64,000 nt of DNA, taken from positions 3,039,281-3,103,280 of the forward strand of contig NZ_CP102577.1 of NCBI RefSeq assembly GCF_042231735.1, given 5' to 3'. Shown here in pieces: positions 1 through 64,000 of this stretch. Origin of the DNA: Corallococcus exercitus (lineage in GTDB: Bacteria; Myxococcota; Myxococcia; Myxococcales; Myxococcaceae). The notes below the pieces were generated by a model. The model did no database searches and was not told the origin of the DNA. It saw only the letters and a program-made list of their open reading frames with translations. The translations under genes were made by a program, and so were the position numbers. The first letter of the stretch is position 1; each line of letters begins with the position of its first letter.

Positions 1-48
1 AAGCAGGGATGGGGCCGGCCCGGAACCGACGGAGGGCTTTGGGAGCCG

Positions 49-1497
49 TCAGTCGAAGATGTTGAAGTTCACCTCGGAGCGGGCCTGCTTGTAGCGGGTC
101 TTCACGTCCTCGATGATGCTGCGGACCTTGTCCGAGTCCGGGTTCACGATGCGCGGGGTGACGAAGATCACCAGCTCGCGCTTGGTGGAGTCGAACGCGC
201 GGTTCTTGAACAGCTCGCCCACGATGGGGATGTGGCCCAGGCCCGGCAGCTTCGCGACGGCCTTCTGCTCGTCGTGACTGAACACGCCCGACAGCACGAT
301 GGTCTCACCGTGGCGCACGGTGACGTTCGTCTTCACCTTGCGGGTGCGGAAGCCGGGGATGGCGGACGAACCACCGAAGGACACGGACACGGAGGTGTCG
401 ATTTCAGAGGCCTCCGCCTCCACCTCCGTCTGGATGTTGCCGTTGCGGTCCGCGGTGGGGCGGATGTTCAGGATGACGCCGTAGGGCTTGTACTCCACCG
501 TGAACTGCGTGTTGGTGATGAGCGGAATCGGGACCTCGCCGCCGGCGAGGAACTCCGCCTTCTCACCGCTGGCGCACACCAGCTTGGGCTGCGCCAGCAG
601 GCGGCCGTAACCGTCGTTGGCCTGGAAGCCGATGCTCAGGTCCGAGCCGCCCGTCGCGCCCAGGATGAGGTTGGAGACGGCGTCGCCGGACGGGATGAGC
701 GCCTTGTTCAGCGTCGCGGTGGCGGTCAGCGAGCCGGTGATGTCCGTGGGGTACTTGATGCCGTAGCGGTCGCGGCTGTTGCGGCGGATTTCGACGAACT
801 GGACCTCGGAGAGGATCATCCGCTTGATGCCGACGACGAGCAGGTTCTCCACCTTCTCACCGATGGCCTTGGTGATGAGCTCCGCCTTCTGGAGGTCCTG
901 CTGGCTCTCCACGGAGCCCTCCAGGAAGATGGTCGCGCCCACCACGTTGGCCTGCACGTTCTTCAGGCCCGCCTTCTGGAAGGCCGCGTTCAGGTTCTGG
1001 GCGACCAGCTTCTTGGCGTTGGGGGCGATCTTCACGAACGACTTCACGTTCGGGTAGAGGCTCACCACCTGCTCGATGCGGTCCGCGTCCTGCGTGGTGT
1101 AGGCCTGACCGTCCAGGTAGATGCGGTCGCCCACCATGCGCACGGACACGCCTTCGATTTCACCCAGGAGGCGCTTGATCTCCGAGATGACCTCGTTGGG
1201 GTCCTGCTTGCGGACGGTGACGAGGTAGCTGATGCGCTGACCGGAGGACTTCCAGACGAGCAGCGTCGTCTTGCCCTCCTGGTTGCCGGTGACGAGCAGC
1301 TGGCCGGTGCCGAGCGTCTTCACCTCGGCGATGGACGGGTCACCCAGCGCGACGCGGCTGAGGCCGGGGATGGTGAGCACCTTCTGGGTACCCACGCCCA
1401 GGCTGACGGTGCTGCCCTCCTGGGCCAGGGCGGGGGCACTGGCCACCAGGGTGACGAGGGCGCCGAGCGCCAGGGCTTGCGTGAAGCGAGTGGACAT
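49..1497 (-). CDS. Tad/Flp-type outer-membrane secretin (CpaC/RcpA family)
   Basis: 482 aa with an N-terminal signal peptide (MSTRF...ALAQEG). The C-terminal secretin domain ends ...KRELVIFVTPRIVNP, the typical secretin terminus. It sits adjacent to a prepilin peptidase gene. Confidence 0.8.
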   Translation of the reverse strand: MSTRFTQALALGALVTLVASAPALAQEGSTVSLGVGTQKVLTIPGLSRVALGDPSIAEVKTLGTGQLLVTGNQEGKTTLLVWKSSGQRISYLVTVRKQDPNEVISEIKRLLGEIEGVSVRMVGDRIYLDGQAYTTQDADRIEQVVSLYPNVKSFVKIAPNAKKLVAQNLNAAFQKAGLKNVQANVVGATIFLEGSVESQQDLQKAELITKAIGEKVENLLVVGIKRMILSEVQFVEIRRNSRDRYGIKYPTDITGSLTATATLNKALIPSGDAVSNLILGATGGSDLSIGFQANDGYGRLLAQPKLVCASGEKAEFLAGGEVPIPLITNTQFTVEYKPYGVILNIRPTADRNGNIQTEVEAEASEIDTSVSVSFGGSSAIPGFRTRKVKTNVTVRHGETIVLSGVFSHDEQKAVAKLPGLGHIPIVGELFKNRAFDSTKRELVIFVTPRIVNPDSDKVRSIIEDVKTRYKQARSEVNFNIFD

Positions 1498-1548
1498 CGT
1501 GTGAATCCCCTTCTTGCGTGCGTGCGCGCGCCCGGACGAAGCAGCGCG

Positions 1549-2085
1549 CTATCCCAGATGTTGTTGCTGCCACCACATGGCCCAGAAAGTCCCGAGCGCG
1601 ATGGAGACGCCGTAGGGGATGTGTCGTACGGGAGCGGGCGAGGTTTCCTCGCGCATCCATTTCATCCGCACCGCCCAGCGACGGGCCACCGCCGCCAGCG
1701 TGTCCCAGACGGCCCCCTGCCACAGCAGCGTGACGATTGCCTGCAGCGCTCCCACCAGCGAGATGAAGGCCGCCGCCGCGAGCACCGTGGGAAAGCCCAG
1801 CACGCAGCCCACGCCCGCCATCAGCTTGACGTCACCCCACCCCATGCGCCCGCGCAGCGCACCCGGCACCAGCAGCAGCGCGAGTCCCGCGCCCGCCAGA
1901 AGCCCGCTCACCAGCCCCGACTCCAGCCCGCCCCACCCCTCGGACACGCCGCGCACCCCGAGCCCCAGCACGATGAGCGGATAGGTCACGGCGTTCGGGA
2001 TGAGCCGGCGCAGCACGTCGGTCACCACCGCAATCACCAGGGCCACTCCCAGAATCGTCCACAGCGCGAGCTGAACAGGTGTCAT
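1549..2085 (-). CDS. A24-family prepilin peptidase (CpaA/TadV-like)
   Basis: 178 aa polytopic membrane protein. It carries the conserved Asp motifs (VVTDVLRRLIP ... GWGDVKLMAGVG) of CpaA-type peptidases and lies directly upstream of the secretin. Confidence 0.7.
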   Translation of the reverse strand: MTPVQLALWTILGVALVIAVVTDVLRRLIPNAVTYPLIVLGLGVRGVSEGWGGLESGLVSGLLAGAGLALLLVPGALRGRMGWGDVKLMAGVGCVLGFPTVLAAAAFISLVGALQAIVTLLWQGAVWDTLAAVARRWAVRMKWMREETSPAPVRHIPYGVSIALGTFWAMWWQQQHLG

Positions 2086-2198
2086 TCGGCACCTGCTCCC
2101 ATGGGGAGCAGGCGACCCCCATCAAACAATGGAGGCCCCGAGCCCGTCAATTCCTGAACAAGGCCATCGCACCGTGGGGCCCTGCGTCATCCCGCGCC

Positions 2199-3053
2199 TC
2201 AGTGGATGACGAGGCGGATCTTCTCGCTGCAGATGAAGTACTCGTCCCCGTCTTCAACCTTGCGGCGCTTGATGCGCTGCTTGTTGAACCAGGTCCCGTT
2301 CGAGGAGCCGAGGTCCTCGATGTAGAAGTCGCCGCCGTCGCGGGCGATGACGGCGTGCTCGCGCGACACCTTGCCGGAGTTGATGACGAAGTCGCAGTGC
2401 TTGCCGCGGCCGATGACGTAGCGGTCCTTGACGATCTTCTCCTGCTCGCCGGACTCGGTGACGAGGTAGAGCGCGGCGCCCTCCTCCTCGTCCGCCTCCT
2501 CCATGGGCTCCTCTTCGGCCTCCTCGGGAGCCTCGTCCTGCATGTCGTCGAGCGGCGGCTCCTCCTGCTCCGGCAGGGGCTCCTCCTCGTCCTCGATCAT
2601 GTCGTCCGCGGCGGGCGGGGGCGGCTCGTTCTTGCCCTTGATGAGCCGCTCCAGCTCGGCGGCCGTCTCCAGGACGCGCTCGGCGACCTCGCGGCGCACC
2701 GGATCATTGTCCAGCCCGTTGGAGGAGGGACGCTCCTCCGAGCCGCTGCGCGCGGCGGGGCGCGACGAGGCCGGCGCGGGCGCCAGCACCGGCGGCCCGC
2801 CCTTGGCCGCGGCGGCCGGGGGCGGCGCGGCGGCCGCTCGCGCAGAAGGCGCGGGCGAGGGCACCGCCGCCACCGCGGGCTCCCCCTTCGTCTTCACGTC
2901 GATGAAGCCGTTGAGGCGCGCGAACATGAACAGCGCCTGGTTGATGAGCGCGTCGCGATCCGACCCCATCTGCTGGGCCATCTCTTCGTACGTCTCCCAC
3001 AGGTGCTCGGCGATGCCGACCTTGCGTGCGGGACGGGAGTTCTGATCGATCAT
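2199..3053 (-). CDS. FHA-domain protein with Pro/Ala-rich and acidic linker
   Basis: The C-terminal ~95 aa match an FHA fold (YVIGRGKHCDFVINSGKVSREHAVIARDGGDFYIEDLGSSNGTWFN). The N-terminal ~55 aa form a small conserved-looking domain, followed by PAPSARAAAAPPPAAAA and DEEEPLPEQEEPP low-complexity linkers. Confidence 0.7.
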   Translation of the reverse strand: MIDQNSRPARKVGIAEHLWETYEEMAQQMGSDRDALINQALFMFARLNGFIDVKTKGEPAVAAVPSPAPSARAAAAPPPAAAAKGGPPVLAPAPASSRPAARSGSEERPSSNGLDNDPVRREVAERVLETAAELERLIKGKNEPPPPAADDMIEDEEEPLPEQEEPPLDDMQDEAPEEAEEEPMEEADEEEGAALYLVTESGEQEKIVKDRYVIGRGKHCDFVINSGKVSREHAVIARDGGDFYIEDLGSSNGTWFNKQRIKRRKVEDGDEYFICSEKIRLVIH

Positions 3054-3116
3054 CGGTCTTGGCTCGGGAAATGCTGGACGTGGGGAACGATAGCAGAGCC
3101 TGCCGGGCGCGCCCAG

Positions 3117-5267
3117 TTACTGGAAGGGCCGGAGAAACTGGAGGTTCTTGGCGTTGTCGCTGATGGACTCCAGGGCCACCTGGAGGATGCCGTCCGCCGA
3201 GGGGTACGCGATGAAGGCCAGGCTGGAGCCCTCCACGTCCGTGGCCACCACGGAGGCAGGCAGGGTGTAGACCGACAGGTTGCTCGTCTGGCTGGTGTCC
3301 ACCTCGAAGACGAAGCGGCGGAAGCGCGGCAGCAGCGTCACCACGTAGCGGTCCCCGGCCACCAGCCGGCTCTGGGAGCCGATGGTCGCGGTCATCGTGA
3401 GCGTCAGCGGCGCGGGCACGTAGGTGGTGGGCGACCTGGGCGGCTCCAGCCCCAGGTCGAAGCCGTCCGGGTGCGCGTAGTAGTCCAGGAAGCTGGCGAC
3501 CGTGTACGGCTCGTTCACGTCCAGGCGTTGGATGAACGAGGCGCTGCTCTCCGCGCCCGCATAGAGCAGGTAGGGCTTCACGTTCGGGCCCGCGCGCACG
3601 GAGAAGAGCGGGTACGAGGCGCAGGGCTCCACCGCCGTGGCGATGGCCGGGTCGGACAGGTCCGGGTAGAGCCGCGTGAGGCCGTTGCCCTGGTCCTCCA
3701 GGCGGAGGATGGGGATGGCCGCCGGGCAGGCGCCCGCGTTGTTCGCCAGCACGATGGAGTCCCCGGGCACCACGCCCCGCGACGTCGCCAGGGTGGTCTC
3801 GATGAGCAGCGGAGCCTCCTCCGCGGTCAGGTCGCGCGAGAGGTTGATCAGGCCGGGCAGCGCGCCCTGGAAGACGAAGCGGTAGGTGCCGTTGGGCACC
3901 GTCCCGTTGCAGAGGAACGCCGTGGCGTTGGTCGCCTCCACCTGGGGGCAGCCCGGCTCCGACACGGTGATGGCCTGGAACTGATCCGCGCGCACGGCCT
4001 CGGTGCTGTCGCGCAGCTCCGCGACCACGGACGCGCTCAGCGGCCCGTTTTCCGGGTCGCGGTCCAGGTTGAACGCGCGCCGCTCGTCGGCGCGGAACAG
4101 GGTGATCTCCCCGCTGGACGACGGCACGATGCCCAGCAGCGGAACGGCGGTGGAGTAGGCCACGCCGTCCGCCAGGAACTCGCGGACCTCCAGGCCCGTG
4201 CGCAGCGTGAGGCCCGTGGGCAGGCCCCGGGTCGGCTTCAGGGTCAGCATGGGTGCGCCGGTGACGTCCCGGGCGAGCACCGGCGCCGTGGAGGGCGCCA
4301 GCGGATCCGGCCCGTTGTCGAGCGCGATGACGCCCTCGCAGTCCGACGAGTTGCACGTCAGCTCATCCAGCACCACGTACACGTAGCGGCCGGCGGGCAC
4401 GGTCTCGGTCTCCGACACCTTGTAGCTGGGGTGCGTGGCGACGAGCCGCGCCGGGATGTCCACCAGGTCCGTGTACGTGGGCACCGTGAAGGGGGCCGGA
4501 CGCGGCCGCTTGTACGGAATCTCCACGGAGGCCCCGTCCGCGACGGCGCGCACCAGCCGGCTGGTGCCGGACACGTTGCGGATGGCGAGCACCAGCGAGT
4601 CCGTCACGTTGGCCTGCGCGGGCAGCGCGATCATGGACAGCACGGTGTCCGCCGGCTTGAGGCAGAACACCGGCAGCGCGGGTGGCAGCGCGGCCGCGTC
4701 GAAGCCCTCCGGACCGGGCAGGTCCTGGCGCATCACCACGCCGCCGCCGAAGGGACCGCACAGCTGCTCGGCGGCCTGCGGGCGCGTCTGGAGCGCGTAG
4801 TACAGGATGCTCGGCGCGCCGTCCGCCGCCGGGGCGTGCGCGGCGAAGGCGGTGATGAGCTGGCCGGTCGACAGGCGCGTCACCTCGTTGAGGCGCGCGC
4901 GGTCCGCGGCCACCACGGAGATTTCGCGGCCGCCGGAGCTGCGCGCGTAGATGTACGGGCCGGACACGTCGTTGCCGGTGGCGTCGTAGCCCACGTCGCG
5001 GATGAGCGAGTCGGGCCGCGCGATGACGGGGATGGACAGCGGCTCCAGCGGGTTCGGCGCGGGGAGGAACTCACGCGGCGAGCGCGTCAGGTCCAGCACA
5101 CGCAGCTCATCCCGGTCCTGCGAGGTGACGAAGACGAGCTGGTTGGAGAGCACCAGGTCGTACGTGCCGGACAGGCCGGCGGCGCCCGCGGTGGAGGTGG
5201 TGTCGGAGCAGGCGAGCGCGAAGCTCGCGCCGCTCAGCAACAGGGCAGCAAGAAAGCCGCGCTTCAA
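3117..5267 (-). CDS. large lipoprotein, unknown function
   Basis: The ORF track begins at GTG 5285, but an in-frame TTG at 5267 is preceded by AGGAGA with 7-nt spacing. That start gives the lipoprotein signal MKRGFLAALLLSGASFALAC|S. About 716 aa, rich in predicted beta strand. The stop of the upstream gene (5270-5272) is 2 nt away. Confidence 0.55.
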   Translation of the reverse strand: MKRGFLAALLLSGASFALACSDTTSTAGAAGLSGTYDLVLSNQLVFVTSQDRDELRVLDLTRSPREFLPAPNPLEPLSIPVIARPDSLIRDVGYDATGNDVSGPYIYARSSGGREISVVAADRARLNEVTRLSTGQLITAFAAHAPAADGAPSILYYALQTRPQAAEQLCGPFGGGVVMRQDLPGPEGFDAAALPPALPVFCLKPADTVLSMIALPAQANVTDSLVLAIRNVSGTSRLVRAVADGASVEIPYKRPRPAPFTVPTYTDLVDIPARLVATHPSYKVSETETVPAGRYVYVVLDELTCNSSDCEGVIALDNGPDPLAPSTAPVLARDVTGAPMLTLKPTRGLPTGLTLRTGLEVREFLADGVAYSTAVPLLGIVPSSSGEITLFRADERRAFNLDRDPENGPLSASVVAELRDSTEAVRADQFQAITVSEPGCPQVEATNATAFLCNGTVPNGTYRFVFQGALPGLINLSRDLTAEEAPLLIETTLATSRGVVPGDSIVLANNAGACPAAIPILRLEDQGNGLTRLYPDLSDPAIATAVEPCASYPLFSVRAGPNVKPYLLYAGAESSASFIQRLDVNEPYTVASFLDYYAHPDGFDLGLEPPRSPTTYVPAPLTLTMTATIGSQSRLVAGDRYVVTLLPRFRRFVFEVDTSQTSNLSVYTLPASVVATDVEGSSLAFIAYPSADGILQVALESISDNAKNLQFLRPFQ

Positions 5268-5269
5268 GG

Positions 5270-6799
5270 TCAGTTCTCCTGGCACACGCTGGTGCCCTGG
5301 TTCGGATCGCGCTGTTGCTGCGTGCCCAGCTTCGCCACCAGCCTCGCGTCCTGGGGGCGCGCGAGGTCGGGGATGTCCACGATGGCCACCTGTCCGTCAC
5401 CGAAGTTGGTCACGAACAGCCGGGCCGCGTTCGTCCCGGCCGGGTTGTCCACCGTCAGGCCGAAGGCCTGCGACGGGTTGCTGGTCTGGTTGAGGTTGTT
5501 GACGAGCGGCACCTGCGCCACGACCTGCCCGAGCGCCTCGTCGTACAGGGACAGCGCGCTGTCGCCAGTGCTCGTCACCGCGAGGATGTTGGTGTCCGCG
5601 GTGGGCGTGCCCGGCGTCCGCTCGATGAGCTGCATGTCGCTCACGCCGTCCGGCAGGGGCACCGCGGAGACCACCCGGAAGAAGGGCTGGGTGGCGGCGG
5701 CGCCCGGCACCGCGTCGTATTCGAAGTCGAGGGTGAGCAGCGTGTCCGGGCCGCGCGCCAGCATGTACAGCCGCTCGCGCACGAAGTTCGGGCGCGCCGC
5801 CCGCTCCGCCGCCGTCACCGGCCGGGGCACCACGCGCGCCGCTCGCGCCTCGCGGATGCTGAAGACCGACTGCAGCGAGGGCTCCAGGACGGTGCCGGGC
5901 TCGTTCTTGTCCACCAGCCGCAGCACGAAGTTGCCGGGCACCGTGCCGCTGATGCCGGCCACGAAGTTGCGGCCCGTCACGTAGAGGTAGCCCGCGCCCA
6001 CCGTCACGGAATCCGAGCCGCCGTAGAGGTAGCCCTCGGGCGACAGCGGGATGAAGCCCAGCGTGTCGCGCGTGGGGTTGTCCAGCTTCACCGTGGCCAG
6101 GTAGTTCTCGAAGTTGGTGCTCGACTTCGCCGGCGAGTCCGCGGCCTCGGAGTGCGTCACGTACAGCGTGCCGCTCGCCTCATCCACCGTCACGCCGATG
6201 GGCGACGGGGCCCGGGGCAGGTCCGCGCGGCCTTCCACGCGCAGGGACTCCGGGATGTCGTCCGAGAGCGACAGCGCGCCGTTGCGGCAGTCCTCGCCGC
6301 CCTGCACGCAGTTGAGCACCGGCGCGCCGTTGGCATCCAAGCCCACGTCCACCGCGTGCAGGTTGTTGCCCTCCGCGCGCGAGGGAACGAACAGGCGAGG
6401 CAGCCCGCTGGCCGGGTTCACCCACAGGCTCAGCTCACCCGCGAAGCTGCGGATCTGCACGAGCGACTCGTCCGCGGACGCCAGGTCCTCGAAGGCGAGC
6501 GCCGAGTCCGGGAGCGTGCCGCCCAGGCGGGGCACCGTCACGGACTGCCCGTCCACCTGCGTGCGCAGCGTGTCCAGGTTCAGCGCCACCACCGAACCGG
6601 AGTCGTAGCAGTTGTCGAAGTTGGCGTTCGCGACGAAGAGGTAGCCGTTGCTCTCCGAGGGCCCTCCCACCGCCGGAGGGCGCCAGAACGCCACCCCGCT
6701 GGGGTACACGAAGCGGGTGGACGGAGGCGGGTTCGGTTCGGATTCAATCGAACACGCACCGAGGAGCAGCAGCGCGGGGGTCAGGAAATGGAGGCGCAT
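5270..6799 (-). CDS. lipoprotein with YVTN-like beta-propeller repeats
   Basis: The in-frame ATG at 6799 gives MRLHFLTPALLLLGAC|S (lipobox); the ORF-track N-terminal extension to 7036 is unlikely. It has repeated LYVTN/LFVTNFGDGQV-type blades. Confidence 0.6.
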   Translation of the reverse strand: MRLHFLTPALLLLGACSIESEPNPPPSTRFVYPSGVAFWRPPAVGGPSESNGYLFVANANFDNCYDSGSVVALNLDTLRTQVDGQSVTVPRLGGTLPDSALAFEDLASADESLVQIRSFAGELSLWVNPASGLPRLFVPSRAEGNNLHAVDVGLDANGAPVLNCVQGGEDCRNGALSLSDDIPESLRVEGRADLPRAPSPIGVTVDEASGTLYVTHSEAADSPAKSSTNFENYLATVKLDNPTRDTLGFIPLSPEGYLYGGSDSVTVGAGYLYVTGRNFVAGISGTVPGNFVLRLVDKNEPGTVLEPSLQSVFSIREARAARVVPRPVTAAERAARPNFVRERLYMLARGPDTLLTLDFEYDAVPGAAATQPFFRVVSAVPLPDGVSDMQLIERTPGTPTADTNILAVTSTGDSALSLYDEALGQVVAQVPLVNNLNQTSNPSQAFGLTVDNPAGTNAARLFVTNFGDGQVAIVDIPDLARPQDARLVAKLGTQQQRDPNQGTSVCQEN

Positions 6800-6845
6800 C
6801 AGAGGGGGGCGGAGTGTAGGAACGGCGCCCTGCCCCGGGCAACCG

Positions 6846-6863
6846 AATAGGTATATCTCTATT
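6846..6863. promoter_or_regulatory. AT-rich inverted repeat AATAG-N8-CTATT in the glyS-lipoprotein intergenic region
   Basis: The only AT-rich patch (ccgAATAGgtatatctCTATTccc) in a GC-rich 169-nt spacer upstream of the lipoprotein/Tad-like genes. Confidence 0.35.
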
Positions 6864-6968
6864 CCCTGGTCGCCCTCCTGCTGACATCCCCCTGCCCCGC
6901 ACGGACGGCGTGCGCCGCTCCCCTGGCGGGGAGACGGGCACGCTCCGGCGGGGAACGGGCGGCCGGGC

Positions 6969-9080
6969 TCAGGCCGCCGCGGCGGTTTCGGCCTGGATCT
7001 TGGAAAAGTCCGCCACCTGGTTGAACAGGGCGCCAATCTCCGTGAGGAACCGGATGCGGTTCTCCCGCAGGTCCTTGTCCTCGGCCATCACCATCACCTT
7101 GTCGAAGAAGGTGTCCACGGCGGGCTTCAGGCCGGTGATCTCCTTGAGCGCCCCGGCGAAGTCGTCCGCGCGCACGCGCTCGCCCACCTTGTCGCGGGCC
7201 TGGGTGAAGGCGGTGTGGAGGTTCTTCTCCGGCTCGTCCGTGAAGCGCTGCGGGTTGGTCTGCCCGCCCGCCACGTCCTTGCCCTGCTTCTCCACGATGT
7301 TGACCACGCGCTTGAACGCCGCCGCCAGCGGCTGGAAGTCCGAGTGGCCCACGAGCACGCTCAGGGCCTCCAGGCGCTTCTTCGCCGCGACGAGGTCGTC
7401 GAAGCCCACGGCCAGCACCGCCTCCACGACGTCCGTGCGGTGCTGCTCGCCCCACAGCGCCTTGAGGCGGCCGCGGAAGAACTCCAGCACCTGCTCGCGC
7501 GGGGCCGCCTCACCCGGCTTGCGCTTCACGTTGGCCAGCTTCGGGGCCAAGAGGCGCAGCGCCTCGTCCACCGCGGCGGACAGGCTGAAGCGGTAGCCGC
7601 GCCCCAGCACGATGCGGATGATGGACAGGCACGCGCGGCGCAGCGCGAACGGATCCGCCGCGCCGGACGGCGCCTTGCCGATGGCGAAGATGCCGCACAG
7701 CGAGTCCAGCCGGTCCGCCAGGCCGATGAGCGCGCCCGCGTCCTGCGACGGCAGCGCGTCCTCGGCGCCGCGGGGCAGGTAGTGCTCGAAGATGGCCAGC
7801 GCCACCGCATCGGGCTCGCCGCCCGCCTTCGCGTACTCGCGGCCCATCACGCCCTGGAGCTCCGGGAACTCGCCCACCATGCCGGTGACGAGGTCCGCCT
7901 TGGACAGCGTGGCGGCGCGCTCCACCGTGGCCGCCTCCCCTGCCCTGCCCGTGGCCTGGGCCAGGAAGCCCGCCAGCGAGCGGAAGCGCTCCACCTTCTC
8001 CAGGTACGTGCCCAGCTGGCCCTGCCACACCACGCGGCCCAGCTTCTCCACGCGGTCGGCCAGCGGCGTGCGCCGGTCCTCGTCGAAGAAGAAGCGCCCG
8101 TCCGCGAGCCGCGCCGCCAGCACGCGCTGGTAGCCGCGCAGGGACAGCTGCTCGTCGCGCACCGGCGTGTTGGACACGGCGATGAAGCGCGGCAGCAGCT
8201 TCCCCTTCGCGTCCGTCAGCGAGAAGTAGCGCTGGTGGCTCTTCATCTCCTGCACCAGCACCTCCGGCGGCAGGTCCAGGTGGCGCTCCTCGAAGCTGCC
8301 CACCACGGGGCTCGGCAGCTCCACCAGGTTCGTCACCTGGTCCACCAGCCCCTCGTCCTCCAGCAGCCGAGCGCCCGCCGAAGTGGCCGCGGCGTTCACC
8401 TTGCGCAGCAGCTCCGCGCGGCGCTTCGCGATGTCCGGCACCACGTGCGCCTTCTCCAGCGAGGCCTCGTAGTCCGAGGGCGCCTTCAGCGTGATGGCGC
8501 CCGGCGCGAGGAAGCGGTGGCCGTAGGTCGTGCGGCCCGCCTTCACGTCGCCCAGCACCACCGGCAGCTCCGTGTCGCCCAGGAGCGCCACCAGCCACTG
8601 CACCGGGCGCGCGAAGGCCGTGTCCACGTCACCCCAGCGCATGGACTTCTTGAAGTTGATGCCATGCACGGCCGCGTGCAGCGCGTCCTGGAGGATGGCC
8701 TCCGCCGGACGGCCCTTCTCCTCCACGCGCGCGGAGACGTACTCGCCCTTGGCCGTGGTGGTGCGCCCGAGCGCGTCCACGGACAGCTTGACGCTTTCGG
8801 CGAACTTCTCCGCCGCCTTGGTGGGCTTGCCCTGCGCGTCGAAGGCGGCCTTGGCGCTGGGGCCCAGCACCTCCTTCGTGATGTCCTCGCCCGCGTCCGC
8901 CACGTCGCGGACCTGGACGGCCAGCCGGCGCGGCGTGCCGAACGTGCGCACCTCGCCGTGCTTCAGGCGGGCGTCGGCCATGCGCTCGGTGAGCACGCGC
9001 TTCAGGTCCTCCAGCGCGGGGATGATGAACGACGCCGGGAGCTCCTCGGCACCGACCTCCAGCAGAAGATCACGCGCCAC
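6969..9080 (-). CDS. glyS: glycine--tRNA ligase beta subunit
   Basis: 703 aa starting [18 protein letters not shown], conserved GlyS throughout. It overlaps glyQ by 11 nt. Confidence 0.9.
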
Positions 9081-10062
9081 GGGCCACCTCCGCCTTCTCC
9101 TTCTTCTCCACCGGCTTGTTCAGCTGCACCGTCTTCCAGTAGTCGCTGGCGGGCTTGCCCTCCAGCACCGGCGGCTGCTGACCCACGGTCCATGGCGTCT
9201 TCGTCAGCGGGTAGCCCAGCCGCTCGCGCATCTGGAGATACCCTTCCGCGCACAGGCGCGCGTTGTCACGCACGCGCTTGATGAAATTGGCGCGCTCGGT
9301 GACGGAGATGGCGCCGCGCGCGTCCAGCAGGTTGAACGTGTGCGAGCACTTCAGCGCGTAGTCGTACGCGGGCATCGGCAGGTGGCGCTCGATGAGCCGC
9401 TTGCACTCCTTCTCGTACGCGTCGAACATCGAGAAGAGCATCTGCGGGTCGGACTCGTGGAGGGCGTACTTGCTCATCTCCACTTCGTTCGCGTGGAACA
9501 CCTCGCGGTACTTCACGCCCTTGACCCACTCGATGTCGTAGACGTTCTCCACGTTCTGCAGGTTCATGATCAGGCGCTCGAGCCCGTACGTCAGCTCCGC
9601 GGACACGGGGCGGCAGTCGAAGCCGCCGCACTGCTGGAAGTAGGTGAACTGCGTCACCTCCATCCCGTCGCACCACACCTCCCAGCCCAGGCCCCAGGCG
9701 CCCAGCGTGGGCGACTCCCAGTCGTCCTCCACGAAGCGGATGTCGTGCTCCAGCGGATCCATTCCCACCTTCCGCAGCGACTCCAGGTACAGCTCCTGGA
9801 CGTTCTTGGGCGCGGGCTTGAGGATGACCTGGAACTGGTGGTGCTGGAACAGGCGGTTCGGGTTCTCACCGAAGCGGCCGTCGGCGGGACGCCGCGAGGG
9901 CTGCACGTACGCGACGTTCCAGGGCTCGGGACCGAGCGCGCGGAGGAACGTGTACGGGGCCATCGTGCCCGCGCCGACTTCCGTGTCGTACGACTGGGTG
10001 ACGATGCATCCCTGGTCGGCCCAGTGCTTCTGGAGCGTGAGGATGAGGTCCTGGAAATACAT
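9070..10062 (-). CDS. glyQ: glycine--tRNA ligase alpha subunit
   Basis: 330 aa starting [19 protein letters not shown], highly conserved GlyQ. Confidence 0.92.
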
Positions 10063-10151
10063 GATGGCGAGTCCTTCTCGCAGTGCGTCGAAGGCAGAGG
10101 CGGAACGCGGCGGACCCTAGTGAGGGGGTCCAGGAGCGTCAAGGACGGCCA

Positions 10152-12434
10152 TCAGTCCGCGTAGGCCGGGAGGTCGGCCAGTCGAATCTGCAGCTTCGTC
10201 ACCTCGCCCGGACGAATGGGAGCGGACAACAGCTTGCTCGTCCCACCGGGGTCCTGCGGGTCCACCACGCGCAGCCGGTACGTCCCGATGGGCAGTGGGA
10301 ACTTGATGAGCGGGGACGTGCCCAGCTGCGTGGCGCCGTCGAACACCGCCGCGTTCTTCGGCACCGTGTAGAGCGTCAGCCAGCCCAGGCCCGCCTTCGC
10401 CGCGCCATGCGAGGTGGAGGTGTCGAGCACCTCCGGGTTCTCGGTCTGCGTGACGGTGGTGACGGGCTCCGGAGGCCACTCCGAGGGCTCGGGCTTCGCG
10501 GGGCGCGGCTCGGCCTTCGCCACCGCGGGCGCGGCGGGAGTGGCGGCCGGAGCACTGGGGGCCGGCTTCGTCTTGCGGCCACCCTTGCCCGCGGGCGTCT
10601 TCTTCGTGTCGACGGTCGTGGCGTCCACCACGGGCTCGGACGGAGGCGGCTCCACCTCCGGCGTCTTCTGGGGCTCCGGGGTTTCGGTCTTCTGGACGAA
10701 GCCCGGCGGAGGACCGGAGGGCTTCGGCGGCCACGCGCCGTTCGCGGCGGGGTCCACGGGCGGGGCCGGATCCAGCTCCGCCTTCACCCACTGCTTCGCG
10801 GAGTCGTACGCGGGCATGAACAGGCGGCGCACGGGCTCGAGCGTCGCCGCGTAGCCCACGCCCCCCAGGATGAGGAGCAGCAGCAGCCGCATGCCCCAGC
10901 CGGAGCTTTCGCGGGCAGGCGCGGGCGCGGGAGGCGCTTCGGCGACCTCCTCCTCCTCATGGCGGGACGGCCGCGCGGTGCCCCGCGCCGGACGGGTGCG
11001 GAAGCGCTGCGTCTGGAGATCGCTGGGCGGATCCATCAGCGGCCCTGACGGGGGCGCGCCGCGGGCCTCGGCGGGTTCGGGCCTCGCGATGGGACGTGCC
11101 CGCGAGGGCCGCACGGCGTCAGCGGGAGGACGGATGACCCGGGGAATGGGCGCCGCGTCCGAACCCGAGGGCCGCTGTGCTCGCGGGGTGACCGTCGGCG
11201 TGTTGACGCGGGAGGCGCGGGCCTCGGGGGCTTCAGCGGCGGGGCGCGGGGTCGCGCGCGGGGCGGGCGTCGCGGACTCGGTCGCGGTGCGGCGGACGGG
11301 CGTGGGCTTGAAGGACGCGGCGACGTCCGGCTGCGGGGCTTCCGCGTGCGGCGACTTCACCTGCGCGGTGGCCGCGGCGGCGGCTTGATCCGTGCCCTCC
11401 TCGGCCTGGAGCGCACCGGCGGCCTCGCTGACGCGGGCGTCCTCGGCGCGGCTGGCCAGCTCCAGGAGGGTGCGCGTCTTCTGGCGCTTCTCCTCGAAGA
11501 GCTCGCCCATGACGGCGGTCATCTGGTCTTCGTCGAACAGCTCCGCGCCCAGCGTGGCCTCGATGGCGCGCGCCATCTCCCGGCAGGTGCCGAAGCGCTG
11601 GGCCGCGTCGCGCGACAGCGCCTTGAGCACCACCGCTTCCAGGGCCTCCGGCACGGCCGCGTTGAGCGAGCGCGGCGCGGGGATGTCCCCGTCCACGATC
11701 TGCATCATCACGGCCGCCTCGCCCGGCGCGTTGAACAGGCGCTGTCCGGCCAGCAGCTCGTGGAACATCACCCCCGTGGAGAACTGGTCGCTGCGGCCAT
11801 CCAGGTCCTTGTTGCGCACCTGCTCCGGGGACATGTACCCGCTGGTCCCCTTCACGGTGCCCACCTGCGTGCGGCCCAGCTTGCCGCGCGCCTTGGCGAT
11901 GCCGAAGTCGATCACCTTCACGACGCCGTCGTAGGTGAGCATCACGTTCTTCGGCGACACGTCGCGGTGCACCACCGCCACGGGGCGGCCCGACGGATCC
12001 ATGAAGTGGTGGGCGTAGTGCAGGCCCAGGCACGTGTCGCGGATGACGCGCGCGCTGAAGCCCAGCGGCAGCGCGTACTTGCGCCGCTCCGCCATCTTCA
12101 CCACCTGCTCCAGGTTCTGGCCGGGCAGGAACTCCATGGCGAGGTACAGCTCGCCGTCCTCCTCGCCCAGGTCGAACACCTGTCCGATGTTCGCGTGCGA
12201 GAAGGCCGCGGTGATGCGCGCCTCGTCGAGGAACATCTTGACGAACTGGTCGTCCTTCTTGATGTCGGGGAGGATCTGCTTCACCGCCACGAACTTGCGG
12301 AAGCCACCGGGGCCGGAGGTGAACGCGAGGAACAGCTCCGCCATCCCTCCCATCGAGAGGCGCGTCAGGATCTCGTACTTTCCGATGCGCCGCCCCCGGT
12401 CGGGATCTTCTCCGGCGCCACCCTGCATGCTCAT
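10152..12434 (-). CDS. Ser/Thr protein kinase with Pro-rich linker and C-terminal PEGA-like domain
   Basis: The Hanks kinase core (IGKYEILTRLSMGGMAELF ... HRDVSPKNVML ... DFGIAK ... SGYMSPEQ) begins at MSMQGG (ATG 12434). A long P/A/E-rich region follows, then a C-terminal TVPKNAAVFDGATQLGTSPL...GTYRLRV PEGA-like beta domain. Confidence 0.8.
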   Translation of the reverse strand: MSMQGGAGEDPDRGRRIGKYEILTRLSMGGMAELFLAFTSGPGGFRKFVAVKQILPDIKKDDQFVKMFLDEARITAAFSHANIGQVFDLGEEDGELYLAMEFLPGQNLEQVVKMAERRKYALPLGFSARVIRDTCLGLHYAHHFMDPSGRPVAVVHRDVSPKNVMLTYDGVVKVIDFGIAKARGKLGRTQVGTVKGTSGYMSPEQVRNKDLDGRSDQFSTGVMFHELLAGQRLFNAPGEAAVMMQIVDGDIPAPRSLNAAVPEALEAVVLKALSRDAAQRFGTCREMARAIEATLGAELFDEDQMTAVMGELFEEKRQKTRTLLELASRAEDARVSEAAGALQAEEGTDQAAAAATAQVKSPHAEAPQPDVAASFKPTPVRRTATESATPAPRATPRPAAEAPEARASRVNTPTVTPRAQRPSGSDAAPIPRVIRPPADAVRPSRARPIARPEPAEARGAPPSGPLMDPPSDLQTQRFRTRPARGTARPSRHEEEEVAEAPPAPAPARESSGWGMRLLLLLILGGVGYAATLEPVRRLFMPAYDSAKQWVKAELDPAPPVDPAANGAWPPKPSGPPPGFVQKTETPEPQKTPEVEPPPSEPVVDATTVDTKKTPAGKGGRKTKPAPSAPAATPAAPAVAKAEPRPAKPEPSEWPPEPVTTVTQTENPEVLDTSTSHGAAKAGLGWLTLYTVPKNAAVFDGATQLGTSPLIKFPLPIGTYRLRVVDPQDPGGTSKLLSAPIRPGEVTKLQIRLADLPAYAD

Positions 12435-12529
12435 GGCGGGGGCGGATGTTACCCGCCGAACCCTCCCAGGTCGATGATCGTCTTTCCAGACGGCCCGCCC
12501 CCCGGAGCCAGGAGCCCCGGGAAAGCGGT

Positions 12530-13318
12530 TTAGGCACCGAACCGCTGGCGCCGCACGTCGAGCATCCAGCCTTCGAGGGCGGCCACGGCCGCCGGCGGTG
12601 GCTCCAGGGGCAACACGGAGGCCGCGTCCGCCGCATCCAGCACCGCGAAGGCGCGCGCCACCTCCTGCTGCCACTGCTCGCTGAGCGCGTCGGTCAGCTC
12701 GATGCGCTCACCGCTCCGCTTGCGCTCCACCAGCGCGCGGGCCTCGCCAAAGCCATACGGCTCCAGCAGCGCGGTGACGTCCGTCTCCACCTCGCCCGTG
12801 CGCAGCGCATGCGTTCCGGTGAGCGTGGTGCGCAGCACGTACAGCAGCTTCTTCACGGAGCGGAAGCCGCTCTTCTCCCACTCGCGGAGCTGGCCCTGCG
12901 CGAAGCCGCGGTAGTGCCGGTGGATGCGCCGCGACAGCACGGCCCGGACCCGCGGCCGCAGCGTCTCCAGCTCCGGCAGGGCCCGCACGGTGATGGCGCC
13001 CAGCACCCGCTCGATGTAGTTGCCGTTGCCCTGGAGGATGCCCAGCAGCACGGGCTGCAGCTCGTTGGACGAGTAGTCCACCTCCACGCCCTCCAGCACC
13101 TCCAGCCGCTCCGCCGGCACGTGCCGGGGCTGGAGCCCGAGGAGCGCGGCGGTGGGCGCGATGTGGATGGCCTTGAGGTCCAGGTCGCTGTCCTGCGACG
13201 GGAAGCCGTACGCATGCGCGCCGGACAGCGAGATGACCAGGTGCTCGCGATGGAGGGACTCGGCGTCCAGCACGCGGTCCGCCATCCGCTCCTGATGTTC
13301 CGTCACCCTGCCCTTCAT
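12530..13318 (-). CDS. predicted nucleotidyltransferase (Pol-beta superfamily, YcgL/RlaP-like)
   Basis: Contains the GS-x10-DxD-type motif LSGAHAYGFPSQDSDLDL and a downstream HYRGFAQGQL helix. The start ATG 13318 (MKGRV) overlaps the upstream stop as ATGA. The ORF-track N-terminal extension is an overlap with the upstream gene. Confidence 0.55.
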   Translation of the reverse strand: MKGRVTEHQERMADRVLDAESLHREHLVISLSGAHAYGFPSQDSDLDLKAIHIAPTAALLGLQPRHVPAERLEVLEGVEVDYSSNELQPVLLGILQGNGNYIERVLGAITVRALPELETLRPRVRAVLSRRIHRHYRGFAQGQLREWEKSGFRSVKKLLYVLRTTLTGTHALRTGEVETDVTALLEPYGFGEARALVERKRSGERIELTDALSEQWQQEVARAFAVLDAADAASVLPLEPPPAAVAALEGWMLDVRRQRFGA

Positions 13319-14604
13319 TCCGTCCCTCCTTCCAGTGCCGGGGCTTCCGGCGCATCGCTGCCCAGCGGTCCAGGCGTCTTCAAGACCCAGCGCCGAGCCA
13401 CTTCCTCCCCTACCCGCCGCAGCAACCGGTCCGCGCGGGCGTAGTCCGGATGCTCCGGCAACCGGCTCTCGCGGTGCGCGGCCTCCAGCTCCGGCGCCAT
13501 CGCCTCGGCGTCGCGCAGCACGTCCTCCAGTGGCACCTGCCCGCCCTTGATGTCGAGCAGCCGCGCCTTCAACGCCCCCGTCGCCTCGAAGGAGGGCACG
13601 CCGTCGCGCAGCCACCCCGTCGCCAGCGCCACCAGCCGCAGCAGGTTGTAGGCGTTCTTCGGCCGCAGCTCCCGGGCGGACGGAGGACGCTGCCCGCCGC
13701 CGCGTGCGTACGCGGTGAGCGCCGCGAAGTCGTTCGCCGCGAGCAGCCCCTGGTCCCAGAGCGAGCGGTAGAGCTGCTTCACGTACGTCTTCGCCGCGAG
13801 CACCCCGTCCTCGGGCGTGGGCGCGGCGCGGGGCGACACCGCGGCCAGGCGACGGGCCACCTCGTCCAGGTCGGGCGTGGGCTCCTCGCACAGCCACGCG
13901 AGGAGCAGGTCGCGGTGCTCGGCCAGCCGCTGGCTGCGGGTGAGCTTGTCGAGCTGGCTCATGGCGTAGCGCCCGAAGCTGCCGAAGATGGCCTTGGAGA
14001 CGAACGCCTCGCGTGCCTCCAGCACCCACGTGCCCAGCTCATCCACCGGCGTCGCGCCGGGGACGAAGAGGGTCTCCAGCGTGTTCGGATCCGCGCGCAG
14101 CGCCTGCTCCACCGTCTTGCGGACCTCCCAGTACGTGGTGCTGCCATCCGCGCTCACCAGGTCCTGCGGCGGCTGCCCCAGGCCCAGCGTCCACGGCAGG
14201 GGCAGTGCGAAGACACCGCGAACGTCCACGTCGGAGCGCTCATCCGCGAGCCCCCACGCGTGACTGCCCACGCGCGTCTCCAGCACCACGCACGGCCGCA
14301 ACGCATTCCAGGCGGCCTCACGCCGCTGGGCGAACTGCACCTGTCCCGTGCGCCGGGGCACCAGCTCATCGCGCGCGAACCACACCTCGCCCACGCCGAC
14401 GATCTGCACGTCGAAGCCGCCGTCATGCGCACGCACCACGCGGCCGATCACGCCCTGTGGAATCCGGCGCCCCCCGGACGCCACGCGCTCCACGCGCGTC
14501 GTGACCTCCGTGCCGTGCGGCAGGGGCACGGACAGCCGGTCGATCTGCTCCAATCCCCGGACCCGCGCCGGGGTGGAGGAAGCGGTCTCTCGGGTGTCAC
14601 TCAT
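13315..14604 (-). CDS. predicted nucleotidyltransferase paralog with N-terminal extra domain
   Basis: Motif GSHAWGLADERSDVDVRGVF plus FGSFGRYAMSQL, parallel to the downstream gene. ATG 14604 (MSDTRE) is preceded by AGGAGG with 5-nt spacing. Confidence 0.55.
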   Translation of the reverse strand: MSDTRETASSTPARVRGLEQIDRLSVPLPHGTEVTTRVERVASGGRRIPQGVIGRVVRAHDGGFDVQIVGVGEVWFARDELVPRRTGQVQFAQRREAAWNALRPCVVLETRVGSHAWGLADERSDVDVRGVFALPLPWTLGLGQPPQDLVSADGSTTYWEVRKTVEQALRADPNTLETLFVPGATPVDELGTWVLEAREAFVSKAIFGSFGRYAMSQLDKLTRSQRLAEHRDLLLAWLCEEPTPDLDEVARRLAAVSPRAAPTPEDGVLAAKTYVKQLYRSLWDQGLLAANDFAALTAYARGGGQRPPSARELRPKNAYNLLRLVALATGWLRDGVPSFEATGALKARLLDIKGGQVPLEDVLRDAEAMAPELEAAHRESRLPEHPDYARADRLLRRVGEEVARRWVLKTPGPLGSDAPEAPALEGGTE

Positions 14605-14682
14605 CGGTCCCTCCTGCGTGGGATGGTGGGCCACGGTGGACGCAGCGAAGCACGCGAGCCTGACCCGGCACGGCGCTTCCCG

Positions 14683-15708
14683 TCAGCGCGCGATGCGTCG
14701 CACGTCGTCGGGCGCGGAAGACCGCGTGGGCAGCAGTGCCTCCACCTCGGACGCCATGGGGAGCGCCGCCACCGCGCCCAGCTTCGTCACCACCCGAGCC
14801 CCCACGCCCGCGGCGAAGGTCATCAGCGCGACCAGGTCCTCGCGCGTCGCCCCCTCCAGCGAGCGCGCGTCGCCATACCCGCGCACGAGCCCGGTCAACA
14901 TCGCGGACACGAAGCCGTCCCCCGCGCCTGTCGTGTCCACCACCGTCACCTGGGGAGCGGGGACGGAGAGGACCTCGCCCTGCCAGAGGAACACCGCGCC
15001 GCGCGGGCCCAGCGTCACCACCGGCAGCCGCACACCCCGCGCGGCCAGGACGTGCAAGGCCGCCTCGGGCGAGTGCTCACCGGTCGCGAAGTGGATCTCC
15101 TCCTCGGACAGCTTCACCACCGTGCACAGCGGCAGCATGCGGCCCAGGAGGACGCGCAGCTCCTCGGGCCGTTCCCAGACGTGCAGCCGCAGGTTCGGAT
15201 CACAGCTCACCAGCATCCCGGCATCACGCGCCAGGGTGAGCATGCGCACCATCGCCTCGCGCGCCTCCGGCAGGAGCAGGGAGTTGGAGCCACAGTGCAG
15301 CGCCTTCGCACGCCGCACGAAGTCGCCATCCACGTCCGAGCCATCCAGCAGGAACTCGGCCGAACGCGTCCGGAAGTACGTGAAGCTGCGCTCGCCGTGC
15401 GCATCCAGCGAGACGAACAGCAGGCCGGTGCGGGCGTGGTCCACCTGGCGCAGGCGGCTGACGTCGACGCCCTCCGCCGCCAGCCGGTCGCGCAGGAAGT
15501 GGCCGAACTCGTCGGACCCCACCACGCCCACCATCGCCGAGCGCAGGCCCAGCCGCGCGAGCCCCACGGAGACGTTGGCCGGCGAGCCCCCCGGCGATGG
15601 CTTCCAGGCCTCCACGTCCCGCACGCGCGTGGCGCCGCCCGACACGGGAAGGAAGTCCACCAGCGTCTCGCCGACACACACCACGTCCAGCGGTCCGGCC
15701 TCGTGCAT
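14683..15708 (-). CDS. PfkB-family carbohydrate kinase (fructokinase/ribokinase-like)
   Basis: Starts MHEAGPLDVVCVGETLVDF; GG.P.N motif SPGGSPANV; C-terminal DTTGAGDGF anion-hole motif. Confidence 0.75.
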   Translation of the reverse strand: MHEAGPLDVVCVGETLVDFLPVSGGATRVRDVEAWKPSPGGSPANVSVGLARLGLRSAMVGVVGSDEFGHFLRDRLAAEGVDVSRLRQVDHARTGLLFVSLDAHGERSFTYFRTRSAEFLLDGSDVDGDFVRRAKALHCGSNSLLLPEAREAMVRMLTLARDAGMLVSCDPNLRLHVWERPEELRVLLGRMLPLCTVVKLSEEEIHFATGEHSPEAALHVLAARGVRLPVVTLGPRGAVFLWQGEVLSVPAPQVTVVDTTGAGDGFVSAMLTGLVRGYGDARSLEGATREDLVALMTFAAGVGARVVTKLGAVAALPMASEVEALLPTRSSAPDDVRRIAR

Positions 15709-15740
15709 GACACTTCCCCCTGGGGACCGCGCGCTGCCCG

Positions 15741-16475
15741 TCAGTCCAGGCCCACCTGCGCCATGAAGTCCACGCTCTTGAGCTTGCGGCCCAGGTGGTG
15801 CGCGATGAAGACGTTGAGCAGTCCCCGCGCCCGCGCGCGAAGGTCCGGAGGCAGCGGCGTGCGCGCGCCCTCCTGGAGCGAACGCAGGCCGGACAGCAGC
15901 GCCACCGGCACCGCGACCGAATCCCGCGCGCGTCCGCCACACGGCTCGCACACCGCGCCACCGTGGCCCTGGTCGAACCGGGGCCGTTCGCCGGGCAGGC
16001 CGCCGCACAGCGAGCAGGAGTCGAAGCGCGGCATCAGCCCCGCCTGCGCCAGCGCCGCCAGCTCGAACGCGAGCAACGACGTGGGCCCGGCCTCCTTCGC
16101 GTCCAGCCGGTGCAGGTAGCCCTCCACCAGCTCGAACAGCTCCGGGTGCGGCTCGTGGTCGCGCGTGAGCTCGCGGCACAGCTCCACCGCGTACAGCGCC
16201 CGGGCGATGAGCGACAGGTCCTCGCGCGCCGCGTAGAAGCCCGCGACGATGTCCGCCGAGTCCAGCCGCACCGTGCTGCCGCGCGTCTCCACCAACTGCA
16301 CGCGCAGCCGCATGAACGGCTCCAGCGCACCCGCGAACCGGCGCTTGCTCTTGCGCGCTCCCGCTGCGAACGCGGTCAGCTTGCCGTGCTCGCGCGTCAG
16401 CAACGTCACCAGCCGGTCGGACTCACCATAGTCGACCGTGGACAGCACGAACGCGTCGTCGGCGTACCGCTCCAT
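15741..16475 (-). CDS. recO: DNA repair protein RecO
   Basis: 244 aa with an OB-fold N-terminus and a C4 zinc motif (CSLCGG...CEPCGG). Confidence 0.8.
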   Translation of the reverse strand: MERYADDAFVLSTVDYGESDRLVTLLTREHGKLTAFAAGARKSKRRFAGALEPFMRLRVQLVETRGSTVRLDSADIVAGFYAAREDLSLIARALYAVELCRELTRDHEPHPELFELVEGYLHRLDAKEAGPTSLLAFELAALAQAGLMPRFDSCSLCGGLPGERPRFDQGHGGAVCEPCGGRARDSVAVPVALLSGLRSLQEGARTPLPPDLRARARGLLNVFIAHHLGRKLKSVDFMAQVGLD

Positions 16476-16484
16476 AACCCCTCT

Positions 16485-16871
16485 TCAACGCGCCGAGGGG
16501 GGCGGAAGCTTCCCGGTCAGCACCAGGAACAGGGCCGCGCCCAGGAGCAGGACCGCCAGCAGCACGGCCAGGATGACGTACGCCCGCTTGCGCCGCTCCT
16601 TCTCCAGTTGCACCGGCGAAGGCGCGGGCACCGCCCGGTCCACCTCCTCGTAGCGCAGCGCCGCTTCCTCCGGCGACAGGCCGATGACCTGCGCGTACGC
16701 GCGGATGTAGTTCAGCACGAACACGCGCTCGGGCAGCCGTTCCACCTGCCCCGCCTCCAGCGCCGCGACGAGGCTGGGGGGAATCTTCGTCTCCCGGGAG
16801 ACGTCCTCGCGCGACAGGCCGCGAAGCTCGCGCTGCTGGCTGAGGTATTTGCCGAAGTCGACGTGGTCCAC
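16485..16871 (-). CDS. XRE-type HTH protein with one transmembrane segment (RodZ-N-like)
   Basis: HTH LSQQRELRGLSREDVSRETKIPPSLVAALEAG, followed by a hydrophobic stretch AYVILAVLLAVLLLGAALFLVL. Confidence 0.55.
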   Translation of the reverse strand: MDHVDFGKYLSQQRELRGLSREDVSRETKIPPSLVAALEAGQVERLPERVFVLNYIRAYAQVIGLSPEEAALRYEEVDRAVPAPSPVQLEKERRKRAYVILAVLLAVLLLGAALFLVLTGKLPPPSAR

Positions 16872-16892
16872 GGTCTTTCGGGGCCCCCGCGC

Positions 16893-17651
16893 CTAGAGGT
16901 GGTCCAGCAGTGAGCGGCAGTCGTCCTTGAGCACCTGCTCGTTGGGCTGGGCCTTGGACTCGCAGCCCGCGAACGCCTTCTTCGCCTCCTCCACCCGCCC
17001 GAGCTTCGCCTGGCACACGCCTTCGCGGTGGTAGGCCTCCGCCACGTCCGGGCACCGCTCACGGTAGTGCGCGAACTGCCGGCACGCCTCCTCCGTCTTG
17101 CCCGTCTCGTCGTAGATGATGCCCAGGTTCTTGTAGCCCAGGCAGAACTCCGGGTTGGTGGTGATGGCCGCCTTGATGTTCTGCAGCGCGTTCACCGTGT
17201 CGCCCTTCTTGTAGAGCGCCCAGCCCAGGTTGTTCTGCGCGGAGAAGCCGTAGCGGTACTGCATGTCGTTGAGCGACTCCTCGTACAGCTTGATGGCGTC
17301 GTCGTAGCGGCCCTGATCCAGGCGCAGGTTGCCCAGGTTGGTGCGCGCGTCGGAGAAGGTCGGCCGCAACTTCAGCGCCTGCTCGTAGTGGGATGACGCC
17401 TCGTCGAGCCTCCGGAAGGACAGGTGCAGCAGCAGCCCCACCGCGTTGTGGGCCTCCGGGTTGGACGGGTTCTGCTCCAGCGCCTTCTGGTACTCCGCGA
17501 GCGCGTCCTGCACGTGGCCGTGCTGCTGGGCCTGGATGCCCAGGTCGTAGTGGATCTCCGAGCTCCGGCGCTCCTTCTCCGTGGGGACGTGCGCGCAGCC
17601 CGCCGACGCGAGCGCGAACGCGAGGAAGCAGGAGGAAGTGATGCGGGACAT
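16893..17651 (-). CDS. TPR-repeat lipoprotein (Tgl/PilF-like)
   Basis: ATG 17651 gives MSRITSSCFLAFALASAGC lipobox. It has about 6 TPR repeats and several Cys. Size and architecture resemble secretin-assembly TPR lipoproteins (PilF/Tgl class). Confidence 0.65.
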   Translation of the reverse strand: MSRITSSCFLAFALASAGCAHVPTEKERRSSEIHYDLGIQAQQHGHVQDALAEYQKALEQNPSNPEAHNAVGLLLHLSFRRLDEASSHYEQALKLRPTFSDARTNLGNLRLDQGRYDDAIKLYEESLNDMQYRYGFSAQNNLGWALYKKGDTVNALQNIKAAITTNPEFCLGYKNLGIIYDETGKTEEACRQFAHYRERCPDVAEAYHREGVCQAKLGRVEEAKKAFAGCESKAQPNEQVLKDDCRSLLDHL

Positions 17652-17674
17652 GGGTGCCAATCCGGGGTGGAGGG

Positions 17675-18139
17675 TCAGAACGCGGCCAGGAAGCGGCCCA
17701 GGGTGGTGGCGACGTTGCGCTTCTCTTCGGCGCGGGCCTTCACGGCGGGCACGAGCGTGGGCTCCCGGAAGAACACGGGCAGCGTCTTGAGCCACTCGTC
17801 CTGCTGCGCGGGCGCCGCGGCGCGCCAGTTCGCGTTGTCCATCATGAAGCCCAGCGACTCCACGAACGCGAGCGCGTCGTCCTCGTCCTCACGCAGCTCG
17901 TCCGCGGACTGGATGCGCCGGCCGGACACGTACACCGCGCAGTCCCCCGCTTCCACGAGGTACAGGTACACGAAGACGCCCGCGCCCTGCCCTCCGCGCA
18001 GCCCCACCACGAAGGCCTGCGCGGGCCCGGCCTGCTTGCCGGGAATCGCCACGTGCGGCGTGTTGAGGGACAGGTGCAGCGCGAGCACCTGGTCGCGGTT
18101 CGCGGGGAGGCCCCGGTAGCGCTCGTCGATGGTGAACAC
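17675..18139 (-). CDS. hypothetical protein
   Basis: 154 aa ORF with good GC3 bias and no recognisable motif. Confidence 0.45.
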   Translation of the reverse strand: MFTIDERYRGLPANRDQVLALHLSLNTPHVAIPGKQAGPAQAFVVGLRGGQGAGVFVYLYLVEAGDCAVYVSGRRIQSADELREDEDDALAFVESLGFMMDNANWRAAAPAQQDEWLKTLPVFFREPTLVPAVKARAEEKRNVATTLGRFLAAF

Positions 18140-18162
18140 CGTCGTCTCCCTTCCCGCGCACC

Positions 18163-18846
18163 CTAGCGGGTGGTGAGGGTGAACTCCTCGGTCGCGTCCT
18201 GCGCGTCCGCAGCCGTCTTCTGGAAGCGGATGAGGGGCGTGTCAATCATCACGTTGCCGCCGCCCTCGTTGCCCTCGCCGATGATCACCTTGAAGACGTT
18301 CTGGGCGGACGTGCTGCGGCGGTTCCCTGTCGCCTGCTTGCGGGCAATCAGCGTCACCGCGTTCGCGCCGGGGCGCAACTGGCTGGTGATGTCCATCACC
18401 ACCTGGTCCTCGTTGTTGCGCAAACGACGCAGCCAGCGCGAGTTCACGTACACGTCGATGTCGAAGTCCGTCATGCCCGGCGTCGTCTGCTCCGTCACCA
18501 GCCAGTAGCGCTGGGTGATGCGCCCCGGCACGGACGTGGGCGCGGTGGGAGCAGCCGGCGCGGGCGCCTGCGCGACGACGCCCGCGTCCGGGGGCGTGGC
18601 GGCAGGCGGCGTGGCGGTGGATGGCGTCGCGGGCGTGGGCGTCACGGTCGTCACGCGGGCGGCGTACCCCGGCGCGTCGATGTGGACGTTTCCTTCCGCG
18701 TCGATGCGGACGGTGGCCTTCTCGAAGCGCGTGTTCGTCACACCGTCGATCTTCACGCCGTTCAGGAAGACCGAACCGGCGAGAGCCAGCATGGGAAGGA
18801 GCGAGGCCGCGACGGTGATGGCAATGCGGGCGGACGGGCGGGGCAT
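18163..18846 (-). CDS. secreted hypothetical protein with Pro/Thr/Ala linker
   Basis: ATG 18846 gives MPRPSARIAITVAASLLPMLALAGS signal; a central TPTPATPSTATPPAATPP linker precedes the C-terminal domain. Confidence 0.5.
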   Translation of the reverse strand: MPRPSARIAITVAASLLPMLALAGSVFLNGVKIDGVTNTRFEKATVRIDAEGNVHIDAPGYAARVTTVTPTPATPSTATPPAATPPDAGVVAQAPAPAAPTAPTSVPGRITQRYWLVTEQTTPGMTDFDIDVYVNSRWLRRLRNNEDQVVMDITSQLRPGANAVTLIARKQATGNRRSTSAQNVFKVIIGEGNEGGGNVMIDTPLIRFQKTAADAQDATEEFTLTTR

Positions 18847-19006
18847 GGGGGCATTTCTCCTGGGAATCCTCAACAGTCCCGGGAGCTTGCAACGACTTAG
18901 CGCACCCGGGGGAGCGGGACAAGGCGGGGACGGCCCCTCTTGGAGCGCTCCGCCGCCCCGAACATTCACCCGGGGGCCCGTCTTCCAGTCGGACCGCGGG
19001 GGCCCT

Positions 19007-19768
19007 TCAGGGCGCCGCGGTCGGCGTCTCGTCCGGCGTCGGCGGAGGCGGCTCGCGCTGCGCCAGCGCCCAGTCCCCGCCCAGGCCATGGCCCTCGCGG
19101 AAGCGGCGGAAGTCGCGCCGCACGGCCCGGGGATAGCGGCGGAACTTCTCCAGCTCCCCCGCCTTCATGGCATCCCGGATGCGCGTGGGGCCCGCGTTGT
19201 AGGCCATCAGCGCCATGTCCAGGTCCCCGCCGAAGCGGCCCTGCAGCGAGCGCAGGTAGCGGATGCCCAGGCGCACGCAGACGGCGGGGTCCGCCACCAC
19301 CTCCTCGCGCGACAGCTTCAGGCCTTCCTTCTCCGCCAGGAAGTGCAGCGTGCTGGGCTTGATCTGCATCAGCCCCCGGGCGCCCTTCTCGGAGACGGAC
19401 TCCTCCTCGAAGTCGGACTCCACGTCGATGAGGGCCAGCACTAGCAGCGGGTCATACCCCGTGCGGCGCGACTCCTCGTCGATGGCCTGCCCCAGCCGCC
19501 GGCGCAGCGTGAGCCCCAGGTCCGGGGCCCGCTTGGCCAGCACGGCGTCGATGAGCGCCGCCTCCTCGGAGATGGACTCCTGCGCCACCACCTCGGGGAC
19601 CACGGCCTGGGGGGCGGACTCCTCCAGGAGGGGCACCACCCGCGCGGACACCACGAGCGCCACGCCCGCGAGCAGCGGGAGCCGGGAGCACCCGCTGCTC
19701 AGGGCATGCAGCCCCGCGAAGAACCGCGTTCCCAGCGACCTGCCGCCCGAGGCGGCGGGGCCACTCAC
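19007..19768 (-). CDS. lytic transglycosylase (SLT domain)
   Basis: SLT motifs ...ESDFEEESVSEKGARGLMQIKPST ... AYNAGP; N-terminal membrane anchor. Confidence 0.75.
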   Translation of the reverse strand: MSGPAASGGRSLGTRFFAGLHALSSGCSRLPLLAGVALVVSARVVPLLEESAPQAVVPEVVAQESISEEAALIDAVLAKRAPDLGLTLRRRLGQAIDEESRRTGYDPLLVLALIDVESDFEEESVSEKGARGLMQIKPSTLHFLAEKEGLKLSREEVVADPAVCVRLGIRYLRSLQGRFGGDLDMALMAYNAGPTRIRDAMKAGELEKFRRYPRAVRRDFRRFREGHGLGGDWALAQREPPPPTPDETPTAAP

Positions 19769-20115
19769 TTACGGTGCTCCAGGGCCTGGATGCGTTCGTT
19801 CAGACGCTCCAGGCGGGCGCCGAAGGCCTGCAACTCCTCGCGGCGCGGCAGCTTCAGGAGGGTCAGGGCCGTGCGGACCCGCTCCTCCACGTTGTGCTCC
19901 AGGTCCTTGCGGTGCCCCGTCAGCCGCTCCGCGAACTCGCGGGCCTGACGCTTCACCTCGTCCTGGCTCCAGCCCGCGACGGACGCCACGCGCTGCACGG
20001 CGCGGGAAGCCTCCTCCTCCGCCGTGTTCACCGCCAGGAGCGCCTGGCTCCAGATCCGCTCGAACGCCTCCGCCACGGAAGGCTTCTCTCGGGGGGCCTC
20101 GGTGTTGTTGTCCAT
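19765..20115 (-). CDS. phasin-family (PHA granule-associated) protein
   Basis: Starts MDNNTEAPREK (ATG 20115), coiled-coil, phasin-like. 4-nt overlap with the SLT gene. Confidence 0.55.
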   Translation of the reverse strand: MDNNTEAPREKPSVAEAFERIWSQALLAVNTAEEEASRAVQRVASVAGWSQDEVKRQAREFAERLTGHRKDLEHNVEERVRTALTLLKLPRREELQAFGARLERLNERIQALEHRK

Positions 20116-20218
20116 GAAGTCGCTCCGGGAGTGACCCCGGGCCCTTCCGGTGGAAGGACCCTGGGCATTCAAAGGGGTTTGCGACCTAAGCACACCCCAT
20201 GGGTGATGGAAACGCTGC

Positions 20219-20680
20219 TCAGGCCCGCGGAGAAGACGCCGCGCCGCCCGAATTCTTGGTCGTCCGGTGGGCGCGCCGGGTGGGCTTCAGGAGCACATCC
20301 AGCTTCTTCGACAGGCGCCCCAGCTCGCGGGTGATCTGCTCCACCTGGGACTGGCTGGCAACTCCCACCGCCCCCACGACCTTCGCCTGGAATCCATCCA
20401 GCCGCTTGCGCAGCTCGACGCCCGCCTCGTCCACCTTCTTGGTCAGCTCCTGAACGCGGGGGTCCGCGCGCAGCTCACCCGCCTGGACCTTGGTCCACAG
20501 GGCCTGGACCTCCTTCGCCGCCACCTGGCCCTTCGTCTCCAGCGCGCGGAAGGCCTTGTTCGCCTCCCCTTCCAGGCCCTGGAACCGCTTCTGCGCCTCG
20601 GAGAACCGCCCCTTCAGGAAGGCCTCCACGTTCTGCGTCACGCCCTGCTTCTCCGCTGCCTTCGCACTCGTCGTCGTCAT
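20219..20680 (-). CDS. phasin-family protein
   Basis: 153 aa coiled-coil, phasin TIGR01837-like (KAAEKQGVTQNVEAFLKGRFSEAQKRF...). Confidence 0.55.
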   Translation of the reverse strand: MTTTSAKAAEKQGVTQNVEAFLKGRFSEAQKRFQGLEGEANKAFRALETKGQVAAKEVQALWTKVQAGELRADPRVQELTKKVDEAGVELRKRLDGFQAKVVGAVGVASQSQVEQITRELGRLSKKLDVLLKPTRRAHRTTKNSGGAASSPRA

Positions 20681-20727
20681 GTCGTGCTCCCCCCCGGCTG
20701 CTACCGGGTCAAATAACGTGATGCGTC

Positions 20728-20755
20728 AATGTAACGCACCGCGACATGCTGTCAA
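20728..20755 (-). promoter_or_regulatory. candidate sigma70-type promoter (TTGACA-16-TACATT) for the phasin gene
   Basis: On the minus strand, TTGACA (20755-20750) and TACATT (20733-20728) lie about 45 nt upstream of ATG 20680. Confidence 0.4.
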
Positions 20756-20776
20756 GCAGACAGAGGGCAGACTGTG

Positions 20777-20848
20777 CAAAACGAGAAAGCCGCCGCCCCG
20801 GCATGACACCAGGACGGCGGCTGGCTCACGAAGCGTCAGGGACGCTTC
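20777..20848 (-). terminator. rpoC terminator region (two hairpins plus a U-tract)
   Basis: Hairpin 20830-20848 (GAAGCGTC-agg-GACGCTTC) and hairpin 20788-20822 (AGCCGCCG...CGGCGGCT) on the minus strand are followed by TTTCTCGTTTTG. Confidence 0.55.
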
Positions 20849-20854
20849 GGGGAA

Positions 20855-25069
<4,215 letters not shown>

Positions 25070-25201
25070 GTTGCCTCCGAAAACTTATGAGCGCTCAGGG
25101 CGCCAAACGTTTCGGGCCCCCGCCCTGCGCCCGGCCAACCGCCCCCTCCACGAGGAAGCAGCCAGCCGGTCAGGCGGGCGCACCGGCTTCTTTGAAAAGG
25201 C

Positions 25202-29428
<4,227 letters not shown>

Positions 29429-29499
29429 TCGGTCTCCGGGGACGGCTGCTCGGGCGGGGCAAACTTCAGTAACGCGCGGCGGCGCCGGGAAATTTGGCA

Positions 29500-29544
29500 A
29501 ATGTCAAATGGGCAAAGCCGGCGCCCCAGCAAAGGGAGCGCCGG
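29500..29544 (-). terminator. rplL-rpoB intergenic attenuator hairpin
   Basis: Minus strand CCGGCGC-loop-GCGCCGG followed by CTTTGCCCATTTGACATT. The position matches the known rplL-rpoB attenuator of other bacteria. Confidence 0.4.
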
Positions 29545-29609
29545 CCTGCTCATCCGATCAGCAGGCTGCCCGGGATTTCCCGGAAGAACAGGGCAGCCCC
29601 TGTACAGAA

Positions 29610-29981
29610 CTACTTGATCTCGACGGTGGCGCCAGCCGCGGTGAGCTGGTCCTTGATCTTCTTGGCGTCGTCCTTGTTGACGCCTTCCTTGACCGTCTTG
29701 GGCGCGCCCTCGACCAGGTCCTTGGCCTCCTTCAGGCCCAGGCCGGTGATGGCGCGGATCTCCTTGATGACGTTGATCTTGTTGGCGCCGGCGTTCGCCA
29801 GCACCACGTTGAACTCCGTCTTCTCCTCGACAGGAGCAGCGGCGGCGGCGGGGCCAGCGGCGGCAACGGCCACGGCGGCGGCGGAAACGCCCCACTTCGC
29901 CTCAAGCTGCTTCACGAGCTCGGCCGCTTCCATGACGGTGAGCGAGGAGAGCTGGTCGACAATCGAATTCAGGTCAGCCAT
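29610..29981 (-). CDS. rplL: 50S ribosomal protein L7/L12
   Basis: 123 aa, [32 protein letters not shown]. Confidence 0.95.
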
Positions 29982-30073
29982 TGAACTGTGTCCTTCTGCG
30001 GTTGACTAACGGCGGGCGACCCGTCTGGGCTGCCACGCCGAAGAGGTTGCGGTAGAAAAACTTCTCGGGATGA

Positions 30074-30595
30074 TTACTGCCCCTGCGACTTGTCCGCGTT
30101 GGCCTGCAGCACCCGCGCGAGCTGCGACCCGGGGGCCGCGATGGTCCGAACCAGCTTGCCTGCCGGCTGGTTGAGCATGCCGAGCAACTGCCCGCGCAGC
30201 TCGTTGAGGCCCGGCATCTTCGCCAGCGCCTTCACGCCGTTGACGTCAATCTTCTTGCCGTCCACCACGGCGCTACGGACCTTGATGGTCTCCATGTCCT
30301 TGATGAAATCCATCAGGATCTTCGCAGGAGCCACCACGTCGTCGTAGCTGATGCACAGGGCCACGGGACCGGTGAAGTCATCCGAAATCACGGAGACGGA
30401 CGTGCCCTCAGCGGCACGGCGCGCCAGCGTGTTCTTGATGACCTTGTACTCGACCTTGCCCTCGCGGAACTTGCGACGCAGCTTGGTGACGGTCTCCACG
30501 TCCACCTTGGAGAACTCGGCGACAACCGCCGTCTTCGTCCGGGCGAACTTCTCGTGGAGCTCCTTGATCATCTCTTCCTTCTCGCTCTTCAGCAC
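30074..30595 (-). CDS. rplJ: 50S ribosomal protein L10
   Basis: 173 aa, conserved L10. Confidence 0.93.
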   Translation of the reverse strand: MLKSEKEEMIKELHEKFARTKTAVVAEFSKVDVETVTKLRRKFREGKVEYKVIKNTLARRAAEGTSVSVISDDFTGPVALCISYDDVVAPAKILMDFIKDMETIKVRSAVVDGKKIDVNGVKALAKMPGLNELRGQLLGMLNQPAGKLVRTIAAPGSQLARVLQANADKSQGQ

Positions 30596-30992
30596 CTTGA
30601 CTCACCTCCTTCATGGCCCGACCTGACGGTCGGGCGTGATGCCTGGGCCAAAGTGGCAGAGCGAGAGGGGGGCCTCCGAGAGGCACCACACCGCACCTCC
30701 AGTCTCGGCAGGGCTGACCTTGCGGTCGTTTGAACCAGGAGTGGATGGACGGCCCGACCGGTTGCCCGGTTCCCAACGGACGCGTCTTCTCCCTTCCAGG
30801 TCCCTGCTGTCATGAACCAGGTCGAAACGCCGCGTCTCTCGACATGGCGCTCCAATTGCAAAAGCCGGGGGCCTATACCCCCGGCTTTCGCAAAGATCCA
30901 GCACTTTCTATCGAGCTGACATTCTCCGGGCGATGGGACTGACGCTCCCCGTCAGGAAGCGCACCCTTCCCTGCCCGTCCTGACACCCGCGA
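30596..30992 (-). promoter_or_regulatory. rplJ (L10) leader region with terminator-like hairpin after rplA
   Basis: A 397-nt untranslated gap lies between rplA and rplJ, the classic position of the L10(L12)4 autoregulatory leader. Hairpin AAAGCCGGGGG-cctata-CCCCCGGCTTT at 30860-30887 is followed (minus strand) by TTTTGCAATT. Confidence 0.5.
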
Positions 30993-31706
30993 CTAGCGGT
31001 GACGCGCCAGGATTTCCGTGGTGTCGAGCTTGATGCCCGGCCCCATGGTCGTCGAGATGGCGATGCCCTTCAGGTACACGCCCTTGGCGGTGGCCGGCTT
31101 GAGCTTCATCACCAGGTCCACCAGCGCGTTGAAGTTCGCCTCGAGCTTGTCCGCGGCGAAGGAGGCCTTGCCCATCTTCGCGTGGACGATGCCCGCCTTC
31201 TCCGCGCGGAAGTCCACCTTACCGCCCTTGGAGTCGCGGATGGCCTTGGCGACGTCCATGGTCACCGTGCCGACCTTCGGGTTCGGCATGAGGCCACGGG
31301 GACCGAGCACCTTACCGAGGCGGCCGACGATGCCCATCATGTCCGGCGTCGCGATGACGGTGTCGAAGTCGAGGAAGCCCTCCTCGATGCGCTTCTGGAG
31401 GTCCTCGGCGCCCACGATGTCGGCGCCGGCATTGGCGGCCTCGGTGGCGCGCTCACCCTTGGCGAACACGGCCACGCGCACGGTGGCGCCGGTGCCGTGC
31501 GGGAGCACCACGGCGCCACGGACCATCTGGTCCGCGTGCTTCGGGTCCACGCCCAGGTTGATGGCGACGTCGACCGTCTGGTCGTACTTCGTCGCGCGGG
31601 TCTCGACCGTCTTCTTCAGCAGCGCGAAGCCCTCGGCGACGGCGTAGCGCTTGTTGCGGTCCACCAGCTCGTTGGACGCGCGGAACTTCTTTCCATTGGT
31701 AGCCAT
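30993..31706 (-). CDS. rplA: 50S ribosomal protein L1
   Basis: ATG 31706 gives [17 protein letters not shown]... Confidence 0.93.
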
Positions 31707-31734
31707 GGCAGGAATCCTTGAGAGATGGGGCGGG

Positions 31735-32181
31735 CTAACCGACGACGTCGATGCCCATGGAGCGCGCGGTGCCGGCAATGGTGTTCATGCAGGCTTCGAT
31801 GGACGAGGCGGTGGTGTCCTGGATCTTCTTCTTGGCGATCTCTTCCACCTGCTGGCGGGTGATCTGCCCCACCTTCTCCTTGCCCGGCTTCTTCGCGCCC
31901 GAACCCTTCTTCTTCTCCGTGTGGAGACCCGCGGCCTTCTTGATGAGGATCGCGGCGGGAGGGGTCTTCAGGATGAAGGTGAAGGAGCGGTCCTGATACA
32001 CGGTGATGATCACCGGGATGATCAGACCCTCCTTGGCCTCCGCCTGCGTCTTGGCGTTGAACTGCTTGCAGAACTCCATGATGTTCACGCCCTGCTGACC
32101 GAGCGCGGGACCAATCGGCGGGGCGGGGTTCGCCTTGCCGGCGGGGATCTGCAACTTGACCTGACCTGTGACCTTCTTCAT
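31735..32181 (-). CDS. rplK: 50S ribosomal protein L11
   Basis: 148 aa, [37 protein letters not shown]. Confidence 0.95.
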
Positions 32182-32289
32182 CGGCGGACTGCTGCCTTTC
32201 GAGAGGGTGGTTCCGACGGGCCGCCAGACGGGGCGACCCTCCCACCCGTTGATCCGCGCCCGGGTGACGGACGCGGAAGACTGGGGAAA

Positions 32290-32838
32290 CTAGCCGGTGG
32301 TCTTCTCCACCTGCATGAAGTCGAGCTCCACGGGGGTCGCACGGCCGAAGATGCTGACGAGCACGCGCACGCGGCCCTTCTCCGGGTTGACCTCTTCCAC
32401 GGTGCCATTGAAGTTCGCGAACGGGCCGTCGATGACGCGCACCGTGTCGCTGGTCTCGAACTGGACCTTGGGCTTGGCCTTGTGGGCGCCCTCGGTGACC
32501 TGCGCGGTGAGACGCTCGACCTCGCGGTCCGACATGGGCCGGGGCTGCTCGTTCTGGCCGACGCCCGGGAACCCCGTCACCTTGGAGGTGTTCTTCACCA
32601 GGTGGACGGTGGTGTCGCTGAGCTCCATCTGGACGAAGATGTAGCCCGGAAACAGCTTGCGGCGGGTGGTCTTCTTCTCGCCGTTCACCATCTCCACGAC
32701 CTGCTCCATGGGGATGAGGATCTCACCAATCAGATCCTGGTCCTGCAGGCCCTTGAGGCGCACCTGCTCTTCCAGGTTCTTCTTCGCCTGGTTCTCGTAG
32801 TTCGAGTAGGTCTGGACCGTGAACCATTTCTTCGCCAT
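32290..32838 (-). CDS. nusG: transcription termination/antitermination factor NusG
   Basis: ATG 32838 gives MAKKWFTVQTYSNYENQAKKNLEEQ; TAATG overlap with the secE stop. Confidence 0.9.
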   Translation of the reverse strand: MAKKWFTVQTYSNYENQAKKNLEEQVRLKGLQDQDLIGEILIPMEQVVEMVNGEKKTTRRKLFPGYIFVQMELSDTTVHLVKNTSKVTGFPGVGQNEQPRPMSDREVERLTAQVTEGAHKAKPKVQFETSDTVRVIDGPFANFNGTVEEVNPEKGRVRVLVSIFGRATPVELDFMQVEKTTG

Positions 32839-33281
32839 TACAGCTTCCCCCACAGGGCAGGCAGCCACTCCACCATCAAGTTGTAGGCGACGGTGTCGAT
32901 GCAGAAGAGCAGAACGGCCGCCACCAGCGAGGCGACGACCACGGCCATGGTCGACGCACGGGTCTCCGACCAGGTAGGCCAGGTGACCTTCATCAGCTCG
33001 GACGCCACGTCGATGGAGAGGGTGTGCGTACGGGGGTGGAAGTAGGCTGCCAGCACCAGGGCCAGGGCCGCCGCGTAGCCCACCAGCGTCGACACGCGCC
33101 AGCCGAGCCCTTCGAAGAGCTCCACGTCGTTCCAGCCGAACCGGCTCCAGAGCAACCCGAAGACGTGCTCCAGGAAGAGGGCCAGGACGATGCCGGTGAC
33201 GAGATAGAAGATGACCACGAGCCGCTTGGGGTCGATGCCCGAGCGGTTAGCCTGCTGGCTGGCCTCAGATGCCGTCGCCAT
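32838..33281 (-). CDS. secE: preprotein translocase subunit SecE
   Basis: Conserved position upstream of nusG; C-terminal TM helix. Confidence 0.75.
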   Translation of the reverse strand: MATASEASQQANRSGIDPKRLVVIFYLVTGIVLALFLEHVFGLLWSRFGWNDVELFEGLGWRVSTLVGYAAALALVLAAYFHPRTHTLSIDVASELMKVTWPTWSETRASTMAVVVASLVAAVLLFCIDTVAYNLMVEWLPALWGKL

Positions 33282-33314
33282 GGTGCCTCACGAGGGACTG
33301 CGGAAGCGGGACTG

Positions 33315-33360
33315 CGAAAAGGCAGGGACCCCCGGCACCGCTCGGTACCGGGGGTCCCTG
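33315..33360 (-). terminator. rho-independent terminator between tRNA-Trp and secE
   Basis: Minus strand 13-bp stem CAGGGACCCCCGG...CCGGGGGTCCCTG followed by CCTTTTCG. Confidence 0.55.
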
Positions 33361-33369
33361 TACTGAAGC

Positions 33370-33445
33370 TGGCAGGCCAGGAGGGATTCGAACCCCCAAC
33401 ACGCGGATTTGGAGACCGCTGCTCTACCGTTGGAGCTACTGGCCT
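33370..33445 (-). tRNA. tRNA-Trp (CCA)
   Basis: Minus-strand sequence AGGCCAGTAGCTCCAACGGTAGAGCAGCGGTCTCCAAATCCGC...GGTTCGAATCCCTCCTGGCCTGCCA: anticodon loop CT-CCA-AA, T-loop GGTTCGAATCC, encoded CCA. Confidence 0.85.
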
Positions 33446-33467
33446 AAACCTTCATGGAACGGACGAC

Positions 33468-33632
33468 CTAGACCTTGCCTTCCTTGTGGTCCGTGTGCTT
33501 GCGGCACCGAGGACAGAACTTGCTCAGCTCGAGCTTGTCCTGGCTCTTCCGCTTGTTCTTCGTGGTCGTGTAGTTCCGCTCTTTGCACGTGGTGCACTCG
33601 AGCGAGATGATGGAACGGTTACCCTTAGGCAT
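33468..33632 (-). CDS. rpmG: 50S ribosomal protein L33
   Basis: Not in the ORF track because it is short. Translates to [54 protein letters not shown]; conserved position between tuf and tRNA-Trp. Confidence 0.8.
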
Positions 33633-33726
33633 GGTTCATTTCACCAGATGCGAGAAGGGAAGGCTACAAAAGCAGCCCTCCCCTCCGCAACTCAGTGCCC
33701 GTGAAAGCCGGTCGGCGGGAAGCCGA

Positions 33727-34917
<1,191 letters not shown>

Positions 34918-34933
34918 GACACTCCTCGAAAAA

Positions 34934-35009
34934 TGGAGCCCTGAACCAGGATTGAACTGGTGACCTCATCCTTACCAAGGATGCGCTCTGCCAACTGAGC
35001 TATCAGGGC
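34934..35009 (-). tRNA. tRNA-Thr (GGT)
   Basis: Minus strand GCCCTGATAGCTCAGTTGGCAGAGCGCATCCTTGGTAAGGATG...GGTTCAATCCTGGTTCAGGGCTCCA. Confidence 0.85.
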
Positions 35010-35030
35010 TTGGCGATTCACTACAACGGT

Positions 35031-35106
<76 letters not shown>

Positions 35107-35115
35107 ATTGCCGAG

Positions 35116-35199
35116 TGGAGAGAGGTGGATTCGAACCACCGTAGGCGTAGAGCCGGCAGATTTACAGTCTGCTCCCTTTGGCCGCTCGGGCATCTCTCC
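35116..35199 (-). tRNA. tRNA-Tyr (GTA), long variable arm
   Basis: Minus strand GGAGAGATGCCCGAGCGGCCAAAGGGAGCAGACTGTAAATCTGC-variable arm-GGTTCGAATCCACCTCTCTCCA. The CCA end is not fully encoded. Confidence 0.8.
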
Positions 35200-35280
35200 A
35201 GATATTCGCTTGTGGTGCTGCGTGCTGCTCCCTACACCATCTCGCTGCGTCTCGGGCCCTTTTCCGCGGCCCGTCCTACC

Positions 35281-35354
35281 TGGCCGGCGGCGGGATTTGA
35301 ACCCGCGACCTACTGATTACAAATCAGTTGCTCTACCGACTGAGCTACACCGGC
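35281..35354 (-). tRNA. tRNA-Thr (TGT)
   Basis: Minus strand GCCGGTGTAGCTCAGTCGGTAGAGCAACTGATTTGTAATCAGTAGGTCGCGGGTTCAAATCCCGCCGCCGGCCA. Confidence 0.8.
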
Positions 35355-35480
35355 ATCCATCCAGCAACTGCCTCGCCCTACCTCATCCCGAGCGGACCGT
35401 CAACCCCTCGGCAGCGACTTGAGAGGCGCGACCTTTTAGAAGCCCCCACTCTCCAAGTCAAGGAGATTGATCCGGGGTCA

Positions 35481-36281
35481 TCAGCGGGAAGGACGGCCCC
35501 GCTGACGGGCGACCTCGTATAGCAGAATCGCGGCGGAAACCGAGGCATTCAGTGAACCAACCTGACCGCCCATGGGAATCCGGAGGCGGAAGTCGCAGTG
35601 CTTGAGGACGCCTTCCCTCACGCCCGCCCCCTCGGCCCCCACCACCAGCGCCAGGGGTCCGTCCAGCCGGGCGCTCCACAGGGGCTCTGCACCCTCGATG
35701 TCCGCGGCCGCGACCCAGAGGCCCGCTTCCTTCAGCTCCTCCAGGGCGCGGGAGATGTTGGTGACGCGCGCGATGGGGCAGTACTCGACGGCGCCCGCGG
35801 AGGCCTTGGCCACCGTGCCCGTCACCTGAACGGCCCGGTCCTTGGCCAGGACGACGCCGTGGGCTCCGAGTGCGTGGGCCGAGCGGATGATGGCGCCCAG
35901 GTTGTGCGGATCCTGGATGCCGTCGAGCACGACGACGAGCGCGGGCTGCTTCTTGGCCTTCGCCGCCTCCAGCACGTCCTCCAGGTCGACGTACTGGAAG
36001 CCGCGTAGCTCGGCGACGACGCCCTGGTGCACGCCGCCCTCGGCCATGGACGTCAGCCGCTCCCGGCCGACCTTCTCCACCCGGACGCCCGCGTCGCGCG
36101 CGCGGCTGAGCAGCTCGCCCGCGGCCTTGGCGCCTACCTGCCCGTCGACGATGAAGAGGCGCTCCACCGCGTCCGGGTGGGCCCTCAGGGCCTCCAGCAC
36201 GGGGTTGACGCCATGGACGTAGCGCGGGGCTTCGTGGCCGCCGCGGTCGCCGCCGGAAGGCTTCGGGGAGCGCTCTCGCAT
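35481..36281 (-). CDS. rlmB: TrmH/SpoU-family 23S rRNA 2'-O-methyltransferase (RlmB-like)
   Basis: Motifs LVVVLDGIQDPHNLGAIIRSAHALG and IPMGGQVGSLNASVSAAILLYE. Confidence 0.8.
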   Translation of the reverse strand: MRERSPKPSGGDRGGHEAPRYVHGVNPVLEALRAHPDAVERLFIVDGQVGAKAAGELLSRARDAGVRVEKVGRERLTSMAEGGVHQGVVAELRGFQYVDLEDVLEAAKAKKQPALVVVLDGIQDPHNLGAIIRSAHALGAHGVVLAKDRAVQVTGTVAKASAGAVEYCPIARVTNISRALEELKEAGLWVAAADIEGAEPLWSARLDGPLALVVGAEGAGVREGVLKHCDFRLRIPMGGQVGSLNASVSAAILLYEVARQRGRPSR

Positions 36282-36286
36282 GGGGA

Positions 36287-36733
36287 CTACTGGACCTCCA
36301 CGGGCAGCGAGAAGGTCTTCTTCTGACGGGCGCAGATCTTCTCCGTGCAGATGAAGAAGGTCAGCGTCGCGTCCAGCGTGCCCTTGCCGGCGGACACCAC
36401 GGTGAAGGGGACCTCGAAGCGCGGATCCACGAACTGCTGGCCGTCCGCCTTCTTCGCCACCGACTGTTCACGGGTCAGCGTCTTCTGGGCGGGCGTCAGC
36501 TGCGTGCCCTTCAGCTCCAGCTTCAGCGGGGCCTCGTCGGAGACGTGGGCGCCGGGCTTCGACTTGATGGCGAGCACGAACGTGCCCTGCCCTCCGGCCT
36601 TCACCTGCGTCGACGTCCCCTCGGTGGTGACTTCATAGAGGGTGGCGGGGTCCACGTCCTGGGCCAACACCGGCGCGCCGACGAGCGTCAGCAGCAGGGG
36701 GGCCAGGGTCGGGAGGCGGCGGGGGCTGGGCAT
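36287..36733 (-). CDS. secreted hypothetical protein
   Basis: Signal peptide MPSPRRLPTLAPLLLTLVGAPVLAQD; C-terminal CTEKIC pair. Confidence 0.5.
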   Translation of the reverse strand: MPSPRRLPTLAPLLLTLVGAPVLAQDVDPATLYEVTTEGTSTQVKAGGQGTFVLAIKSKPGAHVSDEAPLKLELKGTQLTPAQKTLTREQSVAKKADGQQFVDPRFEVPFTVVSAGKGTLDATLTFFICTEKICARQKKTFSLPVEVQ

Positions 36734-36798
36734 GGGGGTCTCCAGGAAGGCGGCGTTCGTATACCGGGGCTTCGGACGCGCGGGGAGCGCTTTCTCTT

Positions 36799-37773
36799 CT
36801 AACTCCGCGGCACGTTCACCTTCACGGCCCCCTTGCGCTCCGGCGGTGGCGGCAGGGCCTGGGGTGTCTCCAGGGCAGCGCTCCAGACGGGGACGGCGCC
36901 GGCGACGAGGGCCTCCGCGCGCTCGATGATGGGCGTGGCCAGGTCCATGCCCGTCGCGGCCTCCATCTCCAGGAGGGCGGGCGAGCTGTTCACCTCGAAG
37001 ACCTTGGGGTGCCCCTGGACGTCCAGGATGTCCACCGCGGCCACCTCCAGGCCCACGAGCCGGGCGACCTTCTCCGCCGTGGCGCGGTGGCTGGGGGACA
37101 GCGTCAGGGTCTCCAGACGGGCGCCCCGGTTCAGCGTGTGGGAGAGACGACCGGGACGCGGCTTGCGCAGCACCCCGGCGATGGCCTGTCCGCCCACCAC
37201 GAGGACGCGCACGTCCTGGCCGGTGCTCCGCACGTACTCCTGCATGACGAGGTTGTGCCCCAGGCCGAGCACGGCCTCGAGCGCGGCCTCCAGCGACTGG
37301 AGGCTCTCGCAGACCATCACGCCGTGCTTCTCCTGGCCCTGGAGGAGCTTCACCAGCACGGGCACCCCGCCCACGAGCCCGACCATCTCCTTGAGGTGGG
37401 CCGCGTCCCGGGCCATCACCGTGGCGGGGATGTCGATGCCGTGGGCGGACAGCAGCTGGAGCGCGCGCATCTTGTTGCGCGACTGCGCGATGGCCTGGGC
37501 GTGGTTCACCAGGGGCACGCGCGCCAGACCGAACTGGTTCACCACCGCGAGCCCGTACGTGCTGATGGACTGGGCGATGCGCGGGATGACGACGTCGGTG
37601 GGCGTGAGCTTCTTGCGGTCGTAGAGCAGGGTCGCCTGGCTGCCCCCGTCCAGATGCATCTGCACCCGGAGCGGGTTGAGCACGCGGACCCGGTGCCCTC
37701 TCGCGCGTCCTGCCTCGACGATCCGCCGCGTGGACGAGATGGAAGCGGAACGCGAGAGGACGGTGATTTTCAT
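36799..37773 (-). CDS. RimK-family ATP-grasp ligase
   Basis: MKITVLSR... ATP-grasp motifs (PVLVKLLQGQEKHGVMVCES; LVMQEYV; EVNSSPAL). Confidence 0.7.
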   Translation of the reverse strand: MKITVLSRSASISSTRRIVEAGRARGHRVRVLNPLRVQMHLDGGSQATLLYDRKKLTPTDVVIPRIAQSISTYGLAVVNQFGLARVPLVNHAQAIAQSRNKMRALQLLSAHGIDIPATVMARDAAHLKEMVGLVGGVPVLVKLLQGQEKHGVMVCESLQSLEAALEAVLGLGHNLVMQEYVRSTGQDVRVLVVGGQAIAGVLRKPRPGRLSHTLNRGARLETLTLSPSHRATAEKVARLVGLEVAAVDILDVQGHPKVFEVNSSPALLEMEAATGMDLATPIIERAEALVAGAVPVWSAALETPQALPPPPERKGAVKVNVPRS

Positions 37774-37852
37774 GGCGGAGGCGACCGGCGCGGCGAGGAC
37801 CCTATAATCCCCGCCTCCGCCCGCGTAAAGCCGCCTCCGCCTGCCTGCCGGC

Positions 37853-39178
37853 TTAGAGCCGGCGGATGGCGCGCACTTCGACGCTGACGGGGTCTTCCGG
37901 ACGCGACGACTCCAGCTTCGCGCAGGCGCTGCCCGTGAACGTCACGCCGGCCGCGCCCAGCGACCAGGTGTCGGGGCCCGCGAGCGTACGCTCGCCATCG
38001 ATGTAGACGACGATGAGCTTGTCGTTCAGGTCCTCGCCATTCGAGGAGGGCAGCTGGCTGGGGTCGAGCTTGATGAAGCAGGGGTCAATGGCCGCGAGCT
38101 CCTCGCTGATGGCCTTCAGCGCGGACGCCAGCTCCTCCCGGTTGGCCGCCTGGTAGAAGGCGCGGTTGCAGAAGCCGGTGCTCTGGTTGCAGGTGTCGCC
38201 CGCGCCGCAGTCCAGATCCACCTTGCAGTCCCGCGCGAAGCCCCCCGCGAGCGCCATCTCGTTGAGCACCGCGGGGCCGTCACCCGAGGACGTCTCCGCG
38301 CCGAAGCCGATGACGATGGTCTTGATGCCGTTGTTCTTGAGCGCCACCACCTCCTGCACGGAGGCGTTCTTGTCGAGGCAACCCCGCTTGTAATAAGCGC
38401 CCCCCGGCGTCGACGTGCACTGCGTCGCCGACGCGAGCGTGCAGCGGCACTCCGGCATGCCGCCGTTGTACTCGTTGAACTCGTTGCAGTTGGGCAGACC
38501 GTCGGTGAGCAGGATGACGATCTGATCGCGGTCCTGGGAGTTGGGCGTCAGGAGCGTGCCCGCGAACTTCAGGCTTCCGCTTGTCGGCGTACCGCCCCTG
38601 GGCCGGTTCGCTCCTCCATTGGGGATGGCCTGCAGCTTCGCATTGACCTGGAGCGCGTACTCCTGGAGGGCGTCGTCCGTATCCAGGTCGATCGGGATGA
38701 CCGCGCGGACGCTCTCACCCGTCGTGGCGGCCGCACACGACTGGGCCACGGTCGGCGACTCCGTGGTGATGGGCGCCGGATAGGTCGTCAGGCCGAAGCG
38801 GACCAGCTTGCCGCTCTCCGAGAGGAAGGGGCCCATGGCGCCCTGGAGCTCCGACCAGCGCGTGGGGCACTTCGACGTGTCGCAGGGATACTGCTCCGCG
38901 CAGGTCAAGGTACGGCCCAGTTCGTCCTTGGTGTCGCACGCACGCTGACCGTTGACGATCAGGTCCTTGTTCACCGGCTCCGTCATCGAGCCGGAGGTGT
39001 CCACCAACAGCATGACGTCCGGCTTGCTCTTGCGAGCGGTGATCACCGACTCCACGGTCGTCTGGGCGATCGCGAGCGGATCCACCGGCTCGAAGTCATA
39101 GGTCTGACAGCCGGCCATCACGGCAACACCGAGGATGCCGGCCAGCAGTGCGCTCAGGGGGGTCGACTTGGCGCGCAT
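37853..39178 (-). CDS. von Willebrand factor A domain lipoprotein, Cys-rich C-terminal region
   Basis: ATG 39178 gives MRAKSTPLSALLAGILGVAVMAGC lipobox. MIDAS motif LLVDTSGSM; the C-terminal half has about 14 Cys. Confidence 0.7.
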   Translation of the reverse strand: MRAKSTPLSALLAGILGVAVMAGCQTYDFEPVDPLAIAQTTVESVITARKSKPDVMLLVDTSGSMTEPVNKDLIVNGQRACDTKDELGRTLTCAEQYPCDTSKCPTRWSELQGAMGPFLSESGKLVRFGLTTYPAPITTESPTVAQSCAAATTGESVRAVIPIDLDTDDALQEYALQVNAKLQAIPNGGANRPRGGTPTSGSLKFAGTLLTPNSQDRDQIVILLTDGLPNCNEFNEYNGGMPECRCTLASATQCTSTPGGAYYKRGCLDKNASVQEVVALKNNGIKTIVIGFGAETSSGDGPAVLNEMALAGGFARDCKVDLDCGAGDTCNQSTGFCNRAFYQAANREELASALKAISEELAAIDPCFIKLDPSQLPSSNGEDLNDKLIVVYIDGERTLAGPDTWSLGAAGVTFTGSACAKLESSRPEDPVSVEVRAIRRL

Positions 39179-39394
39179 AGGCTTGAGGATTTCCTTCCAG
39201 GGGGGAACAACGGACTGCGAATGCCGCAGCGTAACGCGTGGACGCCCACCGAGGCTACAGCGACTCGCGGCAGGCAGGTTCCATTCAGGTAATGCTGCCA
39301 AGTTGCAACGTCAGGCGATCCCTGGGGGTGGGTTCGTTTGCCCTGTCGGACATCCCCCTCCTGCTGGAGGGTGGGGACCGGCCCGGCAGCCCGC

Positions 39395-39787
39395 TCACAG
39401 CGTGAGGACGCGGGCGCCGTCGGTCAGCCGCCAGATGGAGGCCAGGCCCATGACGTCGTCCAGCGTGCCGTGAAGTTCCTGGGGCGAGAAGCCACAGATG
39501 CGGACCGTGGTGTCGCAGGCCACGAGCTTCGCGCCCAGGGCGCGGGCCTCCTCCAGCATGCGGGCCGGAGTGGGGACGTTGAGCCCTTCGGCCCGGGCCG
39601 CCTCGGTGCGCTCGCGCTCGCTGTGCGCCAGGCCGAAGCCGCCCCGGACCAGCTGGCGCAGGGCCTCGAAGGCGAAGACGAAGTAGACGTCGTCCCCCAT
39701 CGCGGCGGCGGTGATGCCCATGGAGGCCGCCTGATAGGCGGGCTCATACGTGGCGTGTTGGAGGAAGAAGAAGACGCGTCCGGCCAT
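39395..39787 (-). CDS. DsrE/DsrF-like small protein
   Basis: 130 aa MAGRVFFFLQHATYEPAYQAASMGITAAAMGDDVYFVF...VACDTTVRICG, DsrE-fold-like. Weak call. Confidence 0.4.
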   Translation of the reverse strand: MAGRVFFFLQHATYEPAYQAASMGITAAAMGDDVYFVFAFEALRQLVRGGFGLAHSERERTEAARAEGLNVPTPARMLEEARALGAKLVACDTTVRICGFSPQELHGTLDDVMGLASIWRLTDGARVLTL

Positions 39788-39868
39788 GGTGGTCCGACCT
39801 TAGCGTTATCGAGTCCGGACCGGCAGCCGTCGTATAACAGGGCTCCCCTTCCCCACCGGGAGCCCCGC

Positions 39869-40534
39869 ATGCCGAGCCAGCCGTCCCGCCCCCGCGGTGT
39901 TCGTCCCTCGCCGGTCCCGTCCCGTCACGCCACGCCACGGTGGATGGTCCTGGCCGGTCTCGCCGTGCTCGCGGGCGCGGGGCCCGTGTCCGAAGCGGCT
40001 CCGGTCCACGCGGCCACCGCGGCGGTCCAGGCTTCCGCTCCCACGGCCCCGAGCGCCGTCGCTCCCGGGCCGCTGCGCACGGAGGCGCTGGGGTTGCTCG
40101 CGCAACCGACCGTGGCGCCGGAGGCGGCGTGGCGCAGGCTGGGGCCGGAGGTCGTGCCCGTGCTCGCGGCGCTGGCGGAGGACATGAGCGTCCCGGACGC
40201 GCAGCGGATGCGGGCCGTGACGGCGCTGGCGCGCGTGGAGTCCCCGCAGGCGGGACCGACGCTCCAGGCGATGCTGGAGGACCCGCACCGCCGTTCGGAT
40301 GTCCGCTCGCAGGCCGCCGCCGCGCTGGGCCAGCGCCTGGGGTTCGAGGCCGTGAAGGCGCTGCAGGCCCGGCTGGAGGACCGCGACCTGCGGATCCGCG
40401 AGGCCGTGGCCCAGGCGCTTGGCCGGCTGGGCGGTCAGCAGGTGCGCGAGGTGCTGGAAGAGCGGCTTCCCCTGGAGGATGTCCCCCAGGTGCGTGAAGC
40501 GCTCCAGCAGGGGCTCACGCTGGCGGAGCCCTGA
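39869..40534 (+). CDS. HEAT-repeat protein with signal peptide
   Basis: ATG 39869 follows GGGAG. Repeating ...RxxAAxALGxLG... HEAT/PBS-lyase-type repeats. The 1340-aa antisense ORF over this region is an artefact. Confidence 0.6.
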   Translation: MPSQPSRPRGVRPSPVPSRHATPRWMVLAGLAVLAGAGPVSEAAPVHAATAAVQASAPTAPSAVAPGPLRTEALGLLAQPTVAPEAAWRRLGPEVVPVLAALAEDMSVPDAQRMRAVTALARVESPQAGPTLQAMLEDPHRRSDVRSQAAAALGQRLGFEAVKALQARLEDRDLRIREAVAQALGRLGGQQVREVLEERLPLEDVPQVREALQQGLTLAEP

Positions 40535-40621
40535 GCCGGGTGCCGGGCATGGCGGGGGCAGCCGCCCTGGTGGACTGCTCGGGGCTCGCGTCGGGCGGGG
40601 CCTTCCGTTAGATGGGAGGCC

Positions 40622-41317
40622 ATGCGCCCCACCGTCCTTCTCTTCGACATCGATGGCACCCTCGTCACCACCGGCGGCGCCGGTCGCCGCGCCATGGGAC
40701 TGGCCTTCGAGCAGCTCCACCGGCGGCGTGACGCGTGCGACGGCTTCAGCATGTCCGGCATGACGGACCGGGCGATCGTCCGAAAGGCCCTGGGCATCAT
40801 CGGCCAGCCCGACACCGAGGACGCCATCAGCGCGGTCATCGACGCGTACGTCGCCCACCTGGGCCTGGAAGTCCCCAAGGTCGATGCGCGCGAGTACCGG
40901 CTGCACCCGGGCATGCGGGAAGCCGTGCTGGAGGCGCGCTCGCGGACGGGCTTCGCGGTGGGCCTGGGCACCGGCAACGTGCGCGCGGGCGCCAAGGTGA
41001 AGCTGGACCGCGTGAACATCCACGACCAGTTCGCCTTCGGCGGCTTCGGCTGCGACTTCGAGGACCGCGTGGCCCTCATCCGGCACGGCGCGCAGGCCGG
41101 GGCGGCGCGGCTGGGAGCGCCCCTGGAGGCGTGCCGGGTGGTGATCATCGGGGACACGCCCAAGGACGTCGCGGCCGCCAAGGGCATTGGCGCGGAGACG
41201 ATTGGCGTGGGCACGGGCAACTTCACGCCCCAGGCGCTGCTCGACGCCGGCGCCGAGTGGGCCTTCGCGGACTTCTCCGCCCCTGGCGCCATGGAGGCCC
41301 TGCTCGTCGGACGGTGA
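40622..41317 (+). CDS. HAD-IA family hydrolase (phosphatase)
   Basis: HAD motifs I-IV: MRPTVLLFDIDGTLV..., SGMTD, LGTGNVRAGAK, IIGDTPKDVAAAKGIGAETIGVGTG. Confidence 0.8.
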   Translation: MRPTVLLFDIDGTLVTTGGAGRRAMGLAFEQLHRRRDACDGFSMSGMTDRAIVRKALGIIGQPDTEDAISAVIDAYVAHLGLEVPKVDAREYRLHPGMREAVLEARSRTGFAVGLGTGNVRAGAKVKLDRVNIHDQFAFGGFGCDFEDRVALIRHGAQAGAARLGAPLEACRVVIIGDTPKDVAAAKGIGAETIGVGTGNFTPQALLDAGAEWAFADFSAPGAMEALLVGR

Positions 41318-41359
41318 AGGTGTGGTATCTCCGCCGCCCCTCCGAGGAGTCGTCCACGC

Positions 41360-42520
41360 ATGTCGTCCACGCTCGAATCCTATGAGCTGATCCGCTTCGC
41401 CGAAGCCTTCGAGGCCCGACTCGCCACGGCGGAGGAGATGGTCGTCGGCAGGCCGGGGCTGGAGGCCGAGAAGCAGTGGCTGGCCTCCGCGCTGGAGCGC
41501 CTGCGCGAGGCCCGGGAGCCCGCGGGCGGCCTGCTGGAACAGGTGAAGGACCTGCCCGAGCTCGACGAGGCCCGCGAGGAGTTCTCGTTCGATCAGCAGG
41601 GCCGCTGGGTCGATGCGCTGGAGAAGCTGCACGCCGGCATCACCTTCACCGCCAGCAGCCGCGCGCCCGTCATCGAGGCCCTCTTCCCGCACCTCAAGTT
41701 CCCGCAGCTGCGCCGGGCGCCCGTGGAGCTGGTCAACGAGTACGCCACGTCGTACGAGCGGCGGCTCAAGAGCGCCTACGTCACCCGCATCTTCTCCCGC
41801 GATGACTTCGCCATGGTCCGCCCCGTCGTGGATCAGGTCGCCGCGACGTTCGCCGCGTGGACCGCGAGCCTGTCCCCCACCCCGCTGCCCCCGGATCAGG
41901 AGGCCGCCCTGCGCGAGGCGCTGGTGGCGCTGGGACGACGCCTGGACGTGGCGCTGCGGCAGGGGCGCCTGCTCGCGGAGGCCGCGCTGGTTCCCGTGCC
42001 CGGGGTCTTCGAGGCCGCGGGCCTCACCCTCAAGCCCCGGAAGCGCGCGGGCAAGTCGCTCGCGCTCTCCGCCGAGGAAGGCGCTTCGGACCTCTTCGGT
42101 GAGGAGGGCGACTCCGGCCAGGAGGACTCGTTCGACGGTGCCGAGGCTGCGGAGCCTTCCGGGGACGACTCGATGGAGGCGGCTCCCGACGACGTGGCGG
42201 GCCCGGAGTCCCTGGAGGAGGCCGCTGGCGTGGAGCCCTCTCCGGCTCGCAAGGGCCGGGATGATGCCGACCAGGAGGCTGGTGGCGTCGAGGCTTCGGA
42301 GCGCGGCTCCGAGGAGGTCCTCGCTGCTCCGGAACCTGTCGCCTCGGAGCCCCCTGTCGCGGCGCGTCCCCGGCGGGGCCGGCCTCCGAAGAACGCGGCC
42401 CCGGCTGCCGAGCCCGCGCAGGTGGACGCGGCACCGGACGCTTCGGCTTCCGGTGCTCCGGAGGCCGTGCGTCCCAAGCGTCGCAAGAAGACCGACCCGT
42501 CCGAGGCTGGCACGCCTTGA
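41360..42520 (+). CDS. hypothetical protein with acidic disordered C-terminus and AT-hook-like RRGRPPK motif
   Basis: 386 aa with a structured N-terminal ~200 aa, then a D/E/S/A-rich tail with PRRGRPPKNAAP and a terminal KRRKK. Confidence 0.5.
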   Translation: MSSTLESYELIRFAEAFEARLATAEEMVVGRPGLEAEKQWLASALERLREAREPAGGLLEQVKDLPELDEAREEFSFDQQGRWVDALEKLHAGITFTASSRAPVIEALFPHLKFPQLRRAPVELVNEYATSYERRLKSAYVTRIFSRDDFAMVRPVVDQVAATFAAWTASLSPTPLPPDQEAALREALVALGRRLDVALRQGRLLAEAALVPVPGVFEAAGLTLKPRKRAGKSLALSAEEGASDLFGEEGDSGQEDSFDGAEAAEPSGDDSMEAAPDDVAGPESLEEAAGVEPSPARKGRDDADQEAGGVEASERGSEEVLAAPEPVASEPPVAARPRRGRPPKNAAPAAEPAQVDAAPDASASGAPEAVRPKRRKKTDPSEAGTP

Positions 42521-42565
42521 GACCCGACGCGCGGTGAGTCCCCCGCCGTGAAGAGGAACCCGGAC

Positions 42566-45130
42566 ATGGCGGACGTCGCCCTTCCCATCGATCCCCTCCT
42601 GCCCGACATCGTCTCCACGCTCCGGAGCTCGCGGTCGCTCGTGCTGGAGGCGCCCCCTGGCGCGGGCAAGACGACCCGCGTTCCCCGCGCGCTGCTGGAG
42701 GCGGGGCTGGGCGCGGGCAAGGAGATCGTCGTCCTCCAGCCCCGGCGGCTGCCCACCCGGCTCGCCGCGCAGCGCGTGTCCGAGGAGATTGGCGAGCGCG
42801 TGGGCGAGACCGTCGGCTACCAGGTCCGCTTCGAGGACGTCCGCGGTCCCAAGACGCGCATGTCCTTCGTCACCGAGGGCGTGCTCGGACGCCGCCTGCT
42901 CACCGACCCCACCCTGCGCGACGTGGGCATCGTCGTGCTCGACGAGTTCCATGAGCGGCACCTGTCCGCGGACATCTCGCTCGCGCTCCTGCGGCGGCTG
43001 CAGGAGACGGCCCGCCCCGACCTCAAGCTCGTGGTGATGTCCGCGACGCTGGAGGCCGAGCCCGTCCGCGCGTACCTGGGCGGCGCCCCCTCCCTGCGCT
43101 CCGAGGGCCGCCGCTTCGACGTCAGCGTCGAGTACCTGTCCACCCCGGATGAGCGGCACCTGGATCAGCAGGTGCTCTCCGCGCTCAAGCGCCTGTTCAC
43201 CCAGGGCGTCGACGGCGACGTGCTCGTGTTCCTTCCCGGTGCCGGGGAGATCCGCCGCGCGCGCGACACCTGCGCGGAGTTCGCCGAGCGCCACGACGCG
43301 GACGTGCTCCCGCTCCACGGCGACCTCTCTCCCGCCGAGCAGGACCGCGCCGTGCGCCGCAGCTCGCGCCGGAAGATCATCCTGTCCACCAACGTGGCGG
43401 AGACGTCCGTCACCATCGACGGCGTCGCGGTCGTCATCGACAGCGGGCTGGCCCGCGTGGCGTCCCACTCGCCGTGGTCCGGACTGCCGCAGCTCAAGCT
43501 GGGCAAGGTGAGCCGTGCCTCCGCCGTCCAGCGCGCCGGCCGCGCGGGCCGCACCCGGGCCGGGCACTGCGTGCGCCTCTACACCCAGCACGACTTCGAC
43601 GGGCGGCCTGATCAGGAAGCCCCGGAAATCCGCCGCACCGACCTGGCCGAGACGGTGCTCTCCCTGCGCGCGTCGGGCGTGAAGGACCTGACCGCGTTCC
43701 CGTTCTTCGAGCCGCCCCCCGCTCCCGCCCTGGAGGCCGCGGAGACGCTGCTGCGCCGGCTGGGCGCGGTGGACGCGAAGGGCCAGGTGACGGACGTGGG
43801 CCAGCGGCTCCTGCGCTTCCCCGTCCACCCGAGACAGGCCCGCGTCATCGTCGAGGGCGAGCGCCGGGGCGTGGGCGCGGATGCCGCCGTGCTCGCGGCC
43901 CTCATGGGCGAGCGGGACATCCGCCGCGAGGCCCGCGCCAACCTGGGCGGAGGGGGCCGTGCGTCCGCGCTCGTCAGCGGCCCGTCCGACCTGCTGGAGC
44001 TCCTGGAGCGCTTCCGCGAGGCCGGCCGTTCCGGCTTCGCGTCCGGCCGCATGCAGTCCCTGTCGCTGGACTCGGGCGCGGTGCAGTCCGTGGAGCGCGT
44101 GCAGAAGCAGCTGCGCCGCACGGTGCGCGAACAGGGCTCACGTCCCGGCCGCCCCGAGGACGTGGAGCAGGCCCTGATGCTCAGCGTGCTCGCGGGCTAC
44201 CCGGACCGCGTGGCCCGCAGGCGGCGGCCCCGCTCCCCCGAGCTGCTCATGTTCGGCGGCGGTACCACCAGCCTGTCCGAGTTCAGCGTCGTCCAGGACG
44301 CGGAGCTGATGGTCGCCGTGGACGCCGAGGAGCGCCCCGGGCGCGGCGCCGTCGTGCGGCTCGCCAGCGCCGTGGAGGCCGAGTGGCTGCTGGACCTCTA
44401 CCCGGACGCGCTGGAGGAGGTGGACACCCTCCAGTGGAACCCGGACTCGCGCCGCGTGGAGCGCCTCACCCGGCTGGCCTACGGCAACCTCATGCTGGAG
44501 GAGACGCGCACGCCCGCGCCACCGTCCGAGGAGGCCGCGCGCGTGCTGGCCGAGGCGGCGCTGGCCGCGGGCCCGGAGCGCTTCGCGGAGCCCGAGGCGC
44601 TGGAGCAGTGGCGCACGCGCGTGGAGCTGCTCGGCAAGGCGTTCCCGGAGGCGGGCTTCCCCACCGTGGACGCGGCCTTCATGCGCGACGCGCTGGCGTC
44701 CCTGTGCGTGGGCGCGCGCAGCTTCTCCGACCTGGAGGGCGTGTCGTTGCTGGATGCGCTCTACGCGCGCCTCACCTCCGAGCAGCAGCGCCTGCTGGCG
44801 AACCACGCCCCGGAGCGCGTCACCCTGCCCGGCGGGCGCGGCGTGAAGGTGCACTACGAGCCCAACAAGCCACCCTGGGTGGAGTCACGGCTGCAGGACT
44901 TCTTCGGGATGGCGCAGGGGCCCAGCGTGGGCGCGGGCCGCGTGCCGCTGGTGCTGCACCTGCTGGCCCCCAACATGCGCGCCGTGCAGGTGACGACCGA
45001 CCTGGCGGGCTTCTGGGAGCGGCACTACCCGGCGATCCGCAAGGAGCTGTGCCGCAAGTACCCGCGGCACTCGTGGCCCGAGGATCCGCGCCACGCCGAG
45101 CCGCCCGCGCCCCGTCCTCCGAGGCGCTGA
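42566..45130 (+). CDS. hrpB: ATP-dependent RNA helicase HrpB
   Basis: DEAH-box motifs GAGKTTRVP, LDEFHER, SATL, TNVAETSVTIDGV and QRAGRAGR, plus the HrpB C-terminal domain. ATG 42566 is preceded by AAGAGGA. Confidence 0.85.
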   Translation: MADVALPIDPLLPDIVSTLRSSRSLVLEAPPGAGKTTRVPRALLEAGLGAGKEIVVLQPRRLPTRLAAQRVSEEIGERVGETVGYQVRFEDVRGPKTRMSFVTEGVLGRRLLTDPTLRDVGIVVLDEFHERHLSADISLALLRRLQETARPDLKLVVMSATLEAEPVRAYLGGAPSLRSEGRRFDVSVEYLSTPDERHLDQQVLSALKRLFTQGVDGDVLVFLPGAGEIRRARDTCAEFAERHDADVLPLHGDLSPAEQDRAVRRSSRRKIILSTNVAETSVTIDGVAVVIDSGLARVASHSPWSGLPQLKLGKVSRASAVQRAGRAGRTRAGHCVRLYTQHDFDGRPDQEAPEIRRTDLAETVLSLRASGVKDLTAFPFFEPPPAPALEAAETLLRRLGAVDAKGQVTDVGQRLLRFPVHPRQARVIVEGERRGVGADAAVLAALMGERDIRREARANLGGGGRASALVSGPSDLLELLERFREAGRSGFASGRMQSLSLDSGAVQSVERVQKQLRRTVREQGSRPGRPEDVEQALMLSVLAGYPDRVARRRRPRSPELLMFGGGTTSLSEFSVVQDAELMVAVDAEERPGRGAVVRLASAVEAEWLLDLYPDALEEVDTLQWNPDSRRVERLTRLAYGNLMLEETRTPAPPSEEAARVLAEAALAAGPERFAEPEALEQWRTRVELLGKAFPEAGFPTVDAAFMRDALASLCVGARSFSDLEGVSLLDALYARLTSEQQRLLANHAPERVTLPGGRGVKVHYEPNKPPWVESRLQDFFGMAQGPSVGAGRVPLVLHLLAPNMRAVQVTTDLAGFWERHYPAIRKELCRKYPRHSWPEDPRHAEPPAPRPPRR

Positions 45131-45146
45131 AAAGACGGCGGCGGGA

Positions 45147-45626
45147 CTACAGCCGCTTGTGCATCTCCAGGTGGTCGATGCCGGCCTCGTCGAAGACGGC
45201 GCCGACGGGCTGGTAGCCGTGCTTCTTGTAGAAGTCGAGCGCGTAGAGCTGGGCGTGCAGCATGATGCCCGTCACGTTGCGGCGGCGCGCCTCCTCCTCC
45301 AGCGTCGTGAGGAGCAGCGAGCCCACGCGGGCCTTGCGGTGCGACTGGAGCACCGCCATGCGGCCAATCTGGCCCCACGTCCCGCTCTGCCCGGCGGGCG
45401 GCTCCGGCAGCTTCACCAGGCGGCCCGTGCCGATGGCGTGGCCCCCCTGGTAGGCGAGCACGTGGTAGGCGTGGGCGTCCTCGGCGTCGCGCTCGATGCC
45501 CTCGGGCACGTGCTGTTCCTCGATGAACACCACCTCGCGGATGGCGAGGGCCTGCATGAGCTCCGCCTCGTCCTTGATGTGGGCGATGGTGACGGGTGCA
45601 GGGGAGGTCTCGGGGGGCGTCGGCAT
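45147..45626 (-). CDS. GNAT-family N-acetyltransferase
   Basis: ATG 45626 gives MPTPPETS...; acetyl-CoA motif RLVKLP...GQIGRMAVLQSHRKARVGSLLL. Confidence 0.75.
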   Translation of the reverse strand: MPTPPETSPAPVTIAHIKDEAELMQALAIREVVFIEEQHVPEGIERDAEDAHAYHVLAYQGGHAIGTGRLVKLPEPPAGQSGTWGQIGRMAVLQSHRKARVGSLLLTTLEEEARRRNVTGIMLHAQLYALDFYKKHGYQPVGAVFDEAGIDHLEMHKRL

Positions 45627-45889
45627 GGCTGCGGGCAAGGTACACAAAAGGCCGCGCCGCCAACAGGCGGAAAAAACCACCCACCTTCCGGTCCGGCGCG
45701 CCTCCACGCGGCCGGTCCGTCCCCTGCCCCCTGGCCTCGGATGGGCCTGTCGCGAAAGCCCCGCCGCATCGGGTCATCTGGTTGCAATTGCCCTCCCACG
45801 TCGGGCGGTATCGGAGACCTCCACGCAGCGCGTGGGCGAGGCCGCTCGGAGGAGGATCGCCCCGGGGAGGGCATGGTAGGGTTCGGGCG

Positions 45890-46939
45890 ATGCGTACCCG
45901 TGCCCTTTTCGCTCTGTCCGTGGGCCTGCTGTCGACGCCCGCGCTCGCCCAGAAGGAGTTCTTTTTTGGAACGGGAGAGCCGCCCGTGTTCCGCGAAGCG
46001 GACATGGACAAGCGGTTCCTCCGCTCCCGCGTCAATCAGGCCCTGGTCCAGGGGACGAGCGACGCGAACTGCGCCCAGCTCGTGGGGGCGCTGCTCACCA
46101 TCGTGGGCGAGTCCGCGCCGTATCTGCACAAGCGCGACGAGAACTTCTACCTGGACCCGGTGTTGATCCAGGCGCTGGGCACGCAGCTGTCCACGCCGCG
46201 CTTCCCGGCCAACATGTTCCTGGTGTCGATGATGCGCCGGGTGCTCATCGACAAGCGGCTGCCTCCGGAGTGGATGCAGACGGCGGTGGCGCTCGCGCCG
46301 TACTACCCGCCGCTCGACCTGAGCAAGCTGCGCTTCATCGCGGATGGCGTGAAGCCCGTGGACAGCTTCTTCTTCACGCTACCCGCGATCCTGGAGCGCT
46401 ACGACGTGGAGGTCCTCAAGGCCAACGCCATGGCGGCAAGCGTGGCGGACGCGAAGTTCCGCGACGACTACCTCGACAAGGAGGTGGCGTTCGCGGGGCT
46501 GGAGTTCATCGACGCGAAGCTGGAGAAGCCCAAGAAGCGCAGCAAGAAGGGGCCTCCGCCCGAGCCGCCCGCGCTGGTGGCCCGGCTCGTCTACTACCTG
46601 CCGGATCCGGGCAACGACGGCCTGCTGTCGGGGCTGACCTACGGCAAGCCCAAGGTGCGGCCCGCGGTGAACATCACGGCGCGGCTGAAGGAGGACCAGT
46701 ACACGGCGCTGACGCAGCTGCCGAAGGGCTCGCGCGTGCTCCTGCGCGGCCGCTTCTGGGAGTACCGCAAGCAGCTCAAGGACCTGGAGGTGCGCGACGC
46801 GTACCTGTTCCAGGACCGGGACTGGGCGCAGAACCCCGCGCTCGCGGATCCGAACGCCGTGGCGGCCTGTCCGCTCGCGTTCAACGACCTGACGGGCACC
46901 GCGCCCGTGCAGCCGGGCGGCTTCGGCGGCAAGCGCTAG
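45890..46939 (+). CDS. secreted hypothetical protein
   Basis: ATG 45890 gives MRTRALFALSVGLLSTPALAQKE signal; no recognised domain. Confidence 0.5.
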   Translation: MRTRALFALSVGLLSTPALAQKEFFFGTGEPPVFREADMDKRFLRSRVNQALVQGTSDANCAQLVGALLTIVGESAPYLHKRDENFYLDPVLIQALGTQLSTPRFPANMFLVSMMRRVLIDKRLPPEWMQTAVALAPYYPPLDLSKLRFIADGVKPVDSFFFTLPAILERYDVEVLKANAMAASVADAKFRDDYLDKEVAFAGLEFIDAKLEKPKKRSKKGPPPEPPALVARLVYYLPDPGNDGLLSGLTYGKPKVRPAVNITARLKEDQYTALTQLPKGSRVLLRGRFWEYRKQLKDLEVRDAYLFQDRDWAQNPALADPNAVAACPLAFNDLTGTAPVQPGGFGGKR

Positions 46940-47089
46940 AAGCGCGCCGTCCCGCGTCCCGCACGCCCCATCCGGGGGGCGGCACCCTCGCCGTGCCGCC
47001 TCCTTCGCGCCCTCCTCCCGGGAGCGCGCCCCGCCTGACTGGCACGGCCGCTGCTCATGCCCGCGCATCCCTTTCGCGCGAGGCATGCC

Positions 47090-47917
47090 ATGAAGGTCGA
47101 AGGTCAGGACGCTCCTTCCGGACCCGAGAAGGTCCCACCGGAGAAGGACGCGTTCCAGCAGGTCCTCCAGCGGACCTCGGGACGGTCAAACACCCCACCC
47201 CGTCCCGGTGTCCGCCGCGAGCCTGTGGCGCCGGGGCTCCCCCCCAAGCCCGGGCCCCTGCGTCCTCCCGGTGGCCCCGGGCTGGGGCTGGCGACGCGCG
47301 CCACACCAGCGCTTCCCGGTGTCCGAGCGTCGGGGGCCGTCCTCTCGACGACGCGCAGTGCGCTGGGAAGTCCGGAGACGCTCCGGCAGGCCCGGCAGGG
47401 CATGCACGTGGAGGCGCAGCGGCTGGGGACGGTGCGCCAGGAGGCGCTCACGGAGGGCGGGACGCAGGCTTCGCACCGCGCGTCGGAGTTGCTGGCCCGC
47501 GAGGTGGAGCGCTCGTTCCGCGCCGAGCCCCGTCCGGCGCCGCCTCCCCTCCCCGCTCCCACGCGTGATGACCGTTCCCCGGAGGGCCCGTCGCGAGCCT
47601 CCGCCGTCGAAGGTCCTCGCGCGGCGAGCGGATCCGCGGAAGGCGCCGGACCGGCCAGTCCCCCCGTCGCGCAGGTCGAGTCCACCCTGGCGCTCATCGA
47701 GAAGATCGAGGTCTTCGTGAAGTCACAGCGGCCGGCGCTGGGCCTGAGCCTGCGCGGGCCGCTGGAGGCCACCGTGGAGGTGGAGCGCACGGGGCCTCGT
47801 GAGGTGGCGCTGCGCATCCAGGGCCGGCACGGGCCCGTCCCCACCGAGGACGTGGCGCGGCTGCGCGATGCGCTGGAGGCCCGGGGCCTGCGGCTCAGCG
47901 TCCTCCAGGCGGGGTGA
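47090..47917 (+). CDS. Pro-rich hypothetical protein with FliK/YscP-like C-terminal module
   Basis: MKVEGQD...; long P/G/A/R-rich region, then C-terminal LALIEKIEVFVKSQRPALGLSLRGPLEATVEVERTGPREVALRIQGRHG, resembling length-control protein C-termini. Weak call. Confidence 0.4.
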   Translation: MKVEGQDAPSGPEKVPPEKDAFQQVLQRTSGRSNTPPRPGVRREPVAPGLPPKPGPLRPPGGPGLGLATRATPALPGVRASGAVLSTTRSALGSPETLRQARQGMHVEAQRLGTVRQEALTEGGTQASHRASELLAREVERSFRAEPRPAPPPLPAPTRDDRSPEGPSRASAVEGPRAASGSAEGAGPASPPVAQVESTLALIEKIEVFVKSQRPALGLSLRGPLEATVEVERTGPREVALRIQGRHGPVPTEDVARLRDALEARGLRLSVLQAG

Positions 47918-48026
47918 AGGTCCGGCGATGCCCCCTGCCCGTCCGCCGCCACGAACGACGAAGGCCCTCACGCCAGGGGGCGCGAGGGCCTTCACCACGA
48001 CGGGCACGCCCGGACGCGGCCCGCGA

Positions 48027-48362
48027 TTACTTCCCGGGCGCGGTGTTCAGCTCCGCGCGCTTGCCCTTCTTGTCCTTGTACTCCTCGGCCTCGGGCAGCG
48101 CGGCCTTCTTCTCCGCGATGTTGGGCCACTTGGCGGAGAAGTCCGTGTTGAGCTTCTTGTACTCCGACCACTCCGAGGGCAGCTCGGTCTCGGGGAAGAT
48201 CGCCTTGGTCGGGCAGACGGGCTCGCAAGCGCCGCAGTCGATGCACTCGTCCGGGTGGATCACGAGGAAGTTCGCCCCCTCGTAGAAGCAGTTGACCGGG
48301 CACACCTCGACACAGTCGGTGTACTTGCACTTGATGCAAGGCTCGGCGACGACGTAGGCCAT
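48027..48362 (-). CDS. fdxA: 7Fe ferredoxin
   Basis: ATG 48362 gives [29 protein letters not shown]...[12 protein letters not shown]. Confidence 0.85.
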
Positions 48363-48473
48363 GTAGATCTCTCCTCTGTGCGGTATTCCGCGCGTCCGTG
48401 GCCGCGCACAGTAGATGGTTGCGGCCAGGGTTGGCACCCAGAATCTAGGGCCTGCCCCGGCCTCGTTCCCCGG

Positions 48474-49562
48474 TCAGCCCAGCAAGCCCTGCGCCCGCAG
48501 CAGCTCCGCGACGAGGATGGCGCCCTTGGCGGCCCCCATCTTGGTGTTGTGGGAGACGAGGACGTACTTGAAGCCGTTCTCCAGGACACCGTCCTCGCGG
48601 ATGCGGCCCACCGTGGTGGCCATGCCGCCGTGGGTGTCCCGGTCCATGCGGGGCTGGGGGCGGAACGGGTCGTCCAGCACTTCAATCCACCGGGGCGGAG
48701 CGGACGGCAGGTCCTTCGCCACCTGGGCGCCCTGCCATTCACGCATCGTCTGGGTGACCTCCGCCACGCTGGCCTTCTTCCCGAGCGACACGAAGACGGA
48801 CTCGGTGTGGCCCTCCAGGACGGCGACCCGGGTGCAGGTGCAGGAGACGCGCACGTCGTGCGGGGTGAGCGCCGCGCCCGCGGGGTTGAGCGCCCCGAGG
48901 ATCTTCTTCGTCTCCACCTCGACCTTGTGCTCCTCCTTGGGGATGTAGGGCACGACGTTGTCGAGGATGTCCAGGCCGATGACGCCCGGGGAGCGCCCGG
49001 CGCCGGACATGGCCTGGAGGCTGGTCATCAGCACGGCCTTCACGCCGAAGCGCTCGGCCAGGGGGGCCAGCGTCACGGCCAGGCCGGTGGTGGTGCAGTT
49101 GGGGATGGGGACGATGAAGCCCTTCCACCCGCGCTGCCGGCGCTGCTCGTTGATGAGCGGGGCGTGGGCGGCGTTGACGGGGGGGATGAGCAGGGGCACG
49201 TCCGCGTCGTAGCGGAAGGCGCTCGCGGCGGAGAACACCGGGATGTCCCGGGCCAGGCGCGGCTCCAGCTCCCGCGCGACGTCCGCCTCCACGGCGGAGA
49301 AGGCGATGTCGTAGTCCTTCGCCTGGACGGCGTCGCCGCTGACCACGGTCATGCGGGCAATGGCCTCCGGCAGCGGCTCCGGGACGAACCAGGCCAGCAT
49401 GCCGTTGGAGGCGCGCAGGGCGTCCGCGTACGTTTTTCCGGCGGAGCGGGGCGAGGCGGCGAGCCCGGTGAGCTCGATGAACGGGTGGTCCTTCAGGGCA
49501 GCGATGAACTGCTGACCCGCGAGTCCGGTGGCGCCAATGAGCACGGCGCGAAGCTTGGCCAT
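48474..49562 (-). CDS. asd: aspartate-semialdehyde dehydrogenase
   Basis: 362 aa MAKLRAVLIGATGLAGQQF...; catalytic NCTTTGL. Confidence 0.9.
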   Translation of the reverse strand: MAKLRAVLIGATGLAGQQFIAALKDHPFIELTGLAASPRSAGKTYADALRASNGMLAWFVPEPLPEAIARMTVVSGDAVQAKDYDIAFSAVEADVARELEPRLARDIPVFSAASAFRYDADVPLLIPPVNAAHAPLINEQRRQRGWKGFIVPIPNCTTTGLAVTLAPLAERFGVKAVLMTSLQAMSGAGRSPGVIGLDILDNVVPYIPKEEHKVEVETKKILGALNPAGAALTPHDVRVSCTCTRVAVLEGHTESVFVSLGKKASVAEVTQTMREWQGAQVAKDLPSAPPRWIEVLDDPFRPQPRMDRDTHGGMATTVGRIREDGVLENGFKYVLVSHNTKMGAAKGAILVAELLRAQGLLG

Positions 49563-49631
49563 CGTGGGGAGTCTCCGGTGGGGGCGACAGGGCGCTCCTT
49601 ACACCGTTTCACGACGCGCTGCATCCGCCGC

Positions 49632-50018
49632 TCAACGGTGGGCGTGGGAGGAGGCGCGCGCGTGGCGTTCCGTGGGGTAGCCCCCCGTCACCCATGCGTG
49701 AAGTCCGCCGGCGAGGCATACGGCATTGCGCCCCCTCAGGCGCAACACGCGGCACACGCGGCGGATGTCCGCGCAGTCCTGGGTGGTGCCGCACAGGACG
49801 ATGAGCTCGTCGTCCGGCAGCATCCCCAGGTCCCGGGCAATCTCCGACGCCGTCATGCGCAGCGCGCCGGGGATGTGGATCTCGAACCGCTCCCAGTCCA
49901 TCGCGTCACGGCAATCCAGGACGAGGACGTCCTCGTCCCCCAGACGCATGAACAACTCATCGCAAATGATGGTGGGCTCCACCGGGACCTCCCCGAGGCG
50001 ACAGGCTCCATCGAACAT
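49632..50018 (-). CDS. rhodanese-domain protein
   Basis: 128 aa single rhodanese fold, active-site loop VLCGTTQDCADIRRV. Confidence 0.65.
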   Translation of the reverse strand: MFDGACRLGEVPVEPTIICDELFMRLGDEDVLVLDCRDAMDWERFEIHIPGALRMTASEIARDLGMLPDDELIVLCGTTQDCADIRRVCRVLRLRGRNAVCLAGGLHAWVTGGYPTERHARASSHAHR

Positions 50019-50084
50019 GAACCGGAGGGGTTTTTCCCCTCTTCCCGCTCGCCTGCCCGCCTGCTTCAGGGAGGTCCCCGGGGC

Positions 50085-51236
50085 TCAGAGCCCCAGCTGC
50101 TTGGCGATGATCTCGTTCATCACCTCACTGGTGCCGCCGCCGATGGGGCCCAGCCGCGCGTCGCGCCAGTGACGCTGGATGTCGTACTCCATCATGTAGC
50201 CGGCGCCGCCGTGGAGCTGGAGGCACTCGTCGGCCACGCGGCAGCACGTCTCCGTCGCGACCTTCTTGGCCATGGAGGTCTGCGCGACGGCGTACTCCCC
50301 GGCCACGTGCAGGCGCAGCGCGTGGTAGGTGAGCTGGCGCGCGCACTCGCGGGCCGTGTAGAGGTCCGCCAGCTTGTGGCGCACCACCTGGAAGCCGGCC
50401 AGCGTCTGCCCGAAGGCGCGGCGCTGCTTCACGTGCTCGAGCGCCGTCTCCAGCATGTCGTCCATGGCGCCCACCGCGCCCAGCGCGAGCGACAGGCGCT
50501 CCCACTGGAAGTTGCCCATGATCTGCGAGAAGCCCTGGTTCTCCACGCCCAGCAGGTTCTCCGCCGGGACGCGGCAGTCCTCGAAGAAGAGCTCCGCCGT
50601 GTCGGACGCGCGCCAGCCCACCTTCTGGAGCTTGCGGCCCACGCTGAAGCCGGGCGTGCCCCGCTCCACCACCAGCATGGACAGGCCCTTGTGGCCGCGC
50701 GACGGGTCGGTCTTCACCGCCAGCACCACGAAGTCCGCCCGCACCCCGTTGGTGATGTACGTCTTGGAGCCGTTGACGACGTAGTGGTCGCCGTCGCGGC
50801 GGGCGGTGGTGCGCAGCCCCGCCACGTCCGAGCCGGCGTCCGGTTCGGTGATGCCCAGGGCGCCCACCTTCTCCCCCCGGATGGCGGGGGCCAGCCAGCG
50901 CTGCTTCTGGGCCTCCGTGCCGAACAGGTGCACGGGCCCGGTGGCGATGGTGAACTGCCCTCCCAGCCCCGCGGCCACGCCGCCGGAGCCACAGCGGCCC
51001 AGCTCCTCCAGGAGCACCGCCTCGTACAGCTCCCCGGCGGCCGTCCCCCCGTAGGCCTCCGGGTACTTCAGGCCCAGGAACCCCAGCTCGCCAAAGCGGG
51101 TGAACAGCTCCCGGGGGAACTCCTCGCGGGCCTCCCACTCGGCCGCGAAGGGGCGCAGCTCCTTGTCCACCACCGCCCGGACGGTACGGCGGAAGGCTTC
51201 GTGCTCCTCCTGGAAGACCCCATGGCCCTGCAGCAT
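50085..51236 (-). CDS. acyl-CoA dehydrogenase
   Basis: ATG 51236 gives MLQGHGVFQEEHEAFRR. The ORF-track extension to 51443 runs antisense through tRNA-Cys and is an artefact. C-terminal ACAD motif QLHGGAGYMMEYDIQRHWRDARL. Confidence 0.85.
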   Translation of the reverse strand: MLQGHGVFQEEHEAFRRTVRAVVDKELRPFAAEWEAREEFPRELFTRFGELGFLGLKYPEAYGGTAAGELYEAVLLEELGRCGSGGVAAGLGGQFTIATGPVHLFGTEAQKQRWLAPAIRGEKVGALGITEPDAGSDVAGLRTTARRDGDHYVVNGSKTYITNGVRADFVVLAVKTDPSRGHKGLSMLVVERGTPGFSVGRKLQKVGWRASDTAELFFEDCRVPAENLLGVENQGFSQIMGNFQWERLSLALGAVGAMDDMLETALEHVKQRRAFGQTLAGFQVVRHKLADLYTARECARQLTYHALRLHVAGEYAVAQTSMAKKVATETCCRVADECLQLHGGAGYMMEYDIQRHWRDARLGPIGGGTSEVMNEIIAKQLGL

Positions 51237-51319
51237 CGTGTGCTCCCTCGCTCGGTGGTGTCCGACACCCGCGCCGCATGGTATCGGGACGAGAAGCGGG
51301 CCTGGATGTTGTTGCTTCC

Positions 51320-51349
51320 TTGACCGGCTCCCAAGGGCCTGCGTATAAA
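51320..51349 (+). promoter_or_regulatory. candidate promoter TTGACC-18-TATAAA for tRNA-Cys
   Basis: TTGACC 51320-51325, TATAAA 51344-51349; tRNA begins about 20 nt downstream. Confidence 0.45.
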
Positions 51350-51368
51350 CCCGGCCCCAATCGCTTCC

Positions 51369-51440
51369 GGCGCCATAGCCAAGTGGTAAGGCAAAGGTCT
51401 GCAAAACCTTCATTCCCCGGTTCGAATCCGGGTGGCGCCT
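51369..51440 (+). tRNA. tRNA-Cys (GCA)
   Basis: GGCGCCATAGCCAAGTGGTAAGGCAAAGGTCTGCAAAACCTTC-ATTCCCCGGTTCGAATCCGGGTGGCGCCT; anticodon loop CT-GCA-AA. Confidence 0.85.
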
Positions 51441-51442
51441 CA

Positions 51443-51487
51443 AAGAAAAGGCCCGATGCGGAGCTTCCGCATCGGGCCTTCTGTTTT
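51443..51487 (+). terminator. rho-independent terminator after tRNA-Cys
   Basis: GGCCCGATGCGGA-gctt-CCGCATCGGGCC followed by TTCTGTTTTT. Confidence 0.65.
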
Positions 51488-51513
51488 TCCCGGGGTGATT
51501 GCCCGGGGAGGGC

Positions 51514-53196
51514 CTAGCAGCCCATCTCCACCGCGCCGATGTCCGGGGCCGCGCCGCAGAAGGGCTGGCCCTGGTCCTGGCCCTTGTCCTGGGCGGAAGC
51601 GGACGGGGCGAAGGCCTCCGACACCGTCACGTCCCCGCCGTTGGAGGTGGTGTCTCCGACGGCGGCCTTGAAGGCGTCCAGGGCCACGAGCTGGCCGTTG
51701 TTCTTGAACTGCGTGCCGGCCGGGTAGAGGTTGGAGCCCATCTGGAGGCCGGGAGCTTGGCCGCCCACGTCCACGCTGATGGGGGCGTCCACGAGGTTGT
51801 TCTGCACGCGCAGCGACTCCGTGGGGCCGCCCGTGCCGTGGCCCAGGATGATGCCGGCCTTGGCGCGGGTGACGGTGTTGTTCACCACCACGGTGCCCTT
51901 GGAGTTCTCCAGGCGGATGGCGGTGCCTTCGCCGCCGCCCGCGTCGGTCATGTCGTGCACGCGGTTGCGGCGCACGACGACGGCCTGGGGCACGGGGCCC
52001 TCGTGGTTGCCGCCCACGGAGATGCCCTTCGCGGCGTCATAGACTTCGTTGTCCTCCACCAGCACGTTGTTGGCGGAGTAGTGGATGACGAGCGCCTCGC
52101 CCTTCGCCGTGTCGTTCGCCTGGAACTTGTGCATCCGGTTGTTGCGGATGACGACGTCGTGGCACGTCTTGATGTCCACGGCGTTCTCCCGGTTGCCGAA
52201 CAGGTGGTTGTTCTCCACCAGCAGGCCCTTGGCGGGCGGCAGGGTGCTGAAGCCCTCGGGCCCCAGGCACTGCACGGAGTCACCGGAGTTGCTGTGGATG
52301 TCGTTGTTGCGCACCGTCACGTCGTAGGACGCGGGCTGCATCACGATGCCGTGCGAGTCCTTGTTGCCGGTGGTCCGCACGAAGTCGTGGATGTTGTTGT
52401 TCTCGATGGTGAGGCCGCGGGCGTTGTTGAACATGGTGATGCCCGCGCCGCCGGTGCCGTTGTGCAGCTCCGAGTTGGCCAGCACCGCGCCCTGCACATC
52501 GCCCTCGAAGGTGACGCCGAAGATGGGCTGCCCCTCCACGTCGATGTCGAACCCGTCGATGACCCAGTTCGCGCGGCGCACCTGCACCGCGGCGCCCGAG
52601 CCGCTGCCCGGAGTGAGCTTGGGGCGGCCCTCGCCCTGGAGGGTGATCTTCGCTTCGGCCGTGCCGGCCTTGGCGTTCTCGCCCAGCACCAGGCGCTCGG
52701 CGTAGGTGCCCGCGAGCACGCGGATGCGGTCGCCGGGGCCCGCCTTGCCCACCGCCATGGCGAGGGTGCGCAGCGGCGCGGCCTCCGTGCCCTGCGCGCC
52801 GTCATCTCCGTTCGGCGACACGACCCACTCGTTGACGGGCGTGGTGGTGGGGGCTTCCGTCATGGCCTTGGCGCTGACGGCGGGCTGGGGACCGGGCTCC
52901 GCGATGGGCGCGTGGTCCGCGTGCGCCGGCATCTGCGCGGCGGGCGTGTTCTCCACCGGCTGCACGCCGATGGGCGGCGCCTGGCCCGGGGTGGTGGGGG
53001 TCTTCTCGACCTTGGGGGTGGCGCCCGTCTTCGCCGCGGGGGGCTGGGTACCGCCGCCGCTCGAGGAACCGCCGGTGCCTCCGCCAGAGCCACCGCCGCC
53101 GCCACAAGCGGTCAGCCCAAGCGCCAGGGAACAGGCAGCCAGGGAGGCCACCAGCGTGTTTCGCGTCTTCAATCCGTTGCCTCCGAGAATTCGCAT
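51514..53196 (-). CDS. right-handed parallel beta-helix repeat lipoprotein (pectate-lyase-like fold)
   Basis: ATG 53196 gives MRILGGNGLKTRNTLVASLAACSLALGLTAC lipobox. A Gly/Ser linker is followed by many NNxIH/NNRxH beta-helix rungs, and the C-terminus is CGAAPDIGAVEMGC. Confidence 0.65.
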   Translation of the reverse strand: MRILGGNGLKTRNTLVASLAACSLALGLTACGGGGGSGGGTGGSSSGGGTQPPAAKTGATPKVEKTPTTPGQAPPIGVQPVENTPAAQMPAHADHAPIAEPGPQPAVSAKAMTEAPTTTPVNEWVVSPNGDDGAQGTEAAPLRTLAMAVGKAGPGDRIRVLAGTYAERLVLGENAKAGTAEAKITLQGEGRPKLTPGSGSGAAVQVRRANWVIDGFDIDVEGQPIFGVTFEGDVQGAVLANSELHNGTGGAGITMFNNARGLTIENNNIHDFVRTTGNKDSHGIVMQPASYDVTVRNNDIHSNSGDSVQCLGPEGFSTLPPAKGLLVENNHLFGNRENAVDIKTCHDVVIRNNRMHKFQANDTAKGEALVIHYSANNVLVEDNEVYDAAKGISVGGNHEGPVPQAVVVRRNRVHDMTDAGGGEGTAIRLENSKGTVVVNNTVTRAKAGIILGHGTGGPTESLRVQNNLVDAPISVDVGGQAPGLQMGSNLYPAGTQFKNNGQLVALDAFKAAVGDTTSNGGDVTVSEAFAPSASAQDKGQDQGQPFCGAAPDIGAVEMGC

Positions 53197-53317
53197 GAGC
53201 AGGGGCAACGCATGGGGTCCGGCGTTCTATTCACTGCCGGTCATCCAGGCGGGGACGCGCCGCACCGGGAGGGAGAACCGTGACGCTCGGCCCCATGGCG
53301 GCTACGGTGCCGCCGCC

Positions 53318-55066
53318 GTGTCCAAAGCCGTCCTGCTCCTGACCGCCCTGCTGCTCGCCTCCTGCGCCACGCCGGCGCCCTCCCCTGTCCCGAGTACCCG
53401 GGGGCTGGGCGAGCCGGAGGTCTCCGTTCCCGCCAGCACCGCCGCCGTGGACGCGGGCGTGAAGCCCCCCGCGTCCAGTGGCCTGGAGGATCCGCTCACC
53501 TCGGGCCTGCCCGGGCCGCAGGACCTGAAGCGCCTGGACTTCCGCAACGGCGAGCCGCGCCTCCCCATCAAGCTCATGGAGGGGCGCGACGGGGTGACGT
53601 TCTCGCCGCGCGGGCGGATGCGCCTTCGCTTCGGGGGCCCGGGCGACAAGATGCTGGACGCGCCCGCGGGCTCGCGCTGGACGGTGCGGGTGACGCAAGG
53701 GGAACCCGCGCAGTGGAGCGCGCGCGTGCAGCTGGGCGAGTTCCGCTTCGCGGACAAGGCGGGGCTCGCGGAGGCGCAGGAGACGTGGCGCTCGCGCGGG
53801 GTCGCGGTGCGCACGCACACGCTGGGCTCCGTGTACGGCATCGCGGGGAAGGTCATCGACAACCGGCGCTACCTCCTCTTGGGCGACGAGGCGCTGACGC
53901 CCGCCGCCGCGGCGAAGCAGCAGGCGGAGCTGCTGCGCCGCTACGGCCTGCGCACCACCCTCTTCGAGGAGGTCCGCAAGCCGGCCACCGCCATCCTGGA
54001 GCTGAAGGACGAGAACGACGCCGTGGTGGGCCTGGCGCAGGACCGGCTGGACGCGGAGACGCCGGACGGCAGCGGCTTCGACGTGCGGCAGGTGGAGTAC
54101 GGCGTGGGCTACGACTTCCACGCCTTCGAGGACCGCAGCTTCCGGGGCTCGCTCCAGTTCGCGGTGGACCGGAGCGGCAAGCTCGCGGTGGTGAACGTGG
54201 TGGGCCTGGAGGACCTGCTCAAGGGACTGGTGCCATCCGAAATCTTCGCGCGCGCGCACCCGGAGGCGCTCAAGGCCCAGGCCGTCACCGCCCGGGGCGA
54301 GGTGCTGGCGAAGGTGGGCATCAAGCACCTGGCGGATCCGTACCTGCTCTGCTCGGAGCAGCACTGCGCGGTGTACCGGGGCCGTACCGGGGAGGCGGCC
54401 AGCACCACCGCCGCGGTGGAGGCCACCCGGGGCCAGGCCCTCTTCAGCCAGGACGGGCGGCTGGTGGACTCCGTCTACAGCGCCGTGTGCGGCGGCCACA
54501 CCGAGGACAACGACGTGGTGTGGGGCGGCCCGCCGGACCCCAGCCTGCGCGGCCGGCCGGACCTGCTGGAGTCCGCGCCGGGCGTGCCCGGGCCGTCGAG
54601 CCTCAAGGCGTGGCTGGCGACGGCGGACGTGCCCGCCGCGTGCAAGCTGTCCAGCTTCGCGCAGCCGACGAAGTTCCGGTGGGAGAAGCGCTTCACGCAA
54701 GCCCAGGTGGACGCGCTCACGGAGAAGCTGGGCGTGGGGGCGGTCCAGGGACTCGCCCTGTCCGAGCGCGGGGTGTCCGGGCGGGCCCGGCTGCTCACCG
54801 TGTCCGGCACGCAGGGGGCCACCCAGGTCCGGGGCGAGCTGAACATCCGGCGGCTCTTCGGGATGCTCAACAGCAGCATGGCCACGGTGGAGGCCGAGCG
54901 GGACGCCGAGGGCCGGCTCACCGGATGGCTGTTCCGGGGCGGCGGCTGGGGCCACGGCGTGGGCATGTGTCAGACAGGCGCCATCGGCCGGGCGGAGGCG
55001 GGACAGAGCTATCCGGAGATCCTGCGCTACTACTTCAACGGGGCGGAGGTGGCCCCCATCTACTGA
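53318..55066 (+). CDS. SpoIID/LytB-domain protein (lipoprotein)
   Basis: GTG 53318 gives (M)SKAVLLLTALLLASC lipobox; no in-frame ATG upstream. C-terminal SpoIID signatures YSAVCGGHTEDNDVVWG and GWGHGVGMCQTGAIGRAEAG. The 574-aa antisense ORF is rejected. Confidence 0.7.
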   Translation: MSKAVLLLTALLLASCATPAPSPVPSTRGLGEPEVSVPASTAAVDAGVKPPASSGLEDPLTSGLPGPQDLKRLDFRNGEPRLPIKLMEGRDGVTFSPRGRMRLRFGGPGDKMLDAPAGSRWTVRVTQGEPAQWSARVQLGEFRFADKAGLAEAQETWRSRGVAVRTHTLGSVYGIAGKVIDNRRYLLLGDEALTPAAAAKQQAELLRRYGLRTTLFEEVRKPATAILELKDENDAVVGLAQDRLDAETPDGSGFDVRQVEYGVGYDFHAFEDRSFRGSLQFAVDRSGKLAVVNVVGLEDLLKGLVPSEIFARAHPEALKAQAVTARGEVLAKVGIKHLADPYLLCSEQHCAVYRGRTGEAASTTAAVEATRGQALFSQDGRLVDSVYSAVCGGHTEDNDVVWGGPPDPSLRGRPDLLESAPGVPGPSSLKAWLATADVPAACKLSSFAQPTKFRWEKRFTQAQVDALTEKLGVGAVQGLALSERGVSGRARLLTVSGTQGATQVRGELNIRRLFGMLNSSMATVEAERDAEGRLTGWLFRGGGWGHGVGMCQTGAIGRAEAGQSYPEILRYYFNGAEVAPIY

Positions 55067-55185
55067 AGTCCAGGGAACAATTCGCGCGCACCGGCTGCCT
55101 GGCTCGTGAATCTCTTGGATGTCCCGCGTGTTACGGGGCGCACGTTCGGGACTGAAGAAGCGGTCCGGAGGTTTATCATCAGGCC

Positions 55186-56430
55186 GTGGGCACGGGTTCC
55201 TCGACAGACTGGCGTCAGCGGCGCGCCCGGAAAGAGCGCGCCCCCCTGCGCTATCTGGTGGCGGGCATCCTGGCGCTCCTGGCCCAGGCGGCCTTCGTGG
55301 GCTTCGTGCTCCTGGTGTCCGCCGTGCAGGCGAACCTCCCGCCGGAGAAGCGCCCCGCGCGGCCCACGTCCGTGGCGGTGAGGCCGCTCACGTCGGACCA
55401 GTGGGCGAAGAACCGGGGGCCGGTGGCGCAGCAGCAGACGAAGCCCCGCCCCACCGAAAAGCGCGAGCCCAGGGAAGAGAAGAAGCCGGACGAGACGAAG
55501 CCCCAGGGCCAGGTGGTGGACGTGGCGCCGGGGAATGATCAGCAGTCCCCGGACGCGAAGTACCTGGCCGAGCACAACAACACGGTGGAGAAGGAGACGC
55601 GCGCGCGCGACCAGACGGCCTTCTACCGCAACGCCATGCCCCAGCGGACCGCGCCCCAGAAGCAGGAGGGCGCGCAGCAGGAGCAGGTGCAGCCGCCGCG
55701 CGTGTCGGGCAACAACGGCCAGGGCGCGGACGACCGGCCCCAGTCGCAGGGCGGCAAGAAGCCCGTCTTCGAGATGCCGGAGACGCGCCGCAAGCAGGAG
55801 ATCGCCATGAAGACGGATCCGCGCGAGCGAGGCCCGGGCATGGCGGTGAACAACCAGTCGGAGAGCGAAGCCACCCAGGGCAACGCGAAGCGCCTGCGCA
55901 TCCAGCCCGGCGAGGGCGAGGACAGCGAGCAGGAGGGCTCCACCGGCCGCACCGGCTCCCCGGGCCTGGCCACGCTGATGCCCTCGCAGGCGGCGATGGA
56001 CCGGGTGGTGGGCGCGGCTCCCAACGACATGCTCCAGGACCAGGAGGAGGGCGACGGCACCTTCCTCAACACGCGCGAGTGGAAGTACGCCAGCTTCTTC
56101 AACCGCGTGAAGCAGAGCGTGGGCATGCACTGGAACCCCAACGAGCAGCTGCGCATGCGCGACCCGACGGGGAACATCTACTCCGGGCGCGACCGCCAGA
56201 CGCTGCTCACCATCACCCTGGACGAGCGCGGCGCGGTGAAGGACATCCAGGTGGAGAAGAGCAGCGGCCTGGACTTCCTGGACATGGAGGCCGTGGCCTC
56301 CTTCAAGCGCGCGCAGCCCTTCCCCAACCCGCCCTCCGGCCTGCTGAGCCAGGACGCGACGGTGCGCTTCCAGTTCGGCTTCTTCCTGGAGATGGGCGGC
56401 GGCCCGCGGATGCGGTTGTTCCGACAGTAG
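55186..56430 (+). CDS. TonB-C-like domain membrane protein
   Basis: GTG start; N-terminal TM (LVAGILALLAQAAFVGFVLLV), long basic/Pro/Gln-rich spacer, C-terminal TonB-like fold (...RGAVKDIQVEKSSGLDFLDMEAVASFKRAQPFPNPPSGLL...). Confidence 0.55.
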   Translation: MGTGSSTDWRQRRARKERAPLRYLVAGILALLAQAAFVGFVLLVSAVQANLPPEKRPARPTSVAVRPLTSDQWAKNRGPVAQQQTKPRPTEKREPREEKKPDETKPQGQVVDVAPGNDQQSPDAKYLAEHNNTVEKETRARDQTAFYRNAMPQRTAPQKQEGAQQEQVQPPRVSGNNGQGADDRPQSQGGKKPVFEMPETRRKQEIAMKTDPRERGPGMAVNNQSESEATQGNAKRLRIQPGEGEDSEQEGSTGRTGSPGLATLMPSQAAMDRVVGAAPNDMLQDQEEGDGTFLNTREWKYASFFNRVKQSVGMHWNPNEQLRMRDPTGNIYSGRDRQTLLTITLDERGAVKDIQVEKSSGLDFLDMEAVASFKRAQPFPNPPSGLLSQDATVRFQFGFFLEMGGGPRMRLFRQ

Positions 56431-56481
56431 GACCCACGGAGCCCTCGCGACGGACGGCCCGGGGCACTACCCTGCCCCGCC

Positions 56482-57381
56482 GTGGAAGCCTCCCTCGTCG
56501 ACCGCAGCGCCGCGCTCCAGGAGCGCAACCGGAAGGTCCGCTTCGTCCTCCTGGCCATCCTCGGGGCCAACTGGGTGGTGGCCGTCGCCAAGCTCGTCTT
56601 CGGGCTCATGGCCCACTCGGCTTCGGTGACGGCGGACGGGCTGCACTCGTTCATCGACGGCAGCTCCAACGTGCTGGGGCTCGTCGCCATGGGCGTCGCG
56701 TCGCAGCCGGCGGACGCGGACCACCCCTACGGCCACGGCAAGTTCGAGGCGCTCGCGTCGCTGGGCATCGGCGCGATGATTGGCGTGGGCATGCTGGAGC
56801 TGGGGCGCATGGCGTTCGACTCGCTCCTGCACGACAAGCACCCCACGGTGTCGCTGACGATGGCGGCGGTGATGGTCTTCACGCTCGTCATCAACCTCAT
56901 CGTCACCCGCGTGGAGCGGCACTACGGGCAGAAGTACAAGAGCTCGCTGCTGCTCGCGGACGCGCAGCACACGCTGTCGGACGTGTTCGTGAGCATCGCG
57001 GTGCTCGTCTCCATTGGCCTCGTGGCGCTGGGCTTTCCGCGCGCGGACGGCCTCGTGGCGCTGGCCGTGATGCTGTTCGTGGCGCGGGTGGCCTACGGCA
57101 TCGTGCGGCAGGCGGTGGGCATCCTCTCCGACACCGCGCGCCTGGACCCGGCGCAGGTGTCCCAGCACACGCTCGCGGTGGCCGGCGTGCGCTCGTGCCG
57201 CGACGTGCGCAGCCGGGGCATGGAGGAGAGCGTCTACGTGGACCTGAAGATCGAGGTCGACCCGCAGCTCACCACCGCGCAGGCCCACGAGGTCGCGGAC
57301 CGGGTGGAGGAGACGCTGCACGACGCCTACCCCCAGGTGGTGGACGTGGTGGTGCACGTGGAGCCCGCGAAGGGCCGTTGA
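56482..57381 (+). CDS. cation diffusion facilitator family transporter
   Basis: GTG start. CDF signature SVTADGLHSFIDGSSNVLGL...HPYGHGKFE; six TM segments and a C-terminal cytoplasmic domain. Confidence 0.85.
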   Translation: MEASLVDRSAALQERNRKVRFVLLAILGANWVVAVAKLVFGLMAHSASVTADGLHSFIDGSSNVLGLVAMGVASQPADADHPYGHGKFEALASLGIGAMIGVGMLELGRMAFDSLLHDKHPTVSLTMAAVMVFTLVINLIVTRVERHYGQKYKSSLLLADAQHTLSDVFVSIAVLVSIGLVALGFPRADGLVALAVMLFVARVAYGIVRQAVGILSDTARLDPAQVSQHTLAVAGVRSCRDVRSRGMEESVYVDLKIEVDPQLTTAQAHEVADRVEETLHDAYPQVVDVVVHVEPAKGR

Positions 57382-57402
57382 AGGCCCGATAGAAACACGA
57401 GG

Positions 57403-57432
57403 GCCGCCTTCCGATGCGCTGGAAGACGGCCC
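57403..57432. terminator. bidirectional hairpin between convergent CDF transporter and gcvP
   Basis: GGGCCGCCTTCC-gatgcgct-GGAAGACGGCCC (one mismatch). T-rich on the minus-strand side only. Confidence 0.4.
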
Positions 57433-57460
57433 CGGTGATGCGTTCAGCGGACTTCGAGCG

Positions 57461-60364
57461 CTACGCGACCTTCTGCTCGGGCGTGTCGTAGTCCTCGATG
57501 GGCGGGCACGAGCACACGAGCTTGCGGTCACCCAGCACGTTGTTCAGGCGTCCCACGGACGGCCAGAACTTGTTGTCGCGCACCCACGGCGTGGGGAACA
57601 CGGCCTGCTCGCGGGTGTACGGGCGGTTCCACTCCGGCGCGGTGAGGGTGCGCGCGGTGTGCGGCGCGTTCTTCAGGACGTTGTTGTCCTTGGGCGCGCG
57701 GCCCTCCTCCACGTCGCGGATCTCCTGGCGGATGGCGATCATCGCGTCGCAGAAGCGGTCCAGCTCCGCCTTGGACTCGGACTCCGTGGGCTCGATCATC
57801 AGCGTGCCCGCCACCGGGAACGACACGGTGGGCGCGTGGAAGCCGTAGTCCATGAGGCGCTTGGCCACGTCCTCCACCTCCACGCCCGCGGTCTTCTTGA
57901 GCGGGCGCAGGTCCACGATGCACTCGTGGGCCACCCGGCCGCGCTTGCCCCGGTACAGCACCGGGTAGTGCGGCTGCAGCCGCTCCGCGACGTAGTTGGC
58001 GTTGAGGATGGCCAGCTTCGTGGCCTGCGTCAGGCCCTCGCCGCCCATCATCTGCACGTACATCCAGGAGATGAGCAGGATGCTGGCGCTACCCCACGGC
58101 GCCGCGGAGATGGCGCCGATGGCGTCCGAGCCGCCCGTCTGGATGACGGGGTGTCCGGGGAGGAACTTCACCAGGTGGGACGCCACGCAGATGGGGCCCA
58201 TGCCCGGGCCGCCACCGCCGTGCGGGATGCAGAACGTCTTGTGCAGGTTGATGTGGCAGACGTCCGCGCCCACCAGGCCCGGCGCGGTGAGGCCCACCTG
58301 CGCGTTGAGGTTGGCGCCGTCCATGTACACCTGGCCGCCACGCTCGTGGATGGTGGAGCAGATCTCGCGGATCTCCTCCTCGAACACGCCGTGCGTGGAG
58401 GGGTACGTCACCATCAGCGCGGCGAGCTTGTCCTTGTGCTCGTCCGCCTTGGCGCGCAGGTCGCCCAGGTCGATGTTGCCGTTCTCGTCGCACCTGGTGA
58501 CGACGACGCGGTAGCCGGCCATCACCGCGGAGGCCGGGTTGGTGCCGTGCGCGGAGGACGGGATGAGGCACACGTCGCGGTGCCCCTGCCCGCGCGCCTG
58601 GTGGTAGGCGCGGATGACGAGCAGGCCCGCGTACTCACCCTGGCTGCCCGCGTTGGGCTGCAGCGAGCACCCGGCGAAGCCCGTCACCTGCGACAGCGCG
58701 TTCTCCAGCTGCTCGAAGACGACCTTGTAGCCGGCCGCCTGCGACGTGGGCGCGAACGGGTGCAGCTTGCTGAACTGGGGCCACGTCACCGGGATCATCT
58801 CCGCGGTGGCGTTGAGCTTCATGGTGCAGCTGCCCAGCGGAATCATGGAGTGCGTGAGGGACAGGTCCTTCGCCTCCAGCCGGCGCACGTACCGCAGCAT
58901 CTCCGTCTCGGAGTGGTAGCGGTTGAAGACCGGGTGCGTGAGGTACGCGCTCTGGCGGCGCAGCTCGGGGGCGAGCGGGCTCTCCAGGCCCTCGGCGACC
59001 TCGTCCAGGTTCACCGGGGACGCGGACTTGTTCGCGCCCTGGATGAAGGCCGCGAGGATGTCCTCCACGTCCTTGGCGCGCGTCGTCTCGTCCAGCGACA
59101 GGCCGAGCGTCTTCTCGTCGATGCGACGGAAGTTCATCTTCGACGCTTCGGCGGCGGCCAGCACGCCGCGCACCTGCGGCGGCGTCAGCTCCACGCGCAG
59201 CGTGTCGAAGAACTGATCATACCGCGGCTTGAAGCCCAGCTTCGCGAGGCCCCGCGACAGCACCACCGTGAGCCCGTGCACGCGCTCCGCGATGGCCTTG
59301 AGCCCCTCCGGCCCGTGGTAGACGGCGTACATGCCGGCCATCACGGCCAGCAGCACCTGCGCGGTGCAGATGTTGCTCGTGGCCTTCTCACGGCGGATGT
59401 GCTGCTCGCGCGTCTGCAGCGCCATGCGCAGCGCGGGCCGGCCCTGCGCATCCTCGGACACGCCGATGAGGCGGCCCGGCATCACGCGGGTGTAGGCGTG
59501 CTTCGTGGCGAAGAAGGCGGCGTGCGGGCCGCCGTAGCCCAGCGGCACGCCGAAGCGCTGCGCGCTGCCCACCACCGCGTCCGCGCCGAACTCGCCCGGG
59601 GGCGTGAGCAGCGTCAGGGCCAGCAGGTCCGCCGCGACGACGAACAGGCCGCCCGCCGCGTGCACCTTCTCACCGAAGGCGCGGTAGTCGTGCACCACGC
59701 CGTCCGTCGCCGGGTACTGCACCAGCGCGCCGAAGAACTTCTTCTGGGCCAGGTCCACCGTGCGGTGGTCGCCCACGACGACCTCCACGCCCAGGGGGAT
59801 GGCGCGCGTGCGCACCACGTCCACCGTCTGCGGGTGGCAGGCGTCGGAGACGAAGAACGCGCCGCCCGTGCCGTCGCCCTTGGCGTGCATGGCCAGCGCC
59901 ATGGCCTCCGCCGCGGCGGTGCCCTCGTCGAGCAGGGAGGCGTTGGCCACCTCCATGCCGGTGAGGTCCGTCACCATCGTCTGGAAGTTGAGCAGCGCCT
60001 CCAGCCGGCCCTGGGCGATCTCCGCCTGGTAGGGCGTGTACTGGGTGTACCAGCCCGGGTTCTGGAAGATGTTGCGCAGGATGACGTTGGGGACGTGGGT
60101 GTCGCTGTAGCCCATGCCGATGAAGGACCGGAACACCTGGTTCTTCGCCGCGATGGCCTCCAGCTGCGCCAGCACCTCGTTCTCGCCACGGCCGGCGGGC
60201 AGGCGCAGGGGCTCCTGGGAGCGGATGGCGGGGGGCACGGCGCTCTCGATGAAGGCATCGAGCGAGGTGACGCCCAGCGTGGACAGCATCTGCTTCACTT
60301 CAGGGGTCTCCGGGCCGATGTGCCGGCCGGCGAAGGACTCCTGGTACTTCCAGTTGAGGGACAT
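57461..60364 (-). CDS. gcvP: glycine dehydrogenase (decarboxylating), single-chain P protein
   Basis: ATG 60364 gives [18 protein letters not shown]; about 967 aa. Confidence 0.95.
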
Positions 60365-60475
60365 GGTCGGAAGGGCTCGCGTGAGGTGCGTCAAGAAGGT
60401 CGGCGTCCGAGCGGGCTCGGTGCCTCATGGAGCGTCTCTAACAACCGGGACGCCGGACTTCTTGCGCGCGCGTGA

Positions 60476-60859
60476 CTACTTGGTGAGCGGCTCGTAGGCG
60501 GCGGCGTCCAGGAGCTTGCCCACCTGCTCGGCGTCCGAGGGCTCGACCTCGACAATCCAGCCCTTCCCGTACGGGTCGGAGTTGATGAGGGACGGGTTGC
60601 CGGTGAGCTCGTCGTTCACCTTCACCACGGTGCCGGAGATGGGGGCGAACAGGTCCGACACGGCCTTGGTGGACTCGATGACGCCGAAGTTCTTGCCCTC
60701 GACGAGCTGGACGCCCAGCTTGGGCAGCTCCACGTAGACCACGTCACCCAGCGACTCCTGGGCGTGGTGCGTGACGCCCACCACCACGGTCTTGCCCGTG
60801 GTGCGGGCCCACTCGTGCTCCTTCGTGTACTTCAGGTCCTGCGGGATGTTGTCAGACAT
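60476..60859 (-). CDS. gcvH: glycine cleavage system H protein
   Basis: MSDNIPQDLKYTKEHEWAR...; lipoyl-lysine motif ESTKAVSDLFAPISG. Confidence 0.9.
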   Translation of the reverse strand: MSDNIPQDLKYTKEHEWARTTGKTVVVGVTHHAQESLGDVVYVELPKLGVQLVEGKNFGVIESTKAVSDLFAPISGTVVKVNDELTGNPSLINSDPYGKGWIVEVEPSDAEQVGKLLDAAAYEPLTK

Positions 60860-60897
60860 GGAGGCGGCTCCTCGCAACGGGTGCGAACGGGAGGGAA

Positions 60898-61983
60898 TCA
60901 GGACTTCTTGAGGAAGGGGGTCTTCACGACGACCGCGGGCACGGCGCGGCCGCGGATCTCCACGTCGAAGGTGGAGCCTTCGGTGGCGAGGTTCGTGGGC
61001 ACGTAGCCCATGCCGATGGGCTTCTTCACCGTGGGGCCCTGGGTGCCGCTGGTCACCTCACCCACGCGGACGCCGTCCTTGAGGATGGGGTAGCCGTGGC
61101 GCGGGATGCCGGCGCCGGTGAGCTCGAAGCCCACGAGCTTGCGGGGCACGCCGGCGGCCTTCTGAGCGACGAGCGCGTCCTTGCCGATGAAGCCGCCCGC
61201 CTTGTCCAGCTTGACGATCCAGCCCAGGCCCGCCTCCAGGGCGGTGTGCGCGTCGTCGATGTCGTTGCCGTAGAGCGCGTACTTCATCTCCGTGCGCAGC
61301 GAGTCGCGGGCGCCCAGGCCGCAGGGCTTCACCCCGTCCGGCTGCCCGGCCTCCAGGAGCGCGTCCCAGAGCTTCACCGCGTCGTCGGTGGCGCAGTACA
61401 GCTCGAAGCCGTCCTCGCCGGTGTAGCCCGTGCGGGAGATGATGGACTTCACGCCGGCCACCTCCCCTTCCGTGAAGCGGTAGGTGCCCACCTTGGACAG
61501 GTCCGCCTGGGTCAGGCGCTGCACCAGCCCCACGGCCTTGGGGCCCTGGACGGCGATCTGCGCGTACTCGTCCCCGCGGTCCACGGGGGTGACGCCCTCC
61601 GCGCGCGCCTTCATCCAGGCGAAGTCCTTCTCGCGGTTGCTGGAGTTGACGCAGATGAGGATGCGCTCGGGGCTGAAGCGGTAGGCGACGACGTCGTCCA
61701 CGAAGCCGCCCAGGTCGTTGAGCAGGCCCGCGTAGACGGCCTGGCCGTCCTGGCAGCGGGCCAGGTCGTTGGAGATGAGCCGGTTCACGGTCTCCAGCGC
61801 GCCGGGGCCGGCGAACTCGATCTCCCCCATGTGGGAGACGTCGAACAGGCCGACGGCGGTGCGCACGGCCTCGTGCTCGGCGATGACGGACGAGTACTGC
61901 ACCGGCATGTCCCAGCCGACGAAGTCGACCATCCGGGCCCCCAGCTTGCGGTGGGCCTCGTTCAGGGGCGTACGCCGGGTCAT
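60898..61983 (-). CDS. gcvT: glycine cleavage system aminomethyltransferase T
   Basis: ATG 61983 gives [30 protein letters not shown]. Confidence 0.9.
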
Positions 61984-62088
61984 TGACTTCTCCATGGGCA
62001 GAAAAGGGGGGTGGTGAAACGGCGCGGACTATAGCGACGCACCTTCTCCGATCAAGGCCGACGCGGAAGGGACTAAACTCCTCCTGAC

Positions 62089-62961
62089 ATGAAGATCCGC
62101 AACTGCCTCAATCCCTCCCGGCCAAGCTTCTCCTTCGAGTTTTTTCCTCCCAAGACGGACGCGGGCGTGGCCTCGCTCCTGCGCACGGTGGAGGAGCTTG
62201 CGCCGTTGGAGCCGGGGTTCGTGTCGGTGACGTACGGGGCGGGCGGGAGCACGCGCGACCGGACGGTGGAGCTGGTCACACACATCAAGCAGCAGACCGG
62301 CATCGAGGCGATGGCCCACCTGACGTGCGTGGGACACACCCGCGACGAGCTTCGTGACGTGCTGCGCCGGCTCGACGCGGCAGGCATCGAGAACGTGCTC
62401 CTCTTGCGCGGGGACCCGCCGCAGGGCCAGACGACGTTCGAGCCGGTGCCCGGGGGCTTCCGCTACGCGGAGGAGCTGGTCCGATTCGTCCGAGAAGAGG
62501 ATTTCAACTTCTGCATCGGGGGTGCGTGCTATCCGGAGGGCCACGTGGAGACGGCGTCTCGCGAGGACGACCTCAAACACCTGAAGGCCAAGGTGGATGC
62601 GGGGATGGACTTCGTGGTGACGCAGCTCTTCTTCGACAACGCCTTCTACTTCGACTTCGTGGAGCGGGCGCGGCGGGTGGGCATCAACGTCCCCATCGTC
62701 CCCGGCATCATGCCCATCACCAACTACGAGCAGGTCCAGCGCTTCACGCGCATGTGCGGCGCCACGGTGCCCATGCGTCTGGCGCTCCAGATGGAGCGCG
62801 TGAAGGACCAGCCGGACGCCGTCGTGCAGCTGGGGGTGGCGCACGCCACGGTGCAGTGCATGGAGCTGTTGTCGCGCGGCGTGCCGGGCATCCACTTCTA
62901 CACGCTGAACAAGTCCCCCGCGACGCGGATGATCGTGGGCGCGCTGAAGGTGCGGTCATGA
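62089..62961 (+). CDS. metF: 5,10-methylenetetrahydrofolate reductase
   Basis: 290 aa; FSFEFFPPKT...VTYGAGGSTR...HLTCVGHTRDEL... Confidence 0.85.
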   Translation: MKIRNCLNPSRPSFSFEFFPPKTDAGVASLLRTVEELAPLEPGFVSVTYGAGGSTRDRTVELVTHIKQQTGIEAMAHLTCVGHTRDELRDVLRRLDAAGIENVLLLRGDPPQGQTTFEPVPGGFRYAEELVRFVREEDFNFCIGGACYPEGHVETASREDDLKHLKAKVDAGMDFVVTQLFFDNAFYFDFVERARRVGINVPIVPGIMPITNYEQVQRFTRMCGATVPMRLALQMERVKDQPDAVVQLGVAHATVQCMELLSRGVPGIHFYTLNKSPATRMIVGALKVRS

Positions 62962-63380
62962 GCGGCCCGGGTCCGCGGCTGGCGCCGGACGACCCGCGCC
63001 TCAAGATCTTCCAGATCGTGCGCTTCCCGGCGTTCTTCCTGCTCATCGTCGGCGTGCTGCACGTCACCTTCAGCCTGCTGGGCGGGGTGCTGGCGGCGCT
63101 GAAGGTGGCGTCGCCCTTCTCGACGCCGGGACAGGCGCCGGTGGTGCTGGAGTTCACGATGGGGTTCTCGCTGGCCATCCTGGGCGGGATCCTCTGCGGA
63201 CTCCTGGCCATCTGGGGCGCGTGGAACGCGATGAACCTCAAGGGCTACGGCCTGGCGACGGTGGGCGCCATCTGCGCGATGTACACGCTGACGCCCGGCT
63301 GTTTCATCGGCGTGCCGGTGGCGGTGTGGATGCTCTTCACGCTGCGCCGCGACGGCGTGCGCGAGGCCTTCGCACCATGA
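62958..63380 (+). CDS. small integral membrane protein (4 TM), unknown function
   Basis: ATGA overlap with the metF stop; hydrophobic helices FFLLIVGVLHVTFSLLGGVLAAL and FSLAILGGILCGLLAIWGAW. Confidence 0.5.
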   Translation: MSGPGPRLAPDDPRLKIFQIVRFPAFFLLIVGVLHVTFSLLGGVLAALKVASPFSTPGQAPVVLEFTMGFSLAILGGILCGLLAIWGAWNAMNLKGYGLATVGAICAMYTLTPGCFIGVPVAVWMLFTLRRDGVREAFAP

Positions 63381-64000
63381 ACCCGCGCGCCGTCCGCACG
63401 GTGCGCTTCCTGCTCACGGGCCTGGGCAACGTGGGCGTGCCGCTCCTGGAGATCCTCCAGTCGCGAGCGTCGCTGCTGATGGAGCGCTACCGGCTGGAGC
63501 TCCTGCCGGTGGGGCTGGCGGACTCGGGCGGCGCGGCGGTGTCGCCGCATGGGCTGGACGTGGCGTCGGTGCTGGCGGTGAAGCGGGCGCGGCACTCGGT
63601 GGCGTCGCTGCCGGTGGTGGGGCGTCCGGGGATGAGCGGGCGCGACCTGGTGCGCGAGGTGAAGGCGGACCTCCTGCTGGAAGCCACGCCCACGAGCTTC
63701 CAGGACGGGCAGCCCGGGCTGGACATCACGCGGGACGCGCTGTCGCGGGGCATGGCGGCGGTGCTCGCGAGCAAGGGGCCGCTGGTGCTGGGGTTCCAGG
63801 AGCTGGCGTCCTTGAGCGACCTGGAGTCGCCGGGCCGCCCTCCCCTGCGCTTCAGCGCCGCGGTGGGCGGGGCGATGCCGCTGGTGAACGTGGGCCGCCG
63901 GGACCTGGCGCTGGGGAGGCTCGGCCGGTTCGAGGGCGTGCTCAACAGCACCAGCCACCTGCTGCTGTGCCGAATGGCCGAGGGCAAGACGTACGACGCC
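63376..64000 (+). CDS. homoserine dehydrogenase (5' part, truncated by window end)
   Basis: ATG 63376 overlaps the previous stop. N-terminal Rossmann motif LLTGLGNVGVPLLEIL plus HDH-like downstream sequence; no stop within the window. Confidence 0.55.

Follow-up and report, generated by a model that had tools for sequence, protein, structure and literature searches.

Gene structure of the pair

Two adjacent genes on the reverse strand of the 64-kb stretch of Corallococcus DNA analysed here (the window) raise the question of whether their products work apart or together, and on what substrate. The original prediction had described them as tandem nucleotidyltransferase (NTase) paralogues joined by an ATGA overlap, with a strong AGGAGG ribosome binding site ahead of the upstream gene. 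Gene A (13315..14604, reverse strand) encodes an A-type RlaP paralogue of 429 aa, as delimited by its open reading frame, a match to PF10127, orthologues in Corallococcus and a structural model. Gene B (12530..13318, same strand) encodes a B-type RlaP paralogue of 262 aa, defined by a PF10127 match across its full length and by a model. The Corallococcus orthologues of A, at 97% identity, are also 429 aa long, and we therefore place the start of A at the ATG at 14604 and not at the GTG further upstream at 14634. The AGGAGG Shine-Dalgarno sequence was found at 14610..14615, 5 nt from this ATG. Gene B has an AGGAGG of its own at 13325..13330 on the same strand, within the last codons of A and 6 nt ahead of the ATG of B, and GAGGAG or GAAGAG-like sequences are found ahead of the overlap in many other A-B loci.

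The TGA stop codon of A (13317-13315) and the ATG of B (13318-13316) share letters to form ATGA at 13315..13318, and both the tandem arrangement and the overlap are therefore present as described. The same 4-nt overlap was found in 68 of the approximately 113 loci where A and B are split into two genes, down to about 50% amino-acid identity, and A and B overlap by 1-19 nt in about 18 more of these split loci. Recurrence in 68 loci indicates that the overlap is not due to chance.

Family and fold of the two proteins

Both proteins match PF10127 (RlaP) in Pfam well above the cut-off of 23 bits, A with 73.7 bits (E 2.4e-20) and B with 89.7 bits (E 3.3e-25), in agreement with the family proposed originally. 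The second family name given there, YcgL, is presumably a misnomer, being that of an unrelated family of small Escherichia coli proteins. No Pfam family other than PF10127 was found for A or B, and searches of NCBIfam and of PDB sequences returned zero matches for either protein. Protein A covers just positions 20-144 of the PF10127 profile because an insertion in A breaks the alignment, and the remainder of A is homologous to B by hhalign. The profile-profile alignment of the two subfamilies was run with trimmed alignments, those containing fusion proteins being uninformative, and gave a probability of 99.3% (E 8e-20). This alignment also supports the helix motif that had been noticed downstream of the catalytic residues in both proteins, by matching F210-G-R-Y-A-M-S-Q-L of A with Y136-R-G-F-A-Q-G-Q-L of B.

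The AlphaFold2 model of A (pLDDT 90.2, pTM 0.83) and the structural model of B (pLDDT 94.1, pTM 0.91) are confident and have the expected fold, in which a Pol-beta NTase domain precedes a C-terminal helical domain that forms a cleft. All structural matches of A and B in PDB and BFVD are NTases with this same layout. With Foldseek, the B model matched KNTase, HalB and 3c18, and it superimposed on phage RlaP-like NTases with TM scores of 0.70-0.76. A and B are thus paralogues within the PF10127/RlaP family and nucleotidyltransferases of the Pol-beta fold.

Domain layout and catalytic motifs

An extra N-terminal domain of about 110 aa had been predicted for A. The extra part is there, but its size is closer to 100 aa, and only residues ~28-85 (14350..14523, reverse strand, as are all features of A) form a domain, a small beta-barrel that resembles KOW, Tudor and SH3-like domains in the model. 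From the resemblance of the modelled fold to KOW and Tudor domains, this barrel is likely to be an RNA-binding module. It is followed by the Pol-beta NTase core (residues ~100-225, 13930..14307), recognized by its invariant columns with G113-S114, D125-x-D127, D148, D153, S155, E160, D172 and E177. A helical insertion of about 80 aa (residues ~225-310, 13675..13932) appears as a gap in the hhalign alignment and as helices 246-256, 264-284 and 293-301 in the model; it is missing from B and from the A-type proteins of Deinococcus. The C-terminal helical domain (residues ~311-408, 13381..13674) contains the invariant R314-P-K-N-A-Y-N-L-L-R323. In B, invariant columns define an NTase domain (residues ~25-113) that carries G33-A34, D45-x-D47 and E79-x-D81, and a helical domain (residues ~116-260) that carries H135-Y-x-G-F.

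The GS-x10-DxD signature attributed to both proteins holds in full for A (G113-S114, D125/D127), but in B it holds only for the DxD, as the motif there is S32-G33-A34-x10-D45-L-D47. Among 61 B-type sequences, the residue after the invariant Gly is most often Ala (49 sequences) and less often Ser (10) or Gly (2). The prediction had also been staked on conservation of the catalytic aspartates among orthologues, and those of the DxD are indeed invariant in both alignments (61 sequences for each subfamily). RlaP has three strictly conserved Asp residues (PMC12776372). The invariant E79-x-D81 of B falls in the same columns as the [E/D]xD in two canonical RlaPs that are single proteins, whereas A has D153-G-S155, with S155 in the column that the third conserved Asp occupies in B and in the canonical proteins. 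In the A domains of the fused clade this column holds D or E in 41 of 45 sequences. D153, two residues before S155 and on the same face of the strand, is invariant in the clade of A, as are the G-S, the DxD, D148 and E160, and for this reason we did not adopt the view of A as a plain dead pseudoenzyme. The deviations of the two proteins appear to be complementary, A being without the third Asp and B without the Ser of the G-S.

Pairing and fusion of A and B

Of 80 loci from Myxococcota genomes, about 68 have gene B directly after gene A. Furthermore, clustering at 90% identity gives more than 100 clusters, from related bacteria, whose proteins are single-chain A-B fusions of 640-725 aa, confirmed as single open reading frames and always in the order A then B; such fusions make up about 25 of the best 150 representatives from the exhaustive search. 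The A-B pair is inherited as a unit. Two Deinococcus proteins, NT1 and NT2, separate clearly between the subfamilies, NT1 scoring 195 bits with the A-core profile but 63 bits with that of B, and NT2 27 bits with the A-core profile but 202 bits with that of B. Judging from the sequences, A and B are two old and distinct orthology groups of RlaP and not recent duplicates. Phage matches of A and B are weak (27-35% identity), and a phage origin of the pair was rejected on these grounds.

One might still suppose that A and B work separately, as two RlaP-type enzymes that differ in their preferred RNA or nucleotide and are co-expressed from one operon without forming a complex. PfRlaP, a characterised member of the family, is active as a single protein (PMC12776372), the DxD pair is invariant in A and in B alike, and either gene can occur without the other: in genomes of the Hyalangium group A lacks a B within 10 kb, and B-type genes stand on their own in actinomycetes and haloarchaea (Nonomuraea, Embleya, Halomicrobium). 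We nevertheless regard this explanation as unlikely given the many independent fusions with their fixed order, the very strong conservation of the 4-nt overlap and the complementary changes in the motifs. In addition, one Hyalangium A gene has an in-frame stop, a hint that A alone may be dispensable.

The fusions also bear on the suggestion of a toxin-antitoxin-like module or of a pair that nucleotidylylates proteins, on the model of MNT-HEPN or DrrA/AMPylase, since a toxin and its antitoxin in one polypeptide would be unusual in more than 100 clusters. An MNT-HEPN module consists of a small MNT NTase and a HEPN RNase, but A and B are full-length RlaP NTases of 262-429 aa, and Pfam shows neither a HEPN nor an MNT family in them, with PF10127 as the sole family. 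The core-like distribution of the pair and the lack of a conserved partner gene point in the same direction, and RlaP labelled no protein (PMC12776372). Neither half of this suggestion found support, and we consider it extremely improbable.

Neighbouring genes and the link to RNA repair

The pair, with recO/pfkB on one side and STK/glyQS on the other, lies some 6 kb from the rpoBC region, its neighbours being a PfkB sugar kinase, RecO, a Ser/Thr kinase (STK) and GlyQS. The flanking kinases had been pointed out originally, but the survey of neighbourhoods, although it bears out the A-B pairing, shows no conserved flanking partner: the two kinases are kept only in Corallococcus (loci L001-L009), flanks vary between genera, and the genes adjoining the pair in Myxococcus, Archangium and Hyalangium are unrelated ones. 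Clustering of the neighbourhood open reading frames gave no partner gene conserved across genera. An STK is found near the pair in 18 of about 155 loci, approximately the level of chance given the high density of such genes in myxobacterial genomes. The neighbours are therefore unsuited for inferring the function of the pair, and a functional tie to the PfkB kinase, STK, RecO or GlyQS was rejected. Within each genus the position of the pair is fixed and core-like.

This fixed position also argues against a role of the pair in making a nucleotide or oligonucleotide signal, as Hailong HalB or a CD-NTase does, in anti-phage or stress signalling. The sequence family is PF10127 and not CD-NTase. 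While the profile searches placed both proteins in PF10127, the defence-system profiles of PADLOC gave nothing for A and just a chance-level match to Cas11f for B (E 0.038). No effector or partner gene is conserved beside the pair; a Hailong system has an adjacent HalA membrane effector, but the neighbours here are the PfkB and Ser/Thr kinases. Likewise, PADLOC and the neighbouring genes gave neither the defence HMM match nor the adjacent effector that mark CD-NTase/CBASS or other catalogued defence NTases. With orthologues located in RNA-repair operons as well, second-messenger synthesis found no support and seems very unlikely.

The orthologues in question are found in D. gobiensis and D. 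ficus, which have Hen1-NT1-NT2-Pnkp operons with 4-nt overlaps, and in D. taeanensis, which has Hen1-NT1-NT2 with a Thg1-like gene nearby; the replicons bearing the pair in these three species are megaplasmids. The Hen1-A/B-Pnkp order of Deinococcus is also found on a metagenome contig (locus L100). In a few of the Myxococcota the neighbours are Rtc genes: an A-B pair lies 1.8 kb from RtcR-RtcB-RtcA (L067), an A-B fusion gene is divergent from RtcR (L081), and Rtc genes are also near the pair at L077 and L150. No convincing sigma-54 promoter was found upstream of gene A or of the RtcR-adjacent fusion gene. An RNA-repair gene is near the pair in only about 8 of the 172 loci examined. None of RNA ligase, Pnkp, Hen1, RtcR, RtcB and RtcA is encoded in the window, as had been observed for ligase and Pnkp, and RNA-repair neighbours were not found at the Myxococcaceae loci examined. 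That ligase and Pnkp partners are missing is a local feature of the Myxococcaceae. The function, which had originally been left open, is now less so, as orthologous pairs lie in RNA-repair operons, and from these we infer an RNA substrate.

A probable two-part RNA 3'-end enzyme

The orthologous pairs in the Deinococcus RNA-repair operons and the A-B fusions suggest that the pair is probably a two-part RNA-end repair enzyme. We think it fairly likely that A and B form a two-component, probably heteromeric, RNA 3'-end nucleotidyltransferase of the RlaP type, which is free-standing in Corallococcus; the complex and the RNA substrate are the presumed parts of this reading. A and B would be made from one transcript by coupled translation and would most likely function jointly, probably as a heteromer, on the pattern of the natural fusions. 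[quoted passage not shown] To such a unit A would bring its putative RNA-binding barrel and an NTase centre without the third canonical Asp, and B would bring an NTase centre with all of the canonical acidic residues and with G-A replacing G-S. The pair would probably rebuild the trimmed 3' ends of damaged RNA, for example tRNA, for resealing by an RNA ligase whose gene lies in another part of the genome. Likewise presumed are a sharing of the work between the two active sites and a function of the pair in repair in Corallococcus.

A bolder version, which is possible but rather doubtful, is that the pair and the fusions are obligate asymmetric heterodimers with complementary degenerate centres, where A, which has the KOW/Tudor-like barrel but not the third Asp, recognises a specific damaged RNA and positions it and B catalyses, or where the two sites add successive different nucleotides. 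If this were true, the asymmetric heterodimer would restore lost 3' nucleotides more specifically, in a quasi-templated manner, than the promiscuous single-chain RlaP, and in the Myxococcaceae it would have become a free-standing housekeeping enzyme of RNA-end maintenance, apart from ligase operons.

Comparison with known systems

Among more distant relatives, the likeness of the pair to Hailong HalB (9dbh/9dbj) is structural only. HalB is a protein of 217 aa that produces oligodeoxyadenylate and has HalA as its effector partner, whereas no HalA-like gene is next to A and B. KNTase ANT(4') (1kny, 6un8) and related aminoglycoside NTases have an NTase and a helical domain as in B (Foldseek E ~1e-5, TM ~0.47), but identity is only 11-13%, there is no common Pfam family, and KNTase is a homodimer acting on a small molecule, in contrast to the paralogue pair. 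KNTase dimers have active sites built from both subunits and are in this sense a precedent for a two-chain active unit.

The Deinococcus operons (D. gobiensis plasmid P2, DGO_RS18445-18460; D. ficus pDFI2) are much closer, with the same A-then-B order and the same 4-nt overlaps. NT1 is of the A type, including the N-terminal barrel, and NT2 is of the B type, including the G-A and the ExD, with identities of ~32-35% to A and B. The differences are that NT1 (304 aa) is without the 80-aa insertion, a stretch that its alignment to the A profile passes over, and that in these operons Hen1 and Pnkp enclose the pair, which in Corallococcus stands free.

RlaP is said to have been named by Burroughs and Aravind in 2016, and the name comes from its gene neighbourhood with RNA ligase or RNA-repair genes. 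The PF10127 family and the NTase/helical layout are common to A, B, the Pseudomonas proteins and the phage proteins (T4 NrdC.11 and the jumbo-phage RlaPs). In Pseudomonas fluorescens and P. aeruginosa, RlaP is encoded in rtcB-rlaP-rtcA operons (bioRxiv 2025, PMC12776372), unlike the Corallococcus pair with its ligase-free window. PfRlaP and PaRlaP extend the 3'-OH of RNA by one or two NMP with a preference for Mn2+, whereas DNA and protein are not substrates (PMC12776372). In this recent characterisation RlaP emerges as an extender of RNA 3' ends that is single-chain and has rather little specificity; a dimer is not mentioned in that preprint, and its authors leave open the route to useful repair products (PMC12776372). 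The conserved form with two paralogues, or with both fused, its added domain of RNA-binding type, its complementary motif changes and the location of some members in Pnkp/Hen1 and Rtc loci point to a more elaborate and possibly more specific end-restoring enzyme in many bacteria. In contrast to the single-protein RlaPs, we find here two paralogues, mostly co-encoded or fused, of which A adds a KOW/Tudor-like barrel and the ~80-aa insertion and is without the third Asp, and B has the G-A. The pair is therefore a variant of an already known family, a paired or fused form of RlaP with an added domain and changed motifs.

Two overlapping genes of the RlaP family

Genes A (minus strand, 14604..13315; 429 aa) and B (minus strand, 13318..12530; 262 aa) are open reading frames that overlap by ATGA, and the tandem, translationally coupled pair of Pol-beta-type nucleotidyltransferase paralogs described in the original prediction is confirmed. 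The sequence AGGAGG lies 5 nt ahead of the ATG of A, and the ATG at 14604 is supported as the start because the orthologues of A in Corallococcus share its length of 429 aa. Gene B has an AGGAGG of its own at 13330-13325 on the minus strand, within the last codons of A (…LEGGTE, followed by the stop) and 6 nt ahead of the B ATG, and therefore the coupling joins the overlap with a dedicated ribosome-binding site. GAGGAG or GAAGAG-like sequences occupy the corresponding spot in many orthologous loci. A and B would be co-translated from these overlapping genes.

Both proteins matched Pfam PF10127 (RlaP) well above its cut-off of 23 bits, A with 73.7 bits and B with 89.7 bits, so that the predicted family assignment holds. 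This was the sole Pfam match of each, and neither had a match in NCBIfam or in a sequence search of the PDB. Only 33 residues, around the G[SA]...DxD segment, aligned when A and B were compared directly by BLAST, whereas profile-profile alignment of the two subfamilies gave a probability of 99.3% (E 8e-20), with the entire B aligned to residues 70-405 of A. Beyond B, A has approximately 100 extra N-terminal residues and an insertion of about 80 residues in the helical domain (about 225-310). Confident AlphaFold2 models were obtained, with pLDDT 90.2 and pTM 0.83 for A, and 94.1 and 0.91 for B.

The pair lies in a window of about 70% G+C, and the window's proteins share 94-98% identity with proteins of Corallococcus species. 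The pair is preceded by recO and a PfkB-family kinase gene, both also on the minus strand; a Ser/Thr protein kinase gene and glyQ/glyS lie downstream. In the Ser/Thr kinase (10152-12410, minus) the Pkinase domain is N-terminal, and after it come a very long Pro/Ala-rich low-complexity region and a C-terminal domain without a Pfam match. Only in Corallococcus is this kinase gene conserved beside the pair. A 154-aa open reading frame (17675-18139, minus) between a TPR protein and the next gene is kept in Corallococcus loci and had no Pfam match. A core housekeeping block (20855-35354, minus) coincides with the part of the window that is lower in GC (62-67% versus about 70%) and contains open reading frames of 1404 and 1432 aa that fit rpoC and rpoB by size and position only, one of 396 aa that fits tuf by size and context only, and tRNA-Thr/Tyr/Gly/Thr and tRNA-Trp genes. 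These presumptive rpoBC and tuf genes and the tRNA cluster lie 6-20 kb from the pair. RtcR, RtcB, RtcA, Hen1 and Pnkp were not found in the 64-kb window, and the Corallococcus pair is a free-standing module among housekeeping genes.

Conservation of the pair in split and fused forms

A and B each represent an old orthology group, and the two are carried together. A locus scan in which each species was represented by a single genome yielded 80 loci; all belong to Myxococcota, and in about 68 of them B comes directly after A. The recO/pfkB/STK/glyQ flanks were restricted to the nine Corallococcus loci; in Myxococcus, Pyxidicoccus, Archangium, Cystobacter, Sorangium and others the pair has differing surroundings, and clustering of all neighbouring open reading frames revealed no conserved neighbour beyond genus-level synteny. 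Among approximately 113 split loci from genomes and metagenomes, the start of B and the stop of A overlap by exactly 4 nt in 68. In a further 18 or so the overlap is 1-19 nt, and overlaps persist to amino-acid identities as low as about 50%.

An exhaustive search with A (E up to 1e-3) gave 2789 cluster representatives, and about 25 of the best 150 were A-B fusions of 640-725 aa. Their first 400 or so residues are A-like, including the N-terminal KOW/Tudor-like barrel, and the last 240 or so match B (E 1e-25 to 1e-77); the order is always A, then B. The fusions are single called open reading frames on long contigs, the named ones coming from Myxococcota or 'Deltaproteobacteria' MAGs, and a profile made from them retrieved more than 100 further clusters. 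A shorter fusion of two nucleotidyltransferases (P0350 / P0398 cluster; 504 aa) lacks the N-terminal barrel, and both its halves match B (E 6e-15 and E 2e-36). This fusion shares a cluster with a protein annotated from a Planctomycetota MAG, suggesting that fused RlaP pairs exist outside the Myxococcota too.

Unpaired members were also found. In Hyalangium-group genomes (L037-L045) the A-type gene lacks a B-type neighbour within 10 kb, and B-type genes occur alone in Nonomuraea, Embleya and Halomicrobium; these cases limit the idea of a heteromer. In H. versicolor H56D21 (L043, 10001-11224) an in-frame stop at W159 falls on the invariant Trp of the YWE motif, and this A gene is possibly decaying. 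That A and B are independent enzymes, merely co-expressed, would suit the solitary genes, and we consider it unlikely, given how often their genes overlap or are fused. Our preferred reading, which we regard as probable, is that A and B form a two-component RlaP-type RNA 3'-end nucleotidyltransferase, presumably heteromeric.

Complementary changes in the catalytic motifs

Invariant residues were taken from alignments of 61 sequences, one each for A-types and B-types. Those of A are G113, S114, S124, D125, D127, E160, E177, R212, Y213, Q217 and the RPKNAYNLLR motif; those of B are G33, H35, G38, D43, S44, D45, D47, K49, E79, D81, G97, G99, N100, E103, H135, G138, K156, Y160 and R163. Two canonical RlaPs have G-S and, on the strand that follows the hairpin, [E/D]-x-D. 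Compared with these, B-types retain E79-x-D81 and replace G-S by G-A, whereas A-types keep G-S but only one of the two acids, and therefore each paralogue leaves the canonical centre in a different motif. All sequences seen of the split-gene clade, which includes the window, have D153-G-S155; D or E is present at column 155 in 41 of 45 fused sequences, and the A-like NT1 proteins of Deinococcus have E..Q at columns 153 and 155. A may be active through D153, or it may be non-catalytic.

RNA-repair neighbourhoods

Pairs orthologous to A and B are embedded among RNA-repair genes in other genomes. The megaplasmids of D. gobiensis and D. ficus carry the order Hen1 - NT1 - NT2 - Pnkp, with neighbouring genes overlapping by 4 nt (NT1, 304/318 aa; NT2, 264/259 aa, respectively). 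NT1 carries the N-terminal barrel and scored 195 bits on the A-core profile versus 63 on the B profile, and NT2 scored 202 bits on the B profile versus 27 on the A-core profile; the two canonical single RlaPs were intermediate (98-115 and 56-73 bits on A-core and B, respectively). On D. ficus pDFI2 (L166, 8685-9398) an extra gene for a 237-aa hypothetical protein, with 4-nt overlaps on both sides, lies between NT2 and Pnkp; it is missing in D. gobiensis and left as remnants in D. taeanensis. Plasmid p_TS293_5 of D. taeanensis (L171, 1482-7204) has an AAA ATPase, a Thg1-family 3'-5' polymerase and Hen1-NT1-NT2, and looks like an RNA-repair island; its Pnkp is decayed to C-terminal remnants matching residues 755-847.

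A metagenome locus (L100) has the order Hen1 - A/B - Pnkp, and in a Myxococcota MAG (L067) an RtcR gene, divergent from RtcB-RtcA, is found 1.8 kb away from the pair. At the Myxococcota locus L081 (6022-10046) an A-B fusion gene and a gene for an RtcR-type sigma-54 activator (PF06956 plus Sigma54_activat) are transcribed in divergent directions; the 370 bp between them include a perfect TGGCAC and lack a good -12 element, and RtcB and RtcA were not found near the fusion gene. RtcR or RtcB lies 5-8 kb or less from the pair at the Myxococcota loci L077 and L150. RNA-repair genes lie near the pair in a minority of loci (about 8 of 172), and there the A/B unit has the surroundings by which the RlaP family is defined.

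Comparison with known systems

The nearest solved structures to B are 3c18 (JCSG 'nucleotidyltransferase-like protein'), kanamycin nucleotidyltransferase, Hailong HalB, AAD(9)/AadA, Tam41 and LinB. A HalB- or CD-NTase-like signal synthase is a reading that we consider very unlikely; the only PADLOC match was Cas11f for B, at chance level (E 0.038).

According to a December 2025 preprint (PMC12776372), RlaP of P. fluorescens and P. aeruginosa adds one or two NMP or dNMP to RNA 3'-OH ends, prefers Mn2+ and leaves DNA and protein unlabelled. It can also make a tRNA that lost a nucleotide before ligation chargeable with its amino acid again; the preprint makes no mention of tandem, paired or dimeric forms. 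That A and B form a toxin-antitoxin or AMPylation pair is highly improbable. All these rival readings are weaker than that of a two-component enzyme.

The RlaP family is already known. To our knowledge, and in the literature searched, no description exists of RlaPs paired or fused in this way, with a KOW/Tudor-like domain and with motif changes that complement each other. A C. botulinum plasmid carries a single RlaP beside a CCA-adding enzyme, with RtcB nearby. B superimposes over its full length on models of jumbo-phage nucleotidyltransferases such as PaBG, phage G gp218 and Eowyn (TM 0.70-0.76), and RlaP proteins have been described as the most prevalent nucleotidyltransferases of jumbo phages (Iyer and colleagues, PMC7824862).
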